Of a stretch of DNA of 64,000 bases, positions 1 through 64,000 are shown piece after piece; the stretch's first letter is position 1, and each line of letters begins with the position of its first letter. The position numbers and the translations under genes were made by a program. The stretch comes from Minisyncoccota bacterium (lineage in GTDB: Bacteria > Patescibacteriota > Minisyncoccia > Phycocordibacterales > GWA1-40-21), in contig JBAZRH010000001.1 in NCBI GenBank assembly GCA_041663045.1, positions 1,817 through 65,816 of the forward strand, read 5' to 3'. The notes below the pieces were generated by a model. The model made no database searches. It had not been told where the DNA came from and saw only the letters and a list, made by a program, of their open reading frames with translations.

Positions 1-61
1 TCTGCTCGCAATCGTCATCTTCGCAATCATAGTGATGGCAATAATGTATCACAAAAGCTGA
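1..61 (+). CDS. 3' end of an upstream CDS (hydrophobic C-terminus), partial
   Basis: Frame 2 reads ...LLAIVIFAIIVMAIMYHKS* to TGA at 59-61, followed by a small hairpin and a T-run. Confidence 0.25.
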   Translation, partial: LLAIVIFAIIVMAIMYHKS

Positions 62-138
62 CCTATGGAGGTCGGCTTTTTATTGTATTAATTCATTTTT
101 TCTGCTATATTTTCTCGTGAAAGGATGATGCCCTGCGT

Positions 139-208
139 GGGCGTATAGCTCAGGTGGTTGAGCGGACAATCCTTGCGAATCTCGGATTGTCCTAATAAGA
201 CGAGGTCC
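139..208 (+). pseudogene. partial tRNA-Ile-like copy (5' two-thirds only)
   Basis: Acceptor 5' strand and D-arm identical to the intact tRNA-Ile at 235. The anticodon region is replaced by a perfect hairpin (ggacaatcc...ggattgtcc). No T-arm or 3' acceptor strand. Confidence 0.5.
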
Positions 209-234
209 TTTAAAATTCATTTGGTATTCAAAGT

Positions 235-308
235 GGGCGTATAGCTCAGGTGGTTAGAGCGCGTCACTGATAATGACGAGGTCCCAAGTTCGAGTCTTGG
301 TACGCCCA
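235..308 (+). tRNA. tRNA-Ile (anticodon GAT)
   Basis: Cloverleaf readable by eye. Acceptor gggcgta/tacgccc, D-arm tagctcaggtggttagagc, anticodon loop ctGATaa, T-arm ccaagttcgagtcttgg. No encoded CCA. Confidence 0.9.
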
Positions 309-316
309 CATTTTTA

Positions 317-360
317 AAATTCAAAGGCGGTTTTGCGAAGCAAAACCGCCTTTGAATTTT
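317..360 (+). terminator. rho-independent terminator
   Basis: Perfect 19-bp stem (aaaattcaaaggcggttttgc / gcaaaaccgcctttgaatttt) ending in a T-run. Confidence 0.7.
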
Positions 361-388
361 ACCCATACTAATGTAATATTTACTTTAT

Positions 389-426
389 GGGCGCGTGGCG
401 AAATTGGCAGACGCATACGCGACAGG
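389..426 (+). pseudogene. 5' half of a tRNA-Leu-like gene (acceptor and D-arm only)
   Basis: gggcgcg + tggcgaaattggcagacgc. The D-arm is 19/19 identical to the intact tRNA-Leu at 553. No matching 3' anticodon stem follows. Its acceptor strand is exactly complementary to the 3' fragment at 662-668. Confidence 0.5.
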
Positions 427-552
427 TTTGTTAGCTTATTAAAAAGCTAACAAAAGACGGAATAAAATTATTAGCAAATAATTTTATGAGTCGGGGTCGC
501 GACCGAATTTTGCGACGGCAAAATGAGAGTTGTGACCGTGATGATTTTTAGT

Positions 553-636
553 GCCGCGGTGGCGAAATTGGCAGACGCGCTACGTTCAGGTCGTAGTTCT
601 CGCAAGAGAATGGGAGTTCAAGTCTCCCCCGCGGCA
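553..636 (+). tRNA. tRNA-Leu (anticodon CAG), type II with long variable arm
   Basis: Acceptor gccgcgg/ccgcggc, anticodon stem ctacg/cgtag with loop ttCAGgt, long variable arm, T-arm gggagttcaagtctccc. Confidence 0.9.
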
Positions 637-644
637 CATTATTT

Positions 645-669
645 GGAGGTTCAAGTCTCCCCGCGCCCA
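645..669 (+). pseudogene. 3' tRNA fragment (T-arm and acceptor 3' strand)
   Basis: ggaggttcaagtctccc + cgcgccc + a. The acceptor strand is the exact reverse complement of gggcgcg at 389-395. It lies 8 nt downstream of the intact tRNA-Leu. Confidence 0.5.
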
Positions 670-680
670 CAAAGTAAACT

Positions 681-2018
681 ATGAAAAATTACAAAGAATA
701 TTTTAAAGATAAAAAGGTGGTGATAATGGGTTTGGGGTTATTGGGCGGGGCGCTTAATGACGCTATCTTTTTGGCTGGCTGTGGCGCAGAGTTAACTATC
801 ACTGATTTGAAATCAAAATCAGAACTTGCACCATCGCTTAAAAAGCTTTCTAAATTCAAGAATATTAAATATGTTTTAGGTCACCATGATTTAGAAGATT
901 TTAAAAAAGCCGATTTCATACTTCAGCCTGGGAATGTGCCAGTAGATTCCCCATATCTGGCAGAGGCTAAAAAAAATAATATTCCAATTCACGAAAGTGA
1001 GTCATTATTTATGGAATATGCAGAAAATATAAAAGTCGTCGGAGTGACAGGTACTAGAGGGAAGACCACCACCACTTGCTTGATCTATGAAATATCAAAA
1101 TCTGTTTTTGGTAGGAAAGTTCATCTAGGTGGAAATGTGAAGGGTAAGTCTACTTTATCTCTACTAAAAGATATTCGGGAGGGCGACCTTGTTGTATTAG
1201 AACTAGACTCTTGGTGTTTACACGGTTTTGGCGATATCGGAAAGAGTCCGCATATTTCTGTCTTCACAAATCTGATGTCTGACCATCTGAACTATTATTT
1301 AAAAGGCAGTAAAGATGAAAAAGAAGCGGAGCAGAAATATTTTAGTGATAAGGCGCAAGTATATTTAAATCAAAAGAAAGAAGATTTTCTAATATGTGGA
1401 GAAAAAATTGCTAAGAGAATCGGCAGGGTAGAAAGTCAGAAGATTATTGTCGGCAAAGAGAATGTCTCCAAAGACTGGAAGCTGAAAATAAAAGGCGAGC
1501 ATAACCTTGAAAATATTTCTTGTGCTGTGAAGGTCGCAGAAATTCTTGATGTACCGATGAATAAAATAAAAAAAGCGGTAGAAAAGTTCTCTGGTGTAGA
1601 AGGGAGGCAAGAATTTTTGCGAGAATACAGAGGTGTGAAAATTTATAATGACACGACTGCTACAACACCCGATGCGACAATCGTTGCTCTAAAATCGCTA
1701 GGGGATTTGAAGCAGAAGAATATTATCTTAATAATGGGTGGAGCGGATAAAAATCTTGATATGTCGGGATTTATAAATGAGGTGCCAAAATACTGCAAAA
1801 AAGTGATTTTATTGGCCGGAACAGGCACGGAAAAACTGGGAGGTAAGATAGACGGGGTAGTGGTAAAAAGCCTCAAGGAAGGGCTTTTAGAGGCCTTAAA
1901 AGGGGCGAAAAAAGGGGATATTTTGCTATTCAGTCCGGCTTTTGCCTCCCTCGGTATGTTTACCAACGAATTTGATAGGGGAGAACAATTTGTACGGCTA
2001 ATTAAAGCCTTGAAATAG
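681..2018 (+). CDS. murD: UDP-N-acetylmuramoylalanine--D-glutamate ligase (Mur ligase family)
   Basis: N-terminal Rossmann motif VVIMGLGLLGG and Mur ligase P-loop GVTGTRGKTTTT. Length 445 aa. Adjacent to murC. Confidence 0.8.
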   Translation: MKNYKEYFKDKKVVIMGLGLLGGALNDAIFLAGCGAELTITDLKSKSELAPSLKKLSKFKNIKYVLGHHDLEDFKKADFILQPGNVPVDSPYLAEAKKNNIPIHESESLFMEYAENIKVVGVTGTRGKTTTTCLIYEISKSVFGRKVHLGGNVKGKSTLSLLKDIREGDLVVLELDSWCLHGFGDIGKSPHISVFTNLMSDHLNYYLKGSKDEKEAEQKYFSDKAQVYLNQKKEDFLICGEKIAKRIGRVESQKIIVGKENVSKDWKLKIKGEHNLENISCAVKVAEILDVPMNKIKKAVEKFSGVEGRQEFLREYRGVKIYNDTTATTPDATIVALKSLGDLKQKNIILIMGGADKNLDMSGFINEVPKYCKKVILLAGTGTEKLGGKIDGVVVKSLKEGLLEALKGAKKGDILLFSPAFASLGMFTNEFDRGEQFVRLIKALK

Positions 2019-2230
2019 GAAATCTGAATAGACAAAAAGGGGCTGTTTTGGGCGAATGTCAAGAATAGCCCTTTTCTAGCTATATTTTTACGACCTTGGT
2101 TATAAGTGATATTTATTACTTGACTTTATAGTTATATTGTGCTAGACTTATAATTGAATATCAATATTCGAATCATGGCATGCGCTATGGGGAATGTTGA
2201 TAGGAAATGCAGGCAAACGGAGAGTGAAAG

Positions 2231-3139
2231 ATGGAAAAGCAAGAAAAGTTCGTTGTAATGGATAGTGGTGCGTGGACATGGTACAACAATCACGTGGTTC
2301 TCGACGAAGGCAAACGGACACGTCCCCGCAATATGTTGCCCCTATCCGCACTCGCTGAAGTGACCATGGCCCTTGGCCGGCCACTGACGCAATCCGACCT
2401 GAGTGTTTTGGTCGGCAAGGATGGTTCGAAGGCCAAGTGCGGAATTTGCGGCGAGGAATTTCAGCCTGTGCGTTTTGCCATCATTGATGACGATGCGCTC
2501 ATGTTGATCTCCGAAAGCAAAGCCGTCCTCGAGGATATGTTCCTCTACGGTGGAAGCTTCATGGAACATCAGGAGCGGATTTATCCGCTTTGTGGTGGCC
2601 TCTGGCTCTTCGACCCGACCAGGAAGGATTCCCATGGCGAGTGGTATAGCCTTAACCCACAGACTTGTCTGGGTCAGAAACTCGACGAGTTCGGTAGGGA
2701 CAAGAGCGGGGCAATTCGTCCGACACTCACTCTCGCGGATGTCGAAGAAATTCGCGAAAAGGAACGTGAGGCGCGGGCGAAGAAGACCACTAAGATTGAG
2801 GGTGGCACGGTCATCGAGCTCGTCGGCGACTGCGGTGGCATGGTGAAATTCGTGCAAGGAGGTGTGGTGAAGGGAAATGAGTCCTGTACCATCTACCTCG
2901 GTACCCGTCGTCATCTCACTTTTGATCAAAATGGCATTCGTTTTGCCGAAAAGGTCAAGGAGAGACATCCCAAGGGTATATCCCGCGGGATGAATATTGT
3001 GTACGAACGCAATCGAGTCGGTGACAAAAGTGAAGCGTTCGGTTGGGCCCCGGCACACGAATACGATGAAGTCCTCAAGAAGTATCAGCAGGCCTTCTCG
3101 AAATCCGAGCCGAAGCCGCAGGTAGTTGTAGCAGCCTAA
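2231..3139 (+). CDS. hypothetical protein encoded on a high-GC island
   Basis: Intact 302-aa ORF with GGAGAG RBS. GC is markedly higher than the flanks. Own AT-rich promoter region and two downstream terminators. No recognisable motifs. Confidence 0.6.
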   Translation: MEKQEKFVVMDSGAWTWYNNHVVLDEGKRTRPRNMLPLSALAEVTMALGRPLTQSDLSVLVGKDGSKAKCGICGEEFQPVRFAIIDDDALMLISESKAVLEDMFLYGGSFMEHQERIYPLCGGLWLFDPTRKDSHGEWYSLNPQTCLGQKLDEFGRDKSGAIRPTLTLADVEEIREKEREARAKKTTKIEGGTVIELVGDCGGMVKFVQGGVVKGNESCTIYLGTRRHLTFDQNGIRFAEKVKERHPKGISRGMNIVYERNRVGDKSEAFGWAPAHEYDEVLKKYQQAFSKSEPKPQVVVAA

Positions 3140-3161
3140 TTCCGAAAAGAGTGTAGGCAAC

Positions 3162-3245
3162 CCGGTAGCAAGAAGTTTCAAAACCTTCTTTGCTACCGGT
3201 TTTTTTATTGGCGGGATTTTCGCGGAGCGAAAATCCCGCCTTTAT
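3162..3245 (+). terminator. tandem rho-independent terminators
   Basis: Hairpin ccggtagcaagaag...cttctttgctaccgg + T7, then ggcgggattttcgc...gcgaaaatcccgcc + T-run. Confidence 0.75.
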
Positions 3246-3275
3246 CTTTTTATTTATGCTAGAATATTTTTATAT

Positions 3276-4586
3276 ATGAGGAGTATTTTAAACACATCAA
3301 AAAATATCCATTTTATTGGTATCGGTGGTATCGGTATCTCTGCTATAGCAAGGATGATGCTTGCAGACGGCAAAAAAGTTAGCGGTTCGGATGCCTCTGG
3401 TTCTGAAATCATAGATTCACTAAAGAAGCTTGGTGCGGAAATTAAAATTGGACACAATACAGAAAATTTACCGAAGGATACTGACTTGGTAATCTATACA
3501 GTCGCAATTTCAAAAGAAAATCCAGAATTTATTGAAGCCGGAAAGAGAAAAATAAAAATGCTTACTTACGCCGAAGCACTTCACGAAATTTCAAAAGACA
3601 AATTTACTATCGCTGTTTCTGGTACGCACGGTAAGACGACTACGACCGCTATGATTGCGAAAGTCTTGATAGACGCAGGACTTGATCCTACCGTGATAGT
3701 CGGTTCACTTATAAAATCAGATGAGAAATCTGGTTTTGCTACGAATTTTATTGCGGGCAGAAGCAAATATTTTGTAGTAGAGGCTTGTGAATATAAGAGA
3801 TCGTTTTTAAACATAGAGCCCACTATCGTAGCTATTACAAATATAGATAACGATCATTTAGACTATTATAAAGATATAAAAGATATACAATCAGCTTTTA
3901 ATAAATTCGCAAAGAAAGCTCCAGAAAAAGGTTTTGTGATTTGTAATATTAAAGACAAAAATATAAGCGGGGCGACTGCTGGCATATCAGCAAAAATCGT
4001 AAATTGGGCGGATTTTAAGGCGGATAAATTGAGGCTGAAGGTGCCGGGTGAGCATAATAAAAAAGATGCAAGTGTCGCTCTCGCTGTGGCACATTTGCTG
4101 GGGATTGATAAAAAGAAAGCGGAGAAATCCTTGGAAGGTTTTGTCGGTACTTGGAGAAGATTTGAATATAAAGGGGAGACAAAGAGTGGTGTTATTGTTT
4201 ATGAAGATTATGCGCACCACCCCACGGAGATAAAAGCAACACTGAAAGGAGCGAGAGAGATGTTTCCTAAACAGAAAATCGTAGTTGTATTTCAACCACA
4301 TCTTTTTTCAAGGACAAAATTACTTTTGAGAGATTTCGGAAAAGCTTTTTCAGATGCGGATGAGATCTTACTTGCCCCGATATATCCTGCGCGTGAAGCT
4401 TTTGACCCGACCATATCTTCTGAAATCTTGGCTGAAGAAATAAATAAAAATAAGAAAACCGCTCAATCTTTTACCAGTTTTGAAGATATAGAAAAAGAAT
4501 TAATAAATAAGTTGAAAAAAGGCGATATTTTGATTACAATGGGAGCTGGTGAAGCTTATAAGATTGGTGAAGAAATAATAAAATGA
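3276..4586 (+). CDS. murC: UDP-N-acetylmuramate--L-alanine ligase
   Basis: HFIGIGGIGISAIA N-terminal motif and Mur ligase P-loop AVSGTHGKTTTTAMIA. Length 436 aa. Confidence 0.85.
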   Translation: MRSILNTSKNIHFIGIGGIGISAIARMMLADGKKVSGSDASGSEIIDSLKKLGAEIKIGHNTENLPKDTDLVIYTVAISKENPEFIEAGKRKIKMLTYAEALHEISKDKFTIAVSGTHGKTTTTAMIAKVLIDAGLDPTVIVGSLIKSDEKSGFATNFIAGRSKYFVVEACEYKRSFLNIEPTIVAITNIDNDHLDYYKDIKDIQSAFNKFAKKAPEKGFVICNIKDKNISGATAGISAKIVNWADFKADKLRLKVPGEHNKKDASVALAVAHLLGIDKKKAEKSLEGFVGTWRRFEYKGETKSGVIVYEDYAHHPTEIKATLKGAREMFPKQKIVVVFQPHLFSRTKLLLRDFGKAFSDADEILLAPIYPAREAFDPTISSEILAEEINKNKKTAQSFTSFEDIEKELINKLKKGDILITMGAGEAYKIGEEIIK

Positions 4587-5329
4587 AATCAAGCACGGAA
4601 AAAATAGTCTTTGAATCGCCGGAGAAAAAACATTTTGAAAGCATGGTTGATGATCATGAGGGACTTCTTCTTTCTATGGTTTTAAATCTACTCAAAGAAT
4701 CTAATCCTGAAGCGATAGAAAGCAAGCTCGGAGAAGGGAGGCTTGCAAAAGTCTTCGAGATTGGCCATATATTTAATTGTTGTGTGAAAATCTTGAAAAC
4801 AGAAAGAGACGAATCTGTGATACAAAGTCAATCTTTGACTTCAGAAGTTGAAATGCAAGACAAAATGTCTGGAATAGGTCGCTCCGGTGTAAAAGTTCCT
4901 CAACCATATGTTTGGGTTAGAATGAGACCGGAAGCAGATGATAATCTCAAAGAGAGTGTAGTTGAGTTTTTCTTTATGGAGAAAATAAAAGGCGCGAGTC
5001 TCGAAGATGTATTCAAAGGTATAAAGCCCTTACCGGATAAATTTGATTTTGAATCTTTTTTCAAAAAAATATCAGATTTTGTGACAGAGATGAACGAAAG
5101 ACATATTTTCCACAGAGACCTCCATAAGGGGAATGTAATGATAGATGAAGAAGGCAATCCTTGTGTCATTGATTTCGGTACAACGGTAAGTGTGTGGGGA
5201 GACGACGATAATGAAATCTATAGGGATCGAAAACCGGATGGCGGTGTTATTATGTATCCGAAAGATCCGGTATCTGTGAAAAAATTAAGAGCAGAGATGA
5301 GAGAGTGGTTGACAAATCATAATAAATAA
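4583..5329 (+). CDS. minimal eukaryotic-like protein kinase domain protein
   Basis: Gly-rich loop LGEGRLAKV, VKILK lysine, catalytic loop HRDLHKGN and DFG motif. Start overlaps the murC stop (ATGA). Confidence 0.6.
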   Translation: MKSSTEKIVFESPEKKHFESMVDDHEGLLLSMVLNLLKESNPEAIESKLGEGRLAKVFEIGHIFNCCVKILKTERDESVIQSQSLTSEVEMQDKMSGIGRSGVKVPQPYVWVRMRPEADDNLKESVVEFFFMEKIKGASLEDVFKGIKPLPDKFDFESFFKKISDFVTEMNERHIFHRDLHKGNVMIDEEGNPCVIDFGTTVSVWGDDDNEIYRDRKPDGGVIMYPKDPVSVKKLRAEMREWLTNHNK

Positions 5330-5375
5330 TATAGTATACGATATGGAAAATATGAATAAACAACAGGAGGGGACA

Positions 5376-5600
5376 ATGAAAGTGGAAAGGGGTTTTGCAC
5401 GGAGTTTTGAGGCCCAGATAGACCTTTCTTTGCAGGAAATGCTTGTTGCAGGTCTTAATGAGATTCAGATCCCCGGAAAAACAGGAATGTTTATCATGAC
5501 AAAAGAAAATCGTGATATGGCTGTTGCCAAAGGTGCAACCGTCCTTTCTCCGATCAAAAGTCATGAAAAGACTTTCTGGGTCGTTCAGCTTGTTCGATAA
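5376..5600 (+). CDS. hypothetical small protein (74 aa)
   Basis: GGAGG RBS 5 nt upstream of the ATG at 5376. Followed by a hairpin terminator. The 6-frame ORF begins at 5343 but has no RBS there. Confidence 0.45.
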   Translation: MKVERGFARSFEAQIDLSLQEMLVAGLNEIQIPGKTGMFIMTKENRDMAVAKGATVLSPIKSHEKTFWVVQLVR

Positions 5601-5637
5601 GAGGCTTCTCGCATCTGCGTTTAGCCTCTTTTATTTT
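5599..5637 (+). terminator. rho-independent terminator
   Basis: aagaggcttctcgcatctgcgtttagcctctt followed by ttattttat. Confidence 0.6.
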
Positions 5638-5645
5638 ATCTCTTT

Positions 5646-6338
5646 ATGAATAAATTTTATGTAATCGGAACGCCAATAGGAAATCTAGAGGACATCTCAT
5701 ACAGAGCGGTGAGGATTTTGAATGAAGTCGATTTAGTGCTTTGTGAAGATACTAGAGTGACAATAAATCTTTTGAATAAATACAGTATAAATAAGCCGAC
5801 AATGAGTTATCATTCTCAAAGTAAGCTCTCAAAGGTGGATAAGATTTTGGAAATGATAGCTGAGGGCAAAACACTTGCTCTTGTCTCTGATGCCGGAACA
5901 CCGACCATTTCTGACCCTGGCTCAATGCTTATTTCAAAGATTCGCGCAGCGTTTTCCGAAATAGAAATAATTGCTATACCAGGTCCCTCGGCGCTTGTAT
6001 CCGCACTTTCGATTTCCGGTCTTCCTGCTTCTGAATTTGCTTTTCTTGGATTTCTGCCACATAAAAAAGGTAGAGAAACTCTTTTTAAAGAAATAGCCTC
6101 TGCAGAGAGGACCGTCGTCTTTTATGAATCTCCCCATAGGATTCTGAAAGCACTTGAATCGCTTAAAGATCACTTGGCTCTGCCAGAGCCAAGTAGTAGG
6201 AAGATTGTCGTCGCTCGGGAGCTTACAAAAGTTTTTGAACAAATCGTATCAGGCACAGCCGAAGAAATTCTTAAATATTTTGCCGATAATCCCGACAAAG
6301 TGAGGGGAGAATTTGTAGTAATGGTTTCAGCTAAATAA
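5646..6338 (+). CDS. rsmI: 16S rRNA 2'-O-methyltransferase RsmI (tetrapyrrole methylase fold)
   Basis: YVIGTPIGNLEDISYRAVRILNEVDLVLCEDTR matches the RsmI N-terminal signature. Confidence 0.8.
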   Translation: MNKFYVIGTPIGNLEDISYRAVRILNEVDLVLCEDTRVTINLLNKYSINKPTMSYHSQSKLSKVDKILEMIAEGKTLALVSDAGTPTISDPGSMLISKIRAAFSEIEIIAIPGPSALVSALSISGLPASEFAFLGFLPHKKGRETLFKEIASAERTVVFYESPHRILKALESLKDHLALPEPSSRKIVVARELTKVFEQIVSGTAEEILKYFADNPDKVRGEFVVMVSAK

Positions 6339-6390
6339 CAGGGTTGATTTTTGCCAGGATCCCGAGAAAATCAACCCTGTTATTATTTTG
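6337..6390 (+). terminator. rho-independent terminator
   Basis: aacagggttgattt...aaatcaaccctgtt (14-bp stem) followed by attattttg. Confidence 0.65.
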
Positions 6391-6437
6391 CTATCTAGCT
6401 GGTCTATGTTATATTACTAGTAATTAATCACAAAGAT

Positions 6438-6686
6438 ATGATAAAAATTTCATCAATATTTATTCTTGGTATCATTATTGCGATCGTTCCGTTTACTGGC
6501 TTCCCTAAGACAGTAAAGGATTTCACTTATATATTCGGTGGCCTTATTGTCACAGGACTCTCTTTACTTATCAGAAGAGAATTACATGAGGTTTTGAGGT
6601 CTCTTCACAATGATCATATAAAGACTGATACATTTTCTCAGAATTCTCCAGATCAAAAATCTAGTGAAGATAAAATAAATGGCTAA
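6438..6686 (+). CDS. small membrane protein (2 predicted TM helices)
   Basis: Hydrophobic N-terminal half. Stop overlaps the start of the next gene. Confidence 0.4.
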   Translation: MIKISSIFILGIIIAIVPFTGFPKTVKDFTYIFGGLIVTGLSLLIRRELHEVLRSLHNDHIKTDTFSQNSPDQKSSEDKING

Positions 6687-7881
6687 AGTAGCAAAGAGCA
6701 AAAGATTTATATTTTTTCTTTTTACTATTTTGGTCGTTGTTGTTTTTTATTTTCTTCTTCCAACACTATTTCCAATAATATCTGAAAATAGAGAATTGAC
6801 TACAAATACCTCTACATCGACAGATATTGTAATTCACATGAACACTCCCAAACCCCTAAAGGCTATTTACATGACGGCTTGTGTCGCCGGTACTCCAAGC
6901 TTTCGTGAAAAACTGAAAATAATTGCTGAAACTACAGAGATAAATGCAATAGTTATAGATATAAAAGATTATACCGGTACTATTACTTTTAAATCTGATA
7001 ATCCGCTCTTTAAAGAAAATAGTCCTAAAGACAACAAAGGCCAAGGCTGCCAAGTAGATGATCTGAAGATTTTTATATCAGAGCTTCATAGAAGCGGTGT
7101 TTATGTAATAGCGAGAATTTCTACATTTCAAGATAAATATCTTGTAAGTAAAAGGCCAGACCTTGCTGTAAAAAGAAAGACAGACGGTGCAATATGGAAA
7201 GACCACAAGGGTGTAAGCTGGCTTGATGCAGGATCAAAAGAAGTTTGGAGTTATATTTCAACACTTGGTAGGGAAGCCTATAGTATTGGTTTTGATGAAT
7301 TGAACTTTGATTATATAAGATTTCCTTCGGATGGGGATATGAAAAATATTGCTTACACTTTTAGTGATGGAAGACCGAAAGCAGAAGTGATGAAAGACTT
7401 CTTTGTTTATATTTCTTCTGTATTTAAGCCACTCAATGTCCCGATTTCTGCAGACTTATTTGGTATGACGACGACGAACAAAGATGATTTAAATATTGGG
7501 CAACTTCTTGAGGATGCTTTATTGTATTTTGACTATGTTGCGCCTATGGTTTATCCGTCGCATTATCCCCCGACATTTTTGAATTTTACAAATCCGGCCG
7601 AGCATCCTTATGAAGTTGTCAGTTATTCTATGAAATCTGCTGTTGAAAGAGCAAATTTAGCAAGCACCACTCCTTATAAGCTTCGCCCGTGGCTTCAGGA
7701 TTTCGATCTCGGTGCTACTTATACGCCGGGAATGATCCGTGCACAGATAAAAGCTACATATGATGTAGGTTTGGATTCATGGATGCTTTGGGACGCTGGC
7801 AATACCTACACAGTGAAGGCTCTCTGGCCGAAAGGATTCTCTGAAAAAGATGCCATGGCCTCAAGTACAATTTCAATATAG
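6679..7881 (+). CDS. membrane-anchored putative glycoside-hydrolase-like TIM-barrel protein (DUF4015-like)
   Basis: N-terminal TM helix. Motif ELNFDYIRFPSDGD resembles the GH-like DUF4015 family. Assignment by motif only. Confidence 0.45.
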   Translation: MAKVAKSKRFIFFLFTILVVVVFYFLLPTLFPIISENRELTTNTSTSTDIVIHMNTPKPLKAIYMTACVAGTPSFREKLKIIAETTEINAIVIDIKDYTGTITFKSDNPLFKENSPKDNKGQGCQVDDLKIFISELHRSGVYVIARISTFQDKYLVSKRPDLAVKRKTDGAIWKDHKGVSWLDAGSKEVWSYISTLGREAYSIGFDELNFDYIRFPSDGDMKNIAYTFSDGRPKAEVMKDFFVYISSVFKPLNVPISADLFGMTTTNKDDLNIGQLLEDALLYFDYVAPMVYPSHYPPTFLNFTNPAEHPYEVVSYSMKSAVERANLASTTPYKLRPWLQDFDLGATYTPGMIRAQIKATYDVGLDSWMLWDAGNTYTVKALWPKGFSEKDAMASSTISI

Positions 7882-7914
7882 TTTTGTTTTTAAAAAATGG
7901 TATAATTTTATCAA

Positions 7915-9837
7915 ATGGATCCTGAAAGAATCACATATTTTGGAGAGACAGATTCTAGAAGCAAACGTGTTAAATTTGGCATTAAAGCGAAAGACAGAAC
8001 TCGTCATGTTTATGTTATAGGTAAAACAGGTATGGGTAAGTCTACTTTACTTGAAAATATGGCAATTCAGGATTTGAAAAACGGCGAGGGTATGGCTTTT
8101 ATGGATCCGCATGGTAAAACAGCTGAGCTTCTGCTTGATTATATTCCTCCAGAGAGAATAAAAGATATTGTTTACTTTGCTCCCTTTGATACTAATTATC
8201 CGATATCTTTCAATGTGCTTGAAGATGTCGGTTATGATAAACGACACTTGGTAGTTTCTGGGCTGATGAGTACATTCAAGAAGATTTGGGTGGACGCTTG
8301 GTCTGCTAGGATGGAGTATATTCTTACAAACACCCTTCTTGCACTTATTGAATATCCAGACGCAACACTTCTTGGTGTAAACAGAATGCTTGCAGATAAA
8401 GAATATAGAAAGAAAGTGGTGGATAATGTAAAAGATCCCTCGGTCAAATCTTTTTGGGTTGATGAGTTTGCAAAGTATACAGATAAATTTGCTGCTGAAG
8501 CCACTCCCGCTATTCAGAATAAGGTTGGTCAATTTACTTCAAACCCATTGATAAGAAATATCGTCGGTCAACCTAAATCCACCATCGATATTCGAAAGAT
8601 GATGGATGAGAAGAAGATTTTAATTATAAACCTTTCCAAAGGAAAAGTGGGGGAGGCGAATGCGAATCTTCTCGGCTCGATGCTTATTACGAAGATCTAT
8701 CTTGCAGCCATGTCTCGTGCAGATGTGCCGGAGAAAAAACTTAAACTATTACCAAATTTTTATCTTTATGTAGATGAATTTCAGTCTTTTGCTAACGAAT
8801 CTTTTGCAGACATTCTTTCAGAGGCAAGGAAATATAAACTCAATCTTACTATTGCTCATCAATACATTGAACAAATGTCAGATGAAGTACGGGCCGCCGT
8901 CTTTGGAAACGTCGGAACATTTATAACCTTTAGAGTGGGTGCTATAGATGCAGAAGTCCTTGAAAAAGAATTTGCTCCTCAGTTTACAGCAGAAGATCTT
9001 GTAAACCTTGGTATCTTTCAGATGTATTTAAAACTCATGATAGACGGGGTAAGCTCTGTGCCATTTTCGGCATCTTCATTACCACCAATTCCCGAACCCG
9101 TTATCTCATACAAGTCAGAGATTGTAGAAAGCTCCAGAAGACAATTTGCACAACCAAGAGCTGGTGTGGAGCAGGCTATCAATAATTGGCATGAGGAAGG
9201 AAAGGGTCCAACAGAATGGCAAAAGAAACAGGAAAAAGTTGGGAAGATACCTCAACAACCAAGATCTTTTAATGCACCCCCTAACCCTTTTGGATTTAAT
9301 GGTGGGGCGAATACTAGTAGAGAAAAAAGTTACTCAAATGATAATTATAAACAGCGACCGACTCAAGCTCGACCCGTTGTGATGCCAGTAGTGAATCCTG
9401 AAGTCGTTGAGCAACCCAAAGACGAAGTTATAAGACGAGATACGCAAACGAAGAAGTCAGAAACAAAGCCTACTAGAGTAGAGATTTTTGATAAAGATAT
9501 AAGTGACGACTTTGTTCCACTCAAAGCTGTGGCTCCCCAAATAATTGCACAGGAGAAAAAGGTTGAGCAGGCTATGAATAGGAATCCGGTAGTGGAGAAT
9601 AATAAAAATATTGTCAAAAAAGACGGGAAGATAATGAGTAGAGAAAATCTATCGGCTTTGCAGTTGGCGCTTCAGCAAGCTCTGAAAAGTAATACTTTAC
9701 ATACGGATAAGAAAGCAGAAAAGGGCGTGTCGGAGAGAGAAAAAAGTTCTGGCGTACCCACTACTCCATCTCCAAAATCAGAATCCATCCACAAACCATC
9801 CGCCGAAGAGCTTAAGAAAGTTCTCGGAGTAGAATAA
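7915..9837 (+). CDS. VirD4/TraG/TraD-like P-loop ATPase with ~230-aa low-complexity K/E/P/Q-rich C-terminal tail
   Basis: Walker A VIGKTGMGKST, MAFMDPHG, Walker B YLYVDEF, SEARKYKLNLTIAHQ (TraG-D_C-like). No TM segments. Confidence 0.5.
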   Translation: MDPERITYFGETDSRSKRVKFGIKAKDRTRHVYVIGKTGMGKSTLLENMAIQDLKNGEGMAFMDPHGKTAELLLDYIPPERIKDIVYFAPFDTNYPISFNVLEDVGYDKRHLVVSGLMSTFKKIWVDAWSARMEYILTNTLLALIEYPDATLLGVNRMLADKEYRKKVVDNVKDPSVKSFWVDEFAKYTDKFAAEATPAIQNKVGQFTSNPLIRNIVGQPKSTIDIRKMMDEKKILIINLSKGKVGEANANLLGSMLITKIYLAAMSRADVPEKKLKLLPNFYLYVDEFQSFANESFADILSEARKYKLNLTIAHQYIEQMSDEVRAAVFGNVGTFITFRVGAIDAEVLEKEFAPQFTAEDLVNLGIFQMYLKLMIDGVSSVPFSASSLPPIPEPVISYKSEIVESSRRQFAQPRAGVEQAINNWHEEGKGPTEWQKKQEKVGKIPQQPRSFNAPPNPFGFNGGANTSREKSYSNDNYKQRPTQARPVVMPVVNPEVVEQPKDEVIRRDTQTKKSETKPTRVEIFDKDISDDFVPLKAVAPQIIAQEKKVEQAMNRNPVVENNKNIVKKDGKIMSRENLSALQLALQQALKSNTLHTDKKAEKGVSEREKSSGVPTTPSPKSESIHKPSAEELKKVLGVE

Positions 9838-9841
9838 TCTA

Positions 9842-9985
9842 ATGATAGATAAATGGATTTTAATCTTATTTTTATTTATAGTACTCTGCTCTGTATCAGC
9901 AATTCTTGCCCGCAGGCAAGGTATGAAAAAAAACGAACAGTCTGACACGAATCTTTCCGCAGATGATTTTAAGATCTTAGAGTAA
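9842..9985 (+). CDS. possible small membrane peptide (47 aa)
   Basis: ATG ORF MIDKWILILFLFIVLCSVSAILARRQG... in the intergenic gap. Below the ORF-track size cutoff. Overlaps the next gene's end by 9 nt. Confidence 0.2.
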   Translation: MIDKWILILFLFIVLCSVSAILARRQGMKKNEQSDTNLSADDFKILE

Positions 9986-10735
9986 ACTCTTTAGAAGTCT
10001 CAATTTTGCCCAAAACATAGCAGTAAACCAATTTGGATATTTCCCAAAATTCTTTAATACTATTGTTAAGTGATTCCATGCCATATCTATTTTTCTTTCT
10101 TGAGAGAAACTTTGAGAGTGTTTGGTGTAAGAAGTGGTAATATCTTTTAGATTTTTCATTTTACCAAATCGTCCCAATCTTAAAAATAAATCCAAATCTT
10201 CATCACAAGATAACCTCTCATTATAACCATTAATCTTTTCTACAGTATCTTTTTTATACATCACACTAGAGTGGGGGATTTGATTAGATTTTAATATTTT
10301 TTTTCTTATTTCAACATCTTCTGTTTCAAAATCAGTATTTTTTATAAAATTTTCTTTTTCGTCTATTATTTTTATATTTGAACCAATTAAAATATAATCT
10401 AGATTATTTTCTAGAAAATCAACTTGTTTTCGTAGTTTGTTATTATCAATCCAAAAATCATCACTATCTAGTATGGCTATATATTTACCTTGGGCTGTAT
10501 TAAGAGCTTTATTTCTATTTTTTGATATTCCGAGATTTGTGTCGTTTTTGAAATATTTTATCTTTGCATTGTCTTGTATCAAATCCCTTACTATTTTTTC
10601 TGTATTGTCCGAAGACGCATCATCCATGACAATGATCTCAAAGTCAGAAAAACTCTGTGCGAGAGCGCTTCTTATTGCTCTCTCTATAAATTTCTCTCTG
10701 TTATATGTGCAAATTATTACTGATATTCTGGGCAT
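9977..10735 (-). CDS. glycosyltransferase family 2
   Basis: ISVIICTYNREKFIERAIRSALAQSF..IIVMDDASSDNT (GT-A DxD region). Confidence 0.8.
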   Translation of the reverse strand: MPRISVIICTYNREKFIERAIRSALAQSFSDFEIIVMDDASSDNTEKIVRDLIQDNAKIKYFKNDTNLGISKNRNKALNTAQGKYIAILDSDDFWIDNNKLRKQVDFLENNLDYILIGSNIKIIDEKENFIKNTDFETEDVEIRKKILKSNQIPHSSVMYKKDTVEKINGYNERLSCDEDLDLFLRLGRFGKMKNLKDITTSYTKHSQSFSQERKIDMAWNHLTIVLKNFGKYPNWFTAMFWAKLRLLKSLL

Positions 10736-10737
10736 AA

Positions 10738-11595
10738 TTATATTTTTATCCAGTCTGGTGGAAGTAAATCCTTATATTCTTTTTGATATCTATTATTCCA
10801 TTTCTTTGGTGCAATGACAATTTTTCCCGGATTTTGATTCAGCCATGCGCCCCACCAAGAAAAAGAAGAGTTGGCGATGATGTTGTGTTTGCAGAGGCTC
10901 ATAAGGATTATCTCCTCTTCGTCTTTTTCTACGATAGTTGGTTTGATAATAAAAGTGGTAGTGGAGTTTGTCTTTATATTTTCTTTGGCCCACTCTATAT
11001 CGTCGGAAAATACAAAAAAGATTGGATCTTGTATCTTTTCTTTAATTATTTGTATTGCCTTTTCATAATATTCTAAGCCAAAGGTAAAGTGAGCAGATTT
11101 TGTTCTTTGGTCGTTTACATAATCGCCACGGCGAATATGTATTGATACGGAATTTGTATTGCGGATCTGTGTCAGTAGGGCAGAATATTTAGCCTCTATC
11201 GTTTGTTTAAGTGTAATCTCTTTAAGCAGTTCATTTTTTATAGGCTCCAAATATTTGTAACTTTGCCAAAAACCATCAAAATATTTTTCACTGGCATTTA
11301 AGATATTTGGTATATATCCAATATTATGAATCCTTAATATCTTGGATTTAAATATTCTGATGAATTTTGAGAATATACCCAAAGGATATTTAACCTTTAG
11401 TATTTCACTAGGAGTAGCAATCTCGGCATTTATATTAAAATTATTTAGGGTAAATTCTCTGACCGTATCTTTGCCGGAGGTCTCGCTATCAGTATCCAGT
11501 TTCAAGATATCTTTTTGATTGATGGAAATATACCTCCCAAAAGCATATTGGAATAATTGATTACCCAGGCCACCTTTTATCTTAGTTATTATCAT
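10738..11595 (-). CDS. glycosyltransferase family 11 (alpha-1,2-fucosyltransferase-like)
   Basis: N-terminal GGLGNQLFQYAFG signature of GT11. C-terminal SSFSWWGAWLN. Confidence 0.75.
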   Translation of the reverse strand: MIITKIKGGLGNQLFQYAFGRYISINQKDILKLDTDSETSGKDTVREFTLNNFNINAEIATPSEILKVKYPLGIFSKFIRIFKSKILRIHNIGYIPNILNASEKYFDGFWQSYKYLEPIKNELLKEITLKQTIEAKYSALLTQIRNTNSVSIHIRRGDYVNDQRTKSAHFTFGLEYYEKAIQIIKEKIQDPIFFVFSDDIEWAKENIKTNSTTTFIIKPTIVEKDEEEIILMSLCKHNIIANSSFSWWGAWLNQNPGKIVIAPKKWNNRYQKEYKDLLPPDWIKI

Positions 11596-12355
11596 CTCTC
11601 TTAAAGAAAAAGATTAGACTTTCATTGTCCCTTAAAAGTTTTTCCTGTTTATTGTTGTCTCTGCACATATAATAATCACCGCTTCCTTTAGTAAGAAGCC
11701 TATTCAAACCGCATCTATTGGCAATTAAATTTATTTCCCAATACGGGATTGGGTTAATATGATAATCAAAACAGTCAGGAGTGAACCATTTAAAATATCC
11801 TCTAAAGAAGAACATGAGTCTGCTTTGCAAGGAGACAATGTTGGGTGTTGTAATAATTAAAATACCATCATCTTTTAAGAGTTTTTTTGCCTCGCGAACC
11901 ATTTTCCATGGATTTTCAACATGCTCGATAATTTCTTGGCAAATAACTACGTCAAACGTTTTATTCGGAAATGGAATAGGTATTGTCTGATTTAAATCAA
12001 ATTTAATATTTTTACTATCCGATGTAGGCAGATCAATATCAAGATTATATACATCAAATCCTAGACTTTTATAAATAGATGAAACTTGGCCTGTTCCGCC
12101 ACCCATATTTAGAATTTTATTACCGCTTGTTTTTTTTGCCCTAAGAATGTCTGATAATTCTATTGAAATCGTTTCAATTACTCCAGGGGAGGCATGACAA
12201 TACAAGCAATCGACTAGACGTTTAATTCCAGAATAGACAAAACTTCTCTCATTGTGTGTAAAAGTCTCTTTCAACTTCTCAATTAATTCCGAATCATTTG
12301 GTTTAATGACTATTATATTAAGAAAACGTAAAATATTTTTTAATATCTTTTTCAT
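11582..12355 (-). CDS. class I SAM-dependent methyltransferase
   Basis: ILNMGGGTGQ motif I, acidic residue after beta2 (YNLDID), ITTPN. Confidence 0.65.
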   Translation of the reverse strand: MKKILKNILRFLNIIVIKPNDSELIEKLKETFTHNERSFVYSGIKRLVDCLYCHASPGVIETISIELSDILRAKKTSGNKILNMGGGTGQVSSIYKSLGFDVYNLDIDLPTSDSKNIKFDLNQTIPIPFPNKTFDVVICQEIIEHVENPWKMVREAKKLLKDDGILIITTPNIVSLQSRLMFFFRGYFKWFTPDCFDYHINPIPYWEINLIANRCGLNRLLTKGSGDYYMCRDNNKQEKLLRDNESLIFFFKRDDNN

Positions 12356-12382
12356 GATATGTAATATCTATTTTAGCACAAA

Positions 12383-13315
12383 TTATATGCTATTTCGTAA
12401 TTCTCTGATTATTTCAAGATATCTTTTAGTAGAGGCCTCGTCTGATAAGCTTTTTTGGCAATATCCTCTTGGGGAATAGGAGCCAAGGTTCTTCATCATT
12501 TCTTCTATTTTAATCTTAAAATCATTAAAATCCTTGAAGAATTGGCCACTTTCATTTGTAAGATATGGTGCAGATATTTGTCCGTAAGCGATTTTTCCAT
12601 CAGGGTAAGTATAGGATTTCCTCTCCAATACTAAGGTTGGGACGTTCTTGGCCCAGGCTTCCTGTAGTGCTATGCCCTGACTTTCAACTATTTGCAGATA
12701 GATCATTAGTTTACTCTTATTTAGTAATGAAAAATACTCTGCTTGTTTATAATTACTATACCTGATTATTTCAAACTTATATTTTTTTGTTTGTAGATAA
12801 TTCTGAACCGCATTCGCAAGTTCTAAATCTACATTTTTTATAAAAAGTAAGATATTATCTCTTATTATAGGCGTATCTTGCGATATTGGAATATCGGTTC
12901 CGGCCGGCCATATTGATATTTTTGCTGACTGTTCTTTTGTCATATTTTGGCTATAGAAGTCAGCAACCCATTGTGAGGGGACTAGTATAGTGTCAATATT
13001 TTTGTCTAGAAGTATCCCATCCTGGTCATTTGGGCTTATTATCAGGTTCGGTCCAGCAATAATTCTTTTGATCACTCCGTTGCTTTTAAGTTTTATTGTA
13101 TCTTTAAGGGCTTTTACACCACTAAGCACGTGAACTGACTCGAATTTAGGAATCTTCGGGTTTATCTCATAATCTATTTGTGATTTATTTAAACCTCGAA
13201 TGAGGCTTTCAAGAACAGCTTCAGGACCGCTTTTTTTATTGATTATCTTTCTAACGAGCCACTTAAGATACTCCTTAGAAAATATGTTATTAGTTCTAGT
13301 ATAAATAGAAATCAT
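12383..13315 (-). CDS. hypothetical protein in glycan locus (possibly GT-B-like)
   Basis: Intact 310-aa ORF inside the glycosylation cluster. No motif recognised. Confidence 0.4.
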   Translation of the reverse strand: MISIYTRTNNIFSKEYLKWLVRKIINKKSGPEAVLESLIRGLNKSQIDYEINPKIPKFESVHVLSGVKALKDTIKLKSNGVIKRIIAGPNLIISPNDQDGILLDKNIDTILVPSQWVADFYSQNMTKEQSAKISIWPAGTDIPISQDTPIIRDNILLFIKNVDLELANAVQNYLQTKKYKFEIIRYSNYKQAEYFSLLNKSKLMIYLQIVESQGIALQEAWAKNVPTLVLERKSYTYPDGKIAYGQISAPYLTNESGQFFKDFNDFKIKIEEMMKNLGSYSPRGYCQKSLSDEASTKRYLEIIRELRNSI

Positions 13316-13992
13316 TAGATTCTTATTAATTTATCATTAAATGAATCGTGCCATATTACATTTAAATATGGAACTTCTTTATACGAAAGTCTATTATTTA
13401 TAATAAACTTATATAAATCTCTCTCAATGCTGATTTTCATCATCAACATCCATTTTATAGATACATTATCAACATATTTTTTTAATTCAAGACTTTCTAT
13501 TGCTACTAACCCAGTCATAATTTGAACTAATCTAAAAGTAAATATTTTGTATTTTCTTACTAGGACTCTTTCAACTCTAAAGTAATTATTAGGGTCGCTA
13601 AGGAATCTTTCGAAAAAAATGAAATTCTCCAATTTCTGCCTTGGCTCAAAACTAATTATGTATTTATATCTTTCACCAATTACTGATAATATTTTTTGCC
13701 ACTGTATTATCAGTCCTGCACCTTTATTTTTTCTTCCCGCCTCATTATTTAGAAAAAAACAAGTCTTTAAATTTGGTATTTTGGATAAAACATTTTTGAT
13801 TTTATCATCGATTACGGAAGGATCTGCCAGTGTGCTATCTACCAAATAAAAATCAAAATCCATTGGGTGTTTCCTAGCTAAGACAATCATTTGCTCTAAG
13901 CCCCCAGCATATTGATCAATACGGTTTTTACTATCAGTGTTGCTGTTTGTTGTTGTAATAAACGCGGTTGGTAGAATTATAGCTGTTTTCAT
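13315..13992 (-). CDS. hypothetical protein in glycan locus
   Basis: Intact 225-aa ORF, 1-nt overlap with the upstream gene. Confidence 0.4.
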   Translation of the reverse strand: MKTAIILPTAFITTTNSNTDSKNRIDQYAGGLEQMIVLARKHPMDFDFYLVDSTLADPSVIDDKIKNVLSKIPNLKTCFFLNNEAGRKNKGAGLIIQWQKILSVIGERYKYIISFEPRQKLENFIFFERFLSDPNNYFRVERVLVRKYKIFTFRLVQIMTGLVAIESLELKKYVDNVSIKWMLMMKISIERDLYKFIINNRLSYKEVPYLNVIWHDSFNDKLIRI

Positions 13993-14955
13993 ATGATTCT
14001 TGTTAAGAAGATTATTTTGGTATATAATGAAAAAATGATTAAGAATAACCCTAAAATTTTAATAACTGGTGGTCTTGGCTTTATATTTTCGCATGTTACT
14101 GAGTACTTTGTCAATAAAGACTGGAACGTTGTTGTGATTGACAATGAGTCAGACGGTTCGCATCCAGAAATAATAAATGGGACATTTAAGTATTATAAAA
14201 TGGATGTCTCTGATCATAACATCATAAATATTATTTTAAAAGAAAGTCCCGAGTATGTTTTACATGCTGCAGCGATATCAGATGTAGATTTCTCTATTAA
14301 AAACTCTTTTAAAACCATGAGCAGTAATATATTGGGTAATTTACATGTGTTTGAAGCTAGTAAAAAACTCCCCAATTTAGTTAGGTTGTTGTATGTGTCT
14401 ACCGATGAGATATATGGAGAGTGTGGGCATAAAAAGAAAGAAACAGAAATAATCTTTCCGAAGAATCCGTATTCTTGTTCAAAGGCAGTTGGATCATTGT
14501 TAAGGATCGCCTATGACAACTCTTTTAAAGAACTTTTTGATAAAACCTCTGAAACCAGGTTTTGTAACGTTTTTGGGCCAAGACAGGATAAAAGAAAAAT
14601 ATTACCAGCAATAAAGGAAAGTTTAGATGGAAAATATTCTATACCATTGCATGATGGAGGGACAGGGTACAGAGAATATATTTATGTAAAAAATATACCA
14701 CCTGTAATTGATTTGATACTGAATTCAGATAAGGGAAACAGAGTATTCAATGTGACATTGAATAATGGTTATACCGTGCAAGAGTTGATAGAAAAAGCCG
14801 AGGAAATTACTGGTAAGAAATGCTTAACCCATCCAAGTCATAGGGAAGGCATGGACTTAAAATATCAAATGAATGCGACGAGGTTGAAGAGATTAGGTTG
14901 GAAACCACTTTATACATTTAAGCAAGGTTTAAAGGAATATTTATTAGATAAGTAA
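13993..14955 (+). CDS. NAD-dependent sugar epimerase/dehydratase (extended SDR)
   Basis: ILITGGLGFIFSH Rossmann motif, YVSTDEIYGE, YxxxK region. The true start may be the ATG at 14035. Confidence 0.75.
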   Translation: MILVKKIILVYNEKMIKNNPKILITGGLGFIFSHVTEYFVNKDWNVVVIDNESDGSHPEIINGTFKYYKMDVSDHNIINIILKESPEYVLHAAAISDVDFSIKNSFKTMSSNILGNLHVFEASKKLPNLVRLLYVSTDEIYGECGHKKKETEIIFPKNPYSCSKAVGSLLRIAYDNSFKELFDKTSETRFCNVFGPRQDKRKILPAIKESLDGKYSIPLHDGGTGYREYIYVKNIPPVIDLILNSDKGNRVFNVTLNNGYTVQELIEKAEEITGKKCLTHPSHREGMDLKYQMNATRLKRLGWKPLYTFKQGLKEYLLDK

Positions 14956-14968
14956 TAAATCATTAATT

Positions 14969-15991
14969 ATGAAAAAAGTAAAACTTTTTAAGCCGTTTGT
15001 TTCATGGAGAGCTATTGTAAACGTGGTGCGTGTTTTGCTCTCTGATCAGCTAGCGGAGGGTCCACAAGTAAAGAGATTCGAAAAGGAATTTTCCGAAAAA
15101 TTCGGACTTAAGAATGTTGTAGCTGTTAACTCCGGTACTACAGCGTTAGAGCTTGCTTACGAATTAGCTAAGATTGAGAAAGGGGACGAAGTAATTACAA
15201 CAGTATTTACATGCACAGCAACCAATATACCTCTCATTCGTCGCGGAGCGAAAATTGTCTTTGCTGATATAGACAAAGATTTAAACATTAATATTGAAGA
15301 CGTGAAAAATAAAGTTACTCCGAATACCAAAGCTATCGTATTTGTTCATTTCGGCGGGAACAATAGGGGACTTAAAGAATTAATAGAATTTTGTCGGGCT
15401 CGCTCAATAAAGTTAATCGAAGATGCAGCTCAAGCCGTTGGGAGTGATTTTTGGGGTAAAGCAGATTTCGCTTGTGTTTCTCTGCAGGCGATTAAAACAC
15501 TTTCTAGTGGTGATGGAGGGTTTCTTATTTGTAAGAGTGATGAAGATTATAAAAAAGCTCGCAGACTTAGATGGTTTGGTTATGATAGAGACGAGAAACA
15601 GAAAAAAGGTGATATAGATCTTACTGAAGCGGGATATAAATATCATATGAATGATATCACAGCAGCAATCGGTCTTGGGAACCTATCTGTTATTGATAAA
15701 GTTATTAATCACAGAAAAAAGCTTATGAATATTTATTCAGAAGCTGGGCTGAACAGTCATATCTGGATGACTGCTGTGCTTGGTCGTGATTACGCTTCTT
15801 TATCAAAGAGGCTTAAGGAACACGGTTTTGAGACGGGTCAACATCATTATCGTAATGATAAGTATACTCTTTTCGGAGGCAGACAAAAACTTCCAGTTAT
15901 GGATTCTATAGAAGATAATTATTTTTTTATTCCTATGCACCACGCTGTTTCAGTTAAGCAAGCGAAAAAGATAGTTTCTTTACTTCAATAA
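14969..15991 (+). CDS. DegT/DnrJ/EryC1/StrS-family PLP-dependent sugar aminotransferase
   Basis: VNSGTTALELA, GDEVITTVFTCTAT and lysine-region context typical of the family. Confidence 0.7.
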   Translation: MKKVKLFKPFVSWRAIVNVVRVLLSDQLAEGPQVKRFEKEFSEKFGLKNVVAVNSGTTALELAYELAKIEKGDEVITTVFTCTATNIPLIRRGAKIVFADIDKDLNINIEDVKNKVTPNTKAIVFVHFGGNNRGLKELIEFCRARSIKLIEDAAQAVGSDFWGKADFACVSLQAIKTLSSGDGGFLICKSDEDYKKARRLRWFGYDRDEKQKKGDIDLTEAGYKYHMNDITAAIGLGNLSVIDKVINHRKKLMNIYSEAGLNSHIWMTAVLGRDYASLSKRLKEHGFETGQHHYRNDKYTLFGGRQKLPVMDSIEDNYFFIPMHHAVSVKQAKKIVSLLQ

Positions 15992-16017
15992 TCTCTTAAT
16001 TATATATTATCTAAAAG

Positions 16018-17715
16018 ATGAAGACGGAAATCGAAAAAGAATATGGGGAACAAGAATATGTTCGCCATACAGCGCCATACAAAGCATATCTTCAAGCATT
16101 AGAAGCGGTATTTGATTGGACGATCGTCGATAGTTTTATAGACCTTGGTTGTAATAATGGCTGTTTGATCGAAGTTTTGCATAGAAAGTATCCACATATC
16201 GATATTTTAGGATTAGATTATTTTGAATGGGCGAAAAAGCACGCAGACGAATCCATTCGCGAAAATATTAAAAAGGCCGATTTGGGCTTACCATACAGTT
16301 TTGGAAAACAATATAGTATTGTTAATTGTTCAGAAGTTGGTGAGCACCTTCCGCCGAAGGTGGAGGACGTATTGATAGAAAATATAACCAAAGCGTCTAA
16401 AGATATAATTATATTGACATGGTCTAATGTTAAGATCAACTCTACCAGTAATAATCAACATGTTAATCCGCATTCCAGAAAATATGTAATATCGAAGCTT
16501 AAGCTTAAAGGATTTGGATATTGGGAGGAAGCTACAGATAAGATTATAAATATTTTAAGATTATCACTCGATGGAATTGGACATATGTGGTGGGCAGACA
16601 ATATTATGGTATTTAAGAAGATTGTCTTTTTCCCTATTAAGTCGCGATACTTTATTCAGGGTATTAATACAAATAATGAATCCCATAAGAAAGACTTGTC
16701 ACCAAACAGATTCTCTTCTTATGGAAGTAAGACATTGCAATTCGAATTAAAAGAGCTTACCGACAAGATCAGATATTGTGTTGCAAATAGAATAAAACTT
16801 AGTATTTTACGTGCAAGTGATGGTGATTATTTTTTCTTAAAAAAAATACCTATAGGAAGTGCTAGTCCTGGAAGAAGGGCGCTTACTATTGCTTATGAAG
16901 ATATAAATATAGACTTGTTTAGGTCTTCATTTTGGCATAATGATGTCATTACCTTTAATCTTGGACCAGGAACGATTACCTCATGGAGGAGTTTTATAAT
17001 GACAGAGTTACCCGTAAAGATTCTTGGTAAGATTTTTAAGAGGGGATTTCATTTATTAAATAATAAGAAGATAAGATACGGTTTAAATCTAATATCAAGA
17101 TATCTTACTTTTCTTAATATTCTACCTATAATCTCTGTCTGGCTGTATTCTTTCAAGAGGGGTTATGACTATTTTAGAAAAGCCTTCAGGCTTACCCTAG
17201 GCGATACTCCATCCTGCGAATCTGTCTATGCTCTCGTCACGACGAAATGGCTTTTTAATAATTTCAAAGATGAAATAGGTATAATTGCTGGTGACGAGAA
17301 ATTGGAGCTTATAAAAGAACTAGCTAGTAGAAAAGCGTATTGCGAATATATAGGAATAGAATCCTTTTGTGATTATATTCCTGTCCCGCAAAAAGGCGCG
17401 GCTAATAATGTAGAGGCATTGGCTAAGTCGATGTCTGAAAAGGTTAGTAAGAGTAAAGCAAAGATATTTTTAGTCGGAGCGGGAAGTAGTAAAGTCGCTC
17501 TTATCCCTCTTTTACAGACTTATAGTGATGCCGTCTTTATAGATGTCGGAGCCGGCATAGATGCTTTAGCCGGAATTGTGTGCCAAGATCGTCCTTATTT
17601 TGCAGATTGGATAAATTACCGCATAAAAGACAGAGATTATTCAAAGATCGATTTTATGGATAAGGGCAATCCAGCATGGAATAATCCTGTTTACAAAGTG
17701 GTGACCATATCTTGA
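16018..17715 (+). CDS. two-domain protein: N-terminal SAM-methyltransferase-like domain plus unknown C-terminal Rossmann-like domain
   Basis: FIDLGCNNGCLIEVL (motif I-like) at the N-terminus. C-terminal IFLVGAGSSK..DVGAG. Length 565 aa. Confidence 0.45.
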   Translation: MKTEIEKEYGEQEYVRHTAPYKAYLQALEAVFDWTIVDSFIDLGCNNGCLIEVLHRKYPHIDILGLDYFEWAKKHADESIRENIKKADLGLPYSFGKQYSIVNCSEVGEHLPPKVEDVLIENITKASKDIIILTWSNVKINSTSNNQHVNPHSRKYVISKLKLKGFGYWEEATDKIINILRLSLDGIGHMWWADNIMVFKKIVFFPIKSRYFIQGINTNNESHKKDLSPNRFSSYGSKTLQFELKELTDKIRYCVANRIKLSILRASDGDYFFLKKIPIGSASPGRRALTIAYEDINIDLFRSSFWHNDVITFNLGPGTITSWRSFIMTELPVKILGKIFKRGFHLLNNKKIRYGLNLISRYLTFLNILPIISVWLYSFKRGYDYFRKAFRLTLGDTPSCESVYALVTTKWLFNNFKDEIGIIAGDEKLELIKELASRKAYCEYIGIESFCDYIPVPQKGAANNVEALAKSMSEKVSKSKAKIFLVGAGSSKVALIPLLQTYSDAVFIDVGAGIDALAGIVCQDRPYFADWINYRIKDRDYSKIDFMDKGNPAWNNPVYKVVTIS

Positions 17716-17734
17716 TTTTATTGATAGATCTTTT

Positions 17735-18658
17735 TTAGTTTATTTTCTTTAGTATACAGATATGTAAATCTCCAACGAACCACCCCTTCTCAATTAAGAA
17801 ATCATCCATCTTTTGAACCACGTCTTTTATTATTCTTGGCGACTTACTCCAACTGTTTTGCAATCCCGGTAATGCAGCAAAGTTTCTGAAGTATAATATC
17901 TCTAAATCTTTTCTGTCATACAACTCTTTATAATCGTCTGCAGAAGATATAGATTCAAACGGGGAGGTATTGTGAGAATGAGCAACTGATTCTGCGAATT
18001 TCATACTGAATAAAATACATGGAATTCTATAGAATAGTATTTTTAATAATTCTTTGATATTTAATTTAAATATTGCATGAGGTAGTCTGTTTAGGATTGA
18101 ATATAGGAAGGCGTTTGTTTTTAATTGTATAGCTTGATGAACCCAGGTGTCATTGATTATAATAACCCCCTTTTCTTTTAGTAGATTATCAATACAGTAT
18201 CTTAAGGTATTAAGCGGATCTACCAAGTGGTGTAAGGTGCCTTGAGTGATTATACAATCAAATTTTTGATAGAATTTGATTCTGTCTATTTTATTCAAAT
18301 CTCCCCGTAATACTATGCTTTTATGGTTGTATCTTTTCTCTAAATTATCATTTAATGATATATCTATTGAGGTTATGTCTTTTACTCCACTTAGATTTAT
18401 AATTTCATTGGTTAACCAGCCATCAGCGCTTCCTAATTCCAAAACACTTATATTATTTCCACATTTCCTAATATATTCCAACATGAGTTCAGTCGTGCCT
18501 CTTCTATAAGTTTGGTAAGGGGCCGACTCTTTTCTCTCTTTAAAACCGCTTCCATCTTCTGAACCTTTATACCTACTCCAGATTTCTATCTCTTTTTTAA
18601 GTAAGTCATCATACTCCTTGGAGTTTACCGTCATCTTGTCTTTATTATATCTTTCCAT
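17735..18658 (-). CDS. class I SAM-dependent methyltransferase
   Basis: VLELGSADGWLT motif I, DCIITQGTLHHL, GVIIINDT. Confidence 0.65.
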   Translation of the reverse strand: MERYNKDKMTVNSKEYDDLLKKEIEIWSRYKGSEDGSGFKERKESAPYQTYRRGTTELMLEYIRKCGNNISVLELGSADGWLTNEIINLSGVKDITSIDISLNDNLEKRYNHKSIVLRGDLNKIDRIKFYQKFDCIITQGTLHHLVDPLNTLRYCIDNLLKEKGVIIINDTWVHQAIQLKTNAFLYSILNRLPHAIFKLNIKELLKILFYRIPCILFSMKFAESVAHSHNTSPFESISSADDYKELYDRKDLEILYFRNFAALPGLQNSWSKSPRIIKDVVQKMDDFLIEKGWFVGDLHICILKKIN

Positions 18659-19541
18659 ATTTTCTATTACTTAAAAATCCAGATTCTATTTTAATCCAAT
18701 CTACAGGAGTAATATCTGCTTCCTTGTGTTTATTATGCCAAACCTTCGGACAGACAACAGTCTTCCCTTGATTTTGATTAAGCCAAGCACCCCACCAACT
18801 AAATGAACTATTGGCAATAATGTTATTTCTGCTTTTCGACATTAATAACAAATCTATAAATGGTTTATTAATATTTGAATGAATCACAGTATATTTAAGG
18901 TCTTTTGGTAGTATTTTTTTTGCATAGTCTTCATCTTCACAAAATACAAAAAAGTTTGGACTCATTATTTTTTCTTTGATTATAGACACCGCTTTCGAGT
19001 AGTATTCACCATTACAGATATCTCTGACTTCAGGTATTTTTAAATAATCACCAGCTCTTACGTGAATTGAAACAGACTCCCCTAGAGACATCTTTTGCTC
19101 AATGGATAGGGAATAGTCATCAAGCGTTTCTTTTGGCTGGAATTCCTTTAAAAGTATATCTCTGATATCATCAAAATAATTGAGGTTTTGCCAGTAGCCG
19201 TCAAAATATAAACTTCTATTGATCTCGAAGACATTTTTCTCAAAAGCGAAAGATTTTACCTCTTGGATATAGTTATTAGAAAACCTCCAAACACCTTTAA
19301 AAATAGAAGCTATTTTCTTCAGTAATATATTTCTGGGAAATAGCGTATTAATGATCTCATCTTTTGTAGCAGTATCTATATTAGTCAGATAATTTATTAT
19401 CTCCAATTTTCTGTGATTTTGTTTATCGAAAAAACTTATATCAAACTTTAATTTTCGTCCAGTTTTAATGGAGACACTTTTACCGAAAGCATATTGGAAC
19501 ATTTGATTTCCCAAACCTCCAGAAAGTCTAACAATAATCAT
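18645..19541 (-). CDS. glycosyltransferase family 11 (alpha-1,2-fucosyltransferase-like), second copy
   Basis: SGGLGNQMFQYAFG signature. Paralogous to 10738-11595 (shared SSFSWWGAWLNQN). Confidence 0.75.
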   Translation of the reverse strand: MIIVRLSGGLGNQMFQYAFGKSVSIKTGRKLKFDISFFDKQNHRKLEIINYLTNIDTATKDEIINTLFPRNILLKKIASIFKGVWRFSNNYIQEVKSFAFEKNVFEINRSLYFDGYWQNLNYFDDIRDILLKEFQPKETLDDYSLSIEQKMSLGESVSIHVRAGDYLKIPEVRDICNGEYYSKAVSIIKEKIMSPNFFVFCEDEDYAKKILPKDLKYTVIHSNINKPFIDLLLMSKSRNNIIANSSFSWWGAWLNQNQGKTVVCPKVWHNKHKEADITPVDWIKIESGFLSNRKYGKI

Positions 19542-20421
19542 CTTTATATTTTCTTATCTGTTCTACCCAGTAATCCATCCGTAGCGCAGGACAGGCTGTC
19601 TTAGAAGATAGTTCAACGAAGATTTGTTCGAATTCCTTTTCTGTCACATCTTTTAATTTATCCCATTTTTCAATCACCATAAGCGGTATTCCGATACTTT
19701 TCCAATATTCAGTTGGTATAGAGGCTTCAACTATCGGTATAGATTTAAGATATATGGTTTCCCATGTTCTATGACAATCGAGCCCATTTCCTGGGGGTGA
19801 TATGATGAATTTATATTTTGATATCTTTTTTAAATAGTCTTCTTTTGAAATAGTCTCTTTTTCGATTTCTGATAAGGTATCAGCAAGATTTATTTTTTTT
19901 ACTTCCTCTAATATAGGTATTCTTTTTTTAAAGTTTGTCCTAACCCAGAAACTGTAAAACAGTCTGGTGATTTTGTTTTTTTCATCAGAATATTTTTTAA
20001 TAGAATTTATAATTATGTTTTTCTTATCGCCAATACGGCTATCGATTCCTATTGGTATCGGAGTTATCTTTTTGTGCTCAAACAATAAGTTTTCTGCAAA
20101 CCAGTGTATTACCTTGTTATCATCTGCCAGTGATTTCATCTCTTCACTTACACCCATATCTTCATTGTGGGAGATAAGTATGTACGGATTATCAATCAGG
20201 GGATTAATCTTTGATGAAAATTCTTTTAGGAAGTTTGTCCTTACAAAAATAATGTCACCCCTGCTTACATCTTTAGGGTCAAAGTCCATCGATTCATCGA
20301 AAATATGTTGCGCTAGATTACGAAAAGAATCTCCGGATATATATGGATAACTGGTTGGTCTTTGTGTTTTTAACGCTTTGTTTAAATATCTCCTTACTTT
20401 TGTTTTTAATTCTAATAGCAT
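19528..20421 (-). CDS. hypothetical protein in glycan locus (possible glycosyltransferase)
   Basis: Intact 297-aa ORF overlapping the neighbouring genes on both sides. Confidence 0.4.
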   Translation of the reverse strand: MLLELKTKVRRYLNKALKTQRPTSYPYISGDSFRNLAQHIFDESMDFDPKDVSRGDIIFVRTNFLKEFSSKINPLIDNPYILISHNEDMGVSEEMKSLADDNKVIHWFAENLLFEHKKITPIPIGIDSRIGDKKNIIINSIKKYSDEKNKITRLFYSFWVRTNFKKRIPILEEVKKINLADTLSEIEKETISKEDYLKKISKYKFIISPPGNGLDCHRTWETIYLKSIPIVEASIPTEYWKSIGIPLMVIEKWDKLKDVTEKEFEQIFVELSSKTACPALRMDYWVEQIRKYKDDYC

Positions 20422-21692
20422 AAGATTTTTTTAATTTTAGAAGTCGTAAAGATAAAAGCAAAAGGGATTGAATATGATATAAAAGTAGCGAATGCTGCTC
20501 CTGCCATACCATATTTTGGTATGAGGAATATATTTAGTATGACATTTATTGACATACCAAGAAAGGATGAGAAAAATAGAGTCTTTTTGTAATTTTCTGC
20601 CACAAGATAATAGTTGGCAAGCATATTTAAAGATGTGGAAATATTACTCCAAATATATATTTGAAGTATCAATACTGCTCCGATAAATGCCGGACCGAAG
20701 ATTATCTTTATTATTAATTCAGCTAGTAGTGTAGTCGGTATGGCAATTATTATAGAAAGAATTAATAATATCAGACCCAGCTTTTTAATTCTCCTATAAT
20801 AAATTTCTTCAGATATTTTCTTGGCATTTATAATCGCCGGAAACATCGAAGAGACTATTATATTTGGCACGAGATACCAGACTTCAGATAGTCTAACTGC
20901 GGCATCATATAGACCGACGGATTTTGCATCCATCATATTTTTTATCATAATCTGGTCAATTCTAGAATATATTAAAGCAAAGGCAGATGAAAAGATGAGT
21001 GGCCAAGAATCATGAAGTATTTTCTTTGCCACTTCTTTACTAAAGGACCACTCTGAAATCATTTTATAGAGTTTTGTTCGATAGTATAGAAGCCCGACAG
21101 CATAAAAGATTGATTCTAAAAGTAGAACAAATGCCAGATATATAACTCCTTTTCCAAAGACCAAAACTAATATCTTTAATATGTTCAGAATTATTGTTAC
21201 ATATAAAGATAGGAGTGAAGGATATTTTGATTGAACGTTTGCTTGAAATTCATTACTAATTATATTAAAAGAATTGAAAATGAAACTAATACTTAGTAAA
21301 AATATTAGAAATAAGGAGACATCTTTAGGAGAAAACCACAGAGCAAATGTCGAGCAGAGGATTATAGCTAGGATAGATGCTCCCAACCTAAGCCCCAAAG
21401 CTGAACCCATGTATAAATTCCTTTTTTCTGGATATTGAATTAAATCTCTGTATAGTACCTGATCGATTCCAAGGACGGCGATAAAAGAGAATATGGACAC
21501 AAAACTAACTGCATAGCTTAACTCTCCATAGTTTGTTGGACCCAAATGTCTTGCGATATAGATAGTGGCTAAAAGGGAGACAGCCATACTTCCTATTTTT
21601 GCTAGAAACATCCAGCTCATATTTTTGAAATATTTCTGAAATCCAACGTGTTTCCATTTCTCTACTATGTAATTCCAAGAAAGAGTCTGCAT
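20412..21692 (-). CDS. polysaccharide biosynthesis protein, Wzx-like flippase (MOP superfamily)
   Basis: ~12 predicted TM helices. N-terminal FLAKIGSMAVSLLATIYIARHLGPTNYGELS typical of Wzx/RfbX. Confidence 0.65.
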   Translation of the reverse strand: MQTLSWNYIVEKWKHVGFQKYFKNMSWMFLAKIGSMAVSLLATIYIARHLGPTNYGELSYAVSFVSIFSFIAVLGIDQVLYRDLIQYPEKRNLYMGSALGLRLGASILAIILCSTFALWFSPKDVSLFLIFLLSISFIFNSFNIISNEFQANVQSKYPSLLSLYVTIILNILKILVLVFGKGVIYLAFVLLLESIFYAVGLLYYRTKLYKMISEWSFSKEVAKKILHDSWPLIFSSAFALIYSRIDQIMIKNMMDAKSVGLYDAAVRLSEVWYLVPNIIVSSMFPAIINAKKISEEIYYRRIKKLGLILLILSIIIAIPTTLLAELIIKIIFGPAFIGAVLILQIYIWSNISTSLNMLANYYLVAENYKKTLFFSSFLGMSINVILNIFLIPKYGMAGAAFATFISYSIPFAFIFTTSKIKKILCY

Positions 21693-21887
21693 AAATTTGA
21701 TTAGGTAAATATTACCATTTTTGTGCTATAATGCCACTTGCGAAAATTTATTTTTTATTAATAATAAAAATACTTGTCCTGTTATAAAATACGGACAAAC
21801 GTTGGTAAGCTTAATGTGGCAGGTAATTTATTATAGTGTATCATTAGAATAGTAAAATAATTAATAGCTTTAAATTTTATAACTGGG

Positions 21888-24023
21888 ATGACAAATACGA
21901 ATATAAATAATATTGTTAAGTATGCGATTTTCACGGGCCTCTGGGCTGTGCTTTTGATACCATTTTATGTGGCGAATACAATGTTTTTTCCTTATATCGT
22001 TGGAAAAAACTTTGCTTTCAGAATAATCATTGAAATAATTTTCGCTCTCTGGGTATATCTTGCCTTTATTGACGTGAAATACAGACCGAAATGTTCAATA
22101 GTTTTGAGGACGACAATAATCTTTACAGCGATAATGTTTCTAGCAGATATTCTTGCCGTCGCGCCGGTAAAAGCTTTCTGGAGCAACTTTGAGAGAATGG
22201 ACGGATGGATTACTTTGATACATTTACTTATGTATCTATTAGTCTTTGGTTCTGTAATGAAAACAGAAAAGCTTTGGTTGTGGTTCTTCAGATCGTCTTT
22301 GGCTATGAGTGTTGTTATGATTTTGTTTGTTACAAAAGAATGGCTTTCAACTGGAGCAACTAGAGTCTCCGTAACTCTCGGCAATCCAATCTATGTTGCT
22401 ATTTTATTTCTCTTCAATTTTTTCTTTGCACTGATTCTGCTTTATAAAGACGTAATCATTTTAAAGACAAATAGTTTAAGACCATGGTTAGAGATTTTTA
22501 AATCCTGGCTGACATATGTATATCTTATAATTGCATTTCTCTGTGTTTTCGGTATCTGGAGAACAAGCACTAGGGGTGTAATACTCGGTCTCCTTGGGGG
22601 ACTCTTTGTTTCGGCTTTGATGATTGCGATCTTTGAGAAAAAAGACAAAATAATGAGGAAAGTTGCAATCGGAGGGGTTGTTGCCATTGTCGTCATTATT
22701 GTTGGATTCTTTGCTATTAAGAATACTGAATTTGTTAAAAATAATGCAACACTAAGTAGGCTTGCAGCGATTTCTTGGCAAAATGTAAACGGGCAAGGAC
22801 AAGCAAGACAATATGTCTGGCCAATGGCATTCCAGGGTGTAAAAGAAAAGCCCATTTTAGGTTGGGGACAAGACGGGTTTAATTATGTTTTTAACAAATA
22901 TTATGATCCTAGAATGTATGCCCAAGAACAATGGTTTGATAGGGCTCATAATATGCCGATTGACATACTCGTGGCTGGTGGAATACTTGGTCTTATCTCT
23001 TATCTCAGCATTTTTGTCGCAGCACTTTGGTTGATTTGGAAGAGGAGAGAAAGGCTTGGTATTACAGACGCAGCACTTCTGGTCGGAGTCTTGGCTGGGT
23101 ATTTTTTTCAAAATCTTTTCGTCTTTGATAATTTAATTAGTTATATCTTGTTTTTTGTAGTACTAGCGTATTTACATTCAAGTGATACAGAAAATGATAC
23201 AGAGAAAGATAATGGAAAAAACTACCATATTAATCAGGAATTAATAAACTATATTGTTGCTCCTTTGTTGGTGGTCATCCTCGGTGTTTCATTTTGGTAT
23301 CTAAATTATAAACCGATTTCTGCAAACTTAAATTTGATACGAGCATTACAACCTTTAGAAGGAGGGCTTTCTGTAAATCTAGATCTTTTTAAGAAAATCT
23401 TGTCCTCCGAATCAGTCGGTACACCTGAGATCAGAGAGCAACTCCTAAGTGTCGTTCCGAGAATTGTCTCCATAAACGTGGATCAGAAGATTAAGCAAGA
23501 TTTTGTTGAATTAGCATACAATGAAATACAAAAACAAGTGGCCGAAACTCCAAACGATGCAAGGTATCAATTCTTTGCAGGACAGTTTTTGGCGAATCTA
23601 GGACAGTATCAAGAATCTTTACAATATTTTCAAAAAGCAGTTGAACTTTCACCCACAAAGCTAACCATGTTATCTGATTTATCCAAGACATTGGCTTACG
23701 TTGGAGATAAAAAGCAAGCGCTAGAAGTAGCAAAGAGGGCTTATGATCTGATGCCAGAATATGTTGATGTGAAAATAGGTTATATTTTTGCTCTTATAAT
23801 AAATGGGGATGAAAAGGCGGCAAAAGATTTGTTGGGTGCTACAACCACAACAGATGAGAGGATAGTCAGGGCATATCTTATAAATGCCTCGGATTACCTA
23901 AGAAAAGGAGATAAATGGAGTGCTGTGGCGGAAGTAGAGAAGGCGATTAAGATATCCCCCAATTTTGAAGCACAGGGAAGGGGTGTGATAGATGGCATTT
24001 GGAAAGGGGAGATCAAGGAATAA
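21888..24023 (+). CDS. O-antigen ligase (Wzy_C)-like membrane protein with C-terminal TPR repeats
   Basis: Multi-TM N-terminal part with WFDRAHNMPIDILVAGGILGL (Wzy_C motif). TPR-like repeats after residue ~520. Confidence 0.65.
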   Translation: MTNTNINNIVKYAIFTGLWAVLLIPFYVANTMFFPYIVGKNFAFRIIIEIIFALWVYLAFIDVKYRPKCSIVLRTTIIFTAIMFLADILAVAPVKAFWSNFERMDGWITLIHLLMYLLVFGSVMKTEKLWLWFFRSSLAMSVVMILFVTKEWLSTGATRVSVTLGNPIYVAILFLFNFFFALILLYKDVIILKTNSLRPWLEIFKSWLTYVYLIIAFLCVFGIWRTSTRGVILGLLGGLFVSALMIAIFEKKDKIMRKVAIGGVVAIVVIIVGFFAIKNTEFVKNNATLSRLAAISWQNVNGQGQARQYVWPMAFQGVKEKPILGWGQDGFNYVFNKYYDPRMYAQEQWFDRAHNMPIDILVAGGILGLISYLSIFVAALWLIWKRRERLGITDAALLVGVLAGYFFQNLFVFDNLISYILFFVVLAYLHSSDTENDTEKDNGKNYHINQELINYIVAPLLVVILGVSFWYLNYKPISANLNLIRALQPLEGGLSVNLDLFKKILSSESVGTPEIREQLLSVVPRIVSINVDQKIKQDFVELAYNEIQKQVAETPNDARYQFFAGQFLANLGQYQESLQYFQKAVELSPTKLTMLSDLSKTLAYVGDKKQALEVAKRAYDLMPEYVDVKIGYIFALIINGDEKAAKDLLGATTTTDERIVRAYLINASDYLRKGDKWSAVAEVEKAIKISPNFEAQGRGVIDGIWKGEIKE

Positions 24024-24044
24024 AGTATAGGAGAAAGATTTTTA

Positions 24045-24086
24045 AAAAGCGGAACGGTGGCTATTTCTAGCCGTAGTTCCGCTTTT
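24045..24086 (+). terminator. rho-independent terminator
   Basis: aaaagcggaac...gttccgctttt (11-bp stem) with a T-run. Confidence 0.65.
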
Positions 24087-24220
24087 CCTTTTAAATTTGC
24101 TTTATTTCTTATAATATGCTATACTTCCCACTGTGAGTGCTAGCATCAGCGATGGCGCTGGCTCGAACGAATGTCTGCGTATGACCCCACTTTGTGGGGT
24201 TTTACGTTGTCCCAAAAAGC

Positions 24221-24340
24221 TCGCTCGGGCGTGCCTTTATGAGGGTACGGATTTTTTGAAGCTTAAAAAATCCTGAAGTTTTCGCGCCAGTCGCGCTCAA
24301 AACCCCCTCATAAAGGCACGCCCTCGCTCACCCACGAACG
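24221..24340. repeat. imperfect palindromic intergenic element R1 (family with 32563-32705 and 41186-41332)
   Basis: Outer arms gggcgtgcctttatgaggg / ccctcataaaggcacgccc (19/19). Central mini-palindrome ggattttttgaagcttaaaaaatcc. Shares the cgcgcc[ag]tcgcgctc core with R3. Confidence 0.6.
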
Positions 24341-24481
24341 AAATCAAGCTGGAATGAAAGGTGTGAGTTTGATATAATAACAGAGGATTGTTCCCAGTCA
24401 CGACCGGCGGTTGCACTCATATAAGACATTAGTTTTGGAGTTAGCCCCCGCCGGTCTTGAGTCGGAGCAATCTTTTTCCCC

Positions 24482-25492
24482 ATGGAAATTAAAAAGTTTG
24501 TAAATCTTTCAAAATATTCTACTTTCAAGATCGGCGGAGACGCGCGGTTTTTTTGTGAAGTTTCAAATGAAGCTGAGCTTAAAGAAGCTTTGGCTTTTGC
24601 AGAAAAAGAAAATCTACGTTTTTTTATTCTAGGCAATGGTTCCAATCTTTTGATATCAGATTTAGGTTTTGATGGATTTATTATAAAAAATAATATTAAA
24701 AGTTTGAATATTGAATCGGAGAATTCCGATGAAGTGGTTATTTCCGCCGGTGCAGGGGAGGACTGGGCCGACTTTGTAAAATACTCTATAAATGAAAATC
24801 TTTCGGGCGTAGAAAATCTTTCGGGAATACCAAGTTCTGTCGGAGCTTCGGCGGTGCAGAATATTGGTGCCTACGGTGTGGAAGCAAAAGATATTATAGC
24901 TTGTGTGGAGGGTTTAGATGCAAATAACGGAGAGAGCTTTTTATTGAAAAATAGAGAATGCAATTTTAACTATCGCGATAGTATTTTTAAGAAAAACAAG
25001 AATTTGATAATTACAAAAGTCTATTTCAATCTAGGAAGAAAGTTTATGCCGAAAATAGAATATCCGGATTTAAAAAAGGTTTTTGAAGGAGAGAAAAAAC
25101 TTACACCCAAAATGATTGGCGAAGCTATAATCAAAATCCGCAAAGAAAAACTTCCAGATTTGGAAAAATACGGCACAGCCGGCTCGTATTTCAAAAATCC
25201 AGTAATTACTGAAGAAAAATATTTAGAAATTGCAAAAAAATATCCGGAATTACCCAAATTTCCATCAGGAGAAGGCTTTGCAAAAATTCCACTTGGATAT
25301 GTGCTCGATAAAATCTGCGGTCTCAAAGGTTTTCGACAAGGCAACGCCGGATTTTATGAAAAACAGGCTCTGATTCTTGTGAATTTTGATGGAGCAAAGA
25401 GCATCGATATTATTGCTCTTGAAAATCTTGCAAAAAAGATGGTAAAAGCAAAACTCGGTATTGATATAGAAGCAGAGGTGGAGAAAATCTAA
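24482..25492 (+). CDS. murB: UDP-N-acetylenolpyruvoylglucosamine reductase
   Basis: LSKYSTFKIGGDARFF and GNGSNLLISD FAD-binding motifs. Length 336 aa. Confidence 0.8.
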   Translation: MEIKKFVNLSKYSTFKIGGDARFFCEVSNEAELKEALAFAEKENLRFFILGNGSNLLISDLGFDGFIIKNNIKSLNIESENSDEVVISAGAGEDWADFVKYSINENLSGVENLSGIPSSVGASAVQNIGAYGVEAKDIIACVEGLDANNGESFLLKNRECNFNYRDSIFKKNKNLIITKVYFNLGRKFMPKIEYPDLKKVFEGEKKLTPKMIGEAIIKIRKEKLPDLEKYGTAGSYFKNPVITEEKYLEIAKKYPELPKFPSGEGFAKIPLGYVLDKICGLKGFRQGNAGFYEKQALILVNFDGAKSIDIIALENLAKKMVKAKLGIDIEAEVEKI

Positions 25493-25506
25493 AGTAAATT
25501 GTTCTA

Positions 25507-25534
25507 TTGACAGATATTTATTTTCGTGTATAAA
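25507..25534 (+). promoter_or_regulatory. sigma70-like promoter (TTGACA-16-TGtATAAA)
   Basis: -35 TTGACA at 25507, extended -10 TGTATAAA at 25527-34. Confidence 0.5.
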
Positions 25535-25612
25535 GATATACAGAAGTGAGGTCAAAAAGAGCTCATAAAAACCGTGGCAAAAGCCACACTGTTCTTAGAC
25601 AAGGAGAAAATA

Positions 25613-27022
25613 ATGCAAACGAATAATGCAGTTGAGAACGTTCGATGTATGAAAATTATCTTCAATGAAGGCAAGCCAGAAATCGACGGTGCCACACTGA
25701 AGGTTCAGTGGCTTTTCGGCAAAGAAACTGCCGAAAAAGTGCCGACGCATATTTTGGCAATGGATCTTAAGCCCTATGCCATCTTAAACATCAAGTCCGA
25801 TGGTTATGCATGGGATTCATATTCACCGAGAAAGGTCTTTAAGATCGCTGACACGATGGGCTTCTGGCAATTCAACCGTCCTGGAAAACACAAGATTTTA
25901 TTTGTGGCCTTGAGGGTGGAAGATTGCCAAAAAGAAGACTTCTCTTTGAAAGTCTTGTCATGCTCGGACGGCGGAAATTATGGTAACCCGCTGTTTGTGG
26001 ATGAGAAGAATGGCGAAATCGCAATTCGGCGAGTTCAAGAAAATCTCCCGGCAACAGTGATTTGTTGCCTTAATATGGAGATAGATATTCCAGAAGTGTT
26101 TTTTGCCAAGAAGCCGACATCGGCTATCGGTAAAGCTTTTTGGAATTATTCTGTTCCTCGTGAACGTGGTGGTGATCCAGATGATGAATGCGAATATAGG
26201 GGTTATTGGTTTAAGCGTCTTATACCCAAACTCGTATTCCATGTACCGACACGCATACTGATTGGGCTTTTCATCACAAGTCTTCTCACCTTGGTAAGGT
26301 TTAGTGCTTTCTTTTTTGGCTGGCGCCCATGTCTTTTGAGTGGACTCGGAGAACTCTGGAACTTCAATAGCAGAATCCTTGGCATAAAATTTGGTAAGGA
26401 TGACTTCAGGATTTTATTTCTGGAGGAGTGCGACCATGACAGACCTAGATGCAAGAGGTATATGGATTTACTTGAACGATACCGTGTCTGGAGTGTGAAG
26501 GAAAATCCAAAAGACGAAAGTGAAGTGGTCCTTGTAAAGATGCCTTTTGCCCCATGGCATTTGGCCGTCTTTGGTCTTATCGTGTGGGCATTTTGGGGTA
26601 GTAGCGATAAGATCGGGATTACAAATCTGTTGAAGATCAGTGTCTTTTGGAGTTCTCTGCTTGTTGGGTGGATACTGTTGATGGTTTTCTTTGCCCGTTT
26701 GGTCCCAGCACTTCTCGGCAAAGAGAGCAAGATCTATCCAAAATTATCCGAAAGGATGAAAGGGTATTGGTCTCGTCGGCGAGCTGAAAGGCAGAAAGCC
26801 CGCGCAGAAGCAGGACAAAAGCGGAAGGAAGCTGAAGCTATTGTTTCCATGAACAGGCATAAGCAGTATGCGTTGTGGTTGAAGAATAATCTATTGGTAG
26901 GTAAAACCTCGCCAGTGGGGAATTCTACATCAACGCCGTTCTCGAATAAGGGTGTTGTGAAGTTGAAAGCAAGCTTCTGGGCACTCAAGGCTCGTGTTTG
27001 CAAGCCGTATCCGAAGGGGTAA
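25613..27022 (+). CDS. hypothetical membrane protein on a moderately high-GC island
   Basis: AAGGAG RBS before the ATG at 25613 (the ORF track starts at a GTG at 25574). Soluble N-terminal half, ~5 TM segments, basic/coiled C-terminal tail. GC above the flanks. Confidence 0.55.
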   Translation: MQTNNAVENVRCMKIIFNEGKPEIDGATLKVQWLFGKETAEKVPTHILAMDLKPYAILNIKSDGYAWDSYSPRKVFKIADTMGFWQFNRPGKHKILFVALRVEDCQKEDFSLKVLSCSDGGNYGNPLFVDEKNGEIAIRRVQENLPATVICCLNMEIDIPEVFFAKKPTSAIGKAFWNYSVPRERGGDPDDECEYRGYWFKRLIPKLVFHVPTRILIGLFITSLLTLVRFSAFFFGWRPCLLSGLGELWNFNSRILGIKFGKDDFRILFLEECDHDRPRCKRYMDLLERYRVWSVKENPKDESEVVLVKMPFAPWHLAVFGLIVWAFWGSSDKIGITNLLKISVFWSSLLVGWILLMVFFARLVPALLGKESKIYPKLSERMKGYWSRRRAERQKARAEAGQKRKEAEAIVSMNRHKQYALWLKNNLLVGKTSPVGNSTSTPFSNKGVVKLKASFWALKARVCKPYPKG

Positions 27023-27035
27023 GGTTGTCGGTTCA

Positions 27036-27078
27036 GGGCTCCGCAGAGCGACATGTGTCGCCCGCGGAGCCCTTTTTC
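27036..27078 (+). terminator. rho-independent terminator
   Basis: gggctccgc...gcggagccc + TTTTT. Confidence 0.75.
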
Positions 27079-27113
27079 TTAGTTTTTTTTCTAAATTATG
27101 CTATTATGCATTC

Positions 27114-29585
27114 ATGTTTCTATCAAAGATTTTTGGTGACAGACATACACGATATATAAAGACACTTCAGCCGATTGTTGAGAAAATCGGTTCTTTTGAG
27201 CTATCACTGAAAGCTCTTTCGGATGAGGCTCTGAAAGCCAAGACTTTAGAATTCAGATCAAGAATTGAGAAAGGCGAGACGCTCGATGATATTTTGCCGG
27301 AAGCTTTTGCCTGCGTACGAGAAGCGGCGGTAAGAACTCTCAAACAAAGACATTTTGATGTTCAGCTTGTCGGAGGAATTATCTTACATAGAGGAAATAT
27401 AGCCGAAATGAAGACAGGAGAAGGTAAAACTCTCGTGGCGACTTTACCAGTTTATCTGAATGCACTTTCGGGAAAAGGCGTGCATGTTGTGACTGTAAAC
27501 GACTATCTTTCAAGAAGAGATGCTGTTTGGATGGGACAGATTTACAATGCACTCGGACTTTCTGTCGGTGTTATAAATCACGAGGCATCGTATCTTTATG
27601 ATCCGGCTCACAAAGAGCTTGATGAAAAAAGAGATGAGCTCGGCGCATTCAAAGTTATGCACGAATTCTTGAGACCTTGCACGAGAAAAGAATCATACAA
27701 TGCGGATATTACTTATGGTACGAACAATGAATTTGGTTTTGATTATTTACGAGACAATATTGAATATAATTTGGCGGATTTAAGGCAAAGAGATTACAAT
27801 TTTGCGATTGTAGACGAGGTAGACTCTATTTTAATAGATGAGGCGAGAACCCCTCTTATTATTTCCGCACCAACAGCGGAATCGGGGGACTTTTATGGTC
27901 TGTTTGCGAGAATTGTTCGTGATTTTGTAAAAGACGTGGATTTTACTGTAGAAGAAAAACATAAGGCAATACAACTTACAGATGCGGGTATTAACAAAGC
28001 AGAGAAAGCACTCAATGTAGATAATATTTATACAGACGGAGGTATAAAATATGTGCATCACCTTGAAACTGCCGTGAGAGCTAAGGCACTCTTTGAATTA
28101 AATAAAGACTATGTCATTCGGGAAGAGGAGGTAGTAATAGTGGATGAATTCACAGGAAGACTTCAACCAGGTAGAAGATGGTCAGAAGGTTTGCATCAGG
28201 CGATTGAAGCAAAAGAAAATGTAAAAGTACAGAAAGAATCGCGTACATTTGCGTCTATTACATTCCAAAATTATTTCAGAATGTATAAGAAACTTTCCGG
28301 TATGACAGGCACCGCCATCACTTCTTCCGAAGAATTTTTCAAGGTATATCACATGGATACTATTCCCGTACCGACAAATAAATTAGTTGATAGAAAAGAT
28401 TTGAATGACTTTATCTTTCAAACAGAGAATGGAAAATTTAAGGCTCTTGCAAGAAAAGTAAAAGAGCTGAATAGACTTGGTCAGCCAGTGCTTATCGGAA
28501 CTGTTTCAATAGAAAAAAATGAAGTCCTTTCGGAATATTTGAAGAAAGAAGGGGTTCCACACAATGTATTGAATGCCAAAAATCACGAAAAGGAAGGTGA
28601 AATAGTGGCACAAGCAGGAAAACTCGGTGCGGTAACTGTCGCTACTAATATGGCAGGAAGAGGTGTGGACATAAAGCTCGGTGGTGTGCCGTTTGATCAA
28701 TCTACTTATGAGAAAGTAAAATCTCTCGGTGGGCTTTACGTAATAGGTACGGAAAGACATGAAGCGAGGAGAATAGATAATCAACTTCGAGGGAGATCTG
28801 GAAGGCAGGGCGATCCCGGTACAACCCAATTTTTCGTATCGATGGAGGATTCTTTGATGAGAATTTTTGCTTCGGATACCGTGAAGAAAATGATGGGAAG
28901 ATTTGGAATACCCGAAGACGAACCGATTGAGAATTATCTCATCACAAAATCGCTTGAAAATGCACAAGAAAAAATCGAAGGTTTTAACTTTGATTCTAGA
29001 AAGCATGTCTTGGAATATGACGATGTTTTGAATTTCCAGAGAAAGACTGTCTATGAAAGAAGAAGGAAAATTCTTGTGGGAGGTATTGATGCTGTGAAAG
29101 AAAAGCTGGCAGAGATTGCAACTGATGAAGAATCAGAGAAGATTATCAATGAAAAGATAAAACAATTCGGCGAAGCGGAATTCTACAGAGTGATGAGAGT
29201 GATAATGCTTCAGGCCATAGATATGTTTTGGGTGGATCATTTGGAAATGATGGACTATTTGCGTGGAAGCGTGAATCTTCGCGCTTATGGTCAGAGAGAT
29301 CCTCTCGTAGAATATAAGAAAGACGGCTTGCGACTTTTCAAAGAAATGCAAATAGCTATAAATGAGCAAGTATTGAAACTTCTACCACATGTCGGAGCAG
29401 GAGCATTCCAAGCTGAAGAAGAAAAACTGAAAGAAACTCAAAAGCATATGAAGGTCGCGGGTGCGGAAGGTAAGACAGATAGTATAGCTGCGCCAGTTCG
29501 TTCCGGAGATAAAGTCGGAAGAAATGATCCATGTCCTTGTGGAAGTGGGAAGAAATATAAACATTGTCATGGAAAAGATAAATAA
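27114..29585 (+). CDS. secA: preprotein translocase ATPase SecA
   Basis: MFLSKIFGD..RYIK start. DEAD motor motifs (KTGEGKTLVATLP, VDEVDSILIDEARTPLIIS). C-terminal zinc motif CPCGSGKKYKHCHG. The ORF-track start at 26994 overlaps the upstream terminator and is rejected. Confidence 0.9.
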   Translation: MFLSKIFGDRHTRYIKTLQPIVEKIGSFELSLKALSDEALKAKTLEFRSRIEKGETLDDILPEAFACVREAAVRTLKQRHFDVQLVGGIILHRGNIAEMKTGEGKTLVATLPVYLNALSGKGVHVVTVNDYLSRRDAVWMGQIYNALGLSVGVINHEASYLYDPAHKELDEKRDELGAFKVMHEFLRPCTRKESYNADITYGTNNEFGFDYLRDNIEYNLADLRQRDYNFAIVDEVDSILIDEARTPLIISAPTAESGDFYGLFARIVRDFVKDVDFTVEEKHKAIQLTDAGINKAEKALNVDNIYTDGGIKYVHHLETAVRAKALFELNKDYVIREEEVVIVDEFTGRLQPGRRWSEGLHQAIEAKENVKVQKESRTFASITFQNYFRMYKKLSGMTGTAITSSEEFFKVYHMDTIPVPTNKLVDRKDLNDFIFQTENGKFKALARKVKELNRLGQPVLIGTVSIEKNEVLSEYLKKEGVPHNVLNAKNHEKEGEIVAQAGKLGAVTVATNMAGRGVDIKLGGVPFDQSTYEKVKSLGGLYVIGTERHEARRIDNQLRGRSGRQGDPGTTQFFVSMEDSLMRIFASDTVKKMMGRFGIPEDEPIENYLITKSLENAQEKIEGFNFDSRKHVLEYDDVLNFQRKTVYERRRKILVGGIDAVKEKLAEIATDEESEKIINEKIKQFGEAEFYRVMRVIMLQAIDMFWVDHLEMMDYLRGSVNLRAYGQRDPLVEYKKDGLRLFKEMQIAINEQVLKLLPHVGAGAFQAEEEKLKETQKHMKVAGAEGKTDSIAAPVRSGDKVGRNDPCPCGSGKKYKHCHGKDK

Positions 29586-29627
29586 AAAAGGGTATAATCA
29601 TTATATTAAAAGCGAAGATTAAATTTT

Positions 29628-30041
29628 ATGATAAGAATAGTAGTTAGATTTTTTGATAGGTTAGAAGACAGGGTGAGAGGTAGACTCAGCCACAGGTCTA
29701 TTATTTATGGCTTTATCGGTGGTATGTCTCTTGTGCTTTTCTGGCGCGGGGTTTGGCACACTGGAGATATTCTTATGGAAAAGGGAGGTATTTTGGGTTG
29801 GCTTTTCTATGAGCCACACACTATTGTCTGGACATCTATCATTCTCCTTATGACCGGGCTTTTTGTTTCCCTTACTATCGGAGATAGGATTATTCTTTCC
29901 GGTATAAAGCACGAGAAGAAAGTCGAAGAGAAAACAGAATCAGAGATAAAGGGCGAGGAAAGTGAAATACAACAACTCAATAAAAAAGTTGAAGGTCTTT
30001 ATAGAGAGATTTCCGAAATAAAAGATTTACTCAAAAAATAA
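29628..30041 (+). CDS. hypothetical membrane protein with C-terminal coiled coil
   Basis: Two hydrophobic helices, then a charged EEKTESEIKGEESEIQQLNKKVEGL tail. Confidence 0.4.
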   Translation: MIRIVVRFFDRLEDRVRGRLSHRSIIYGFIGGMSLVLFWRGVWHTGDILMEKGGILGWLFYEPHTIVWTSIILLMTGLFVSLTIGDRIILSGIKHEKKVEEKTESEIKGEESEIQQLNKKVEGLYREISEIKDLLKK

Positions 30042-30940
30042 TGTTTTGGAATAAAAAAGTAACAATAGCTACTCATAGTGGTAATTTTCACCCTGACGAT
30101 GTCTTTTCTGTCGCGGTCCTTTCGATGATTTACAAGGGGAGAATAAAAGTTATAAGATCGAGAGATCCTGAAGTGTATTCAAAAGCAGATTTTGTTATAG
30201 ATATTGGTTTTGAGCACAATCCTGATACAAATAGATTTGATCACCACCAAGAAGGTGGCCCGGGAGCCAGACCAAACGGCATAAAATATTCTTCCATCGG
30301 CCTTCTATGGAAAAAATACGGTGTGCAAGTCTGCGGGAGCGAAAGAATAGCAAAAATCTTAGATGAGAGATTGATACAGCTTATAGATGCTGAAGATGAG
30401 AAAGTTGATTTATATGATTTCAAAATAAAAGGTGTAAAACCATTCCCCCTTATCAATTTTATTTATGATCTTACGCCGACATGGAAAGACAAAATCTCTC
30501 TAGATGAGGCCTTTATGAAAGCTGTTGATTTTGCAAAGGAGGTCTTAGAAAGGGAGATAAAATTACAGAAAGACGAAGAAGAGGCGAGATGTATAGTAGA
30601 AAAAGCTTACTTAAATTCCTCGGATAAAAGGATAATAATATTGGAAAACCCATATATGCCGAAAAGTATATTGATGGAGTATCCTGAACCCCTTTTTGTT
30701 ATAAGACCGGAAAAGGATGGTCCATATTGGAGAGTGGGGACACTGGATATCGAGAAAAATTCTTATGATCACGGAGTTAGGAAAAACTTTCCTCAAAACT
30801 GGTGGGGCAAAAAGAGAGAAGAGCTGGTAGAGATCACTGGTGTGGAAGATATAGTATTTTGTAGAAATGGCGGAATTTTTGCTGGAGCACAAAGCAAAGA
30901 AGGTGCTATCAAAATGGCACAGTTGGCTTTGGAAAAATAG
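30041..30940 (+). CDS. MYG1/UPF0160-family metal-dependent hydrolase
   Basis: THSGNFHPDDVFSVAVL and DHHQ motifs characteristic of UPF0160. Confidence 0.65.
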   Translation: MFWNKKVTIATHSGNFHPDDVFSVAVLSMIYKGRIKVIRSRDPEVYSKADFVIDIGFEHNPDTNRFDHHQEGGPGARPNGIKYSSIGLLWKKYGVQVCGSERIAKILDERLIQLIDAEDEKVDLYDFKIKGVKPFPLINFIYDLTPTWKDKISLDEAFMKAVDFAKEVLEREIKLQKDEEEARCIVEKAYLNSSDKRIIILENPYMPKSILMEYPEPLFVIRPEKDGPYWRVGTLDIEKNSYDHGVRKNFPQNWWGKKREELVEITGVEDIVFCRNGGIFAGAQSKEGAIKMAQLALEK

Positions 30941-30978
30941 GGGCGATTTTCGGTATTACGAATAGTCCACTTTTTGCC

Positions 30979-31006
30979 TTGACACTCTTTTTTGTGGTGG
31001 TATTAT
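30979..31006 (+). promoter_or_regulatory. sigma70-like promoter (TTGACA-16-TATTAT)
   Basis: Near-consensus hexamers. AGGAG RBS 6 nt before the ATG at 31086. Confidence 0.55.
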
Positions 31007-31085
31007 GGACGCTTCCGTTTCTTTCTGTGTAGAAAGGGCGGGATTTGTTCTTTCGTAAGTAGTGGCCAAATAACAAGGAGATAGC

Positions 31086-31466
31086 ATGGCTACAGCAGTG
31101 CAAGAGAGTGAAGTGGAAGTGTTGCCGAAGTTTATAATGGATATCGATCCAGAAAAATTTCGGGGGCGCTTGGCGTTTGTGATGGCGTCTGGTCGGATTA
31201 ATGATTTTGGGATAGCCTCCCACGATACTGGTCAGACTTTGCACGTCGTCGTCCTCGATGCTGAAAGCAACGGTGGAACGATTCATCCGTCTGTGCGCGG
31301 ATGGCAACTCAAGGACCGTAATTCGTCTGCGGTGTGGGTGTTTAAACACCGACTCCGCCCTCTCACCACGAGGGAGAAAGTGGCTCTGAAAAACGTCCAT
31401 GAAAAACTGGAGCAAGGAATTGTCCCAGAAATTCATGAATTGCCCTCATGGCTACTCTCTCAATAA
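31086..31466 (+). CDS. hypothetical protein on a small high-GC island
   Basis: Intact 126-aa ORF with consensus promoter, strong RBS and downstream terminator. GC above the flanks. Confidence 0.55.
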   Translation: MATAVQESEVEVLPKFIMDIDPEKFRGRLAFVMASGRINDFGIASHDTGQTLHVVVLDAESNGGTIHPSVRGWQLKDRNSSAVWVFKHRLRPLTTREKVALKNVHEKLEQGIVPEIHELPSWLLSQ

Positions 31467-31500
31467 ACGTACACGAGAAATCATGTACAAACGCCCTGAC

Positions 31501-31537
31501 CATTTTCGTACGGTCAGGGCGTGTTTTAATATATTTT
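31501..31537 (+). terminator. rho-independent terminator
   Basis: cgccctgacc...ggtcagggcg + GTTTT. Confidence 0.7.
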
Positions 31538-31587
31538 TCTGTATTTTTCTCCCTTTTTATGTTAAAGTCATTAAATAATTTAAGCGT

Positions 31588-32562
31588 ATGGCATTTGTAG
31601 ACGAATTAAAACTTCATATTAAAGCAGGTCATGGGGGAGATGGCGTGGTGCGTTGGCGACATGAAAAGGGTCGCGAATTTGCTGGTGCTTCCGGTGGCAA
31701 TGGTGGAAAGGGCGGAGATATCTATATTAGAGCTGTCCGTGATATTGGCATACTTGCAAGATATAAAAACTCAAAAGAATTTTTGGCGCAAAACGGTGCT
31801 TCTGGGCAAAGAGATAGTATGCACGGCAGAGATGGCGATGATCTTACTATAAACTTACCGATTGGCTCTGTAATTACAAACTTGGAAACAAGAGAGAAAT
31901 TTAATCTTGATACTGATGAGCAGATTATAAAAATTTTGAATGGTGGAAAGGGCGGGCTTGGCAATGAATATTTCAAATCTTCCACAAATGTTTCTCCAGA
32001 ACAGCAGACGGATGGCAAAAGGGGAGAAGAAGCGGATTTTGAAATAGAAGTAGAGCTTGTTGCAGACGCTGGCTTTATCGGCCTTCCAAATGCAGGGAAA
32101 TCAAGCTTACTCAATGAGCTTACAAATGCACATTCCAAAGTCGGAGCGTATCAATTTACAACACTTGAACCGGCACTTGGCGCAATGCGTGGTTTTGTGC
32201 TTGCCGATATTCCTGGGCTTATAGAGGGTGCTTCAGAGGGTAGGGGTTTGGGTCATAAATTTCTTAGACATATAAAAAGGACAAAGATTTTGCTTCACTG
32301 CCTTTCGCTTGAAGATGAAGTTCTGGTGAAGAATTATAAAGTTATAAGAAAGGAGCTCAAAGATTATAGTGAGGAGCTTGCGGAGAAGAAAGAGATTGTG
32401 ATTTTGACAAAGACTGATTTGGTAGATGCCAAAAAGCTTTCTGCAGCAAAAAAGAAAATAGAAAAATTAAATAAAAATATTTTGACCGTTACCGTTTACG
32501 ATAATGATTCTATAAAAGAGTTGGGGGATAAATTGATTAAGATTCTTAGGGCAGAGAAATAG
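31588..32562 (+). CDS. obg: GTPase Obg (short form, no C-terminal extension)
   Basis: Gly-rich Obg fold (GGDGVVRW.., GGNGGKGGDIY) and GTPase G1 GLPNAGKSS. Length 324 aa. Confidence 0.85.
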   Translation: MAFVDELKLHIKAGHGGDGVVRWRHEKGREFAGASGGNGGKGGDIYIRAVRDIGILARYKNSKEFLAQNGASGQRDSMHGRDGDDLTINLPIGSVITNLETREKFNLDTDEQIIKILNGGKGGLGNEYFKSSTNVSPEQQTDGKRGEEADFEIEVELVADAGFIGLPNAGKSSLLNELTNAHSKVGAYQFTTLEPALGAMRGFVLADIPGLIEGASEGRGLGHKFLRHIKRTKILLHCLSLEDEVLVKNYKVIRKELKDYSEELAEKKEIVILTKTDLVDAKKLSAAKKKIEKLNKNILTVTVYDNDSIKELGDKLIKILRAEK

Positions 32563-32705
32563 GGCGGTTTTGCACGGGGTCCTGGTACCTTATACTTTTT
32601 GAAAACCGCGCATAAAATCCTGCTGGCTTTTTGCTATGCTCGGCTCGCCAGCCTGTGCAATGATTTTCAAAAAGCATAAGGTGCCACCCCTAACACAAAA
32701 CCGCT
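32563..32705. repeat. imperfect palindromic intergenic element R2 (same family as R1 and R3)
   Basis: Outer arms ggcggttttg / caaaaccgc. Inner arms ggtaccttatactttttgaaaa / ttttcaaaaagcataaggtgcc. Shares cacggggtcctg and gccacccctaaca with R3. Confidence 0.6.
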
Positions 32706-32724
32706 TTTGTGATATATTATAGAT

Positions 32725-33237
32725 ATGGAAATATATGTGATAAGACACGGACAGACAAAGCTCAATAAAGAAAATAAATTTAATGGAAGAATTGATGAAC
32801 CGCTTACAGATGAGGGGTTTGTTCAAGCTCGAAAAGTTTCTCTAAATTTACCAGACGATATAAATCATATCTGCTCTTCCTCGATGATTCGTGCAAAACA
32901 GACAGCAGAGACTATAAACAAAAAGTTTAATATTCCGATTACTCTCTACAAAGAAATAATCGAAGTAGACGCAGGTATCAATAACGGCACTGTCTGGGAC
33001 ACTGCATTAAAAGAGAAATACAGACTGATGGACTACGATTTTAAACCGAAAGGGGAATCTTTTTTAGAAGTCAAGGATAGAGTTAGTAGATTTCTGAAAG
33101 ATATAAAAGACAACTATGCTGACAGAAAAGTCTTAATTGTAACTCACGGCGGTATTATCCGTATGATAAATTATCTTGCAAAGGGTTCACCTTTAGGTGA
33201 CATTAAGAATGTATCGTTTTATACTTTTAATATATAA
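32725..33237 (+). CDS. histidine phosphatase family protein (phosphoglycerate-mutase-like)
   Basis: RHGQT catalytic motif at the N-terminus, THGG near the C-terminus. Confidence 0.65.
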   Translation: MEIYVIRHGQTKLNKENKFNGRIDEPLTDEGFVQARKVSLNLPDDINHICSSSMIRAKQTAETINKKFNIPITLYKEIIEVDAGINNGTVWDTALKEKYRLMDYDFKPKGESFLEVKDRVSRFLKDIKDNYADRKVLIVTHGGIIRMINYLAKGSPLGDIKNVSFYTFNI

Positions 33238-33246
33238 TACTTAAGT

Positions 33247-34665
33247 ATGGAAAAGAAATGCGAATATAGAACAACAGTTGGGCTTGAAATTCACGCCGAA
33301 CTCAAGACAAAGACAAAGATGTTTTGTCAGTGTAAAAACGACCCCGATGAAGAAAAACCAAATGTAAATGTTTGTCCGGTGTGTATGGGACACCCTGGTA
33401 CTTTGCCGGTTTTGAATAAAGAAGCGATAAGGAAAGTCTTACAGGTAGGGCTTGCTTGTGGTTCAGAAATCGCCGACTTTACCGAATGGGACAGGAAAAA
33501 TTATTTCTATCCCGATATTCCGAAGGGCTATCAGATAAGCCAATACAAATATCCGCTTGTTATCGGTGGCTATTTAAAAGGTGTACGACTCACAAGAATT
33601 CATTTGGAAGAAGATACTGCGAAGTCTTCGCACGACCAAGGTGATTTTTCTCTTGTAGATTTCAATCGTGGAGGAGTGCCACTTATGGAGCTTGTGACAG
33701 AGCCGGTGATTCACTCTGGCAAAGAAGCATCGGATTTTGCCAAAGAGCTTCAATTGCTTTTACAATATCTAGGTGCCGGCGATGCAAATATGGAAAAAGG
33801 TGAGATGAGAGTGGAAGCGAATATTTCTGTCAGTGATTGCGAGGACAAGCTCGGTACAAAAGTGGAGGTGAAAAATCTCAACTCATTCCGTGCAGTGGAG
33901 AGGGCTATCGCTTATGAGACGGAAAGGCATATTTCAGCACTAGAAAGAGGTGAAAAAATAGTGCAGGAAACACGCGGTTGGGATGATGCAAAACAGCAAA
34001 CATATTCACAGAGAATAAAAGAAGATTCGCACGACTATCGTTATTTCCCAGATCCAGATTTACCAAAACTCATGGTTTCTGAAGTCTTTGATTTGAAAAA
34101 GATGAAAGGAGAATTGCCGGAGCTTCCGTGGCAGAGGAGAGAAAGATATCTGAAAGTCTTTGGAATAAAAGAACAGGATGCGGAAGCTTATGTAAACAAC
34201 TTTGCACTCGGAGAATTTTTTGAGAAAGTCATAAAGGATTTTGGAGAAAATAAAGATTTGGTTAAACTTGCTTCAAATTATATTTCATCCGACCTTGTCG
34301 GGCTTCTTGCAAAAGATGAAAGTTTGAAATACCCGGACGATAAAAGTCTTGCAAAAATTATTCAGATGGTTTCTGAAGGTGCATTGTCTTCAAGGAGCGC
34401 AAAGGATTTGCTTCTTAAAATAGTAAAAGATGGCGGAAATCCAGAAGAAATCGCTAAAAAAGAGGGAATGCTACAGTCAAACGACGAAGGCCCTATAAAA
34501 GCAATTATCGAAAAGCTTATTACGGAAAATCCCAAAGTTGTAGCAGATTATAAAGCCGGAAAGGAAGCATCTTTGCAATTCTTCATCGGGCAAACCATAA
34601 AAGCCACAAAGGGTTCGGCAAATCCACAAATTATAAAAAAGGTTCTTTTATCTGCTTTAAAATAG
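33247..34665 (+). CDS. gatB: Asp-tRNA(Asn)/Glu-tRNA(Gln) amidotransferase subunit B
   Basis: TTVGLEIHAELKTKTKMFC, zinc-site cysteines, GatB/YqeY C-terminal region. Length 472 aa. Confidence 0.85.
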   Translation: MEKKCEYRTTVGLEIHAELKTKTKMFCQCKNDPDEEKPNVNVCPVCMGHPGTLPVLNKEAIRKVLQVGLACGSEIADFTEWDRKNYFYPDIPKGYQISQYKYPLVIGGYLKGVRLTRIHLEEDTAKSSHDQGDFSLVDFNRGGVPLMELVTEPVIHSGKEASDFAKELQLLLQYLGAGDANMEKGEMRVEANISVSDCEDKLGTKVEVKNLNSFRAVERAIAYETERHISALERGEKIVQETRGWDDAKQQTYSQRIKEDSHDYRYFPDPDLPKLMVSEVFDLKKMKGELPELPWQRRERYLKVFGIKEQDAEAYVNNFALGEFFEKVIKDFGENKDLVKLASNYISSDLVGLLAKDESLKYPDDKSLAKIIQMVSEGALSSRSAKDLLLKIVKDGGNPEEIAKKEGMLQSNDEGPIKAIIEKLITENPKVVADYKAGKEASLQFFIGQTIKATKGSANPQIIKKVLLSALK

Positions 34666-34680
34666 TAGTATAATACCGCT

Positions 34681-35193
34681 ATGGCAGAACCTATAATAAA
34701 GAAAGTCTATATTGGTACAGATCATGCCGGTTTTGTGATGAAAGAAAAATTAAAACCTTTTATAGAAAAACTCGGATACAAGGTGGTTGATTGTGGAGCC
34801 TTCAGATATGATGACCTAGATGATTATCCCGATTTTATCGCTCCTGTGGCTAAAGCCGTTTCTCTTAATCCAGAACATATACGCGGAATAATTCTCGGCG
34901 GTTCTGGGCAGGGTGAGGCAATTGTAGCAAACAGATTTCCAAATGTTCGGGCAATAGTTTTCTATGGTAGAGGTGGAATTTTGAAAGATGCAATGGCAGC
35001 GATTGAGCTTGGTCGTGGACACAACGATTCAAATGTTCTTTCTCTGGGTGCGAGGATGATACGCTTATCGGCCGCTAAAAAGGCAGTTACTCTTTGGCTC
35101 AAGATGAATTTTTCAAATAAAGAAAGGCATATTCGAAGAATAAAAAAAATAGAGACTATCACTAAGATGATAAGAAATAGTTTGGAATATTAA
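34681..35193 (+). CDS. rpiB: ribose-5-phosphate isomerase B
   Basis: KVYIGTDHAGFVMKEKL, GILGGSGQGEAIVANR. Confidence 0.75.
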   Translation: MAEPIIKKVYIGTDHAGFVMKEKLKPFIEKLGYKVVDCGAFRYDDLDDYPDFIAPVAKAVSLNPEHIRGIILGGSGQGEAIVANRFPNVRAIVFYGRGGILKDAMAAIELGRGHNDSNVLSLGARMIRLSAAKKAVTLWLKMNFSNKERHIRRIKKIETITKMIRNSLEY

Positions 35194-35194
35194 A

Positions 35195-35914
35195 ATGGTA
35201 GATGTAATACCAGCAATAATACCGGAATCTTTTGAAGATCTTCAGGATAAGATGTCTCTTGTAAATGGTCTCACTAAAATGGTACAGATAGATGTTTGTG
35301 ATGGCAAATTTGTTCCGTCAAAATGTTGGCCGTATACAAATGATCACGATGGAGATTTTAGAAATATTACCGAAGAGGAGGCGGGCTTTCCATTTTGGGA
35401 TTCTCTTGATTTTGAGGTAGATCTTATGGTGGCTCATCCAGAAAATGTCGTTGAAGACTGGATTCGCGCTGGAGCGAAAAGAATCGTCTTACATATTGAA
35501 TCTGCACCACATATCAAAGATCTGATAAAAGATTTGCGTGTAAAGTATGGTTGGTATGGAGAATCACTACTTACCATTGAAATAGGTATTGCTCTAAATT
35601 CAAACACCTCAAATGAAAAGATTTTTGAATATCTTGATCCAAATACCGAAGGTAGATCTCTTATAGATTTTGTACAGTTTATGGGTATTAGAGAGATCGG
35701 ATATCAGGGTCAACTTTTTGATGAGAGAGTCTTTGGTAAAATACGCACCTTGAGGCAGTCCTACCCTGACACTATTATTAGCGTAGATGGAGGTGTTACA
35801 ATGGAAAATGCTCATGACCTCGTAGAGGCCGGTGTAAACAGGCTCGTCTCCGGCTCGGCGATTTATGGGAGTGGAGATATAAAAGAAGCGATAGAGGAAT
35901 TAAGGAAATTATAA
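35195..35914 (+). CDS. rpe: ribulose-phosphate 3-epimerase family protein (divergent)
   Basis: IPAIIPESF...QIDVCDGKFVPS matches the Rpe hlDvMDGhFVPN region. Pentose-phosphate context (rpiB upstream, fba downstream). Confidence 0.55.
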   Translation: MVDVIPAIIPESFEDLQDKMSLVNGLTKMVQIDVCDGKFVPSKCWPYTNDHDGDFRNITEEEAGFPFWDSLDFEVDLMVAHPENVVEDWIRAGAKRIVLHIESAPHIKDLIKDLRVKYGWYGESLLTIEIGIALNSNTSNEKIFEYLDPNTEGRSLIDFVQFMGIREIGYQGQLFDERVFGKIRTLRQSYPDTIISVDGGVTMENAHDLVEAGVNRLVSGSAIYGSGDIKEAIEELRKL

Positions 35915-35916
35915 AT

Positions 35917-36783
35917 ATGAAAACACTTAGAGAATATGTAAAAGAGGCACAGGAAAATGGAGTGGCAATCGGTCATTTTAATATCTCAAACCTTGAAACT
36001 TTGCGAGGGATTTTTAATTCAGCGAGAAAATTAAATCTGCCGGTGATTATTGGCACTGCGGAAGGGGAGAGGAAATTCATCGGCACGAAGCAAGCGGTGG
36101 CTTTGGTAAAGAGCTTGCGCGAAGAATACAATTATCCGATTTTCCTAAATGCTGATCATACTTATACAGTAGAGGGGGTAAAAGAATGCATAGATGCTGG
36201 ATATGATGCCGTTATTTTTGATGCGGCAAATGTGAGCTATGAAGAAAATGTAAAGCTTACAAAAGAATGTGTGGAGTATGCCAAAAAATGCGGGCGAGAT
36301 GTGCTTGTGGAAGCAGAACTTGGCTTTATAGGGCAGGCCTCACAGATTTTGGACAAGATTCCGGAAGGGGTGAGAATAAGCGAAGAATTTTTGACCACGC
36401 CGGAGCTCGCACAAAAATTTGTAAAAGATACCGGCATAGATATGCTCGCTCCTGCGGTGGGAAATATTCACGGCATGCTAAAGGGTGGTAAAGATCCAGC
36501 ATTGAATATAAAAAGAGTAGGGGAGATAAATACTGTTGCGGGTGTTCCGCTGGTGCTTCATGGCGCGTCTGGAAATTCTGCCGAAGAAATAAAAGAAGCG
36601 ATAAAATCCGGAATGGCGATAGTGCACATAAATACAGAAATCCGCTCGGCTTTCAGAAAAACCCTCGAAAAAGAGCTAGCCGAAAAGCCAAACGAAGTGG
36701 CGCCTTATAAATATATGGATGGTGCAGTTTCTGCTGTGGAAGAAATTGTGACGGAGAAATTGAAGATTTTTAATAATTTTTAA
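35917..36783 (+). CDS. fba: class II fructose/tagatose-bisphosphate aldolase
   Basis: GHFNISNLE, DHTY, LHGASG metal- and substrate-site motifs. Confidence 0.7.
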   Translation: MKTLREYVKEAQENGVAIGHFNISNLETLRGIFNSARKLNLPVIIGTAEGERKFIGTKQAVALVKSLREEYNYPIFLNADHTYTVEGVKECIDAGYDAVIFDAANVSYEENVKLTKECVEYAKKCGRDVLVEAELGFIGQASQILDKIPEGVRISEEFLTTPELAQKFVKDTGIDMLAPAVGNIHGMLKGGKDPALNIKRVGEINTVAGVPLVLHGASGNSAEEIKEAIKSGMAIVHINTEIRSAFRKTLEKELAEKPNEVAPYKYMDGAVSAVEEIVTEKLKIFNNF

Positions 36784-36802
36784 ACTGACAAGAATTTATA
36801 CC

Positions 36803-37603
36803 ATGCTTCATCCTGTGATACAGTCGATACTTAATAGACGTGGTCTAAGTGTTCCGATAAATGATGGCAAAAAGATTACTCTGGTTTTGTATGGTGGAGT
36901 AATGGCTGGAGTGGCTGGAGGAGCATCTGTTATTGCACTTGAAGAACTCGGTTTATCCGGAGTCTTTGATAATATCTTTGTAGTGTCTGCCGGTTTACCC
37001 AATGCTTCATATTTTTTATCTAAACAGACGAAGCTTGGTACAAGTATTTACTACGAGGATTTAAATGATAGGAAATTTATTAACTTTTGGAGATTCTGGA
37101 ATCCGATTAATACAGATAAAGTAGTAAATGCTATTCGCTATCTTAAACCTTTAGATGTTAAGAATGTCCTTTCGTCAAAGACTAAGATTTTTGTACGTTT
37201 ATTCAATATTGGTACCGACAAAGCTGAGTATTTAAGACTAAATGAATATTGCAAGACTAATGACGATTATTTTTCGGTTTTAAAGACAGCGATAACATTT
37301 TCTACTATTTATAATTCCTATAAAATTGACGGGAGAAGATATGTCGATGGAGCTATGCGGAACAAGGGATATATTCTTGATCACTTTAAATGTGCATGCA
37401 AAGAAGAGTTTACAGATATGTTGATAATATATAATAAAGGCACGTATAATTTGAATATTAGTTCTGATAAAATATGCGAAATAGTTTTACCAACAGAGAT
37501 GTCTAATTTTGAGACTAAAGATGTGATTCTTAGGCAAGAGAGTATAAAAGCTGGTTTGTATGTCAAACAAGCCTTTGGTGTTAATGAACAGATAACTCTG
37601 TAG
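36803..37603 (+). CDS. patatin-like phospholipase family protein (tentative)
   Basis: Gly-rich LVLYGGVMAGVAGG, GxSxG-like VVSAG, DGA in YVDGAMRN. Confidence 0.4.
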   Translation: MLHPVIQSILNRRGLSVPINDGKKITLVLYGGVMAGVAGGASVIALEELGLSGVFDNIFVVSAGLPNASYFLSKQTKLGTSIYYEDLNDRKFINFWRFWNPINTDKVVNAIRYLKPLDVKNVLSSKTKIFVRLFNIGTDKAEYLRLNEYCKTNDDYFSVLKTAITFSTIYNSYKIDGRRYVDGAMRNKGYILDHFKCACKEEFTDMLIIYNKGTYNLNISSDKICEIVLPTEMSNFETKDVILRQESIKAGLYVKQAFGVNEQITL

Positions 37604-37624
37604 TTATAGACCCTAAAAACTGTC

Positions 37625-37652
37625 TTGCTAAAAAGACTTTTTCATGTATAAT
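37625..37652 (+). promoter_or_regulatory. sigma70-like promoter with extended -10 (TTGCTA-16-TGtATAAT)
   Basis: Hexamers at 37625-30 and 37647-52. rplY starts at 37662. Confidence 0.5.
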
Positions 37653-37661
37653 GTCTGAACT

Positions 37662-38348
37662 ATGTTAACATTGAATGTTGAAAAGAGAGATGAGAAGGCT
37701 AGTTTGGCTTCTATAAGAAAGGCAGGCAAAATGCCGGCTATTTTCTATGGAAAAAAGGAGAAATCCACTTCCATCATGCTTCCTTATGCTATTTTTGAAA
37801 AAACTCTAAAAGATGCTGGTGAATCTACGATTCTCCACCTTTCTGGAGAGGGAATAGATGTAGATGTTTTGATAAAAGATGTAGATTTGGATCCTGTTAC
37901 CGACAATCCAAGACATGCTGATTTTTATGTTATTGAAAAGGGCAAGAAACTTGAGATTAAAGTACCGATAGAATTCGTGGGTGTCGCTCCAGCAGTCAAG
38001 GATTTGGCGGGTGTGCTTGTCAAAGTTATGCATGAAATAGAGATTGAAGCTTTGCCAAAAGATTTACCACATAAGATTGAGATTGATATTTCATCACTCG
38101 TCGCTTTTGACAGTGTTGTTACAGTTAAGGATATTAAAATCCCAGCAGGTGTAGAGATCAAGGCTAAGCTTGAAGATGTTGTCGCCTCTGTCTATGAACC
38201 AAAAGAAGAAGTTGTGGAAGTGGCTCCAGTAGATCTTTCTACAATAGAAGTTGAAAAGAAAGGTAAGGAAGCCAAAGAAGGCGAAGCTCCTGCCGAAGGT
38301 GCCGAAGCTCCGAAGAAAGAAGAAAAGAAAGAGGAGAAGAAAAAATAA
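37662..38348 (+). CDS. rplY: 50S ribosomal protein L25/general stress protein Ctc
   Basis: L25 beta-barrel N-terminal domain (KAGKMPAIFYGKK), Ctc C-terminal domain, K/E-rich tail. Confidence 0.8.
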   Translation: MLTLNVEKRDEKASLASIRKAGKMPAIFYGKKEKSTSIMLPYAIFEKTLKDAGESTILHLSGEGIDVDVLIKDVDLDPVTDNPRHADFYVIEKGKKLEIKVPIEFVGVAPAVKDLAGVLVKVMHEIEIEALPKDLPHKIEIDISSLVAFDSVVTVKDIKIPAGVEIKAKLEDVVASVYEPKEEVVEVAPVDLSTIEVEKKGKEAKEGEAPAEGAEAPKKEEKKEEKKK

Positions 38349-38357
38349 CTTAAGCAT

Positions 38358-38396
38358 AAAAGAAGAGCGGCGCCCGGAGGGCGCCGCTCTTCTTTT
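38358..38396 (+). terminator. rho-independent terminator
   Basis: aaaagaagagcggcgccc...gggcgccgctcttctttt. Confidence 0.8.
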
Positions 38397-38451
38397 ATGT
38401 CTTTAATATGATAAAATTAATAGATGGGAGGCATTTGTCGCCTTTTGATTT

Positions 38452-39813
38452 ATGATTAAAAAATCGTTCATTTATTTTTTGATAATAGTCTTTTTTACTT
38501 TTGGGGGAACTACCAAGACTATTTTTGCACAGAGTGCTGTTGCTATCACAGAAAATGCAGCAAGAAAAGCTGAACTTCAAGCCCAACTTAATCAGATAGA
38601 AGCCGATATAGCAGCTCAACAAAAGATATTAGATGACCAGAAAAACCGTTCAGACTCTTTGGCTAAAGAGATCGCTATCTTGGATGCAACTATAAAAAAA
38701 TACAAACTTGATATAAAAGCTAGAGAAATTGCCATAAAGGAACTCACTGAAAATATCGGAGATAAGCAGACCACTATCGATAAACTTTCAGATAAGATGC
38801 AGAGGGAAAGAGATTCACTGGCGGAGATAATCAGGAGGACCTCAGAAATCGATTCTATTTCAATTATAGGGGCGTTACTTTCAAAAGAAAGCATCTCCGG
38901 AGTTTTTGAGGATTTAGATTTATTTGATTCTATAAAAGCTGAAATGCAGAAATCTTTTACCGAGATTACAGATACAAAGGAAAAGACAGCCAACGAAAAA
39001 GCAGATCTTGAAAGTAAACGAGATGATGAAATGGAGCTAAAAGCTCTTCAAGAGCTTCAGCAAAAGAGAATTCAAGAGCAGGAGAAACAGAAGAGTGATA
39101 TATTAAAAGCGTCCAAGGGTCTTGAGGCTGGATATCAAAAGGTCATAAAAGATAAAGTTTTAACAGCAGGAGAGATTAGAAATCAACTTTTTTCTTTACA
39201 AGGTTCAGCACAAATCTCTTTTCCAAAAGCTGTTGAGTACGCGACTTTCGTCGGTGCAAAAACAAATATCAGGCCAGCTTTTATTCTCGGTATAATTGCT
39301 GAAGAATCAAACCTTGGTCAAAATGTCGGTACGGGCAATTGGCTTGTGGATATGAAAGCGCCGAGAGATACCGAGCCGTTTCTGGCTATATGTAGAAATC
39401 TTGGAATAGATCCAAATAAGGCCCCTGTTTCAAAGAAAGCATGGTATGGATACGGTGGAGCTATGGGTCCAGCGCAGTTTATCCCTTCCACATGGGTGCT
39501 TTACGGAGGATTTAAAAAAGATGGAAACGGTAATTGGCATTATGATGCAGGTTTGGATAAAATAAGAAAAGCACTTGGCACCGCGCGACCTTCTGACCCA
39601 TGGAACCCACTTGATGCGTTTATGGCTTCAGCTATTTTATCCAAAGAAAATGGCGCTAAAAATGGAGACTTCGCTTCAGAAAGGTTGGCAGCTTTGAGAT
39701 ATTTGGCAGGCTGGACCAATGCCACAAAGAAAGCCTATGCCTTCTATGGAGATGATGTTATGAACTTAGCTGCGAAATACCAGGCACAAATAGATGTGTT
39801 GAATGGAAAATAA
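38452..39813 (+). CDS. secreted coiled-coil protein with C-terminal lytic transglycosylase (SLT/lysozyme-like) domain
   Basis: Signal/TM at the N-terminus, ~230 aa coiled coil, then IIAEESNLGQN...GAMGPAQFIPSTW (SLT catalytic Glu and GxMQ-like region). Confidence 0.6.
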   Translation: MIKKSFIYFLIIVFFTFGGTTKTIFAQSAVAITENAARKAELQAQLNQIEADIAAQQKILDDQKNRSDSLAKEIAILDATIKKYKLDIKAREIAIKELTENIGDKQTTIDKLSDKMQRERDSLAEIIRRTSEIDSISIIGALLSKESISGVFEDLDLFDSIKAEMQKSFTEITDTKEKTANEKADLESKRDDEMELKALQELQQKRIQEQEKQKSDILKASKGLEAGYQKVIKDKVLTAGEIRNQLFSLQGSAQISFPKAVEYATFVGAKTNIRPAFILGIIAEESNLGQNVGTGNWLVDMKAPRDTEPFLAICRNLGIDPNKAPVSKKAWYGYGGAMGPAQFIPSTWVLYGGFKKDGNGNWHYDAGLDKIRKALGTARPSDPWNPLDAFMASAILSKENGAKNGDFASERLAALRYLAGWTNATKKAYAFYGDDVMNLAAKYQAQIDVLNGK

Positions 39814-39874
39814 AAGCTTGCTCGCTGTAGACGGGGAGTTGCATTTTTTGTGAAATCTGATACTATACACAGCT

Positions 39875-40114
39875 ATGAAAAAGGATATACATCCAAAATA
39901 CAATGATAAAGCCAAGACAACCTGCGCATGCGGAGGTACTTATGATTTTGGTTCCACAAAAGAGGAAATACATGTAGAAATCTGTGCCAATTGCCACCCA
40001 TTTTATACTGGCAATGAAAAGGTACTAGATACTGCCGGAAGAGTTGAAAAATTCAAGGCAAGAAAAGCTGCAGGAACTGCAAAATCTTCAGCGAAGAAAT
40101 CTACAAAAAAATAA
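39875..40114 (+). CDS. rpmE: 50S ribosomal protein L31
   Basis: MKKDIHPKY..Cx[11 protein letters not shown] zinc ribbon. Confidence 0.85.
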
Positions 40115-40126
40115 CAAAGTCAAAGA

Positions 40127-40160
40127 AAAATCCGTGCTCTTTCCGAGTTCGGATTTTTTC
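40127..40160 (+). terminator. rho-independent terminator
   Basis: aaaaatccg...cggattttt with a T-run. Confidence 0.65.
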
Positions 40161-40188
40161 TTTTCCCGATAAGTGTTAAAATAAAACC

Positions 40189-41181
40189 ATGCCAGATTTA
40201 ATAGAAGAATTCAGAAAAAATAAAAAGACCACATTTCTCGCCGAAGAATACACTCGGCTTGAAAATGAAGAAGAGTCTATAAAGAAAATGGCCGAGAAAG
40301 ACCAAGCACTTTTTGCTTTGGCTGAGGAAGAATTGAAGAATCTGAAATCTCAAAAAGATAATCTTCTCGAACAGATGAAAAATATTATAGCAGGGGATGA
40401 AGAGGAAGAAAAGTTTCCCAATGAAGCGATTATGGAAATCCGTGCTGGAGTGGGTGGGGAAGAGGCGGCGATTTTTGCCGAAGATTTGGCAAAGATGTAT
40501 AAAAGAGTAGCTACTTTGAAAAACTGGGCATTTAGCGTAGTAAGTGAGTCAAAAAGTGCGCTCGGAGGCTATAAAGAAGTTGTATTTGAGCTTCGTGGCA
40601 AAGATGTCTATAAAGGTTTGAGATTTGAAACGGGAGTTCATAGGGTTCAGAGAGTTCCAGATACGGAAAAGTCCGGAAGGGTTCATACCTCTACCGCATC
40701 GGTAGCCGTTTTGCCGATTAGGAAGAAGTCGAAGATAGAGATTAAGTCTTCAGATCTTCAAGTTGAATTTTCAAGGTCTGGTGGGGCTGGAGGTCAAAAT
40801 GTAAACAAGGTTGAGACAGCCGTGAGGATAGTCCATATACCGACAGGTATAGATGTCCGCTCTACTGCAGAGAGAAGCCAGTTGAAAAATAGAGAAAAAG
40901 CTATGGGCATTCTTACTGCCAAGCTTGAAATACTGAAAGAGGAAGAGGAGGCTAAAAAGTTTGCAAGCGACAGGAAAGAACAGATTGGTACGGCAGATAG
41001 ATCAGAGAAAATTCGCACTTACAATATTTTGCAGGATAGAGTTACGGACCATAGAGTCAAACACTCTTGGTTCAATATTGAAAATATCTTTGCCGGCGAC
41101 GGGCTTGTCGATGTTGTAGATTATATTGTGAAAAACGATTGTAAACCGCAGGCAGGGGATTCAGAAGCTGACGCGGAATAA
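40189..41181 (+). CDS. prfA: peptide chain release factor 1
   Basis: GGQ motif (SGGAGGQNVNKVETAVRIVHIPTG) and RF1-type PxT motif (RVQRVPDTE). Confidence 0.85.
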   Translation: MPDLIEEFRKNKKTTFLAEEYTRLENEEESIKKMAEKDQALFALAEEELKNLKSQKDNLLEQMKNIIAGDEEEEKFPNEAIMEIRAGVGGEEAAIFAEDLAKMYKRVATLKNWAFSVVSESKSALGGYKEVVFELRGKDVYKGLRFETGVHRVQRVPDTEKSGRVHTSTASVAVLPIRKKSKIEIKSSDLQVEFSRSGGAGGQNVNKVETAVRIVHIPTGIDVRSTAERSQLKNREKAMGILTAKLEILKEEEEAKKFASDRKEQIGTADRSEKIRTYNILQDRVTDHRVKHSWFNIENIFAGDGLVDVVDYIVKNDCKPQAGDSEADAE

Positions 41182-41185
41182 TATT

Positions 41186-41332
41186 GCCTGAAATTTTCAC
41201 GGGGTCCTGTCGACCTGCCCCTTTTGAAATGCACGGATATTTTCTTGCTAGAAAATTCCTCGTGCTCGCGCCGTCGCGCTCCCAAGGCATTTCAAAAGGG
41301 GCAGGCTCGCCACCCCTAACAAAATTTCAGGC
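41186..41332. repeat. imperfect palindromic intergenic element R3 (same family as R1 and R2)
   Basis: Outer arms gcctgaaatttt / aaaatttcaggc. Inner arms cctgccccttttgaaatgc / gcatttcaaaaggggcagg. Core gtgctcgcgccgtcgcgctccc. Confidence 0.6.
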
Positions 41333-41334
41333 AG

Positions 41335-42084
41335 TTGCATTTTAGCCATATTCTGATATACTTTCTGCCACTTATGATAGAACAAAAGAAAACAGCAAAT
41401 AACGAGAAAATCGAGGCGATGTTTAAGGCAGGCGCCCATTTTGGCTATGCCAAATCAAAGAGAAATGCTTCCACAGCACCTTTTATATTTGGTACCAAGA
41501 ATAAAACTGAAATAATTGACTTAGAAAAAACCAATGAAATGCTTGATAAGGCTATTGAGTTTGTTACTTCACTTGCGAAGGCAGGTAAGATAATCCTTTT
41601 TGCTTCAAGCAAGAGTGAAGCCAAGGGTGCTATCAAAGAAGGAGCAATGTCTATCGATATGCCATATGTTTCGGGAAGATGGATTGGTGGAACTATTACA
41701 AATTTTGTTGAAATAAAAAAGAGACTTGCTAAATATGAAGATCTCACAAAACAAAAAGAAAAAGGAGAACTTTCAAAATATACAAAGAAAGAAAGAGCAC
41801 TTATAGACAAAGAGATATCGAATCTCGAGAAAATGTTCTCAGGAATTGTCGGTTTGAAGGACAATCCAAAAGCGCTTTTTGTTGTTGATCCTAAAGAAGA
41901 GATAAACGCCGTTATGGAAGCGAAGAGGGCAGGAATACCTGTGATAGCAATAGCAAATACAGATTGTGATATTAAAATAGTTGATCACCCGATAGTTGCA
42001 AACGATTCTTCGGTTTCAAGCATCGCTTTTATAGTTTCAGAAATCATAAAAGCTTATAAGGATGGTAAGGTCGCGAAAGCTTAA
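41335..42084 (+). CDS. rpsB: 30S ribosomal protein S2
   Basis: EAMFKAGAHFGY.., GIPVIAIANTDCD. The true start may be the internal ATG at 41374. Confidence 0.8.
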   Translation: MHFSHILIYFLPLMIEQKKTANNEKIEAMFKAGAHFGYAKSKRNASTAPFIFGTKNKTEIIDLEKTNEMLDKAIEFVTSLAKAGKIILFASSKSEAKGAIKEGAMSIDMPYVSGRWIGGTITNFVEIKKRLAKYEDLTKQKEKGELSKYTKKERALIDKEISNLEKMFSGIVGLKDNPKALFVVDPKEEINAVMEAKRAGIPVIAIANTDCDIKIVDHPIVANDSSVSSIAFIVSEIIKAYKDGKVAKA

Positions 42085-42160
42085 AAGATTCTTCCATTCA
42101 GTTCCACTTTTAAAGCGAAGCTTGTTTTTTCGTTTAATAAAATTTATAATATAAATATAT

Positions 42161-42748
42161 ATGGCAATAACAACAGAACAAATTAAAGAATTAAGAGAAA
42201 AGACAGGCATATCTGTGATGCAATGTAGGAAAGTGCTTGAAGAAGCAGGCGGAGATATGGGGAAGGCCGTTATTCTTTTAAAGAAGAGAGGGGCCGAAGC
42301 TGCTGCCAAGAAATCCGAAAGGACGCTCAAGGCCGGAAGAATCGCTGCTTATATACACGGTGTCGGCTCTGTGGGTGCTATGGTAGAACTCTGTAGTGAA
42401 ACAGACTTCGTATCTAAAAATGAAGAATTTCAGAAACTTGCTTATGAGATAGCTATGCAAATAGCTGCCACAAATCCTGTGTATTTGAGAAAGGAAGATA
42501 TTTCCGAGGAGGAAAAACAGAAAGTCCTTAGTGCTTTTCTCGATGAAGTGAAAGGTAAGCCAGAAAACATGAAAGAGAAAATCTTGCAAGGCAAACTGGA
42601 TGCATTTTTCAAAGAGAGGATTTTACTTGAACAGGATTACATAAAAGATCCAAGCGTTACTATTACAAGTCTTATTCAGAATGCCATTCAAAAATTTGGT
42701 GAGAAAATAGAAATAGCTAGGTTCGTGAGGTTCAATGTCAGTAAATAA
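42161..42748 (+). CDS. tsf: elongation factor Ts (short form)
   Basis: ITTEQIKELREKTGISVMQCRKVLEEAGGDMGKAVILL (UBA-like N-terminus) and dimerisation domain. Confidence 0.8.
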   Translation: MAITTEQIKELREKTGISVMQCRKVLEEAGGDMGKAVILLKKRGAEAAAKKSERTLKAGRIAAYIHGVGSVGAMVELCSETDFVSKNEEFQKLAYEIAMQIAATNPVYLRKEDISEEEKQKVLSAFLDEVKGKPENMKEKILQGKLDAFFKERILLEQDYIKDPSVTITSLIQNAIQKFGEKIEIARFVRFNVSK

Positions 42749-42750
42749 TT

Positions 42751-43131
42751 ATGGCAATTGCTTTATTTTATATCTCCCTGATACTTTTAGTCGGATTTAT
42801 AACGATTAAGTCGCTTGAGATTTATTATGATAGAAAACATGTACTCTCACAAGTTATCTGCAGGGGGGATGATTACTGTCATGAATTAGTTGGAAAGACG
42901 CGACATGTTATTTCAAAGATAAAATTCAAGAATTTTCACAGGCTCGTAGTGTTAATAGCGGAATTTATAAAAAGAGAGACTATTATATTAAAGAGAAAAT
43001 TTGATAGTAAACAACCAAAATTTTTCTTGAAGACCGTATCTTACAAGCCCGATTCTAGTAAAAAAGGCTCAGTATCTTTTTTCTTGAAAAATGTTTCAGA
43101 TTACAAGAATTCACTGAAGAGTAAGGAGTAG
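42751..43131 (+). CDS. hypothetical small membrane protein
   Basis: 126-aa ORF with an N-terminal TM helix, immediately after tsf. Confidence 0.35.
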   Translation: MAIALFYISLILLVGFITIKSLEIYYDRKHVLSQVICRGDDYCHELVGKTRHVISKIKFKNFHRLVVLIAEFIKRETIILKRKFDSKQPKFFLKTVSYKPDSSKKGSVSFFLKNVSDYKNSLKSKE

Positions 43132-43238
43132 TTTGTAATTTTCTTTATTTTTTGCTATATTTCTCGGTAGGTCATAAGCCTAAAACATTTTATTCTGATA
43201 AAATGTTCGGCCGATCAATTTTGAATAAATTGATATAG

Positions 43239-43311
43239 GCCACCTTAGCTCAGTTGGTAGAGCAGCGCTTTTGTAAAGCGAAGGTCCCCAGTTCAAATCT
43301 GGGAGGTGGCT
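43239..43311 (+). tRNA. tRNA-Thr (anticodon TGT, tentative isotype)
   Basis: Acceptor gccacct/aggtggc (7/7), D-arm tagctcagttggtagagc, anticodon loop ttTGTaa, T-arm cccagttcaaatctggg, discriminator T. Confidence 0.8.
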
Positions 43312-43427
43312 CAATAAATAAACCCGAGAGGGCTTTTTTATGTTTCTTTTGCTGTAAGCGGGCGAGTATCACTATTTTTCATCACTGCTGAGAACCCCAA
43401 GTAAAACCAGAACACTTCTCGGTATCT

Positions 43428-43610
43428 GCAAGTCTACGACCGAGTATCACCACTTTTCTGTGTCCGCAGGCGAGTTTGCCGGTACGGTGTGGTGTAATTT
43501 TGCGGAGTGTATTCACGGAGCAAAAGTATACCACGACGGAAACCGCCGAGGATTAGGAGAATTTCCGCTGGGAAATTCTCCGCACAGAAAAATGGTGATG
43601 CGAGGGAGTC
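43428..43610 (+). mobile_element. MITE-like element copy A (~180 bp with ~19-bp terminal inverted repeats)
   Basis: Ends gagtatcaccacttttctgtg ... cacagaaaaatggtgatgcg are inverted repeats. Aligns near-identically over ~150 bp with the reverse complement of 51402-51597. Confidence 0.6.
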
Positions 43611-43611
43611 T

Positions 43612-44283
43612 TTATTTCTTAGTCGTAGTCGCTGTGCTTGTCGCTGTCTCTTTAAGTTCCGGTATGAGCTTCTCCAAAGCATCTTTCTCTTGAAAACCAG
43701 TAAATGCCTTACCTTTAACTATAATAACAGGGAAGTCTGATTTTACTTTATATATTGAGGCAAGGGTTTTCACTGCTGGGCTGTCGAGATCATAGTCAAA
43801 AGAATACACCCTGAGCTTAGGATAATTCTCTCGAAGATATGTAAGTACATAGCCTTGTTTCCTGCAATCCGAACAGTCATTTGTATAAAAATATATCAAA
43901 GAAACCGGTTTGATATCGCATTTGTCGGCGATTTTTTCCATAAGTAGATAATCTTTGATTTCAAGTAGGGAGTAGTACTTTTTTAAATATAATAATTCCG
44001 GATCGTTCTGGCTCATCTGGTCTTCCATATAAGAGAGCTTTTCGGCAATACTGTTCATCTCTTTTGAGAATTCAGAATCAGCGACATTTTTGCAGGCAGC
44101 TCCTTCAAGGAGGGCGAATTGAGTTTCAGAAGACAAGACATCGAGAGATATCTTTTCTCCCATAGATTTGATCTGCGCGGTTTTTTTATTATCAATATAG
44201 TTACTTAAAGATATGGCGGTAATGAATATCGCAAGTGTGATAATAAATGCATATAGATATATTTTCCAGTCAGTTTTCTTCAT
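43612..44283 (-). CDS. membrane-anchored thioredoxin-fold protein (CxxC)
   Basis: N-terminal TM helix, CSDC active-site-like motif in a thioredoxin-like region, T-rich C-terminal tail. Confidence 0.5.
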   Translation of the reverse strand: MKKTDWKIYLYAFIITLAIFITAISLSNYIDNKKTAQIKSMGEKISLDVLSSETQFALLEGAACKNVADSEFSKEMNSIAEKLSYMEDQMSQNDPELLYLKKYYSLLEIKDYLLMEKIADKCDIKPVSLIYFYTNDCSDCRKQGYVLTYLRENYPKLRVYSFDYDLDSPAVKTLASIYKVKSDFPVIIVKGKAFTGFQEKDALEKLIPELKETATSTATTTKK

Positions 44284-44398
44284 CCCAATTATAAATTTTA
44301 AGCTAATAAATTTTTATCTGCTTCTACTAAATATCTTTTAACTAAAATATTATTTATCATATTATATTTGTTCGTATTTATAATGGGACAAGTATTTT

Positions 44399-45673
44399 TT
44401 ACCTCCACTTAACCTGTCTTGATAAAGCGGCCTTGTAGATTGCGGATGTCATCCAAATAGGCGATATAAAACCGTATAAGAATACAAAATAAAATATTTC
44501 TTTTTTAAATCGCAATTTTCCTGTGGCTATTTTTACGGCAACCAAGATGAGTATAAGTGATATTAAGAGCAATGAAATGACCATCAAGACAGATGTACTT
44601 GTCTTTATCGAAAAAGGATCAAAAGCCGTTGCGGTGAAATCAAGACCCAAACCACTTATTCTCAAGAAGGTATCATGTGCTCCGGAGAATACAGATTTGC
44701 CTATATTGAATACCGCGATAAGCACTGAGTAAGCAATTATAAATGAGAAAGGCAAGACAAACATGCCATAATTGCCGTATTTTTTATTGAAGAACATTTC
44801 TTTGTAATCCACAGCATTTTTGATAAAGCCGAAATTCCACCTTAATCTTTGTTTGTACAAAGTCTTAATGGTTTTGGGTGCTGTGGTATAGACTATAGAT
44901 TTATGGGAATTCCTGATTTTTAGATTTCTCCTATGCAACCTCAAAGTGATTTCCATATCTTCCGTCTGATGTGCTTTTTTATAATTGCCGACCATTTTAA
45001 ATACATTTTTCCTAAACATAGAAAATGGTCCCGGCATGACAAGCACGGCATCTGCATAAGAAAAGAGCTTCGCTATCAAAATGCCGAGGGTGTATTCAGA
45101 CCACTGCATTCTCTGAAGCAAATTTCTTGGATTGAAGACCCTTACGGATGGGGTGACTGCCATAGTTTTCTTATCTTTGAAATAAGCCATCATATTCATA
45201 AGTGCGGACTTTTCCACAAAAGAATCTGCATCAAGACAGCCGATTATCTCACCTTTCGTTTTTGTAATACCAAAATTCAGAGCTGTATGTTTACCACCGT
45301 TTATTTTTTTATAAATTCTAATTTGCGGATTCTTTTTGTACTTCTGTATATGTTTCCATGTGCCGTCTGTACTGCCGTCATCTATTATTAAAATCTCAAG
45401 TTTATCTTTTGGATAATCTAGAGCAAGTAAGGAATCTATTGTGCCGTCTACAGTTTCTTCCTCATTGAAGCAAGGGACAATTACACTTGTATACAAGGTT
45501 TCGCTACCGAGTGCTTGTGACGGCGAAGTCTCTGATTTTATTTCTCTTCTATGTCTGATATACAGAATGAGCAAAAAGACCTCAAAATAAAGAGATATAA
45601 ACAGAAATACAAGGTTGATTACCTCTATCGTTTTCATCAATATTATAATATCAGAAAAAGTGGCAGATTTCAA
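44399..45673 (-). CDS. membrane-integrated processive family-2 glycosyltransferase (cellulose/chitin-synthase-like)
   Basis: VIVPCFNEEETV..DDGSTDGT, DAD, QRLRWNFG (QxxRW) and flanking TM helices. Confidence 0.75.
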   Translation of the reverse strand: MKSATFSDIIILMKTIEVINLVFLFISLYFEVFLLILYIRHRREIKSETSPSQALGSETLYTSVIVPCFNEEETVDGTIDSLLALDYPKDKLEILIIDDGSTDGTWKHIQKYKKNPQIRIYKKINGGKHTALNFGITKTKGEIIGCLDADSFVEKSALMNMMAYFKDKKTMAVTPSVRVFNPRNLLQRMQWSEYTLGILIAKLFSYADAVLVMPGPFSMFRKNVFKMVGNYKKAHQTEDMEITLRLHRRNLKIRNSHKSIVYTTAPKTIKTLYKQRLRWNFGFIKNAVDYKEMFFNKKYGNYGMFVLPFSFIIAYSVLIAVFNIGKSVFSGAHDTFLRISGLGLDFTATAFDPFSIKTSTSVLMVISLLLISLILILVAVKIATGKLRFKKEIFYFVFLYGFISPIWMTSAIYKAALSRQVKWR

Positions 45674-45720
45674 TCATTTTTGTGTTGAAATATGTGCCTT
45701 TTACTGTATAATTTATCAAT

Positions 45721-46479
45721 ATGCAAAAACCAGAGGAAAATAGAGGACATCTACATCCGATAACCTTAGTATTTAATGATATGGTTAAGATTTTTTCCGA
45801 TATGGGTTTTGTATTAACCGATGGTCCAGAACTTGAAACAGAATATTATAACTTTGATGCCTTGAATTTTCCCAAAGATCATCCAGCTCGCGATATGCAG
45901 GATACTTTTTGGCTTAAACCAAATAAAAATATACCTGGTGTTGAAAACAAGCTTTTGAGACCTCAGACGAGTGCAATGCAGATTCACTATATGGAAGACA
46001 ATAAACCGCCACTTGCTATTATTTGTCCGGGTAAAGTTTATAGAAATGAAGCGACAGATGCGGGTCATGAAGCACAATTTCATCAGATAGAAGGATTACT
46101 GGTAGATAAAAAGATTTCTCTTGCTGATCTCAAGTCAACTCTGAATATCTTTTTTGATAAATTCTTTAAGAAAGATGTTGAGGTGAGATTTCGTCCAAGT
46201 TTTTTCCCTTTTGTTGAACCGGGTGTAGAAATAGACGTCTCTTGTTTCAAATGTAAAGGTGAAGGAAGTTGTCCAGTTTGCAAAGGCACCGGTTGGATAG
46301 AGATAATGGGAGCCGGGGCTGTTCATCCAAAAGTGTTGAATATTATCGGAATAAATCCAAATGAATTTACCGGTTTTGCCTTCGGTATGGGTGTGGATAG
46401 AATAGCGATGCTCAAATACGGCATTGATGATATTAGGTTGCTTTATTCCGGAGATTTGAGATTAGTTAATCAATTTTAA
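45721..46479 (+). CDS. pheS: phenylalanine--tRNA ligase alpha subunit (N-terminally short, 252 aa)
   Basis: Class II motifs: [46 protein letters not shown]. Lacks the usual ~90-aa N-terminal helical arm. Confidence 0.85.
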
Positions 46480-46480
46480 A

Positions 46481-48853
46481 ATGAAAGTATCATATAAATG
46501 GTTAAATGAATTCTTGGGAGGCAAAGCGCTAAAGGTTGGAAAATTTGCAGAGCTTTTGACTATGAATTCGGTGGAGATAGAGAGTATTGAAAAAGCTGGA
46601 GGTGATTTTGTACTTGATGCAAAAACTACGCCAAATTTGAATCATCATTTGCTTTGCCATAGAGGAATCGCTAGAGAAGCCGGCGTTCTTGCCGATATAA
46701 AAGTATCTCAATATTCAAGGGAATTTGCTAACTTGGAAGCCAGGCTTCCAAGTGAGAGAAAGCTTAAGGTAAATATTGTAGACGGGAAATTGTGTAGAAG
46801 ATATACCGGAAGAATTGTGGAAAATGTCAAAGTCGGTCCATCGCCGAAGTGGCTTGCGGAAAAACTTGAAATTCTCGGTCAAAGGTCAATAAATAATATT
46901 GTCGATGCCACAAACTTTCTTATGCTTGAGCTCGGCCAGCCGATGCATGCTTTTGATGCTGATAAATTGGCGAAAAGCGGGGAAGTCATTATATCCGTGC
47001 AAAATGCAAAAAAGGGCGACAAGATAGTCACTTTAGACAAAAAAGATATTGAATTGGACGAAAGTGTTCTTCTTATCACCGATGGTAAAAATCCTCTTGC
47101 TATTGCCGGAGTAAAAGGAGGAACATTTGCAGAGCTTGATGAAAATACGACAAATGTTGTATTGGAATCTGCCAATTTTGCACCAACTCTTATAAGAAAG
47201 ACATCCCAAAAATTTAAAATTCAAACTGACGCCTCAAAGAGATATGAAAATGATTTGACCCCTGAATTATGCGGAGAAGCTATGGATATTCTTACAAAAT
47301 TGATTGTTGAAATTGCCGGCACAAAAGATACAAAAGTCGGCGAAGTCGTGGACAATTATCCGCGACCTGCCGGAAAATACAAGCTCGGAATTTCTGCTGA
47401 AGAAGCAAGTGATATTATCGGTGTAAAAATAAGTGACAAAGAAATCGCAAAGATTTTTGACAGATTTGGATTTGAATATAAAAAAGTGAAGCCGATAGAT
47501 GAGGTGTTGAAGATGGCACCGACTTTTGTGGGAATACCGTACAAATACGGAGCAAGTGTTTCCTATGATGCGCCGAGGACTTTTGATTGTTCAGGGTTCA
47601 TTTGCTACCTTTTCCGAGAAACTGGCGTGGGGATACCAAGGACATCTATAGATCAATATGTTTTCGGTAAGCCGATTTCAGAAAAAGATTTGAGACTGGG
47701 GGATGAAGTATTTTCTAACACAAAAGAGGGCAAAATACATTATGAGACAAAAGAATTTTTGCCAGGTACAAAAGTGCCAGAAGGCGTGGATCATTGCGGT
47801 TTATATCTTGGAGATGGGAAGATAATCCATGCTACAGGCCTATTTGGCAAAGTAGTTATTGAAGATTTGAATAAATCGGATAGATTCAAAAATATTGTCG
47901 GCTATAGAAGAATGGCGGAAAACACAGAGAGATTTGTCATTACTGTGCCGGATGAGAGGTTAGACTTGAGAATCAAAGAAGATCTGGCAGAAGAAATCGG
48001 TAGAATTTATGGATATGACAAAATAAAAGATGTAAAAATATCAAATAATTCTGGGAAGACGATTTCAGATAAAGCGTATTTCTATAAAACAGAAGTCAGA
48101 AAAGTTCTTGTCTCTCTTGGTTTTTCCGAAATCATAAATTATACATTTAGAGAAAAAGGCGAGGTTGAATTGGCGAATACTATGTCTCCGGAAAAAAGAT
48201 TCTTGAGGACCAATCTTTCGGATGGATTAAAAGAAGCTTTAGAATTCAACGCCAGATATTCTGACTTTATCGATATGTCGCAGATAAAGATTTTTGAATT
48301 CGGACATATCTTTACAAAGAAAGGGGAGTTTGACCATTTTGCTATAGGTGCGAAGAATTCTTCTGGAGTGAAAAAGCCAAAAGAAATTGAAACTTTGGAT
48401 ATTGCGATAAAATCTATAGAAGAAAAGACCGGTCTTGTATTGAATAGAGGAAAAGAAGAAGTGGTGATAGAAGTAGATTTTTCTGATGCGATAAGAGATT
48501 TACCAGAAGCAAAAGAATATGATTTTACCGGTATTGAAAGTAAAGATATGAGATTCAGTAAAATATCGCAGTATCCATTTATGGTGCGAGATGTCGCCGT
48601 GTTTACTCCTGAAGGCACAAAACCGAAGGAGGTCTTTGAAATTATAGAAAAATGGGCAGGTATATTGATGGTCAAAAATAAACTCTTTGATGTATTTACC
48701 AAGAAGTTTCCGGACGGCACGAGCAAGATATCCTATGCTTATAGATTAGTATTTCAGTCTTATGAAAGGACACTTACGGATGACGAAGTAAATAAGATAA
48801 TGGAGAAAATCACTTCAGAATTAAATTCTCAAAAAGGCTGGCAGGTGAGATAA
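46481..48853 (+). CDS. pheT: phenylalanine--tRNA ligase beta subunit with inserted NlpC/P60 domain
   Basis: B3/4 (TPNLNHHLLCHRGIAREA..), B5 (DNYPRPAGKYKLGISAEE..FGFEY), core (VPDERLDLRIKEDLAEEIGRIYGYD) and FDX-ACB C-terminus. Residues ~345-470 are an NlpC/P60 domain (DCSGF, HCGLYLGDGKIIHA). Confidence 0.85.
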   Translation: MKVSYKWLNEFLGGKALKVGKFAELLTMNSVEIESIEKAGGDFVLDAKTTPNLNHHLLCHRGIAREAGVLADIKVSQYSREFANLEARLPSERKLKVNIVDGKLCRRYTGRIVENVKVGPSPKWLAEKLEILGQRSINNIVDATNFLMLELGQPMHAFDADKLAKSGEVIISVQNAKKGDKIVTLDKKDIELDESVLLITDGKNPLAIAGVKGGTFAELDENTTNVVLESANFAPTLIRKTSQKFKIQTDASKRYENDLTPELCGEAMDILTKLIVEIAGTKDTKVGEVVDNYPRPAGKYKLGISAEEASDIIGVKISDKEIAKIFDRFGFEYKKVKPIDEVLKMAPTFVGIPYKYGASVSYDAPRTFDCSGFICYLFRETGVGIPRTSIDQYVFGKPISEKDLRLGDEVFSNTKEGKIHYETKEFLPGTKVPEGVDHCGLYLGDGKIIHATGLFGKVVIEDLNKSDRFKNIVGYRRMAENTERFVITVPDERLDLRIKEDLAEEIGRIYGYDKIKDVKISNNSGKTISDKAYFYKTEVRKVLVSLGFSEIINYTFREKGEVELANTMSPEKRFLRTNLSDGLKEALEFNARYSDFIDMSQIKIFEFGHIFTKKGEFDHFAIGAKNSSGVKKPKEIETLDIAIKSIEEKTGLVLNRGKEEVVIEVDFSDAIRDLPEAKEYDFTGIESKDMRFSKISQYPFMVRDVAVFTPEGTKPKEVFEIIEKWAGILMVKNKLFDVFTKKFPDGTSKISYAYRLVFQSYERTLTDDEVNKIMEKITSELNSQKGWQVR

Positions 48854-48903
48854 GTCTAGAGTTTTAAAGATACGACTTCAACGAGTTTTTAAAACAAAAA
48901 AAT

Positions 48904-48928
48904 ACCGCCGAACACTTGGTTCGGCGGT
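48904..48928 (-). terminator. terminator hairpin (T-run on the minus strand; serves 48947-49150)
   Basis: accgccgaacacttggttcggcggt with A8 on the plus side (T-run on minus). Confidence 0.55.
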
Positions 48929-48946
48929 GGACAATATTCACACAAA

Positions 48947-49150
48947 TTAGGTAGGAGACGCGTTCTGATACCACATACGATACAGTATCGTGTTGGCGGT
49001 AAAGGCATCAATGTCGCATCTTTGTGCGAGGTCGGCTAACACTAAACTGTTGACTGCCCATGCACTCTTACCCCCATTTTTCTTGGTTATCATAACCATT
49101 TGATATACACCCTCAATGAACTCGTTCGTCTTATCATCAGTCGCAACCAT
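48947..49150 (-). CDS. hypothetical small protein (67 aa)
   Basis: AAAGGAG RBS 7 nt before the ATG at 49150 (minus). Terminator downstream on the minus strand. GC slightly elevated. The ORF track extends it to a TTG at 49189. Confidence 0.4.
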   Translation of the reverse strand: MVATDDKTNEFIEGVYQMVMITKKNGGKSAWAVNSLVLADLAQRCDIDAFTANTILYRMWYQNASPT

Positions 49151-49329
49151 GATGGACTCCTTTCTTCTGTTGTTTAGTCCAGTGTGCAATACTACTATAT
49201 CAGTGCCTGTGTGTCAACATGACAAAATATCCACATTTTTATGCCTATTTTGTGGTAGTTTTTCCTTTCATTTTTGCTTCAAAATATGCTATAATTGAGA
49301 GGTAAAAAGCCTATAGCTGTTTTAATTTT

Positions 49330-51405
49330 ATGTCAAAAAACAAAGACGAGAAAGTCAAAAAAGAAGGTCATTATGATGCAAGTTCTATACAGGTTCTTGA
49401 GGGTTTGGAGCCGGTCAGAAAGCGCCCCGGAATGTATATCGGTACCACTGGCCCCGATGGGCTTCATCACCTTATAACAGAGATCTTTGACAACTCTCGT
49501 GACGAAGCGATGGGCGGCTTTTCTGATCACATTGAAGTTGCACTTCTACCAAACAATAGAGTGAGAATTACAGACAATGGCCGAGGTATTCCCGTAGATA
49601 TTCACAAACAGACAAAAGTTTCTGCACTTGAAACTATCATGACAGTCCTTCATGCCGGAGGAAAATTCGGTGGAGAAGATACAGGATACAAAGTTTCCGG
49701 TGGGCTTCATGGAGTCGGAGCATCTGTTGTAAACGCCCTCTCTGTTTATATGAAAGTAATCGTGCACAAAGACGGTTATGCCTACATGCAAGAATATTCA
49801 AAAGGAAAAGTAAAAGCTCCTGTCAAAAAAATCGGCAAATCGGACAATCACGGAACGGTAGTCAATTTTGAGCCAGATCCTGAGATTTTCAAAGAAGGGA
49901 TAGTATTTGATTTTAGCAGAGTTGTTTCTCATATGCGCCAGCAAGCATATCTTGTAAAAGGTTTGAGAATCACTGCCATAGATGCAAGAGGACTCACTGA
50001 GAAGATTGAGAGCAATAAAGAAATGTTTTATTTTGCCGAGCTTGGTTTAGAAGCTCCATCTCAATCATTTTGCTTTGAAGGCGGGCTTTTATCGCTTGTC
50101 AAATTTTACAATCAATTTCAAAAGCCGATTCACAAAAATGTTTTTTATATTGAGAAAAAATCCGAGGGTGTGGAATCGGTAGAAGTTTCTTTGCAATATG
50201 TAGACGACATCTCTGCGAGAATAATGGCTTTTGCCAACAACATTTACAATCCGGAGGGCGGAACACATATCACAGGTTTCAAAGCCGCACTTACAAGAGC
50301 GTTGAATGCCTATGCCAAGAAGAATAATCTGGTAAAAGATAGCGAAGACAATTTTACCGGAGACGACGCGCTTGAGGGGCTTACGGCTGTCATTTCTGTA
50401 AAGATACGCAATATTCAGTTTGAGGGTCAGACAAAGGCCAAACTCGGCTCTGTGGAGGCTAGGGGGGCTGTGGAGGAGGTCTTTGGCGACGCATTTAACA
50501 TGTTTCTTGAGGAAAACCCAGATGATGCGAGATCCATCATTTCCAAGGTTATTCTTGCCCTAAAAGCCAGAAAAGCTGCCAAAGCCGCCAAGGATTCTAT
50601 ATTGAGAAAAGGTGCTCTTGAGGGTATGACTTTGCCAGGGAAGCTCGCAGACTGTCAGAGTAAGGAAGCTTCCGAATCTGAAATATTTATTGTTGAGGGA
50701 GATTCTGCAGGAGGCACGGCCAAAATGGGACGCGACAGACGCACCCAAGCCATCTTGCCTTTGCGAGGAAAGATTTTGAATATTGAAAGAGCAAGACTTG
50801 ATAGAATGCTCGGATCAGAGCAGATTAAAAACCTTGTCGTTGCACTCGGTACGGCTATCGGTGATACTTTTGATATTGAAAAGTTGAGATATCACAAGAT
50901 AATCATCGCCACAGATGCCGATGTAGACGGAGCGCATATTCGCACCTTGCTTCTCACACTCTTTTACAGATATTTTAAACCGCTTATAGACGGAGGATAT
51001 ATTTGCATTGCCCAGCCACCGCTTTATAAAGTGAAAGTTGGAAAAGAAGTGCATTATTTTTACACAGAAGAGGAAAAAACATTTTTCTTCAAGAAATCAA
51101 AAATCTCTGATACGGAAGTTGAGGAAGTTGAAAGCGCGGAAGAAGCTCCCGCGGAAGCGGAGGTTGAAACAGAAGGGAAGAAAAGTGCAAAAGTCCATGT
51201 CCAAAGATATAAGGGTCTTGGAGAAATGAATGCCGAAGAGCTCTGGGAGACGACCATGGATCCGACAAAACGTATGATGAAAAGAGTTTCTGTAAATGAT
51301 GCCGCCGAAGCCGACAAAATCTTTGATATGCTTATGGGCACCGATGTCCCCGCTAGAAAGGCGTTTATACAGTCAAATGCGAAGTTGGCTAACATAGATA
51401 TTTAG
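49330..51405 (+). CDS. gyrB: DNA gyrase subunit B (or topoisomerase IV ParE; single type IIA B subunit in window)
   Basis: GHKL ATPase (LEGLEPVRKRPGMYIGTT, GLHGVGASVVNALS), Toprim EGDSAGG, PLRGKILN, C-terminal tail. Extended-10 promoter TGCTATAAT at ~49285. Confidence 0.85.
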   Translation: MSKNKDEKVKKEGHYDASSIQVLEGLEPVRKRPGMYIGTTGPDGLHHLITEIFDNSRDEAMGGFSDHIEVALLPNNRVRITDNGRGIPVDIHKQTKVSALETIMTVLHAGGKFGGEDTGYKVSGGLHGVGASVVNALSVYMKVIVHKDGYAYMQEYSKGKVKAPVKKIGKSDNHGTVVNFEPDPEIFKEGIVFDFSRVVSHMRQQAYLVKGLRITAIDARGLTEKIESNKEMFYFAELGLEAPSQSFCFEGGLLSLVKFYNQFQKPIHKNVFYIEKKSEGVESVEVSLQYVDDISARIMAFANNIYNPEGGTHITGFKAALTRALNAYAKKNNLVKDSEDNFTGDDALEGLTAVISVKIRNIQFEGQTKAKLGSVEARGAVEEVFGDAFNMFLEENPDDARSIISKVILALKARKAAKAAKDSILRKGALEGMTLPGKLADCQSKEASESEIFIVEGDSAGGTAKMGRDRRTQAILPLRGKILNIERARLDRMLGSEQIKNLVVALGTAIGDTFDIEKLRYHKIIIATDADVDGAHIRTLLLTLFYRYFKPLIDGGYICIAQPPLYKVKVGKEVHYFYTEEEKTFFFKKSKISDTEVEEVESAEEAPAEAEVETEGKKSAKVHVQRYKGLGEMNAEELWETTMDPTKRMMKRVSVNDAAEADKIFDMLMGTDVPARKAFIQSNAKLANIDI

Positions 51406-51597
51406 TCCACTCATACCAGTATTTTTCTGTGCGGAAATTTTCCCCAGCCGGAAAATTTCCTAATCCTCGGCGGCTTGCGCTGTGGTATACTTTTGCTCCG
51501 TGAATACACTCCGCAAAATTACACCACATCGCACCATGCAAGCTTGCCTGCGGACACAGAAAAATACTGGTATTCGTTCGTTGACTACTTAGACTTC
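51402..51597 (-). mobile_element. MITE-like element copy B (inverted relative to copy A)
   Basis: TIRs ataccagtatttttctgtg (51411-51429) and its inverse at 51556-51574. Internal core gtgtaattttgcggagtgtattcacggagcaaaagtataccac is identical to copy A in reverse complement. Confidence 0.6.
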
Positions 51598-51624
51598 TTA
51601 TTTTTTATTTGATATCATCTTGTT

Positions 51625-52218
51625 ATGGAGTTACTTATTGAGGCTTTTCTTTTAGGTTTAGTTGGCGGAGCAGTTCCTGGTCCAATACTGACCGGTACTT
51701 TTACCGAAATTCTTAGTGACGGCTTTATTAAAGGATGTAGGGTGATTATCTGGGCACTAATTGCAGAGACCATAGGAGCCATTATAGCCCTTTATGTCTT
51801 ATACACTTTGGGTCTTTCAAAAATAGTCATTCAAATTATTTCAATTGGTGGTGCCTTAGTACTTTTCTGGCTTGCCTCTAGTGTTTGGAGAATAAGGGAG
51901 ATTAATATTGAAGCCAAACAGATTTTATCTTTTCCAAAGATTATACTTTTGACAGCTCTTAACAGTGGTTACTGGATATTCTGGATAACTGTCGGTATTC
52001 CCAAGGCACTTTCGTTGGATCAAATATTAACCGATGGTAAGTTTTTGTTTCTATTTTTCTTTGAGCTAGCTTGGCTGATAATAACTTTTGTCTTAGCCTT
52101 TATATTCTTCAAATTTCGCCCTCTTTTACAAAGAAAGAATCTGGTAGGCGTGACTTTTAAGGTCTTAGCTTCCGTATTAATCTTGTTAGGTATTAAGACT
52201 TTAATTGGCGTTTTTTAA
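51625..52218 (+). CDS. LysE/RhtB-family amino-acid exporter-like membrane protein
   Basis: ~6 TM helices, N-terminal GLVGGAVPGPILT motif typical of the LysE superfamily. Confidence 0.55.
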   Translation: MELLIEAFLLGLVGGAVPGPILTGTFTEILSDGFIKGCRVIIWALIAETIGAIIALYVLYTLGLSKIVIQIISIGGALVLFWLASSVWRIREINIEAKQILSFPKIILLTALNSGYWIFWITVGIPKALSLDQILTDGKFLFLFFFELAWLIITFVLAFIFFKFRPLLQRKNLVGVTFKVLASVLILLGIKTLIGVF

Positions 52219-52259
52219 ATACAAAAGGCGGGGCGCGAAGCGCCCCGCCTTTTGTATTT
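52218..52259. terminator. bidirectional rho-independent terminator
   Basis: aaatacaaaaggcggggcgc...gcgccccgccttttgtattt between convergent genes. Confidence 0.8.
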
Positions 52260-52266
52260 AATTTAA

Positions 52267-53808
52267 TTAGTAAACCTGTATCGTCGCACTTACAGAATTG
52301 TTAGCACTATTTGTATCGTTTGTATTTGGTGTTATTTGAACACTAAATGAATTTGTGCCGGTAATCTGCGGATTGCCAAATATTATTGTATAGTCTGCGC
52401 TTGCACCAGAGGTCAAAGATGACTGATTGTCTTGTCTGTATGTGTAGCCGGCAAGGGAAGGAGACATACTGCCTGTTATGCTCCAAGTGCCTGAATATGA
52501 AGCGCCGATATTTGTCACTCTCACTTTTATCGCTGCATTTCCACCTCTTCCAACCTGGCTAGCAGAAACAAACTGTCCGTATGAGTCTATTGTCCCTACT
52601 CCGATAAGACTGATTGACAAGTCTGCGCCGGAAACATTGTTGTACGAACAACTTTCTTCCCAAGTTCTCAAGCATTTATTTCTTATTTCACACCAAGAAT
52701 ATCCAGCGCTTCCAAGACATCCGTGGATATCGGTATTTCCGCCGATAATATTTACATTATCGATTATATTTACGCTACCACATTGTTTTGTAATATTTGT
52801 GCCATTTGAAGTAATAGTGACAGAAGCTGTCTTTGTACCAGCAGTAGAGTATGTTTTTGTTGGACTTTTATCTGTACTAAACAAGGCATCAGTTCCATTC
52901 CAAGAATATGAATAGTATCCATTACCGCCATTTGCACTAGCAGTCCAGACTACTGCTTGGCCCGTGTATGCTGTCGCAGGGCTTGCTTGGCAACTCCCCG
53001 AAAGAGATGTCCAAGTATATGTTGTTCCGCCATTGTAGTTATAAGTGTTTGCACCATTATTGTATCCGTAGTTGTATGTATAACCATTACCAGGCACTAT
53101 CCCATAAGGGTAATTAGTGTTTGTATAATTATAATTTGTCGAACCAATTACCGATATTGGTATAGTCAAAAAGTTATTACTTGTGTTTGAATCAGTCGAA
53201 TAGTTAAGTGGATTTATTGTTATATATACACTGTTTGCTCCTGTATTTGTTGGGTTATCGAAACCTAGAACATATTGTACTCGATCCCCAGGATTTAGAG
53301 AAACTTGATTATCGGATTGATAATTTGGAGTTGTCATGGAAGGAAGGGTAGCCTTGAAAGACCATACTCCAGAAGCACTATCTCCAATATTTACGATTTC
53401 GAATTTAATGCCGATTTCATCTGTGGTATTTGTGTATTGGGTTTGGCTAAATTGTTTTGTATATCTGTCTATTACTCCGACAGCAATAAGCTTTACCGCG
53501 AGATCCGGTTTGCCACTTATATTTACTATGGATTTGTTTGCTGAAGCAGAAGACGTCGCATAGTTGTAACTGTTGTATGTATTGTAGACATTTGTTGTAC
53601 CACTCTGTTTTGTTTCAGTGCTTGTCGCTTGATTTGGTATAAAAGTTGATGTAAGGGAGGTGGCTATATAATTTGAGCCACTTGAAAAGAGTTTTGGTAT
53701 AAGTTTAAGAGGTACCCACACCAACAAGACGATAACAAGAATAAGCACTATCGCTGTAAATGCAGTGTAAAAAGACTCTTTCATTTTTGTCCAGATTGTA
53801 TTTATCAT
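52267..53808 (-). CDS. N-terminally anchored S/T/N/Y-rich surface protein with two CARDB-like domains and a Cys-bracketed Ig-like domain
   Basis: N-terminal TM helix, low-complexity linker, CARDB-like segments (DLAVKLIAVGVID.., DLSISLIGVGTID..). Domain C..P..G..VVWTASANGGNGYYSYSWNGTD is shared with the 54746 protein. Confidence 0.6.
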   Translation of the reverse strand: MINTIWTKMKESFYTAFTAIVLILVIVLLVWVPLKLIPKLFSSGSNYIATSLTSTFIPNQATSTETKQSGTTNVYNTYNSYNYATSSASANKSIVNISGKPDLAVKLIAVGVIDRYTKQFSQTQYTNTTDEIGIKFEIVNIGDSASGVWSFKATLPSMTTPNYQSDNQVSLNPGDRVQYVLGFDNPTNTGANSVYITINPLNYSTDSNTSNNFLTIPISVIGSTNYNYTNTNYPYGIVPGNGYTYNYGYNNGANTYNYNGGTTYTWTSLSGSCQASPATAYTGQAVVWTASANGGNGYYSYSWNGTDALFSTDKSPTKTYSTAGTKTASVTITSNGTNITKQCGSVNIIDNVNIIGGNTDIHGCLGSAGYSWCEIRNKCLRTWEESCSYNNVSGADLSISLIGVGTIDSYGQFVSASQVGRGGNAAIKVRVTNIGASYSGTWSITGSMSPSLAGYTYRQDNQSSLTSGASADYTIIFGNPQITGTNSFSVQITPNTNDTNSANNSVSATIQVY

Positions 53809-53923
53809 AATAATGTTATAATTAACCTATTAAAGTTTGGGAGAGAGAACTGCTAAACTTATTCCAGTGCATTATACCCCTATTGACTTTTTTTGTCAAG
53901 CGAGTAAAATAGGATCAAATATT

Positions 53924-54562
53924 ATGATAATTGAAACATTAAAAAAGGAAAACCCTATAAATTTCATAAAGCATAGAAAATGGCCATTTTTACTAGACTT
54001 TTTTATTGTTTGTTTTATTACTTTTGGCTTCTTATATATGTTTGGTTGGGTTCCAGATGAACTCAAGATGACGTTTGGAAGATACCCTGCGAAAGAAATT
54101 CTTAATAGGGAAAATGCAGAAGTCCCACTTTCTATAAGAATTCCCGTAATTGATGTCGATGCTCAAGTTTATAATCCGCAAAGTACAAGTACAGAAGTCC
54201 TGGATAGTTTTTTGGCAAGAGGAGCGGTAAGATACCCAGGGTCTGGACTTCTAGGTTATGGAAATATTTTTATCTTTGGACATAATTCACGCCTTGCGGT
54301 AGTGAATAATCAAGCGTATAAGACATTTAATAATCTTAGAGATCTAAAAACGGGTGATCTGATTTATATTGACTCAGACAAAAATGAATTTATTTTTAAA
54401 GTTTCTTCATTAAAGATGGAAGGGGCAGATAAAGCGTTGGTGACATTTGATACAAAGGTTCACAGACTTACTCTCGTAACTTGTAATACTTTTGGTGCAA
54501 AATCTGATAGATATGTCTTAGAAGCTGAGTTTGTAAGTAAACATCCACTTTCAGCCAAATAG
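53924..54562 (+). CDS. sortase (transpeptidase)
   Basis: N-terminal TM anchor, catalytic His in FIFGHNS, TLVTC cysteine motif. A TTGACT promoter at 53884 favours the ATG at 53924 over the ORF-track start at 53837. Confidence 0.75.
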   Translation: MIIETLKKENPINFIKHRKWPFLLDFFIVCFITFGFLYMFGWVPDELKMTFGRYPAKEILNRENAEVPLSIRIPVIDVDAQVYNPQSTSTEVLDSFLARGAVRYPGSGLLGYGNIFIFGHNSRLAVVNNQAYKTFNNLRDLKTGDLIYIDSDKNEFIFKVSSLKMEGADKALVTFDTKVHRLTLVTCNTFGAKSDRYVLEAEFVSKHPLSAK

Positions 54563-54687
54563 TAGGTTTGTTATTAAAAATCCGTCGATGTTCTTTATAT
54601 CTTTTGTAGGTATTTTTTCTCTTAAACCTTTTTACGCCTTATTTACTAGGTTTTTATAGGAATATATCAATGAAATTCATTATGAGC

Positions 54688-54716
54688 TTGACTTTTATAT
54701 TCATATACTATATAAT
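54688..54716 (+). promoter_or_regulatory. consensus sigma70-like promoter (TTGACT-17-TATAAT)
   Basis: Hexamers at 54688-93 and 54711-16 upstream of the 54746 gene. Confidence 0.55.
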
Positions 54717-54745
54717 TATGGGGAAATCATAAATAATAGAAATCT

Positions 54746-56632
54746 ATGGAAAATTTTATAAATACAAATAAACACGCTTTGTTCTTGGGAATTGTCTCCA
54801 TCTTTGCGTCTTTTGTGTTTCTCACTCCTTCATATGCTCATGCAGGGAACTTTTTTGGTGATCTTTGGGGCGATATAACAAATGGTGCCGGAGATGTAGC
54901 ACAAGGTGTTGCTGATGTTGCAGGCGATGTTTGGAAAGGTGGCGGACAAGTACTTACGCAAGTCGGCCAGACGACTGGTGATGTCTGGAATGCTGGCAGT
55001 AATATTGCTGGCGATGTCTGGAAGGGTTCTGGTCAGGCCATCACTCAAGTCGGCTCATGGGGAGGCGATGTTTGGAATGGTGCTGGGCAGGTAGCAACCC
55101 AAGTTGGTAACTGGGGAGGCGATGTCTGGAAGGGTTCTGGTCAGGCCATCACTCAAGTCGGCTCATGGGGAGGCGATGTTTGGAATGGTGCTGGGCAAGT
55201 AGTCACCCAAGTCGGGTCTTTTGGTGGTGATGTATGGAATGCTGGCAGTAATTTTTTCGGTGACTTAACCAATTGGGGCGGAGGAAGTTCTCAAGTAGCC
55301 ACAGCCGGTTGGACAAATACAAATACAAGTTCATATTCTAATTCAAACTCTAACGGTTCAAATTATCAAAATAATTCAAATGGCACTTGTGCCAACGGTA
55401 CTTTGTCTGCAGATGAGGCAGTCAGCGCTTTTCAGAGTGGCACTATTACCGTATCTTTCAATAAAATAAATAGTTCACAAGCAGAGACGACTATTACAAA
55501 CAATACCGGATGTCAGTTGCCTGCGGTTGTCTGGTCTTTCAAAGTTTACGACAATGTAACCTTTGATACTCAAAGACAATTTAATAATAGCGGTACAATA
55601 ATAGTTGCACCGCACTCTTCTCGTACTGTCGTGACTCCTCTTGCTCCTTGTCTTACTCAAGTAGACGCCCTTTATGATTCCGGAAATGTCGGTACAAGTA
55701 GGTTATTTAAAGGAATTATATTTGGTACCGACGGTAGATCCTTCAATTCAATACCTTCAGCTCAAGGACAGTTTTGTACGGATGTACCTCCTCCACCACC
55801 AACTCCAAATCCTCTATACATTTCTTGTTCTGCAAACCCAAGCAGTGTTCAAATTGGTAATACTATAAATTGGTCCGCAAATGCTTCGGGCGGAAGTGGT
55901 AATTATACATACTCATGGTCAGGTACTGATGGACTTTCTGGTAGTTCACAGGCTATTTCAAAAAACTATTCGAATGTCGGTAGTAAAAATGCTAGCGTGA
56001 CGGTGACTTCTGGTACACAATCTGCTACTGCAAATTGTTACGGAAATGTATATCAAGTTCAAGATTATAATTATTACTATGGCGGTGGTTATAATACTTA
56101 CTACTATCCTTACAATTATAATTATAACTATTCATACAACGAAGCCCTCTCCGGTTCTTGTTCTGCTGGGGTATCAAATACTTCTATAGGAAGTACAGTT
56201 ACCTGGACAGCAACTGCTATGGGTGGAAATGGATTTTTTACCTATTATTGGTATGGAGATGAAAATCTTTCAAGTAATAGCCAGTATGTACCCAAGGTCT
56301 ATTCTTATGGTGGAACAAAAAACGCTACATTAACAATAACTTCAAATGGACAGAGTATTACAAGAACATGTTCTGTAAATGTTGGTCAGGTACTTGCATA
56401 TTCCGAGACTAATCCTCTAGTATCATCTGTTTACTTGAGCCAGATCCCTTATACGGGCGCTGGAGATATCTTGAAAGTCTTGTTGTTTATCACAGCTTTG
56501 ACTCTTTGGAGTGGATTGATTGCATATTCTTCCTTGAAGAGGAGAGAAAAACACCATCAGATGTATCCTACAGGAGACACTAAACATGAAGATAATAGTA
56601 AAATCATAACCGACATAGAGATGAAGGATTAG
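54746..56632 (+). CDS. sortase-substrate surface protein with N-terminal GDVW tandem repeats and C-terminal IPYTG sorting signal
   Basis: Signal peptide, ~8 repeats of GDVWxGxGQxxTQVGxxG, two Cys-bracketed Ig-like domains (..W.A.A.GG.G.Y.YSW.GTD..), IPYTGAG + TM + KRREKHH tail. Confidence 0.7.
   Translation: MENFINTNKHALFLGIVSIFASFVFLTPSYAHAGNFFGDLWGDITNGAGDVAQGVADVAGDVWKGGGQVLTQVGQTTGDVWNAGSNIAGDVWKGSGQAITQVGSWGGDVWNGAGQVATQVGNWGGDVWKGSGQAITQVGSWGGDVWNGAGQVVTQVGSFGGDVWNAGSNFFGDLTNWGGGSSQVATAGWTNTNTSSYSNSNSNGSNYQNNSNGTCANGTLSADEAVSAFQSGTITVSFNKINSSQAETTITNNTGCQLPAVVWSFKVYDNVTFDTQRQFNNSGTIIVAPHSSRTVVTPLAPCLTQVDALYDSGNVGTSRLFKGIIFGTDGRSFNSIPSAQGQFCTDVPPPPPTPNPLYISCSANPSSVQIGNTINWSANASGGSGNYTYSWSGTDGLSGSSQAISKNYSNVGSKNASVTVTSGTQSATANCYGNVYQVQDYNYYYGGGYNTYYYPYNYNYNYSYNEALSGSCSAGVSNTSIGSTVTWTATAMGGNGFFTYYWYGDENLSSNSQYVPKVYSYGGTKNATLTITSNGQSITRTCSVNVGQVLAYSETNPLVSSVYLSQIPYTGAGDILKVLLFITALTLWSGLIAYSSLKRREKHHQMYPTGDTKHEDNSKIITDIEMKD
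54890..55270 (+). repeat. in-frame coding tandem repeat (18-aa units; two identical 79-bp blocks at 108-bp period)
   Basis: 55011-55089 and 55119-55197 are identical nucleotide-for-nucleotide. The surrounding units are diverged. Confidence 0.8.
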
Positions 56633-56717
56633 ACGGGGATGTATTTACCGAGTTTTGTCTTTTCTCTTGACTCGATTTTATATTAGTAGTACTATTTAAT
56701 ACAGAAAGGAGGTGCCT

Positions 56718-56933
56718 ATGAAAGCATCTCAAGAAGGAAAAGCTCCGGATCTCTCCGAATATGATCAAGTCTGCCATTGCGCATGCCACAGTGGTGAAGT
56801 GCGACGGGAAGATCTACATCCCTCACCATGTTGCATTCAATGTCCGTATTGTAGTTTGATGATTGTCAGTATTCTCTACAATATGCACATGACATCTTGT
56901 GGCAAACCGAATCAACATTCGGAACAAAAATAA
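56718..56933 (+). CDS. small cysteine-rich protein (71 aa; 9 Cys, CHCACH...CCIQCPYC)
   Basis: Strong RBS AAGGAGG 6 nt upstream of the ATG. Hairpin terminator immediately downstream. Confidence 0.5.
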   Translation: MKASQEGKAPDLSEYDQVCHCACHSGEVRREDLHPSPCCIQCPYCSLMIVSILYNMHMTSCGKPNQHSEQK

Positions 56934-56972
56934 AAAGCTTTGCGTGGCTCCGTGCCTCAGCAAAGCTTTTTT
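56931..56972 (+). terminator. rho-independent terminator
   Basis: aaaaagctttgc...gcaaagctttttt. Confidence 0.7.
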
Positions 56973-56980
56973 ACATAAAA

Positions 56981-57008
56981 TAAAAGCCCCGTGCAACTTT
57001 GCACGGGG
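56981..57008 (-). terminator. terminator for the minus-strand gene 57034-57843
   Basis: cccgtgcaactttgcacggg, with the T-run on the minus strand. Confidence 0.5.
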
Positions 57009-57033
57009 GTGTCTCTTCAAAGGATAACCAAAA

Positions 57034-57843
57034 CTATTTGAAGTAGTGTGAGTATCCAAGGAAGAATGTTGGGCTGGAGAATGCGATGTCTGCCTGTTCA
57101 CCCATGTCGGTTTTTGATCCAGGTTCAAACTCCAATCCAAGTGTTAGGGCGCTTGTCTTTTTCTCGCCGAACATCATTGTGGCGTATGTTCTAACTGGGA
57201 ATGTATGCATTAGGACATAATTTTTCCGTACCTCGCTGTCATTGTTGCGGTCCCAACCGGACTGTGCAACATATGCACAATAACTTCCGCTTACGCCGAG
57301 CCACAAATTATCAAACGGCCCATCGAATGGAGCGACTTCAAGTGTAACCCTGGGTGTCCAATTTAGGAAAAGATCCACGAAAGGATAACCAGTAGATGGA
57401 ATAACGCCGACCTGTCTTAAATCGACATAAGTCAACGCCGCTCCCTCGCCACGCGTATCAGACCCTGGACTGTTCATATAGTTTCTCTCGGCCTCATTCA
57501 TGCCTATCCAGGGCAATATCATCCAATCGGCGCCGATATTCAATTTGACTCTCGGCCACTCGTTTACGCACATAAACGACAAATCGATCTTGTAATTTAT
57601 GTCATATTCCTTTTGTTCGATCGGACCTTGATTTCGCTCATACCCGGTATCGTCCCTGTGGTTCGGGATATTGCGGATTTCAAGTGGCATATTGTTTACA
57701 TGAAAGCCGAGATAGGTAAGATTGATACCGATAGCGGATTCTTGTAATTCTGCCGGCGATGTATTGTCCACCGCGAAGCTTATGCCTACGATCGAAAAAC
57801 AGAATACTAACACCAAGAATAATTTTCCGAATATTGTCTTCAT
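57034..57843 (-). CDS. hypothetical secreted protein (signal peptide; aromatic-rich, possibly beta-rich)
   Basis: N-terminal MKTIFGKLFLVLVFCFSIVGISFA signal-like sequence. Intact 269-aa ORF. Confidence 0.45.
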   Translation of the reverse strand: MKTIFGKLFLVLVFCFSIVGISFAVDNTSPAELQESAIGINLTYLGFHVNNMPLEIRNIPNHRDDTGYERNQGPIEQKEYDINYKIDLSFMCVNEWPRVKLNIGADWMILPWIGMNEAERNYMNSPGSDTRGEGAALTYVDLRQVGVIPSTGYPFVDLFLNWTPRVTLEVAPFDGPFDNLWLGVSGSYCAYVAQSGWDRNNDSEVRKNYVLMHTFPVRTYATMMFGEKKTSALTLGLEFEPGSKTDMGEQADIAFSSPTFFLGYSHYFK

Positions 57844-57993
57844 TTTGCACCAAACCTTTCAAACAACTGCGTTTTATACCGGGAACGGCCCGCATATTTT
57901 GCAAGCTATAACATTCCTGATACTCTATTTTTTATACTAAAGCTTCCGATTATTTTGTCAAGTTTTTCAAAAAGCCCAGTTGTTCTTGGTTAG

Positions 57994-59739
57994 TTATACT
58001 TTTTCTTCCCTTTCTTTTTTAACTTTCTCAATAAATTCTTTCAAATCCATTTGTCCTAGTGCCCCTTTATCTCTATTCTCCACAGTGATTTTGTTGGCAG
58101 AAATATCTTTGTCACCGACGATTATTGTGTAGGGGACTTTATTATTTTTTGCATCACGAACTTTTCCTCCCATGTTTCCTTCTTTTGTATCACAATCTAC
58201 TCTAAAGCCGGCGGTTTTTAGTTCGGCAGAAATCTTTTCCGCATATTCATTATGATTTTCTCTCACTGGCACGATTTTTACTTGCACAGGCGCAAGCCAA
58301 AGAGGGAAGGCACCGGCGTAGTGTTCAATAAGAATACCCATAAATCTTTCTGGGGAACCAATGATTGCTCTGTGAATCATAACTGGTGTTTTCTCTTTCC
58401 CATCTTTATCTGAATAGGTGAGTTTGAATCTTTCTGGCATTATAAGGTCGAGTTGAATTGTAGAGATCTGCCATTCTCTACCTAGAGAATCTTTTGTCAT
58501 AATGTCCATCTTTGGACCATATATTGCGGCTTCTCCAACAGCGACAATGTGCTCGATTTTATTTTCCTCAAGAAGCTCTCGGAGCAATTTCTGTGCTCTT
58601 TCCCAAACTTTTGCATCCCCAAGATATTTTTCTGGTTTTGCCGGATCCCAAAGAGAAAGGCGGATTTTATAATCCATCTTATAAGTGACAAGGGCTTTTT
58701 TGATAATGCCCAAAACATTTATAAATTCCTCCTTTATCTGATCTTCACGACAGAAAGCGTGTGCGTCATCTTGGCAGAAACATCGGAGTCTCGCTAGCCC
58801 GTTTAGTTCACCAGGTCTTTCATCTCTATATAAATTTGCAAAGTCCGCAATCCTTATCGGCAAATCTCTATAACTTCTAGATTGTGAAGCGTAGATTTGG
58901 GTGTGTTGAGGGCAGTTCATAGGCTTCAAAAAATATTCCTCCTTTGAATAGTTGGACATAACTTTTATCATATCTTCCTTGTATTTTTCATAATGTCCGG
59001 AGACCTTGAAGAGTTCAGCCTTATTTATGTTTGGCGTGTGAACCTCTTGATACCCGATACTTTGTTGAAGTTCGTTTGAATAATTTATTATTTCTTTTCT
59101 TATTGAAGCTCCTTTGAAAGTGTACATTGGAAGACCTGGCCCAACCAAATCTGAAAATACAAAAAGACCAAGTTCTTTACCGAGTTTCTTGTGATCACGA
59201 GCCCTCGCTTCTTCTTGCTGTTTTTCATAAGCAACAAGTTCATCTTTCGATGCAAAAGCTAGACCGTAAATGCGGGTGAGCATTTTATTTTTTTCGTCGC
59301 CTTTCCAATATGCACCGGCGATTCTCTCAAGCTTGAATGCATCTTTTGGAATATCTTTTATATCATTCACGTGAGGGCCAGCGCAGAGGTCGGTGAATTC
59401 GCCGGAAGTGTATGTGGTGAGCACCTGGCCGTCTTTTGTATAGTCGCCGATGAGTTCAAGCTTGTAAGGATTGCCGGCAAAAAGTTTTTTCGCATCTTTT
59501 TCGGAAATCTCAGTTTTTTCAAAACTCTCCCATTTCTTTAGAAGCTCATGCATTTTCTGCTCAACTTTTCCGAGATCTTTGTCGCTTATCGGGGCAGGGA
59601 ATTCAAAGTCATAATAAAACCCATTGTCTATCGCAGGCCCGGTAGCTATTTTCGCCTCCGGCCAAATATTTAAAACCGCAGCACCCAAAAGATGGGCTAG
59701 GGAATGTCTGATTTTATATAGTTTGTCTTCGTTATTCAT
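57994..59739 (-). CDS. thrS: threonine--tRNA ligase (lacks N-terminal TGS domain)
   Basis: Editing/second-domain HSLAHLLGAA, class II core (PMNCPQHTQIY, RDERPGELNGLARLRCFCQDDAH), anticodon-binding domain. Length 581 aa. Confidence 0.85.
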   Translation of the reverse strand: MNNEDKLYKIRHSLAHLLGAAVLNIWPEAKIATGPAIDNGFYYDFEFPAPISDKDLGKVEQKMHELLKKWESFEKTEISEKDAKKLFAGNPYKLELIGDYTKDGQVLTTYTSGEFTDLCAGPHVNDIKDIPKDAFKLERIAGAYWKGDEKNKMLTRIYGLAFASKDELVAYEKQQEEARARDHKKLGKELGLFVFSDLVGPGLPMYTFKGASIRKEIINYSNELQQSIGYQEVHTPNINKAELFKVSGHYEKYKEDMIKVMSNYSKEEYFLKPMNCPQHTQIYASQSRSYRDLPIRIADFANLYRDERPGELNGLARLRCFCQDDAHAFCREDQIKEEFINVLGIIKKALVTYKMDYKIRLSLWDPAKPEKYLGDAKVWERAQKLLRELLEENKIEHIVAVGEAAIYGPKMDIMTKDSLGREWQISTIQLDLIMPERFKLTYSDKDGKEKTPVMIHRAIIGSPERFMGILIEHYAGAFPLWLAPVQVKIVPVRENHNEYAEKISAELKTAGFRVDCDTKEGNMGGKVRDAKNNKVPYTIIVGDKDISANKITVENRDKGALGQMDLKEFIEKVKKEREEKV

Positions 59740-59744
59740 ATTAT

Positions 59745-59960
59745 TAAATTAATTAAATAAAATCGCCCCGATAAAAAACGAAAATTCGTTTTTTATCGGG
59801 GCGACTCAAATTCGCGGTTCCACCCGACTTTCTCGCCCGAACAAATTCTTATTTGTTTTAGGGTTACTCTTTTGGACAGAAATTGTTTTTCCTTGTGGTT
59901 GGTAGCCACAACAATCTCTGCTTCTCTTATATAATAGCAACTAGCTTTTGGATGTCAAAT
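59745..59960 (-). promoter_or_regulatory. thrS leader with T-box riboswitch (promoter, T-box sequence, terminator/antiterminator)
   Basis: Minus strand: TTGACA-16-TATTAT promoter (59959-59931), then leader containing AAAGUCGGGUGGAACCGCG (T-box consensus AGGGUGGNACCGCG, plus coords 59813-59825). Terminator hairpin 59764-59803 + U-run just before the thrS ATG. Confidence 0.7.
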
Positions 59961-60003
59961 ATACTCTTTACGACCATATTTGCTACCGTCGTGTTCCGTA
60001 GCT

Positions 60004-60555
60004 CTAAATATCAAATTGTCTGACAGTGCTATTACCCGGAGTATTTATAATATTTCTTAGAAGTAATAGATTCATTATTTTCATAATACCGCCATGAGCT
60101 ATTATTAGGACTTTTTTGTCAGAATATTGACTTTTGAGTTCTTCGATAAATCTCAATACTCTCTCTTTTACGTCTTCAACAGATTCTCCGCCATATGGTC
60201 TATAATTATATTTCTGTTCCAAGTCGGTCATCTTAAAATTGACATTGACTTCTTTAATGGCGCTATCCATTTCTTCCCAACTCTTTCCTGACATACTTCC
60301 AAAATCTCTTTCTGATATTTCCTTTTTCTCTATAATAGGTATCTTTATTTTTGCTGCGATAATCTCCGCAGTCTCACGGGCTCTTTTCAGAGGGGATGTA
60401 AATATAACATCAAAGTCGTTAATGTTAATATTTTTTATTAATTCTTGTATCTGTCTAACTCCTTCTATGTTTAACGATTCATCAACAAGTTGCCCCATTA
60501 GTTTGTGAGCTTTATTTGAATCTGTCTCTCCGTGTCTAACGACAAATATTTTCAT
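60004..60555 (-). CDS. histidine phosphatase family protein (second copy)
   Basis: RHGETDSN motif at the N-terminus, AHGG near the C-terminus. Paralog of 32725-33237. Confidence 0.65.
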   Translation of the reverse strand: MKIFVVRHGETDSNKAHKLMGQLVDESLNIEGVRQIQELIKNININDFDVIFTSPLKRARETAEIIAAKIKIPIIEKKEISERDFGSMSGKSWEEMDSAIKEVNVNFKMTDLEQKYNYRPYGGESVEDVKERVLRFIEELKSQYSDKKVLIIAHGGIMKIMNLLLLRNIINTPGNSTVRQFDI

Positions 60556-60560
60556 ATATT

Positions 60561-63500
60561 TTATTGTAAGATCTTCAATCTCTCAACTATCAAACTTACT
60601 TCTCCATTTCTGTCGGAAACCTTTGCTATGAAGGCGATGCATTTTTCTGGGAGTATTGAATCTTTGAATTGTCTGTAAGTCTTTGGGAAGACTACAGCTT
60701 CTATGGTGCCTGTGAGATCGGCGATTTTTACAAATGCCATCGGCTCATTGTTTTTTGTCATTATCACACGCACCTCTTCTATTAGTCCGCCGATTGGCTT
60801 GCCTCCGTCTATGGCTTTGCGGACGGCTTCTGTTTCTTCGCGGATTTTCTTAATACTTATCTGTTGCTTTTCAAAAATATGTTTGTATTTATCGAGCGGA
60901 TGGCCGGAAATATAAAGTCCGAGCAAGTCCTTTTCCCAAGCGAGTTTTTCTGTCTGGGTTGCGGGTGGTGCCGGGTCAAGCTTAAAGGATTGGTGTACCA
61001 GCCCTACTCCGCCCAAGGCGGACTCTCCATCAAACATTCCAAACAATGAATCTTGATTCTCATCTTTTTTACTCGCTTCTTTATTATATTTCAAAAGATT
61101 TTCAATATTCGCAAGCATTTGACCTCTTTCGCCGAAGTCGTCCAGGGCGCCCGTCTTTATAAGAGCTTCGAGAGACTTTTTATTCATATTTCTGTCAACA
61201 ATTCTTTCCAAGAAATCCGCGAGTGATTTGAATTTGCCTTTTTTCTTTCTGTCGTGGACGATTATCTGTGCGATATTTTCTCCGAAGTTTTTTATGGATG
61301 TGAGACCGAAGCGAATCCTCTGTGGCTCGCCTTCGGTTTTAACAACAGTAAACGGAGCGAAACTTTCGTTCACGCTTGGCGGAAGAACGGGGATTTTCAT
61401 CTTATTACATTCAGCAATAAATTCCCCAATTTTTTCTACATCACCGGAGTCGGCCGTAAGCACAGCAGACATATAAATGGCGGGATAGTTTGCTTTTAAA
61501 TATGCCGTCTGATATGACACGCGACCATAGCTTGCGGCGTGAGCTTTGTTGAAACCGTACGCGGCAAAAGGTTCGATAAGTTTCCAAAGAGTCTCAGCTT
61601 TCTTTTCTGTAAGCCCCCCTTCAATGAAACCTTTCAAAAGCTTTTCTTTCTGTGCCTGCATTTCTCTTGGAATTTTCTTTCCCATGGCTTTTCGCAACTT
61701 ATCCGCTTCAAGCCAAGTGTATCCAGCGAGCTTTATAGCCGTGAGCATAACATCGTCTTGATAGGTGATAACTCCGTAAGATTGATCCAAAATATCTTTG
61801 AGTCTCGGGTCCAAATATTTGATGAGTTTTGGATCGTGTTTTCTCTCTATATATTGGGGAATAGATTCAATAGGGCCGGGGCGATAAAGAGCTACCATAG
61901 CATTTATATCGTGTATTGTAGTGGGCTTGAGGTCTTTAAGATATTTTGTCATTCCGGAACCATTGAGTTGAAATAGGCCCATTGTCTCACCCCTGGCGAG
62001 CATTTCAAAAGTCTTTTTGTCGTCCAGTGGGATGGCTTCGATATCTATTTTTACCCCCTCAATCTTTTCTACTCTGTCCACAGCATCAGCGAGTATAGAA
62101 AGATTCTTAATTCCGAGAAAATCGAATTTTAAAAGCCCGACACCGTCTTCTCCGACGGCGTGCATATCGTATTGAGTGATGATCTTCCCTTCTCCTTTTG
62201 GATCGTATTGGAGGGGGACATAGTTTGTGAGATTATCTGGAGCTATCACAACACCGGCGGCGTGCACGGAAATGTGGCGGGCGCAACCTTCGATTTTCTG
62301 TGCCATATCAATGATAGTTTTTGAATCCTTGTCTTCATTGTACATCTTTTTAAGTTCGGGGACTTCTTTCATCGCACGCTCGATTGTCATGGGAAAACCT
62401 TGCGCGCCCATAGGAATGAGCTTGGCGATTTTGTCGGCGAGAGGAAGTGGGAAGCCCATAGCACGGGCGACATCTCGGCAGGCGCCTCGAGCCATCATTG
62501 TCCCAAAAGTACCTATTTGTGCGACATTTTCTTTGCCGTATTTTTGACGAGTGTATTCAATAACATCATCGCGTCTATTGTCGGCATAGTCCATATCAAT
62601 ATCGGGGGCAGACGGTCTTTCCGGATTTAGAAATCTTTCAAATGGAAGTTTGTATTCGAGCGGATTTACTTTTGTAATACCTGTAACATAAGTGACGAGC
62701 GAGCCTGCGACAGAACCTCTGATATTTGTATAAATATTGTTTTCACTTGCAAAACGAAGAAGGTCGGATACAACGAGAAAATATTGCGCGTATCCTTTAT
62801 TTTTAATTACAAGAAGCTCGTATTCAAGCCTGTCAATAACCTCTTTTGTATGTTTGAGTCCTCTTTTTTCCAAGCCTTCGTACGCGATTCTTTTGAGTTC
62901 GTCGTCGTGGGAAAGACCGCTTTCAACAATATATTTTGGAAATTTCCATTTACCGAGCTCGATTTCCAGATTGCACATATCAGCAATCTTCTGTGTATTT
63001 TCGAGTGCTTCGGGTGTATCTCTGAAATATTCTTCTGCCTTTTCGGTGGAGATGAAAGAAAAATCATCCGCGCTTTCTCTTTGTTCTCTATCGCTGAAAT
63101 CCGAATGCGAATTGACGGCGACGAGAGTGTCGCGAGCTTGTTTATCTTCGGGATTTAGATAGTAAACATCATGTGCAGCGACAAGTTGTGAGTCAGTTTC
63201 TTTTGCGAGTTTTATTATTCTTTCTTTTATTTCAAGCTGACCCTCTATTTCAGGATGGTGGGTGATTTCTAAAAAGAAATTTTCTGCGCCATAAACTTTT
63301 TTGTACCAATCTGTAAGTTTTTTTGCTTTTTCTTGATCGCCATTTTTGAGCGCGTTTGTGGTCTCGCCAGAAAAGTGAGGCATAATACAGACAAGGCCTT
63401 CTTTATATTTTTCTATAAGTTCGTGATCGATTCTTGGTTTATAATAAAAGCCTTCAAAATATGAATCGGTGACAAGCTTCATAAGATTGTGATAGCCGAT

Positions 63501-63791
63501 ATCGTCTTTTGCAAGAAGTACAAGACGATATCGGCGATTGTCCACTCCGCTTTGTTTGTCATTTCTTGTGCGAGTCGCAACGTAGAAATCTACACCGATT
63601 ATCGGTTTTATTTCTTCTTTTTTACAAACTTGATAAAATTCAATTACGCCATACATATTGCCAGCATCGGTAAGTGCAAGTGCTGGCATTGCCATACTTT
63701 TCGCTGTTTTAACAAGCTCTTTGATTTTCGGCAGGGCATTTAAAAGGGAATAGTGGGAATGTGTATGAAGGTGGATAAATTTTGATGACAT
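60561..63791 (-). CDS. dnaE: DNA polymerase III alpha subunit
   Basis: N-terminal PHP domain (FIHLHTHSHYSLLNA), polymerase core (..GIKNLS.., FNKAHAASY), OB fold. Length 1076 aa. Confidence 0.9.
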   Translation of the reverse strand: MSSKFIHLHTHSHYSLLNALPKIKELVKTAKSMAMPALALTDAGNMYGVIEFYQVCKKEEIKPIIGVDFYVATRTRNDKQSGVDNRRYRLVLLAKDDIGYHNLMKLVTDSYFEGFYYKPRIDHELIEKYKEGLVCIMPHFSGETTNALKNGDQEKAKKLTDWYKKVYGAENFFLEITHHPEIEGQLEIKERIIKLAKETDSQLVAAHDVYYLNPEDKQARDTLVAVNSHSDFSDREQRESADDFSFISTEKAEEYFRDTPEALENTQKIADMCNLEIELGKWKFPKYIVESGLSHDDELKRIAYEGLEKRGLKHTKEVIDRLEYELLVIKNKGYAQYFLVVSDLLRFASENNIYTNIRGSVAGSLVTYVTGITKVNPLEYKLPFERFLNPERPSAPDIDMDYADNRRDDVIEYTRQKYGKENVAQIGTFGTMMARGACRDVARAMGFPLPLADKIAKLIPMGAQGFPMTIERAMKEVPELKKMYNEDKDSKTIIDMAQKIEGCARHISVHAAGVVIAPDNLTNYVPLQYDPKGEGKIITQYDMHAVGEDGVGLLKFDFLGIKNLSILADAVDRVEKIEGVKIDIEAIPLDDKKTFEMLARGETMGLFQLNGSGMTKYLKDLKPTTIHDINAMVALYRPGPIESIPQYIERKHDPKLIKYLDPRLKDILDQSYGVITYQDDVMLTAIKLAGYTWLEADKLRKAMGKKIPREMQAQKEKLLKGFIEGGLTEKKAETLWKLIEPFAAYGFNKAHAASYGRVSYQTAYLKANYPAIYMSAVLTADSGDVEKIGEFIAECNKMKIPVLPPSVNESFAPFTVVKTEGEPQRIRFGLTSIKNFGENIAQIIVHDRKKKGKFKSLADFLERIVDRNMNKKSLEALIKTGALDDFGERGQMLANIENLLKYNKEASKKDENQDSLFGMFDGESALGGVGLVHQSFKLDPAPPATQTEKLAWEKDLLGLYISGHPLDKYKHIFEKQQISIKKIREETEAVRKAIDGGKPIGGLIEEVRVIMTKNNEPMAFVKIADLTGTIEAVVFPKTYRQFKDSILPEKCIAFIAKVSDRNGEVSLIVERLKILQ

Positions 63792-63886
63792 ATTTGTATA
63801 TTATAGCTTTTATTTGGAAAATCAAAAAGCTGGAATTCTATCCTGTCTGGTTTGGTCATTATCTTAACAAACCGATTAAATAGATA

Positions 63887-63929
63887 AAAACGTAAATAAG
63901 AACGCGACCGCGCTCTTATTTACGTTTTT
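63887..63929. terminator. hairpin with flanking A/T runs (possible bidirectional terminator)
   Basis: aaaaacgtaaataagaacgcg...cgctcttatttacgttttt. Confidence 0.4.
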
Positions 63930-64000
63930 ATATTAGTGTAGAATTCTGTTTTTGTTATAATAAACACATGGGTGTGTTAGAGAAAGAAATAAAAATCAAG

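What the first reader, a model, noticed from the sequence alone, without database searches (positions are those of the whole stretch)
59745..59960. T-box riboswitch leader for thrS, with the UGGA bulge matching the U discriminator of the tRNA-Thr in this window
On the minus strand, a TTGACA-16-TATTAT promoter is followed by a ~180-nt leader ending in a strong terminator hairpin immediately before the thrS ATG. The leader contains AAAGUCGGGUGGAACCGCG, matching the T-box consensus (AGGGUGGNACCGCG). The variable N is A, which would pair with a U discriminator. The tRNA-Thr at 43239-43311 indeed has discriminator T. A candidate specifier context (gcuACCAacc, Thr codon ACC followed by A) occurs in an upstream hairpin. 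T-box regulation is known mainly in Firmicutes and a few other phyla, so its presence here bears on how this organism regulates its aminoacyl-tRNA synthetases.
Basis: partly seen in the sequence, partly recalled or inferred. Interest (0 to 1): 0.5.

Follow-up and report, generated by a model that had tools for sequence, protein, structure and literature searches.

The report
Minimal T-box riboswitch before thrS
The leader of the threonyl-tRNA synthetase gene in this Candidatus Paceibacterota (CPR) genome is a real tRNA-sensing T-box riboswitch, but an unusually stripped-down one that standard annotation misses, which makes it a natural test of how little RNA a T-box needs.

Summary
On the minus strand, a TTGACA-16-TATTAT promoter (59958-59931) is followed by a ~170-nt leader. 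The leader holds a perfect T-box core (GGGUGGAACCGCG), an antiterminator (59828-59795) whose 3' strand lies inside a 20-bp terminator (59806-59761) with a U-tract, and then the thrS ATG at 59739.

Rfam RF00230 scores only 28 bits (threshold 93), because the 5' half is not a canonical Stem I. The tRNA-decoding part is one 44-nt hairpin (59920-59877). It has a 9-bp lower helix, a 7-nt purine bulge, a 6-bp upper helix and a 7-nt apical loop CUACCAA that presents the Thr codon ACC. I found no elbow-binding platform, K-turn, S-turn or Stem II pseudoknot.

Twenty-six more thrS leaders from CPR bacteria share the design: 9 are of the window type (window included), 17 are a junction type and one is divergent. 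Helices covary strongly, the triplet is always ACC or ACU, and the bulge is always UGGA, matching the U73 of the window's tRNA-Thr. A covariance model built without the window finds it at 70 bits (E about 4e-12).

Verdict: a genuine transcriptional T-box and a new structural variant of a known kind. I found no description of it in the literature available here. tRNA binding itself is untested.

The parts
59931..59958 (-). Sigma-70-type promoter: TTGACA (59958-59953), 16-nt spacer with TG extension, TATTAT (59936-59931). The inferred transcription start is near 59925.
   Evidence: 11/12 match. The same TTGACA-17-TAT(T/C)AT sits about 8-10 nt upstream of the first helix in relatives L202, L205, L209 and L210. 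The start site is inferred, not measured.
59877..59920 (-). Decoding domain (ultrashort Stem I), a single hairpin. Lower helix CAGAGAUUG (59920-59912) pairs with CAAUUUCUG (59885-59877). Purine bulge GGAAAAA (59892-59886). Upper helix UUGUGG (59911-59906) pairs with CCACAA (59898-59893).
   Evidence: Present in the minimum-free-energy and centroid folds. Nine window-type leaders give 92.3% paired cells against at most 50% when partners are slid, and 9 of 13 pairs show changes on both sides.
59899..59905 (-). Apical 7-nt specifier loop CUACCAA. The Thr specifier ACC is at 59903-59901, followed by the conserved purine A at 59900.
   Evidence: Loop is CUACCAA in 11, CCACCAA in 3 and CUACUAA in 2 of the 19 leaders parsed; the rest are variants. 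The triplet is always ACC or ACU.
59867..59875 (-). Purine-rich linker CCAAAAGAG. It resembles the RRRxG purine string that precedes Stem III in known T-boxes.
   Evidence: AAAAGAG/AAAGAG/AAGAG recurs at this place in the relatives. The motif definition comes from PMC7583486, Table 1.
59836..59863 (-). Stem III hairpin: CCC-UAA-AACAAAU-AAGA-AUUUGUU-C-GGG.
   Evidence: Folds. Stem III covaries in relatives (helix 3). It is absent in L205 and L209.
59795..59828 (-). T-box sequence and antiterminator. Helix A1: GUCGGG (59828-59823) pairs with CCCGAU (59800-59795). 7-nt bulge UGGAACC (59822-59816), in which UGGA (59822-59819) pairs with the tRNA 3' end UCCA. Helix A2: GCGA (59815-59812) pairs with UCGC (59804-59801). 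Loop AUUUGAG.
   Evidence: RF00230 aligns this half at posterior probability near 1. A1 and A2 covary in relatives (helices 4 and 5). The antiterminator conformer evaluates to -33.2 kcal/mol.
59751..59806 (-). Intrinsic terminator: 20-bp hairpin (59806-59761) plus U-rich tract (59762-59751). Its 5' arm contains the whole 3' strand of the antiterminator.
   Evidence: terminator conformer -55.3 kcal/mol. Each of the 19 relatives parsed has an equivalent hairpin followed by a U-run.
57994..59739 (-). thrS, threonyl-tRNA synthetase, 581 aa (tRNA_SAD, class II core and anticodon-binding domains; no TGS domain). This is the regulated gene.
   Evidence: 100% identical to MFA6226915.1, Candidatus Paceibacterota.
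43239..43311 (+). tRNA-Thr(UGU) with discriminator U73 and no encoded CCA. It is a possible ligand: a perfect NCCA match, with a wobble-position mismatch to ACC.

Best explanation
This is a tRNA-Thr-sensing T-box riboswitch that controls thrS by transcription attenuation. It is built on a minimal architecture.

Proposed mechanism, step by step:
1. Transcription starts near 59925.
2. The first 44 structured nucleotides fold into one hairpin. Its 7-nt, anticodon-loop-like apical loop (CUACCAA) displays the Thr codon ACC followed by A.
3. The anticodon of tRNA-Thr pairs with ACC as a loop-loop contact.
4. If the tRNA is uncharged, its 3' end U73-C-C-A pairs with UGGA in the 7-nt T-box bulge. This stabilises the antiterminator (59828-59795), and RNA polymerase reads through into thrS.
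5. If the tRNA is threonylated, the antiterminator is not stabilised. The much more stable terminator (59806-59761 plus U-tract) forms and transcription stops 22 nt before the ATG.

Shown here: the sequence elements, the mutually exclusive folds, covariation of every helix, a codon and discriminator match that tracks Thr, and conservation upstream of thrS in many CPR genomes.

Inferred from the established T-box mechanism: tRNA binding, discrimination of charged from uncharged tRNA, and the start site.

Speculative: the A-rich bulge (or, in the junction-type relatives, the conserved GAUUG/CUAA internal loop) may replace the K-turn, Stem II and elbow platform. [quoted passage not shown]
For: - The T-box core is perfect, and RF00230 aligns the 3' half at high confidence.
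- The antiterminator and terminator are mutually exclusive. The two conformers evaluate to -33.2 and -55.3 kcal/mol, so the default state is OFF, as in known T-boxes. The full leader folds with z = -7.5.
- UGGA is complementary to the U73-CCA end of the window's tRNA-Thr. UGGA is present in all 27 leaders.
- The specifier is ACC in 24 leaders and ACU in 3 (L205, L208, L213). These are synonymous Thr codons, always at loop positions 3-5 and followed by a purine.
- Covariation on a MAFFT alignment of 12 relatives, window excluded: 89.9% paired against 64% in shuffles, 96 cells with changes on both sides against 32.8, and a sharp peak at slide 0.
- The helix formed by the 4 nt before GAUUG and the 4 nt after CUAA pairs fully in 14 of 14 junction-type leaders, with 13 distinct helices among the 15 tabulated.
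- The window-type hairpin is supported by 9 leaders, with compensatory changes such as GAUUG/CAAUU to AACCG/CGGUU.
- Model R1, built without the window, finds it at 70.2 bits, above the best score of 49 bits among the other hits (L162; of these, L168 at 47.4 bits was inspected and is a canonical T-box).
- The element is always just upstream of thrS, or of a GNAT-thrS operon in L017, even though the genes further upstream differ.
- The promoter lies about 10 nt upstream of the first helix, which leaves no room for a longer Stem I.
Against: - RF00230 reaches only 28.2 bits against a gathering score of 93.
- The hallmark Stem I features are absent: K-turn, S-turn specifier loop, AG bulge and distal-loop platform. 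So are the Stem II pseudoknot and F-box.
- According to the review PMC7583486, the elbow platform is essential in transcriptional T-boxes, and Stem II is essential when Stem I is truncated. Function of this minimal form is therefore not guaranteed by precedent.
- The only tRNA-Thr in the window (UGU) mismatches ACC at the wobble position. No tRNA-Thr(GGU) was available to check.
- The closing pair of helix A2 is G-C in the window, not the G-U described as the steric sensor. It is G-U in 8 and G-C in 4 of 12 relatives.
- Presence is patchy: L001, L002 and L211 lack the element.
- No experimental data exist.
Confidence: 0.87

Rival explanations
1. The element is a decayed, non-functional T-box relic. 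The 3' half (T-box plus terminator) survives, but loss of the canonical Stem I means it no longer senses tRNA. The hairpin then acts only as a constitutive or leaky terminator or attenuator in front of thrS.
For: The Rfam score is far below threshold. The parts that the review calls essential are absent. Presence among close relatives is patchy.
Against: A relic would not keep covarying helices, an invariant UGGA, and a loop triplet restricted to ACC or ACU across 27 leaders whose ThrRS identity falls as low as 46%. A constitutive 20-bp terminator in front of an essential single-copy synthetase gene would be strongly selected against unless it could be overridden.
Confidence: 0.06
2. The element is a ThrRS autoregulatory operator of the E. 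coli thrS type. In that system, hairpins in the leader mimic the tRNA-Thr anticodon arm, and the synthetase binds them to repress its own expression.
For: A 7-nt, anticodon-loop-like hairpin loop sits in the leader of thrS.
Against: The loop carries ACC, the complement of a Thr anticodon, and not an NGU anticodon mimic. The window's own tRNA-Thr loop is UUUGUAA. The hairpin is about 160 nt from the start codon and does not overlap a ribosome-binding site. This model does not explain the T-box bulge or the antiterminator/terminator switch. The description of the E. coli operator is from my own knowledge and was not checked here.
Confidence: 0.02
3. The element is a T-box that acts on translation or mRNA stability rather than on transcription termination, like the Actinobacterial short-Stem-I T-boxes.
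For: The apical-loop specifier and short Stem I are otherwise known from translational T-boxes (PMC7583486).
Against: The alternative hairpin is a textbook intrinsic terminator: 20 bp, 9 G-C pairs, followed by UUUUAUUU. It ends 22 nt before the ATG and sequesters no recognisable Shine-Dalgarno sequence. Each of the 19 relatives parsed has a hairpin followed by a U-run.
Confidence: 0.05

Closest known systems
Canonical transcriptional T-box leaders (Rfam RF00230; for example Bacillus subtilis tyrS, thrS and glyQS)
   Same: - The 14-nt T-box sequence.
- A 7-nt bulge whose UGGN pairs with the tRNA NCCA end.
- An A1/A2 antiterminator that competes with an intrinsic terminator.
- Stem III preceded by a purine string.
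- A specifier codon followed by a purine, matching the amino acid of the regulated aminoacyl-tRNA synthetase. From my own knowledge, ACC is also the specifier of Bacillus thrS.
   Different: - Stem I is about 44 nt instead of about 90-100 nt.
- The specifier sits in an apical 7-nt loop, not in an internal loop with an S-turn.
- There is no K-turn, no AG bulge and no distal-loop (double T-loop) platform for the tRNA elbow.
- There is no Stem II, no IIA/B pseudoknot and no F-box.
- RF00230 scores 28 bits against a threshold of 93.
- The host is a CPR bacterium.
Actinobacterial ileS T-boxes with an 'ultrashort' Stem I (Sherwood et al. 2015, as cited in PMC7583486; structures 6UFM from Nocardia farcinica and 6UFG from Mycobacterium tuberculosis)
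   Same: A short Stem I that lacks the elbow platform, with the specifier mounted in the apical loop and followed by a purine (PMC7583486 section 3).
   Different: - Those act on translation by sequestering the Shine-Dalgarno sequence. This one has a terminator with a U-tract.
- Those need a K-turn plus a Stem II S-turn and a IIA/B pseudoknot to bind tRNA. The window leader has none of these, only a 7-nt purine bulge.
- The junction-type relatives instead have two small hairpins and a conserved GAUUG/CUAA internal loop closed by a covarying helix.
- The regulated gene is thrS, not ileS.
Glycine (glyQS) T-boxes
   Same: They lack the Stem II domain (PMC11297988 introduction), so Stem I connects to the discriminator through a linker, as in the window leader.
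   Different: glyQS keeps the long Stem I with K-turn and elbow platform. The window leader does not.
E. coli thrS translational operator (tRNA-Thr anticodon-arm mimic bound by ThrRS)
   Same: It is a leader of thrS that contains a hairpin resembling an anticodon arm.
   Different: Here the loop carries the codon, not the anticodon, and the leader has a complete T-box discriminator. The element binds tRNA, not the protein. This comparison is from my own knowledge.

Membership tests
T-box leader (RF00230) | Conserved T-box sequence AGGGUGGNACCGCG | tested here: met
   GUCGGGUGGAACCGCG at 59828-59813. It is the only GGTGGNACCRCG in the window and aligns to RF00230 positions about 185-200 at posterior probability near 1.
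T-box leader (RF00230) | Antiterminator (helices A1 and A2 with a 7-nt bulge) mutually exclusive with a terminator or sequestrator | tested here: met
   A1 has 6 bp, the bulge is UGGAACC, and A2 has 4 bp. The 3' strand (59804-59795) lies inside the terminator 5' arm. The two conformers evaluate to -33.2 and -55.3 kcal/mol. A1 and A2 covary in relatives.
T-box leader (RF00230) | The variable bulge base is complementary to the discriminator base of the cognate tRNA | tested here: met
   N = A, and the window's tRNA-Thr has U73. UGGA is present in all 27 CPR thrS leaders. Only this one CPR tRNA-Thr could be inspected.
T-box leader (RF00230) | Specifier codon, followed by a purine, that matches the amino acid of the regulated gene | tested here: met
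   ACC-A in the window. ACC in 24 and ACU in 3 of 27 leaders, all upstream of thrS.
T-box leader (RF00230) | Long Stem I with K-turn, an S-turn-containing internal specifier loop, an AG bulge and a distal loop (interdigitated T-loop platform) | tested here: not met
   The 5' half does not align to the model. The promoter leaves only about 5 nt before the 44-nt hairpin. No conserved GAUGA, AGUA...GAA or platform motifs were found. AGAGA is seen in 12 of 24 leaders, but only as part of the variable first helix.
T-box leader (RF00230) | Stem II with S-turn, and Stem IIA/B pseudoknot with F-box (optional; absent in glycine T-boxes) | tested here: not met
   The window has only GGAAAAA between the two helices of its Stem I hairpin. 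The F-box CCGUUA occurs in 1 of 24 leaders and AGUA in 4 of 24.
T-box leader (RF00230) | Stem III flanked by a purine string and AA | tested here: met
   AAAAGAG (59873-59867), a hairpin at 59863-59836, then CGAGAAA before helix A1. The spacing is looser than the RRRxG-stem-AA consensus.
T-box leader (RF00230) | Score at or above Rfam's gathering threshold | tested here: not met
   28.2 bits against 93. None of the 15 relatives scanned at the gathering threshold reached it, and the T-box matches reported for six further relatives score 29.6-35.9 bits.
T-box leader (RF00230) | Uncharged cognate tRNA promotes readthrough | not testable with these tools
   This needs in vitro transcription or binding assays.
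Actinobacterial ultrashort-Stem-I translational T-box (ileS type) | Specifier in the apical loop of a short Stem I that lacks the elbow platform | tested here: met
   7-nt apical loop CUACCAA on a 6-bp helix. The family definition is from PMC7583486.
Actinobacterial ultrashort-Stem-I translational T-box (ileS type) | K-turn plus Stem II S-turn and IIA/B pseudoknot that clamp the codon-anticodon helix | tested here: not met
   None is present in the window leader. I tried to map a K-turn onto GAUUG/CUAA in the relatives, but it did not fit consistently.
Actinobacterial ultrashort-Stem-I translational T-box (ileS type) | The expression platform sequesters the Shine-Dalgarno sequence | tested here: not met
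   The platform is an intrinsic terminator with a U-tract that ends 22 nt upstream of the ATG.
E. coli-type thrS operator | Hairpin loops mimic the tRNA-Thr anticodon (NGU) and overlap the ribosome-binding site | tested here: not met
   The loop holds ACC, the complement of the anticodon, and lies about 160 nt upstream of the ATG.

The most novel reading that the evidence does not exclude
CPR (Patescibacteria) bacteria may carry a previously uncatalogued class of minimal transcriptional T-boxes. In this reading, these recognise tRNA-Thr through only two base-paired contacts: an anticodon-loop-like specifier hairpin and the NCCA-binding bulge. They would have no elbow platform, no K-turn and no Stem II, and in some members (L205, L209) no Stem III. 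From the first helix to the end of the antiterminator they span about 90 nt in L205 and L209 and 126 nt in the window, which may make them the smallest natural T-boxes. An A-rich bulge, or a GAU/UAA-type internal loop in the junction-type relatives, would take over the stabilising and bending roles of the missing modules.
Probability: 0.5. Interest if true: 0.75.

Novelty: new variant of a known kind. Interest (0 to 1): 0.6.

Why it matters
- **It challenges current requirements.** T-box structural biology holds that transcriptional T-boxes need the elbow-binding platform for fast co-transcriptional tRNA capture. It also holds that truncated Stem I variants need a K-turn and a Stem II S-turn (PMC7583486). 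That review asks explicitly whether any T-box can work without a K-turn.
- **It offers natural test material.** These leaders come as a graded series: junction type, then window-type single hairpin, then forms without Stem III. This makes the question directly testable and gives compact scaffolds for engineering tRNA sensors.
- **It extends T-box regulation to a new group.** T-box regulation reaches an ultra-small-genome radiation where almost nothing is known about gene regulation. In the sequence examined here, thrS is the only synthetase gene that has one.
- **It exposes an annotation gap.** Rfam-threshold annotation misses the whole group, so T-box censuses under-count them.

Tried and rejected
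1. **Metagenome pattern scan.** Only L083, L094, L132 and L200 were true thrS-type members, and L108 was a glyS leader found by luck. So I could not test whether the architecture serves other amino acids.
2. **First idea about GAUUG.** I first thought the invariant GAUUG pairs with a downstream CAAUY-like sequence in all leaders. I rejected this for the junction type. The pairing that covaries there is the 4 nt before GAUUG with the 4 nt after CUAA. GAUUG/CAAUU pairing holds only in the window type.
3. **K-turn mapping.** I tried to map a K-turn onto GAUUG/CUAA. There is no 3-nt bulge, and the G-A pair expected next to the bulge would be A-A. The required flanking helix is not consistently present. 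Rejected.
4. **UAA/GAN internal-loop motif.** The GAU/UAA signature fits my recollection of this motif, but the literature search could not retrieve it. It remains only a lead.
5. **The window's CCCUAA.** MAFFT and the covariance model aligned the window's CCCUAA (59863-59858) with the CUAA motif of the relatives. I rejected this alignment because the bases that follow cannot pair with CAGA. CCCUAA belongs to Stem III here.
6. **tRNA scan.** A tRNA scan of 58 related loci found nothing, so no CPR tRNA-Thr(GGU) could be checked.
7. **Motif regex scan.** The scan is crude. Its 'distal loop' pattern matched the T-box itself and should be ignored.
8. **Literature.** Sherwood et al. 2015 (PMC4313828) is not held, so I used the description in PMC7583486. 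Searches linking T-boxes to CPR, Patescibacteria or Parcubacteria found nothing. That is absence in this library, not proof of novelty.
9. **Taxon of L108.** It could not be established.
Full report
**1. What is in the sequence**

Reading the minus strand of 59500-60200 shows, in order:
- the end of a histidine-phosphatase-family gene (60555-60004);
- a near-consensus promoter: TTGACA (59958-59953), a 16-nt spacer with a TG extension, TATTAT (59936-59931);
- a leader of about 170 nt;
- the ATG of a 581-aa threonyl-tRNA synthetase at 59739.

The leader contains GUCGGGUGGAACCGCG (59828-59813), which is the only GGTGGNACCRCG in the 64 kb. It also contains a 20-bp hairpin followed by UUUUAUUU (59806-59751). 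The tRNA-Thr at 43239-43311 has anticodon UGU, discriminator U and no encoded CCA.

**2. The Rfam test**

At gathering thresholds the window yields only three tRNAs. In a permissive search of 59600-60100, RF00230 (T-box) matches 59794-59986(-) at 28.2 bits. This is far below the gathering score of 93, with E=1.8e-4 for that small search.

The alignment is informative. The 3' part (purine linker, T-box sequence, 7-nt bulge, helices A1 and A2) aligns at posterior probability near 1. The Stem I and Stem II part aligns poorly, with many non-pairs. So the discriminator half is canonical and the decoding half is not.

**3. Anatomy of the window leader** (coordinates, folds)

| Element | Sequence | Coordinates |
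|---|---|---|
| Lower helix | CAGAGAUUG / CAAUUUCUG | 59920-59912 / 59885-59877 |
| Upper helix | UUGUGG / CCACAA | 59911-59906 / 59898-59893 |
| Apical loop | CUACCAA (ACC at 59903-59901, then A) | 59905-59899 |
| 3'-side bulge | GGAAAAA | 59892-59886 |
| Purine linker | CCAAAAGAG | 59875-59867 |
| Stem III | hairpin | 59863-59836 |
| Helix A1 | GUCGGG / CCCGAU | 59828-59823 / 59800-59795 |
| T-box bulge | UGGAACC | 59822-59816 |
| Helix A2 | GCGA / UCGC | 59815-59812 / 59804-59801 |
| Terminator | 20-bp hairpin | 59806-59761 |

- All ten 3'-strand nucleotides of the antiterminator lie inside the 5' arm of the terminator.
- With the same 5' domain, the antiterminator conformer evaluates to -33.2 kcal/mol and the terminator conformer to -55.3 kcal/mol. 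This is the usual default-OFF arrangement.
- The whole leader folds at -64.1 kcal/mol, z = -7.5 against shuffles.
- The promoter leaves only about 5 nt before the first helix, so there is no room for a long Stem I upstream. This is an inference from the consensus promoter. The same promoter position recurs in relatives.

**4. Organism**

The ThrRS is 100% identical to MFA6226915.1 from a Candidatus Paceibacterota metagenome-assembled genome, on a 428,695-nt contig. Its nearest relatives are Zambryskibacteria, Paceibacteria and other Patescibacteria. This is a CPR bacterium.

**5. Comparative evidence**

I collected thrS loci from three sources:
- one genome per species;
- a metagenome pattern scan, which was mostly noise;
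- contigs encoding the closest ThrRS proteins.

Twenty-six further leaders carry [G/A]GUGGAACC upstream of thrS. Two architectures share the same discriminator.

(a) Junction type, 17 leaders: L003-L008, L017, L055, L065, L079, L083, L094, L132, L200, L201, L204 and L207.
- A 4-5-bp helix is formed by the bases just 5' of an invariant GAUUG and just 3' of a conserved CUAA.
- This helix encloses the specifier hairpin and two small variable hairpins.
- The closing helix pairs fully in 14 of 14 leaders analysed, with 13 distinct helices among the 15 tabulated. Mismatched partners from different leaders give 1.97 of 4 pairs on average.

(b) Window type, 9 leaders: the window, L202, L205, L208, L209, L210, L212, L213 and L214.
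- The small hairpins and CUAA are replaced by a 7-10-nt A-rich bulge plus CAAUU, which pairs with GAUUG to give one continuous hairpin.
- Compensatory changes support this pairing: AACCG/CGGUU in L209, AAUUG/CGAUU in L208, GAUUG/CAGUC in L213 and GAUUUG/CAAAUC in L214.
- On the MAFFT alignment of these 9 leaders, 92.3% of cells pair, against at most 50% when partners are slid. Nine of 13 pairs show changes on both sides.

For 12 junction-type leaders, with the window excluded and a MAFFT alignment not fitted to structure:
- The five-helix model gives 89.9% paired cells against 64.0% in shuffles.
- It gives 96 cells with changes on both sides against 32.8, and a covariation score of 0.765 against 0.255.
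- The slide control peaks sharply at 0.

One further leader, L039, is divergent. Its T-box reads GAGUGGAACCUCC, with a compensated UCC/GGA helix A2.

**6. Evidence that the loop triplet is the specifier**

- The apical loop is CUACCAA, CCACCAA, GCACCAA, UUACCAG, CCACCAC or CUACCGA, or a 9-nt variant.
- In three leaders it is CUACUAA.
- The triplet at loop positions 3-5 is ACC in 24 leaders and ACU in 3. Both are Thr codons. It is followed by a purine, as in all T-boxes.
- The bulge is UGGA in every leader, matching the U73 of the one CPR tRNA-Thr available.

**7. Independent detection**

Model R1 was built from the 12 junction-type leaders only.
- It finds the window at 59795-59924(-) with 70.2 bits, E about 4e-12, covering the full length of the model. 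These E-values are rough because calibration was shortened.
- It also finds leaders that were not used for training: L055, L065, L039 and L201-L210.
- The strongest other hits among the metagenome loci score 47-49 bits (L162, L168). L168, the one inspected, is a canonical T-box, presumably matched through the shared 3' half.
- None of the CPR leaders reaches RF00230's gathering score. The T-box matches reported score 28-36 bits.

**8. Mechanism**

The shared core makes the established T-box mechanism the best explanation. The anticodon of tRNA-Thr pairs with ACC. The free 3' end UCCA pairs with UGGA and stabilises the antiterminator, so polymerase reads through into thrS. Threonyl-tRNA cannot do this, and the terminator forms.

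- Shown: the elements, their mutual exclusion, covariation, and the match of codon and discriminator to Thr.
- Inferred: tRNA binding and sensing of the charge state.
- Speculative: how a transcriptional T-box manages without the elbow platform, K-turn and Stem II. The specifier loop has the format of an anticodon loop (7 nt, pyrimidine at position 2, purine at position 6), so the contact would be a loop-loop complex. [quoted passage not shown] The Stem II purine string does the latter in ileS T-boxes.

**9. Caveats**

- The in-window tRNA-Thr(UGU) mismatches ACC at the wobble position. Tolerance of such mismatches has precedent: the S. aureus glyS T-box responds to both GCC and UCC isoacceptors (abstract of PMC4574755). 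A GGU isoacceptor elsewhere in the genome is nevertheless the likelier ligand, and I could not look for it.
- The closing pair of helix A2 is G-C in the window, not the G-U described as the steric sensor. Relatives have G-U in 8 and G-C in 4.
- In the truncated leader, the minimum-free-energy fold pairs an upstream CGGGCG with the antiterminator 3' strand. This alternative is unexplained.
- The element is absent from some close relatives: L001, L002 and L211.

**10. Comparison with what is known**

- Apical-loop specifiers on short Stem I are known, but in translational Actinobacterial ileS T-boxes. Those depend on a K-turn, a Stem II S-turn and a pseudoknot.
- Transcriptional T-boxes are said to require the long Stem I with the elbow platform.
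- The window leader has a transcription terminator with an ultrashort Stem I and none of those helper modules. Two relatives (L205, L209) also lack Stem III.
- Rival readings fit the data poorly. These are a decayed relic, an E. coli-type ThrRS operator, and translational control.
- No paper in the held library connects T-boxes with CPR or Patescibacteria. This does not prove that the variant is undescribed.

**11. Scope within the window**

The only other synthetase operon in the window, pheS-pheT (45721-48853), has a 47-nt upstream gap and no T-box.

**12. Verdict**

This is a genuine T-box riboswitch for thrS. It is a new structural variant of a known kind, with moderate-to-high specialist interest. 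It provides natural minimal T-boxes that bear on which modules are truly required.

Noticed in passing
window 46481-48853 (+): The PheRS beta subunit (B3_4, B5 and FDX-ACB domains) also gives an NlpC/P60 peptidase-domain hit at residues 351-420 (E=2.8e-17). This would be an unusual insertion between the B3_4 and B5 domains.
   Followed up: no
L108 1219-1311 (+) (metagenome contig Ga0265316_10190479): This is a very short T-box in front of a GlyRS gene. It has a K-turn-like base (GUAAGC-GUU-GA ... GA-GCUUAC), a 4-bp helix and a 10-nt apical loop AGAUUGGCGC that carries the Gly codon GGC. It has no Stem II but does have Stem III, a UGGA bulge and a terminator. So ultrashort transcriptional T-boxes may not be limited to thrS. 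The taxon is unknown.
   Followed up: partly
L205 765-856 and L209 453-541: These are thrS leaders from 80%-identical ThrRS relatives. They have the window-type hairpin but no Stem III at all. Only 13-15 nt (for example GGUAAAGAGUUAAAA) separate the first domain from the antiterminator. [quoted passage not shown]
   Followed up: partly
L017 1755-1896, ORFs 1942-2517 and 2474 onwards: Here the T-box precedes a GNAT-type acetyltransferase-like ORF that overlaps the start of thrS. The riboswitch would therefore control a two-gene operon. The acetyltransferase assignment is by eye and was not checked against Pfam.
   Followed up: no
L039 1075-1202: This is a divergent thrS leader whose T-box reads GAGUGGAACCUCC. 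Helix A2 has changed from GCG/CGC to UCC/GGA, which is a compensatory change. The nearby hairpin does not obviously overlap the antiterminator.
   Followed up: no
window 59839-59833 (-) and 59806-59797 (-): UCGGGCGA, at the 3' end of Stem III, is nearly complementary to UCGCCCCGA of the antiterminator 3' strand. It pairs with that strand in the minimum-free-energy fold of the truncated leader. This may be a third alternative pairing. Its role is unexplained.
   Followed up: no
window 57994-59739 (-): ThrRS is 581 aa and begins at the tRNA_SAD editing domain, with no N-terminal TGS domain. Most of the CPR relatives listed have similar lengths (about 550-635 aa).
   Followed up: no
L001, L002 and L211, upstream of thrS: These close relatives (67-79% ThrRS identity) have no T-box, while L201-L210 do. 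Junction-type and window-type leaders are also interleaved among proteins of 73-90% identity. This suggests repeated loss and remodelling.
   Followed up: partly
window 235-309, 553-637 and 43239-43312 (+): Of the three tRNA genes (Ile-GAU, Leu-CAG, Thr-UGU), the tRNA-Thr gene was inspected and lacks an encoded CCA end. The T-box ligand therefore depends on CCA addition. The other two were not inspected for CCA.
   Followed up: no
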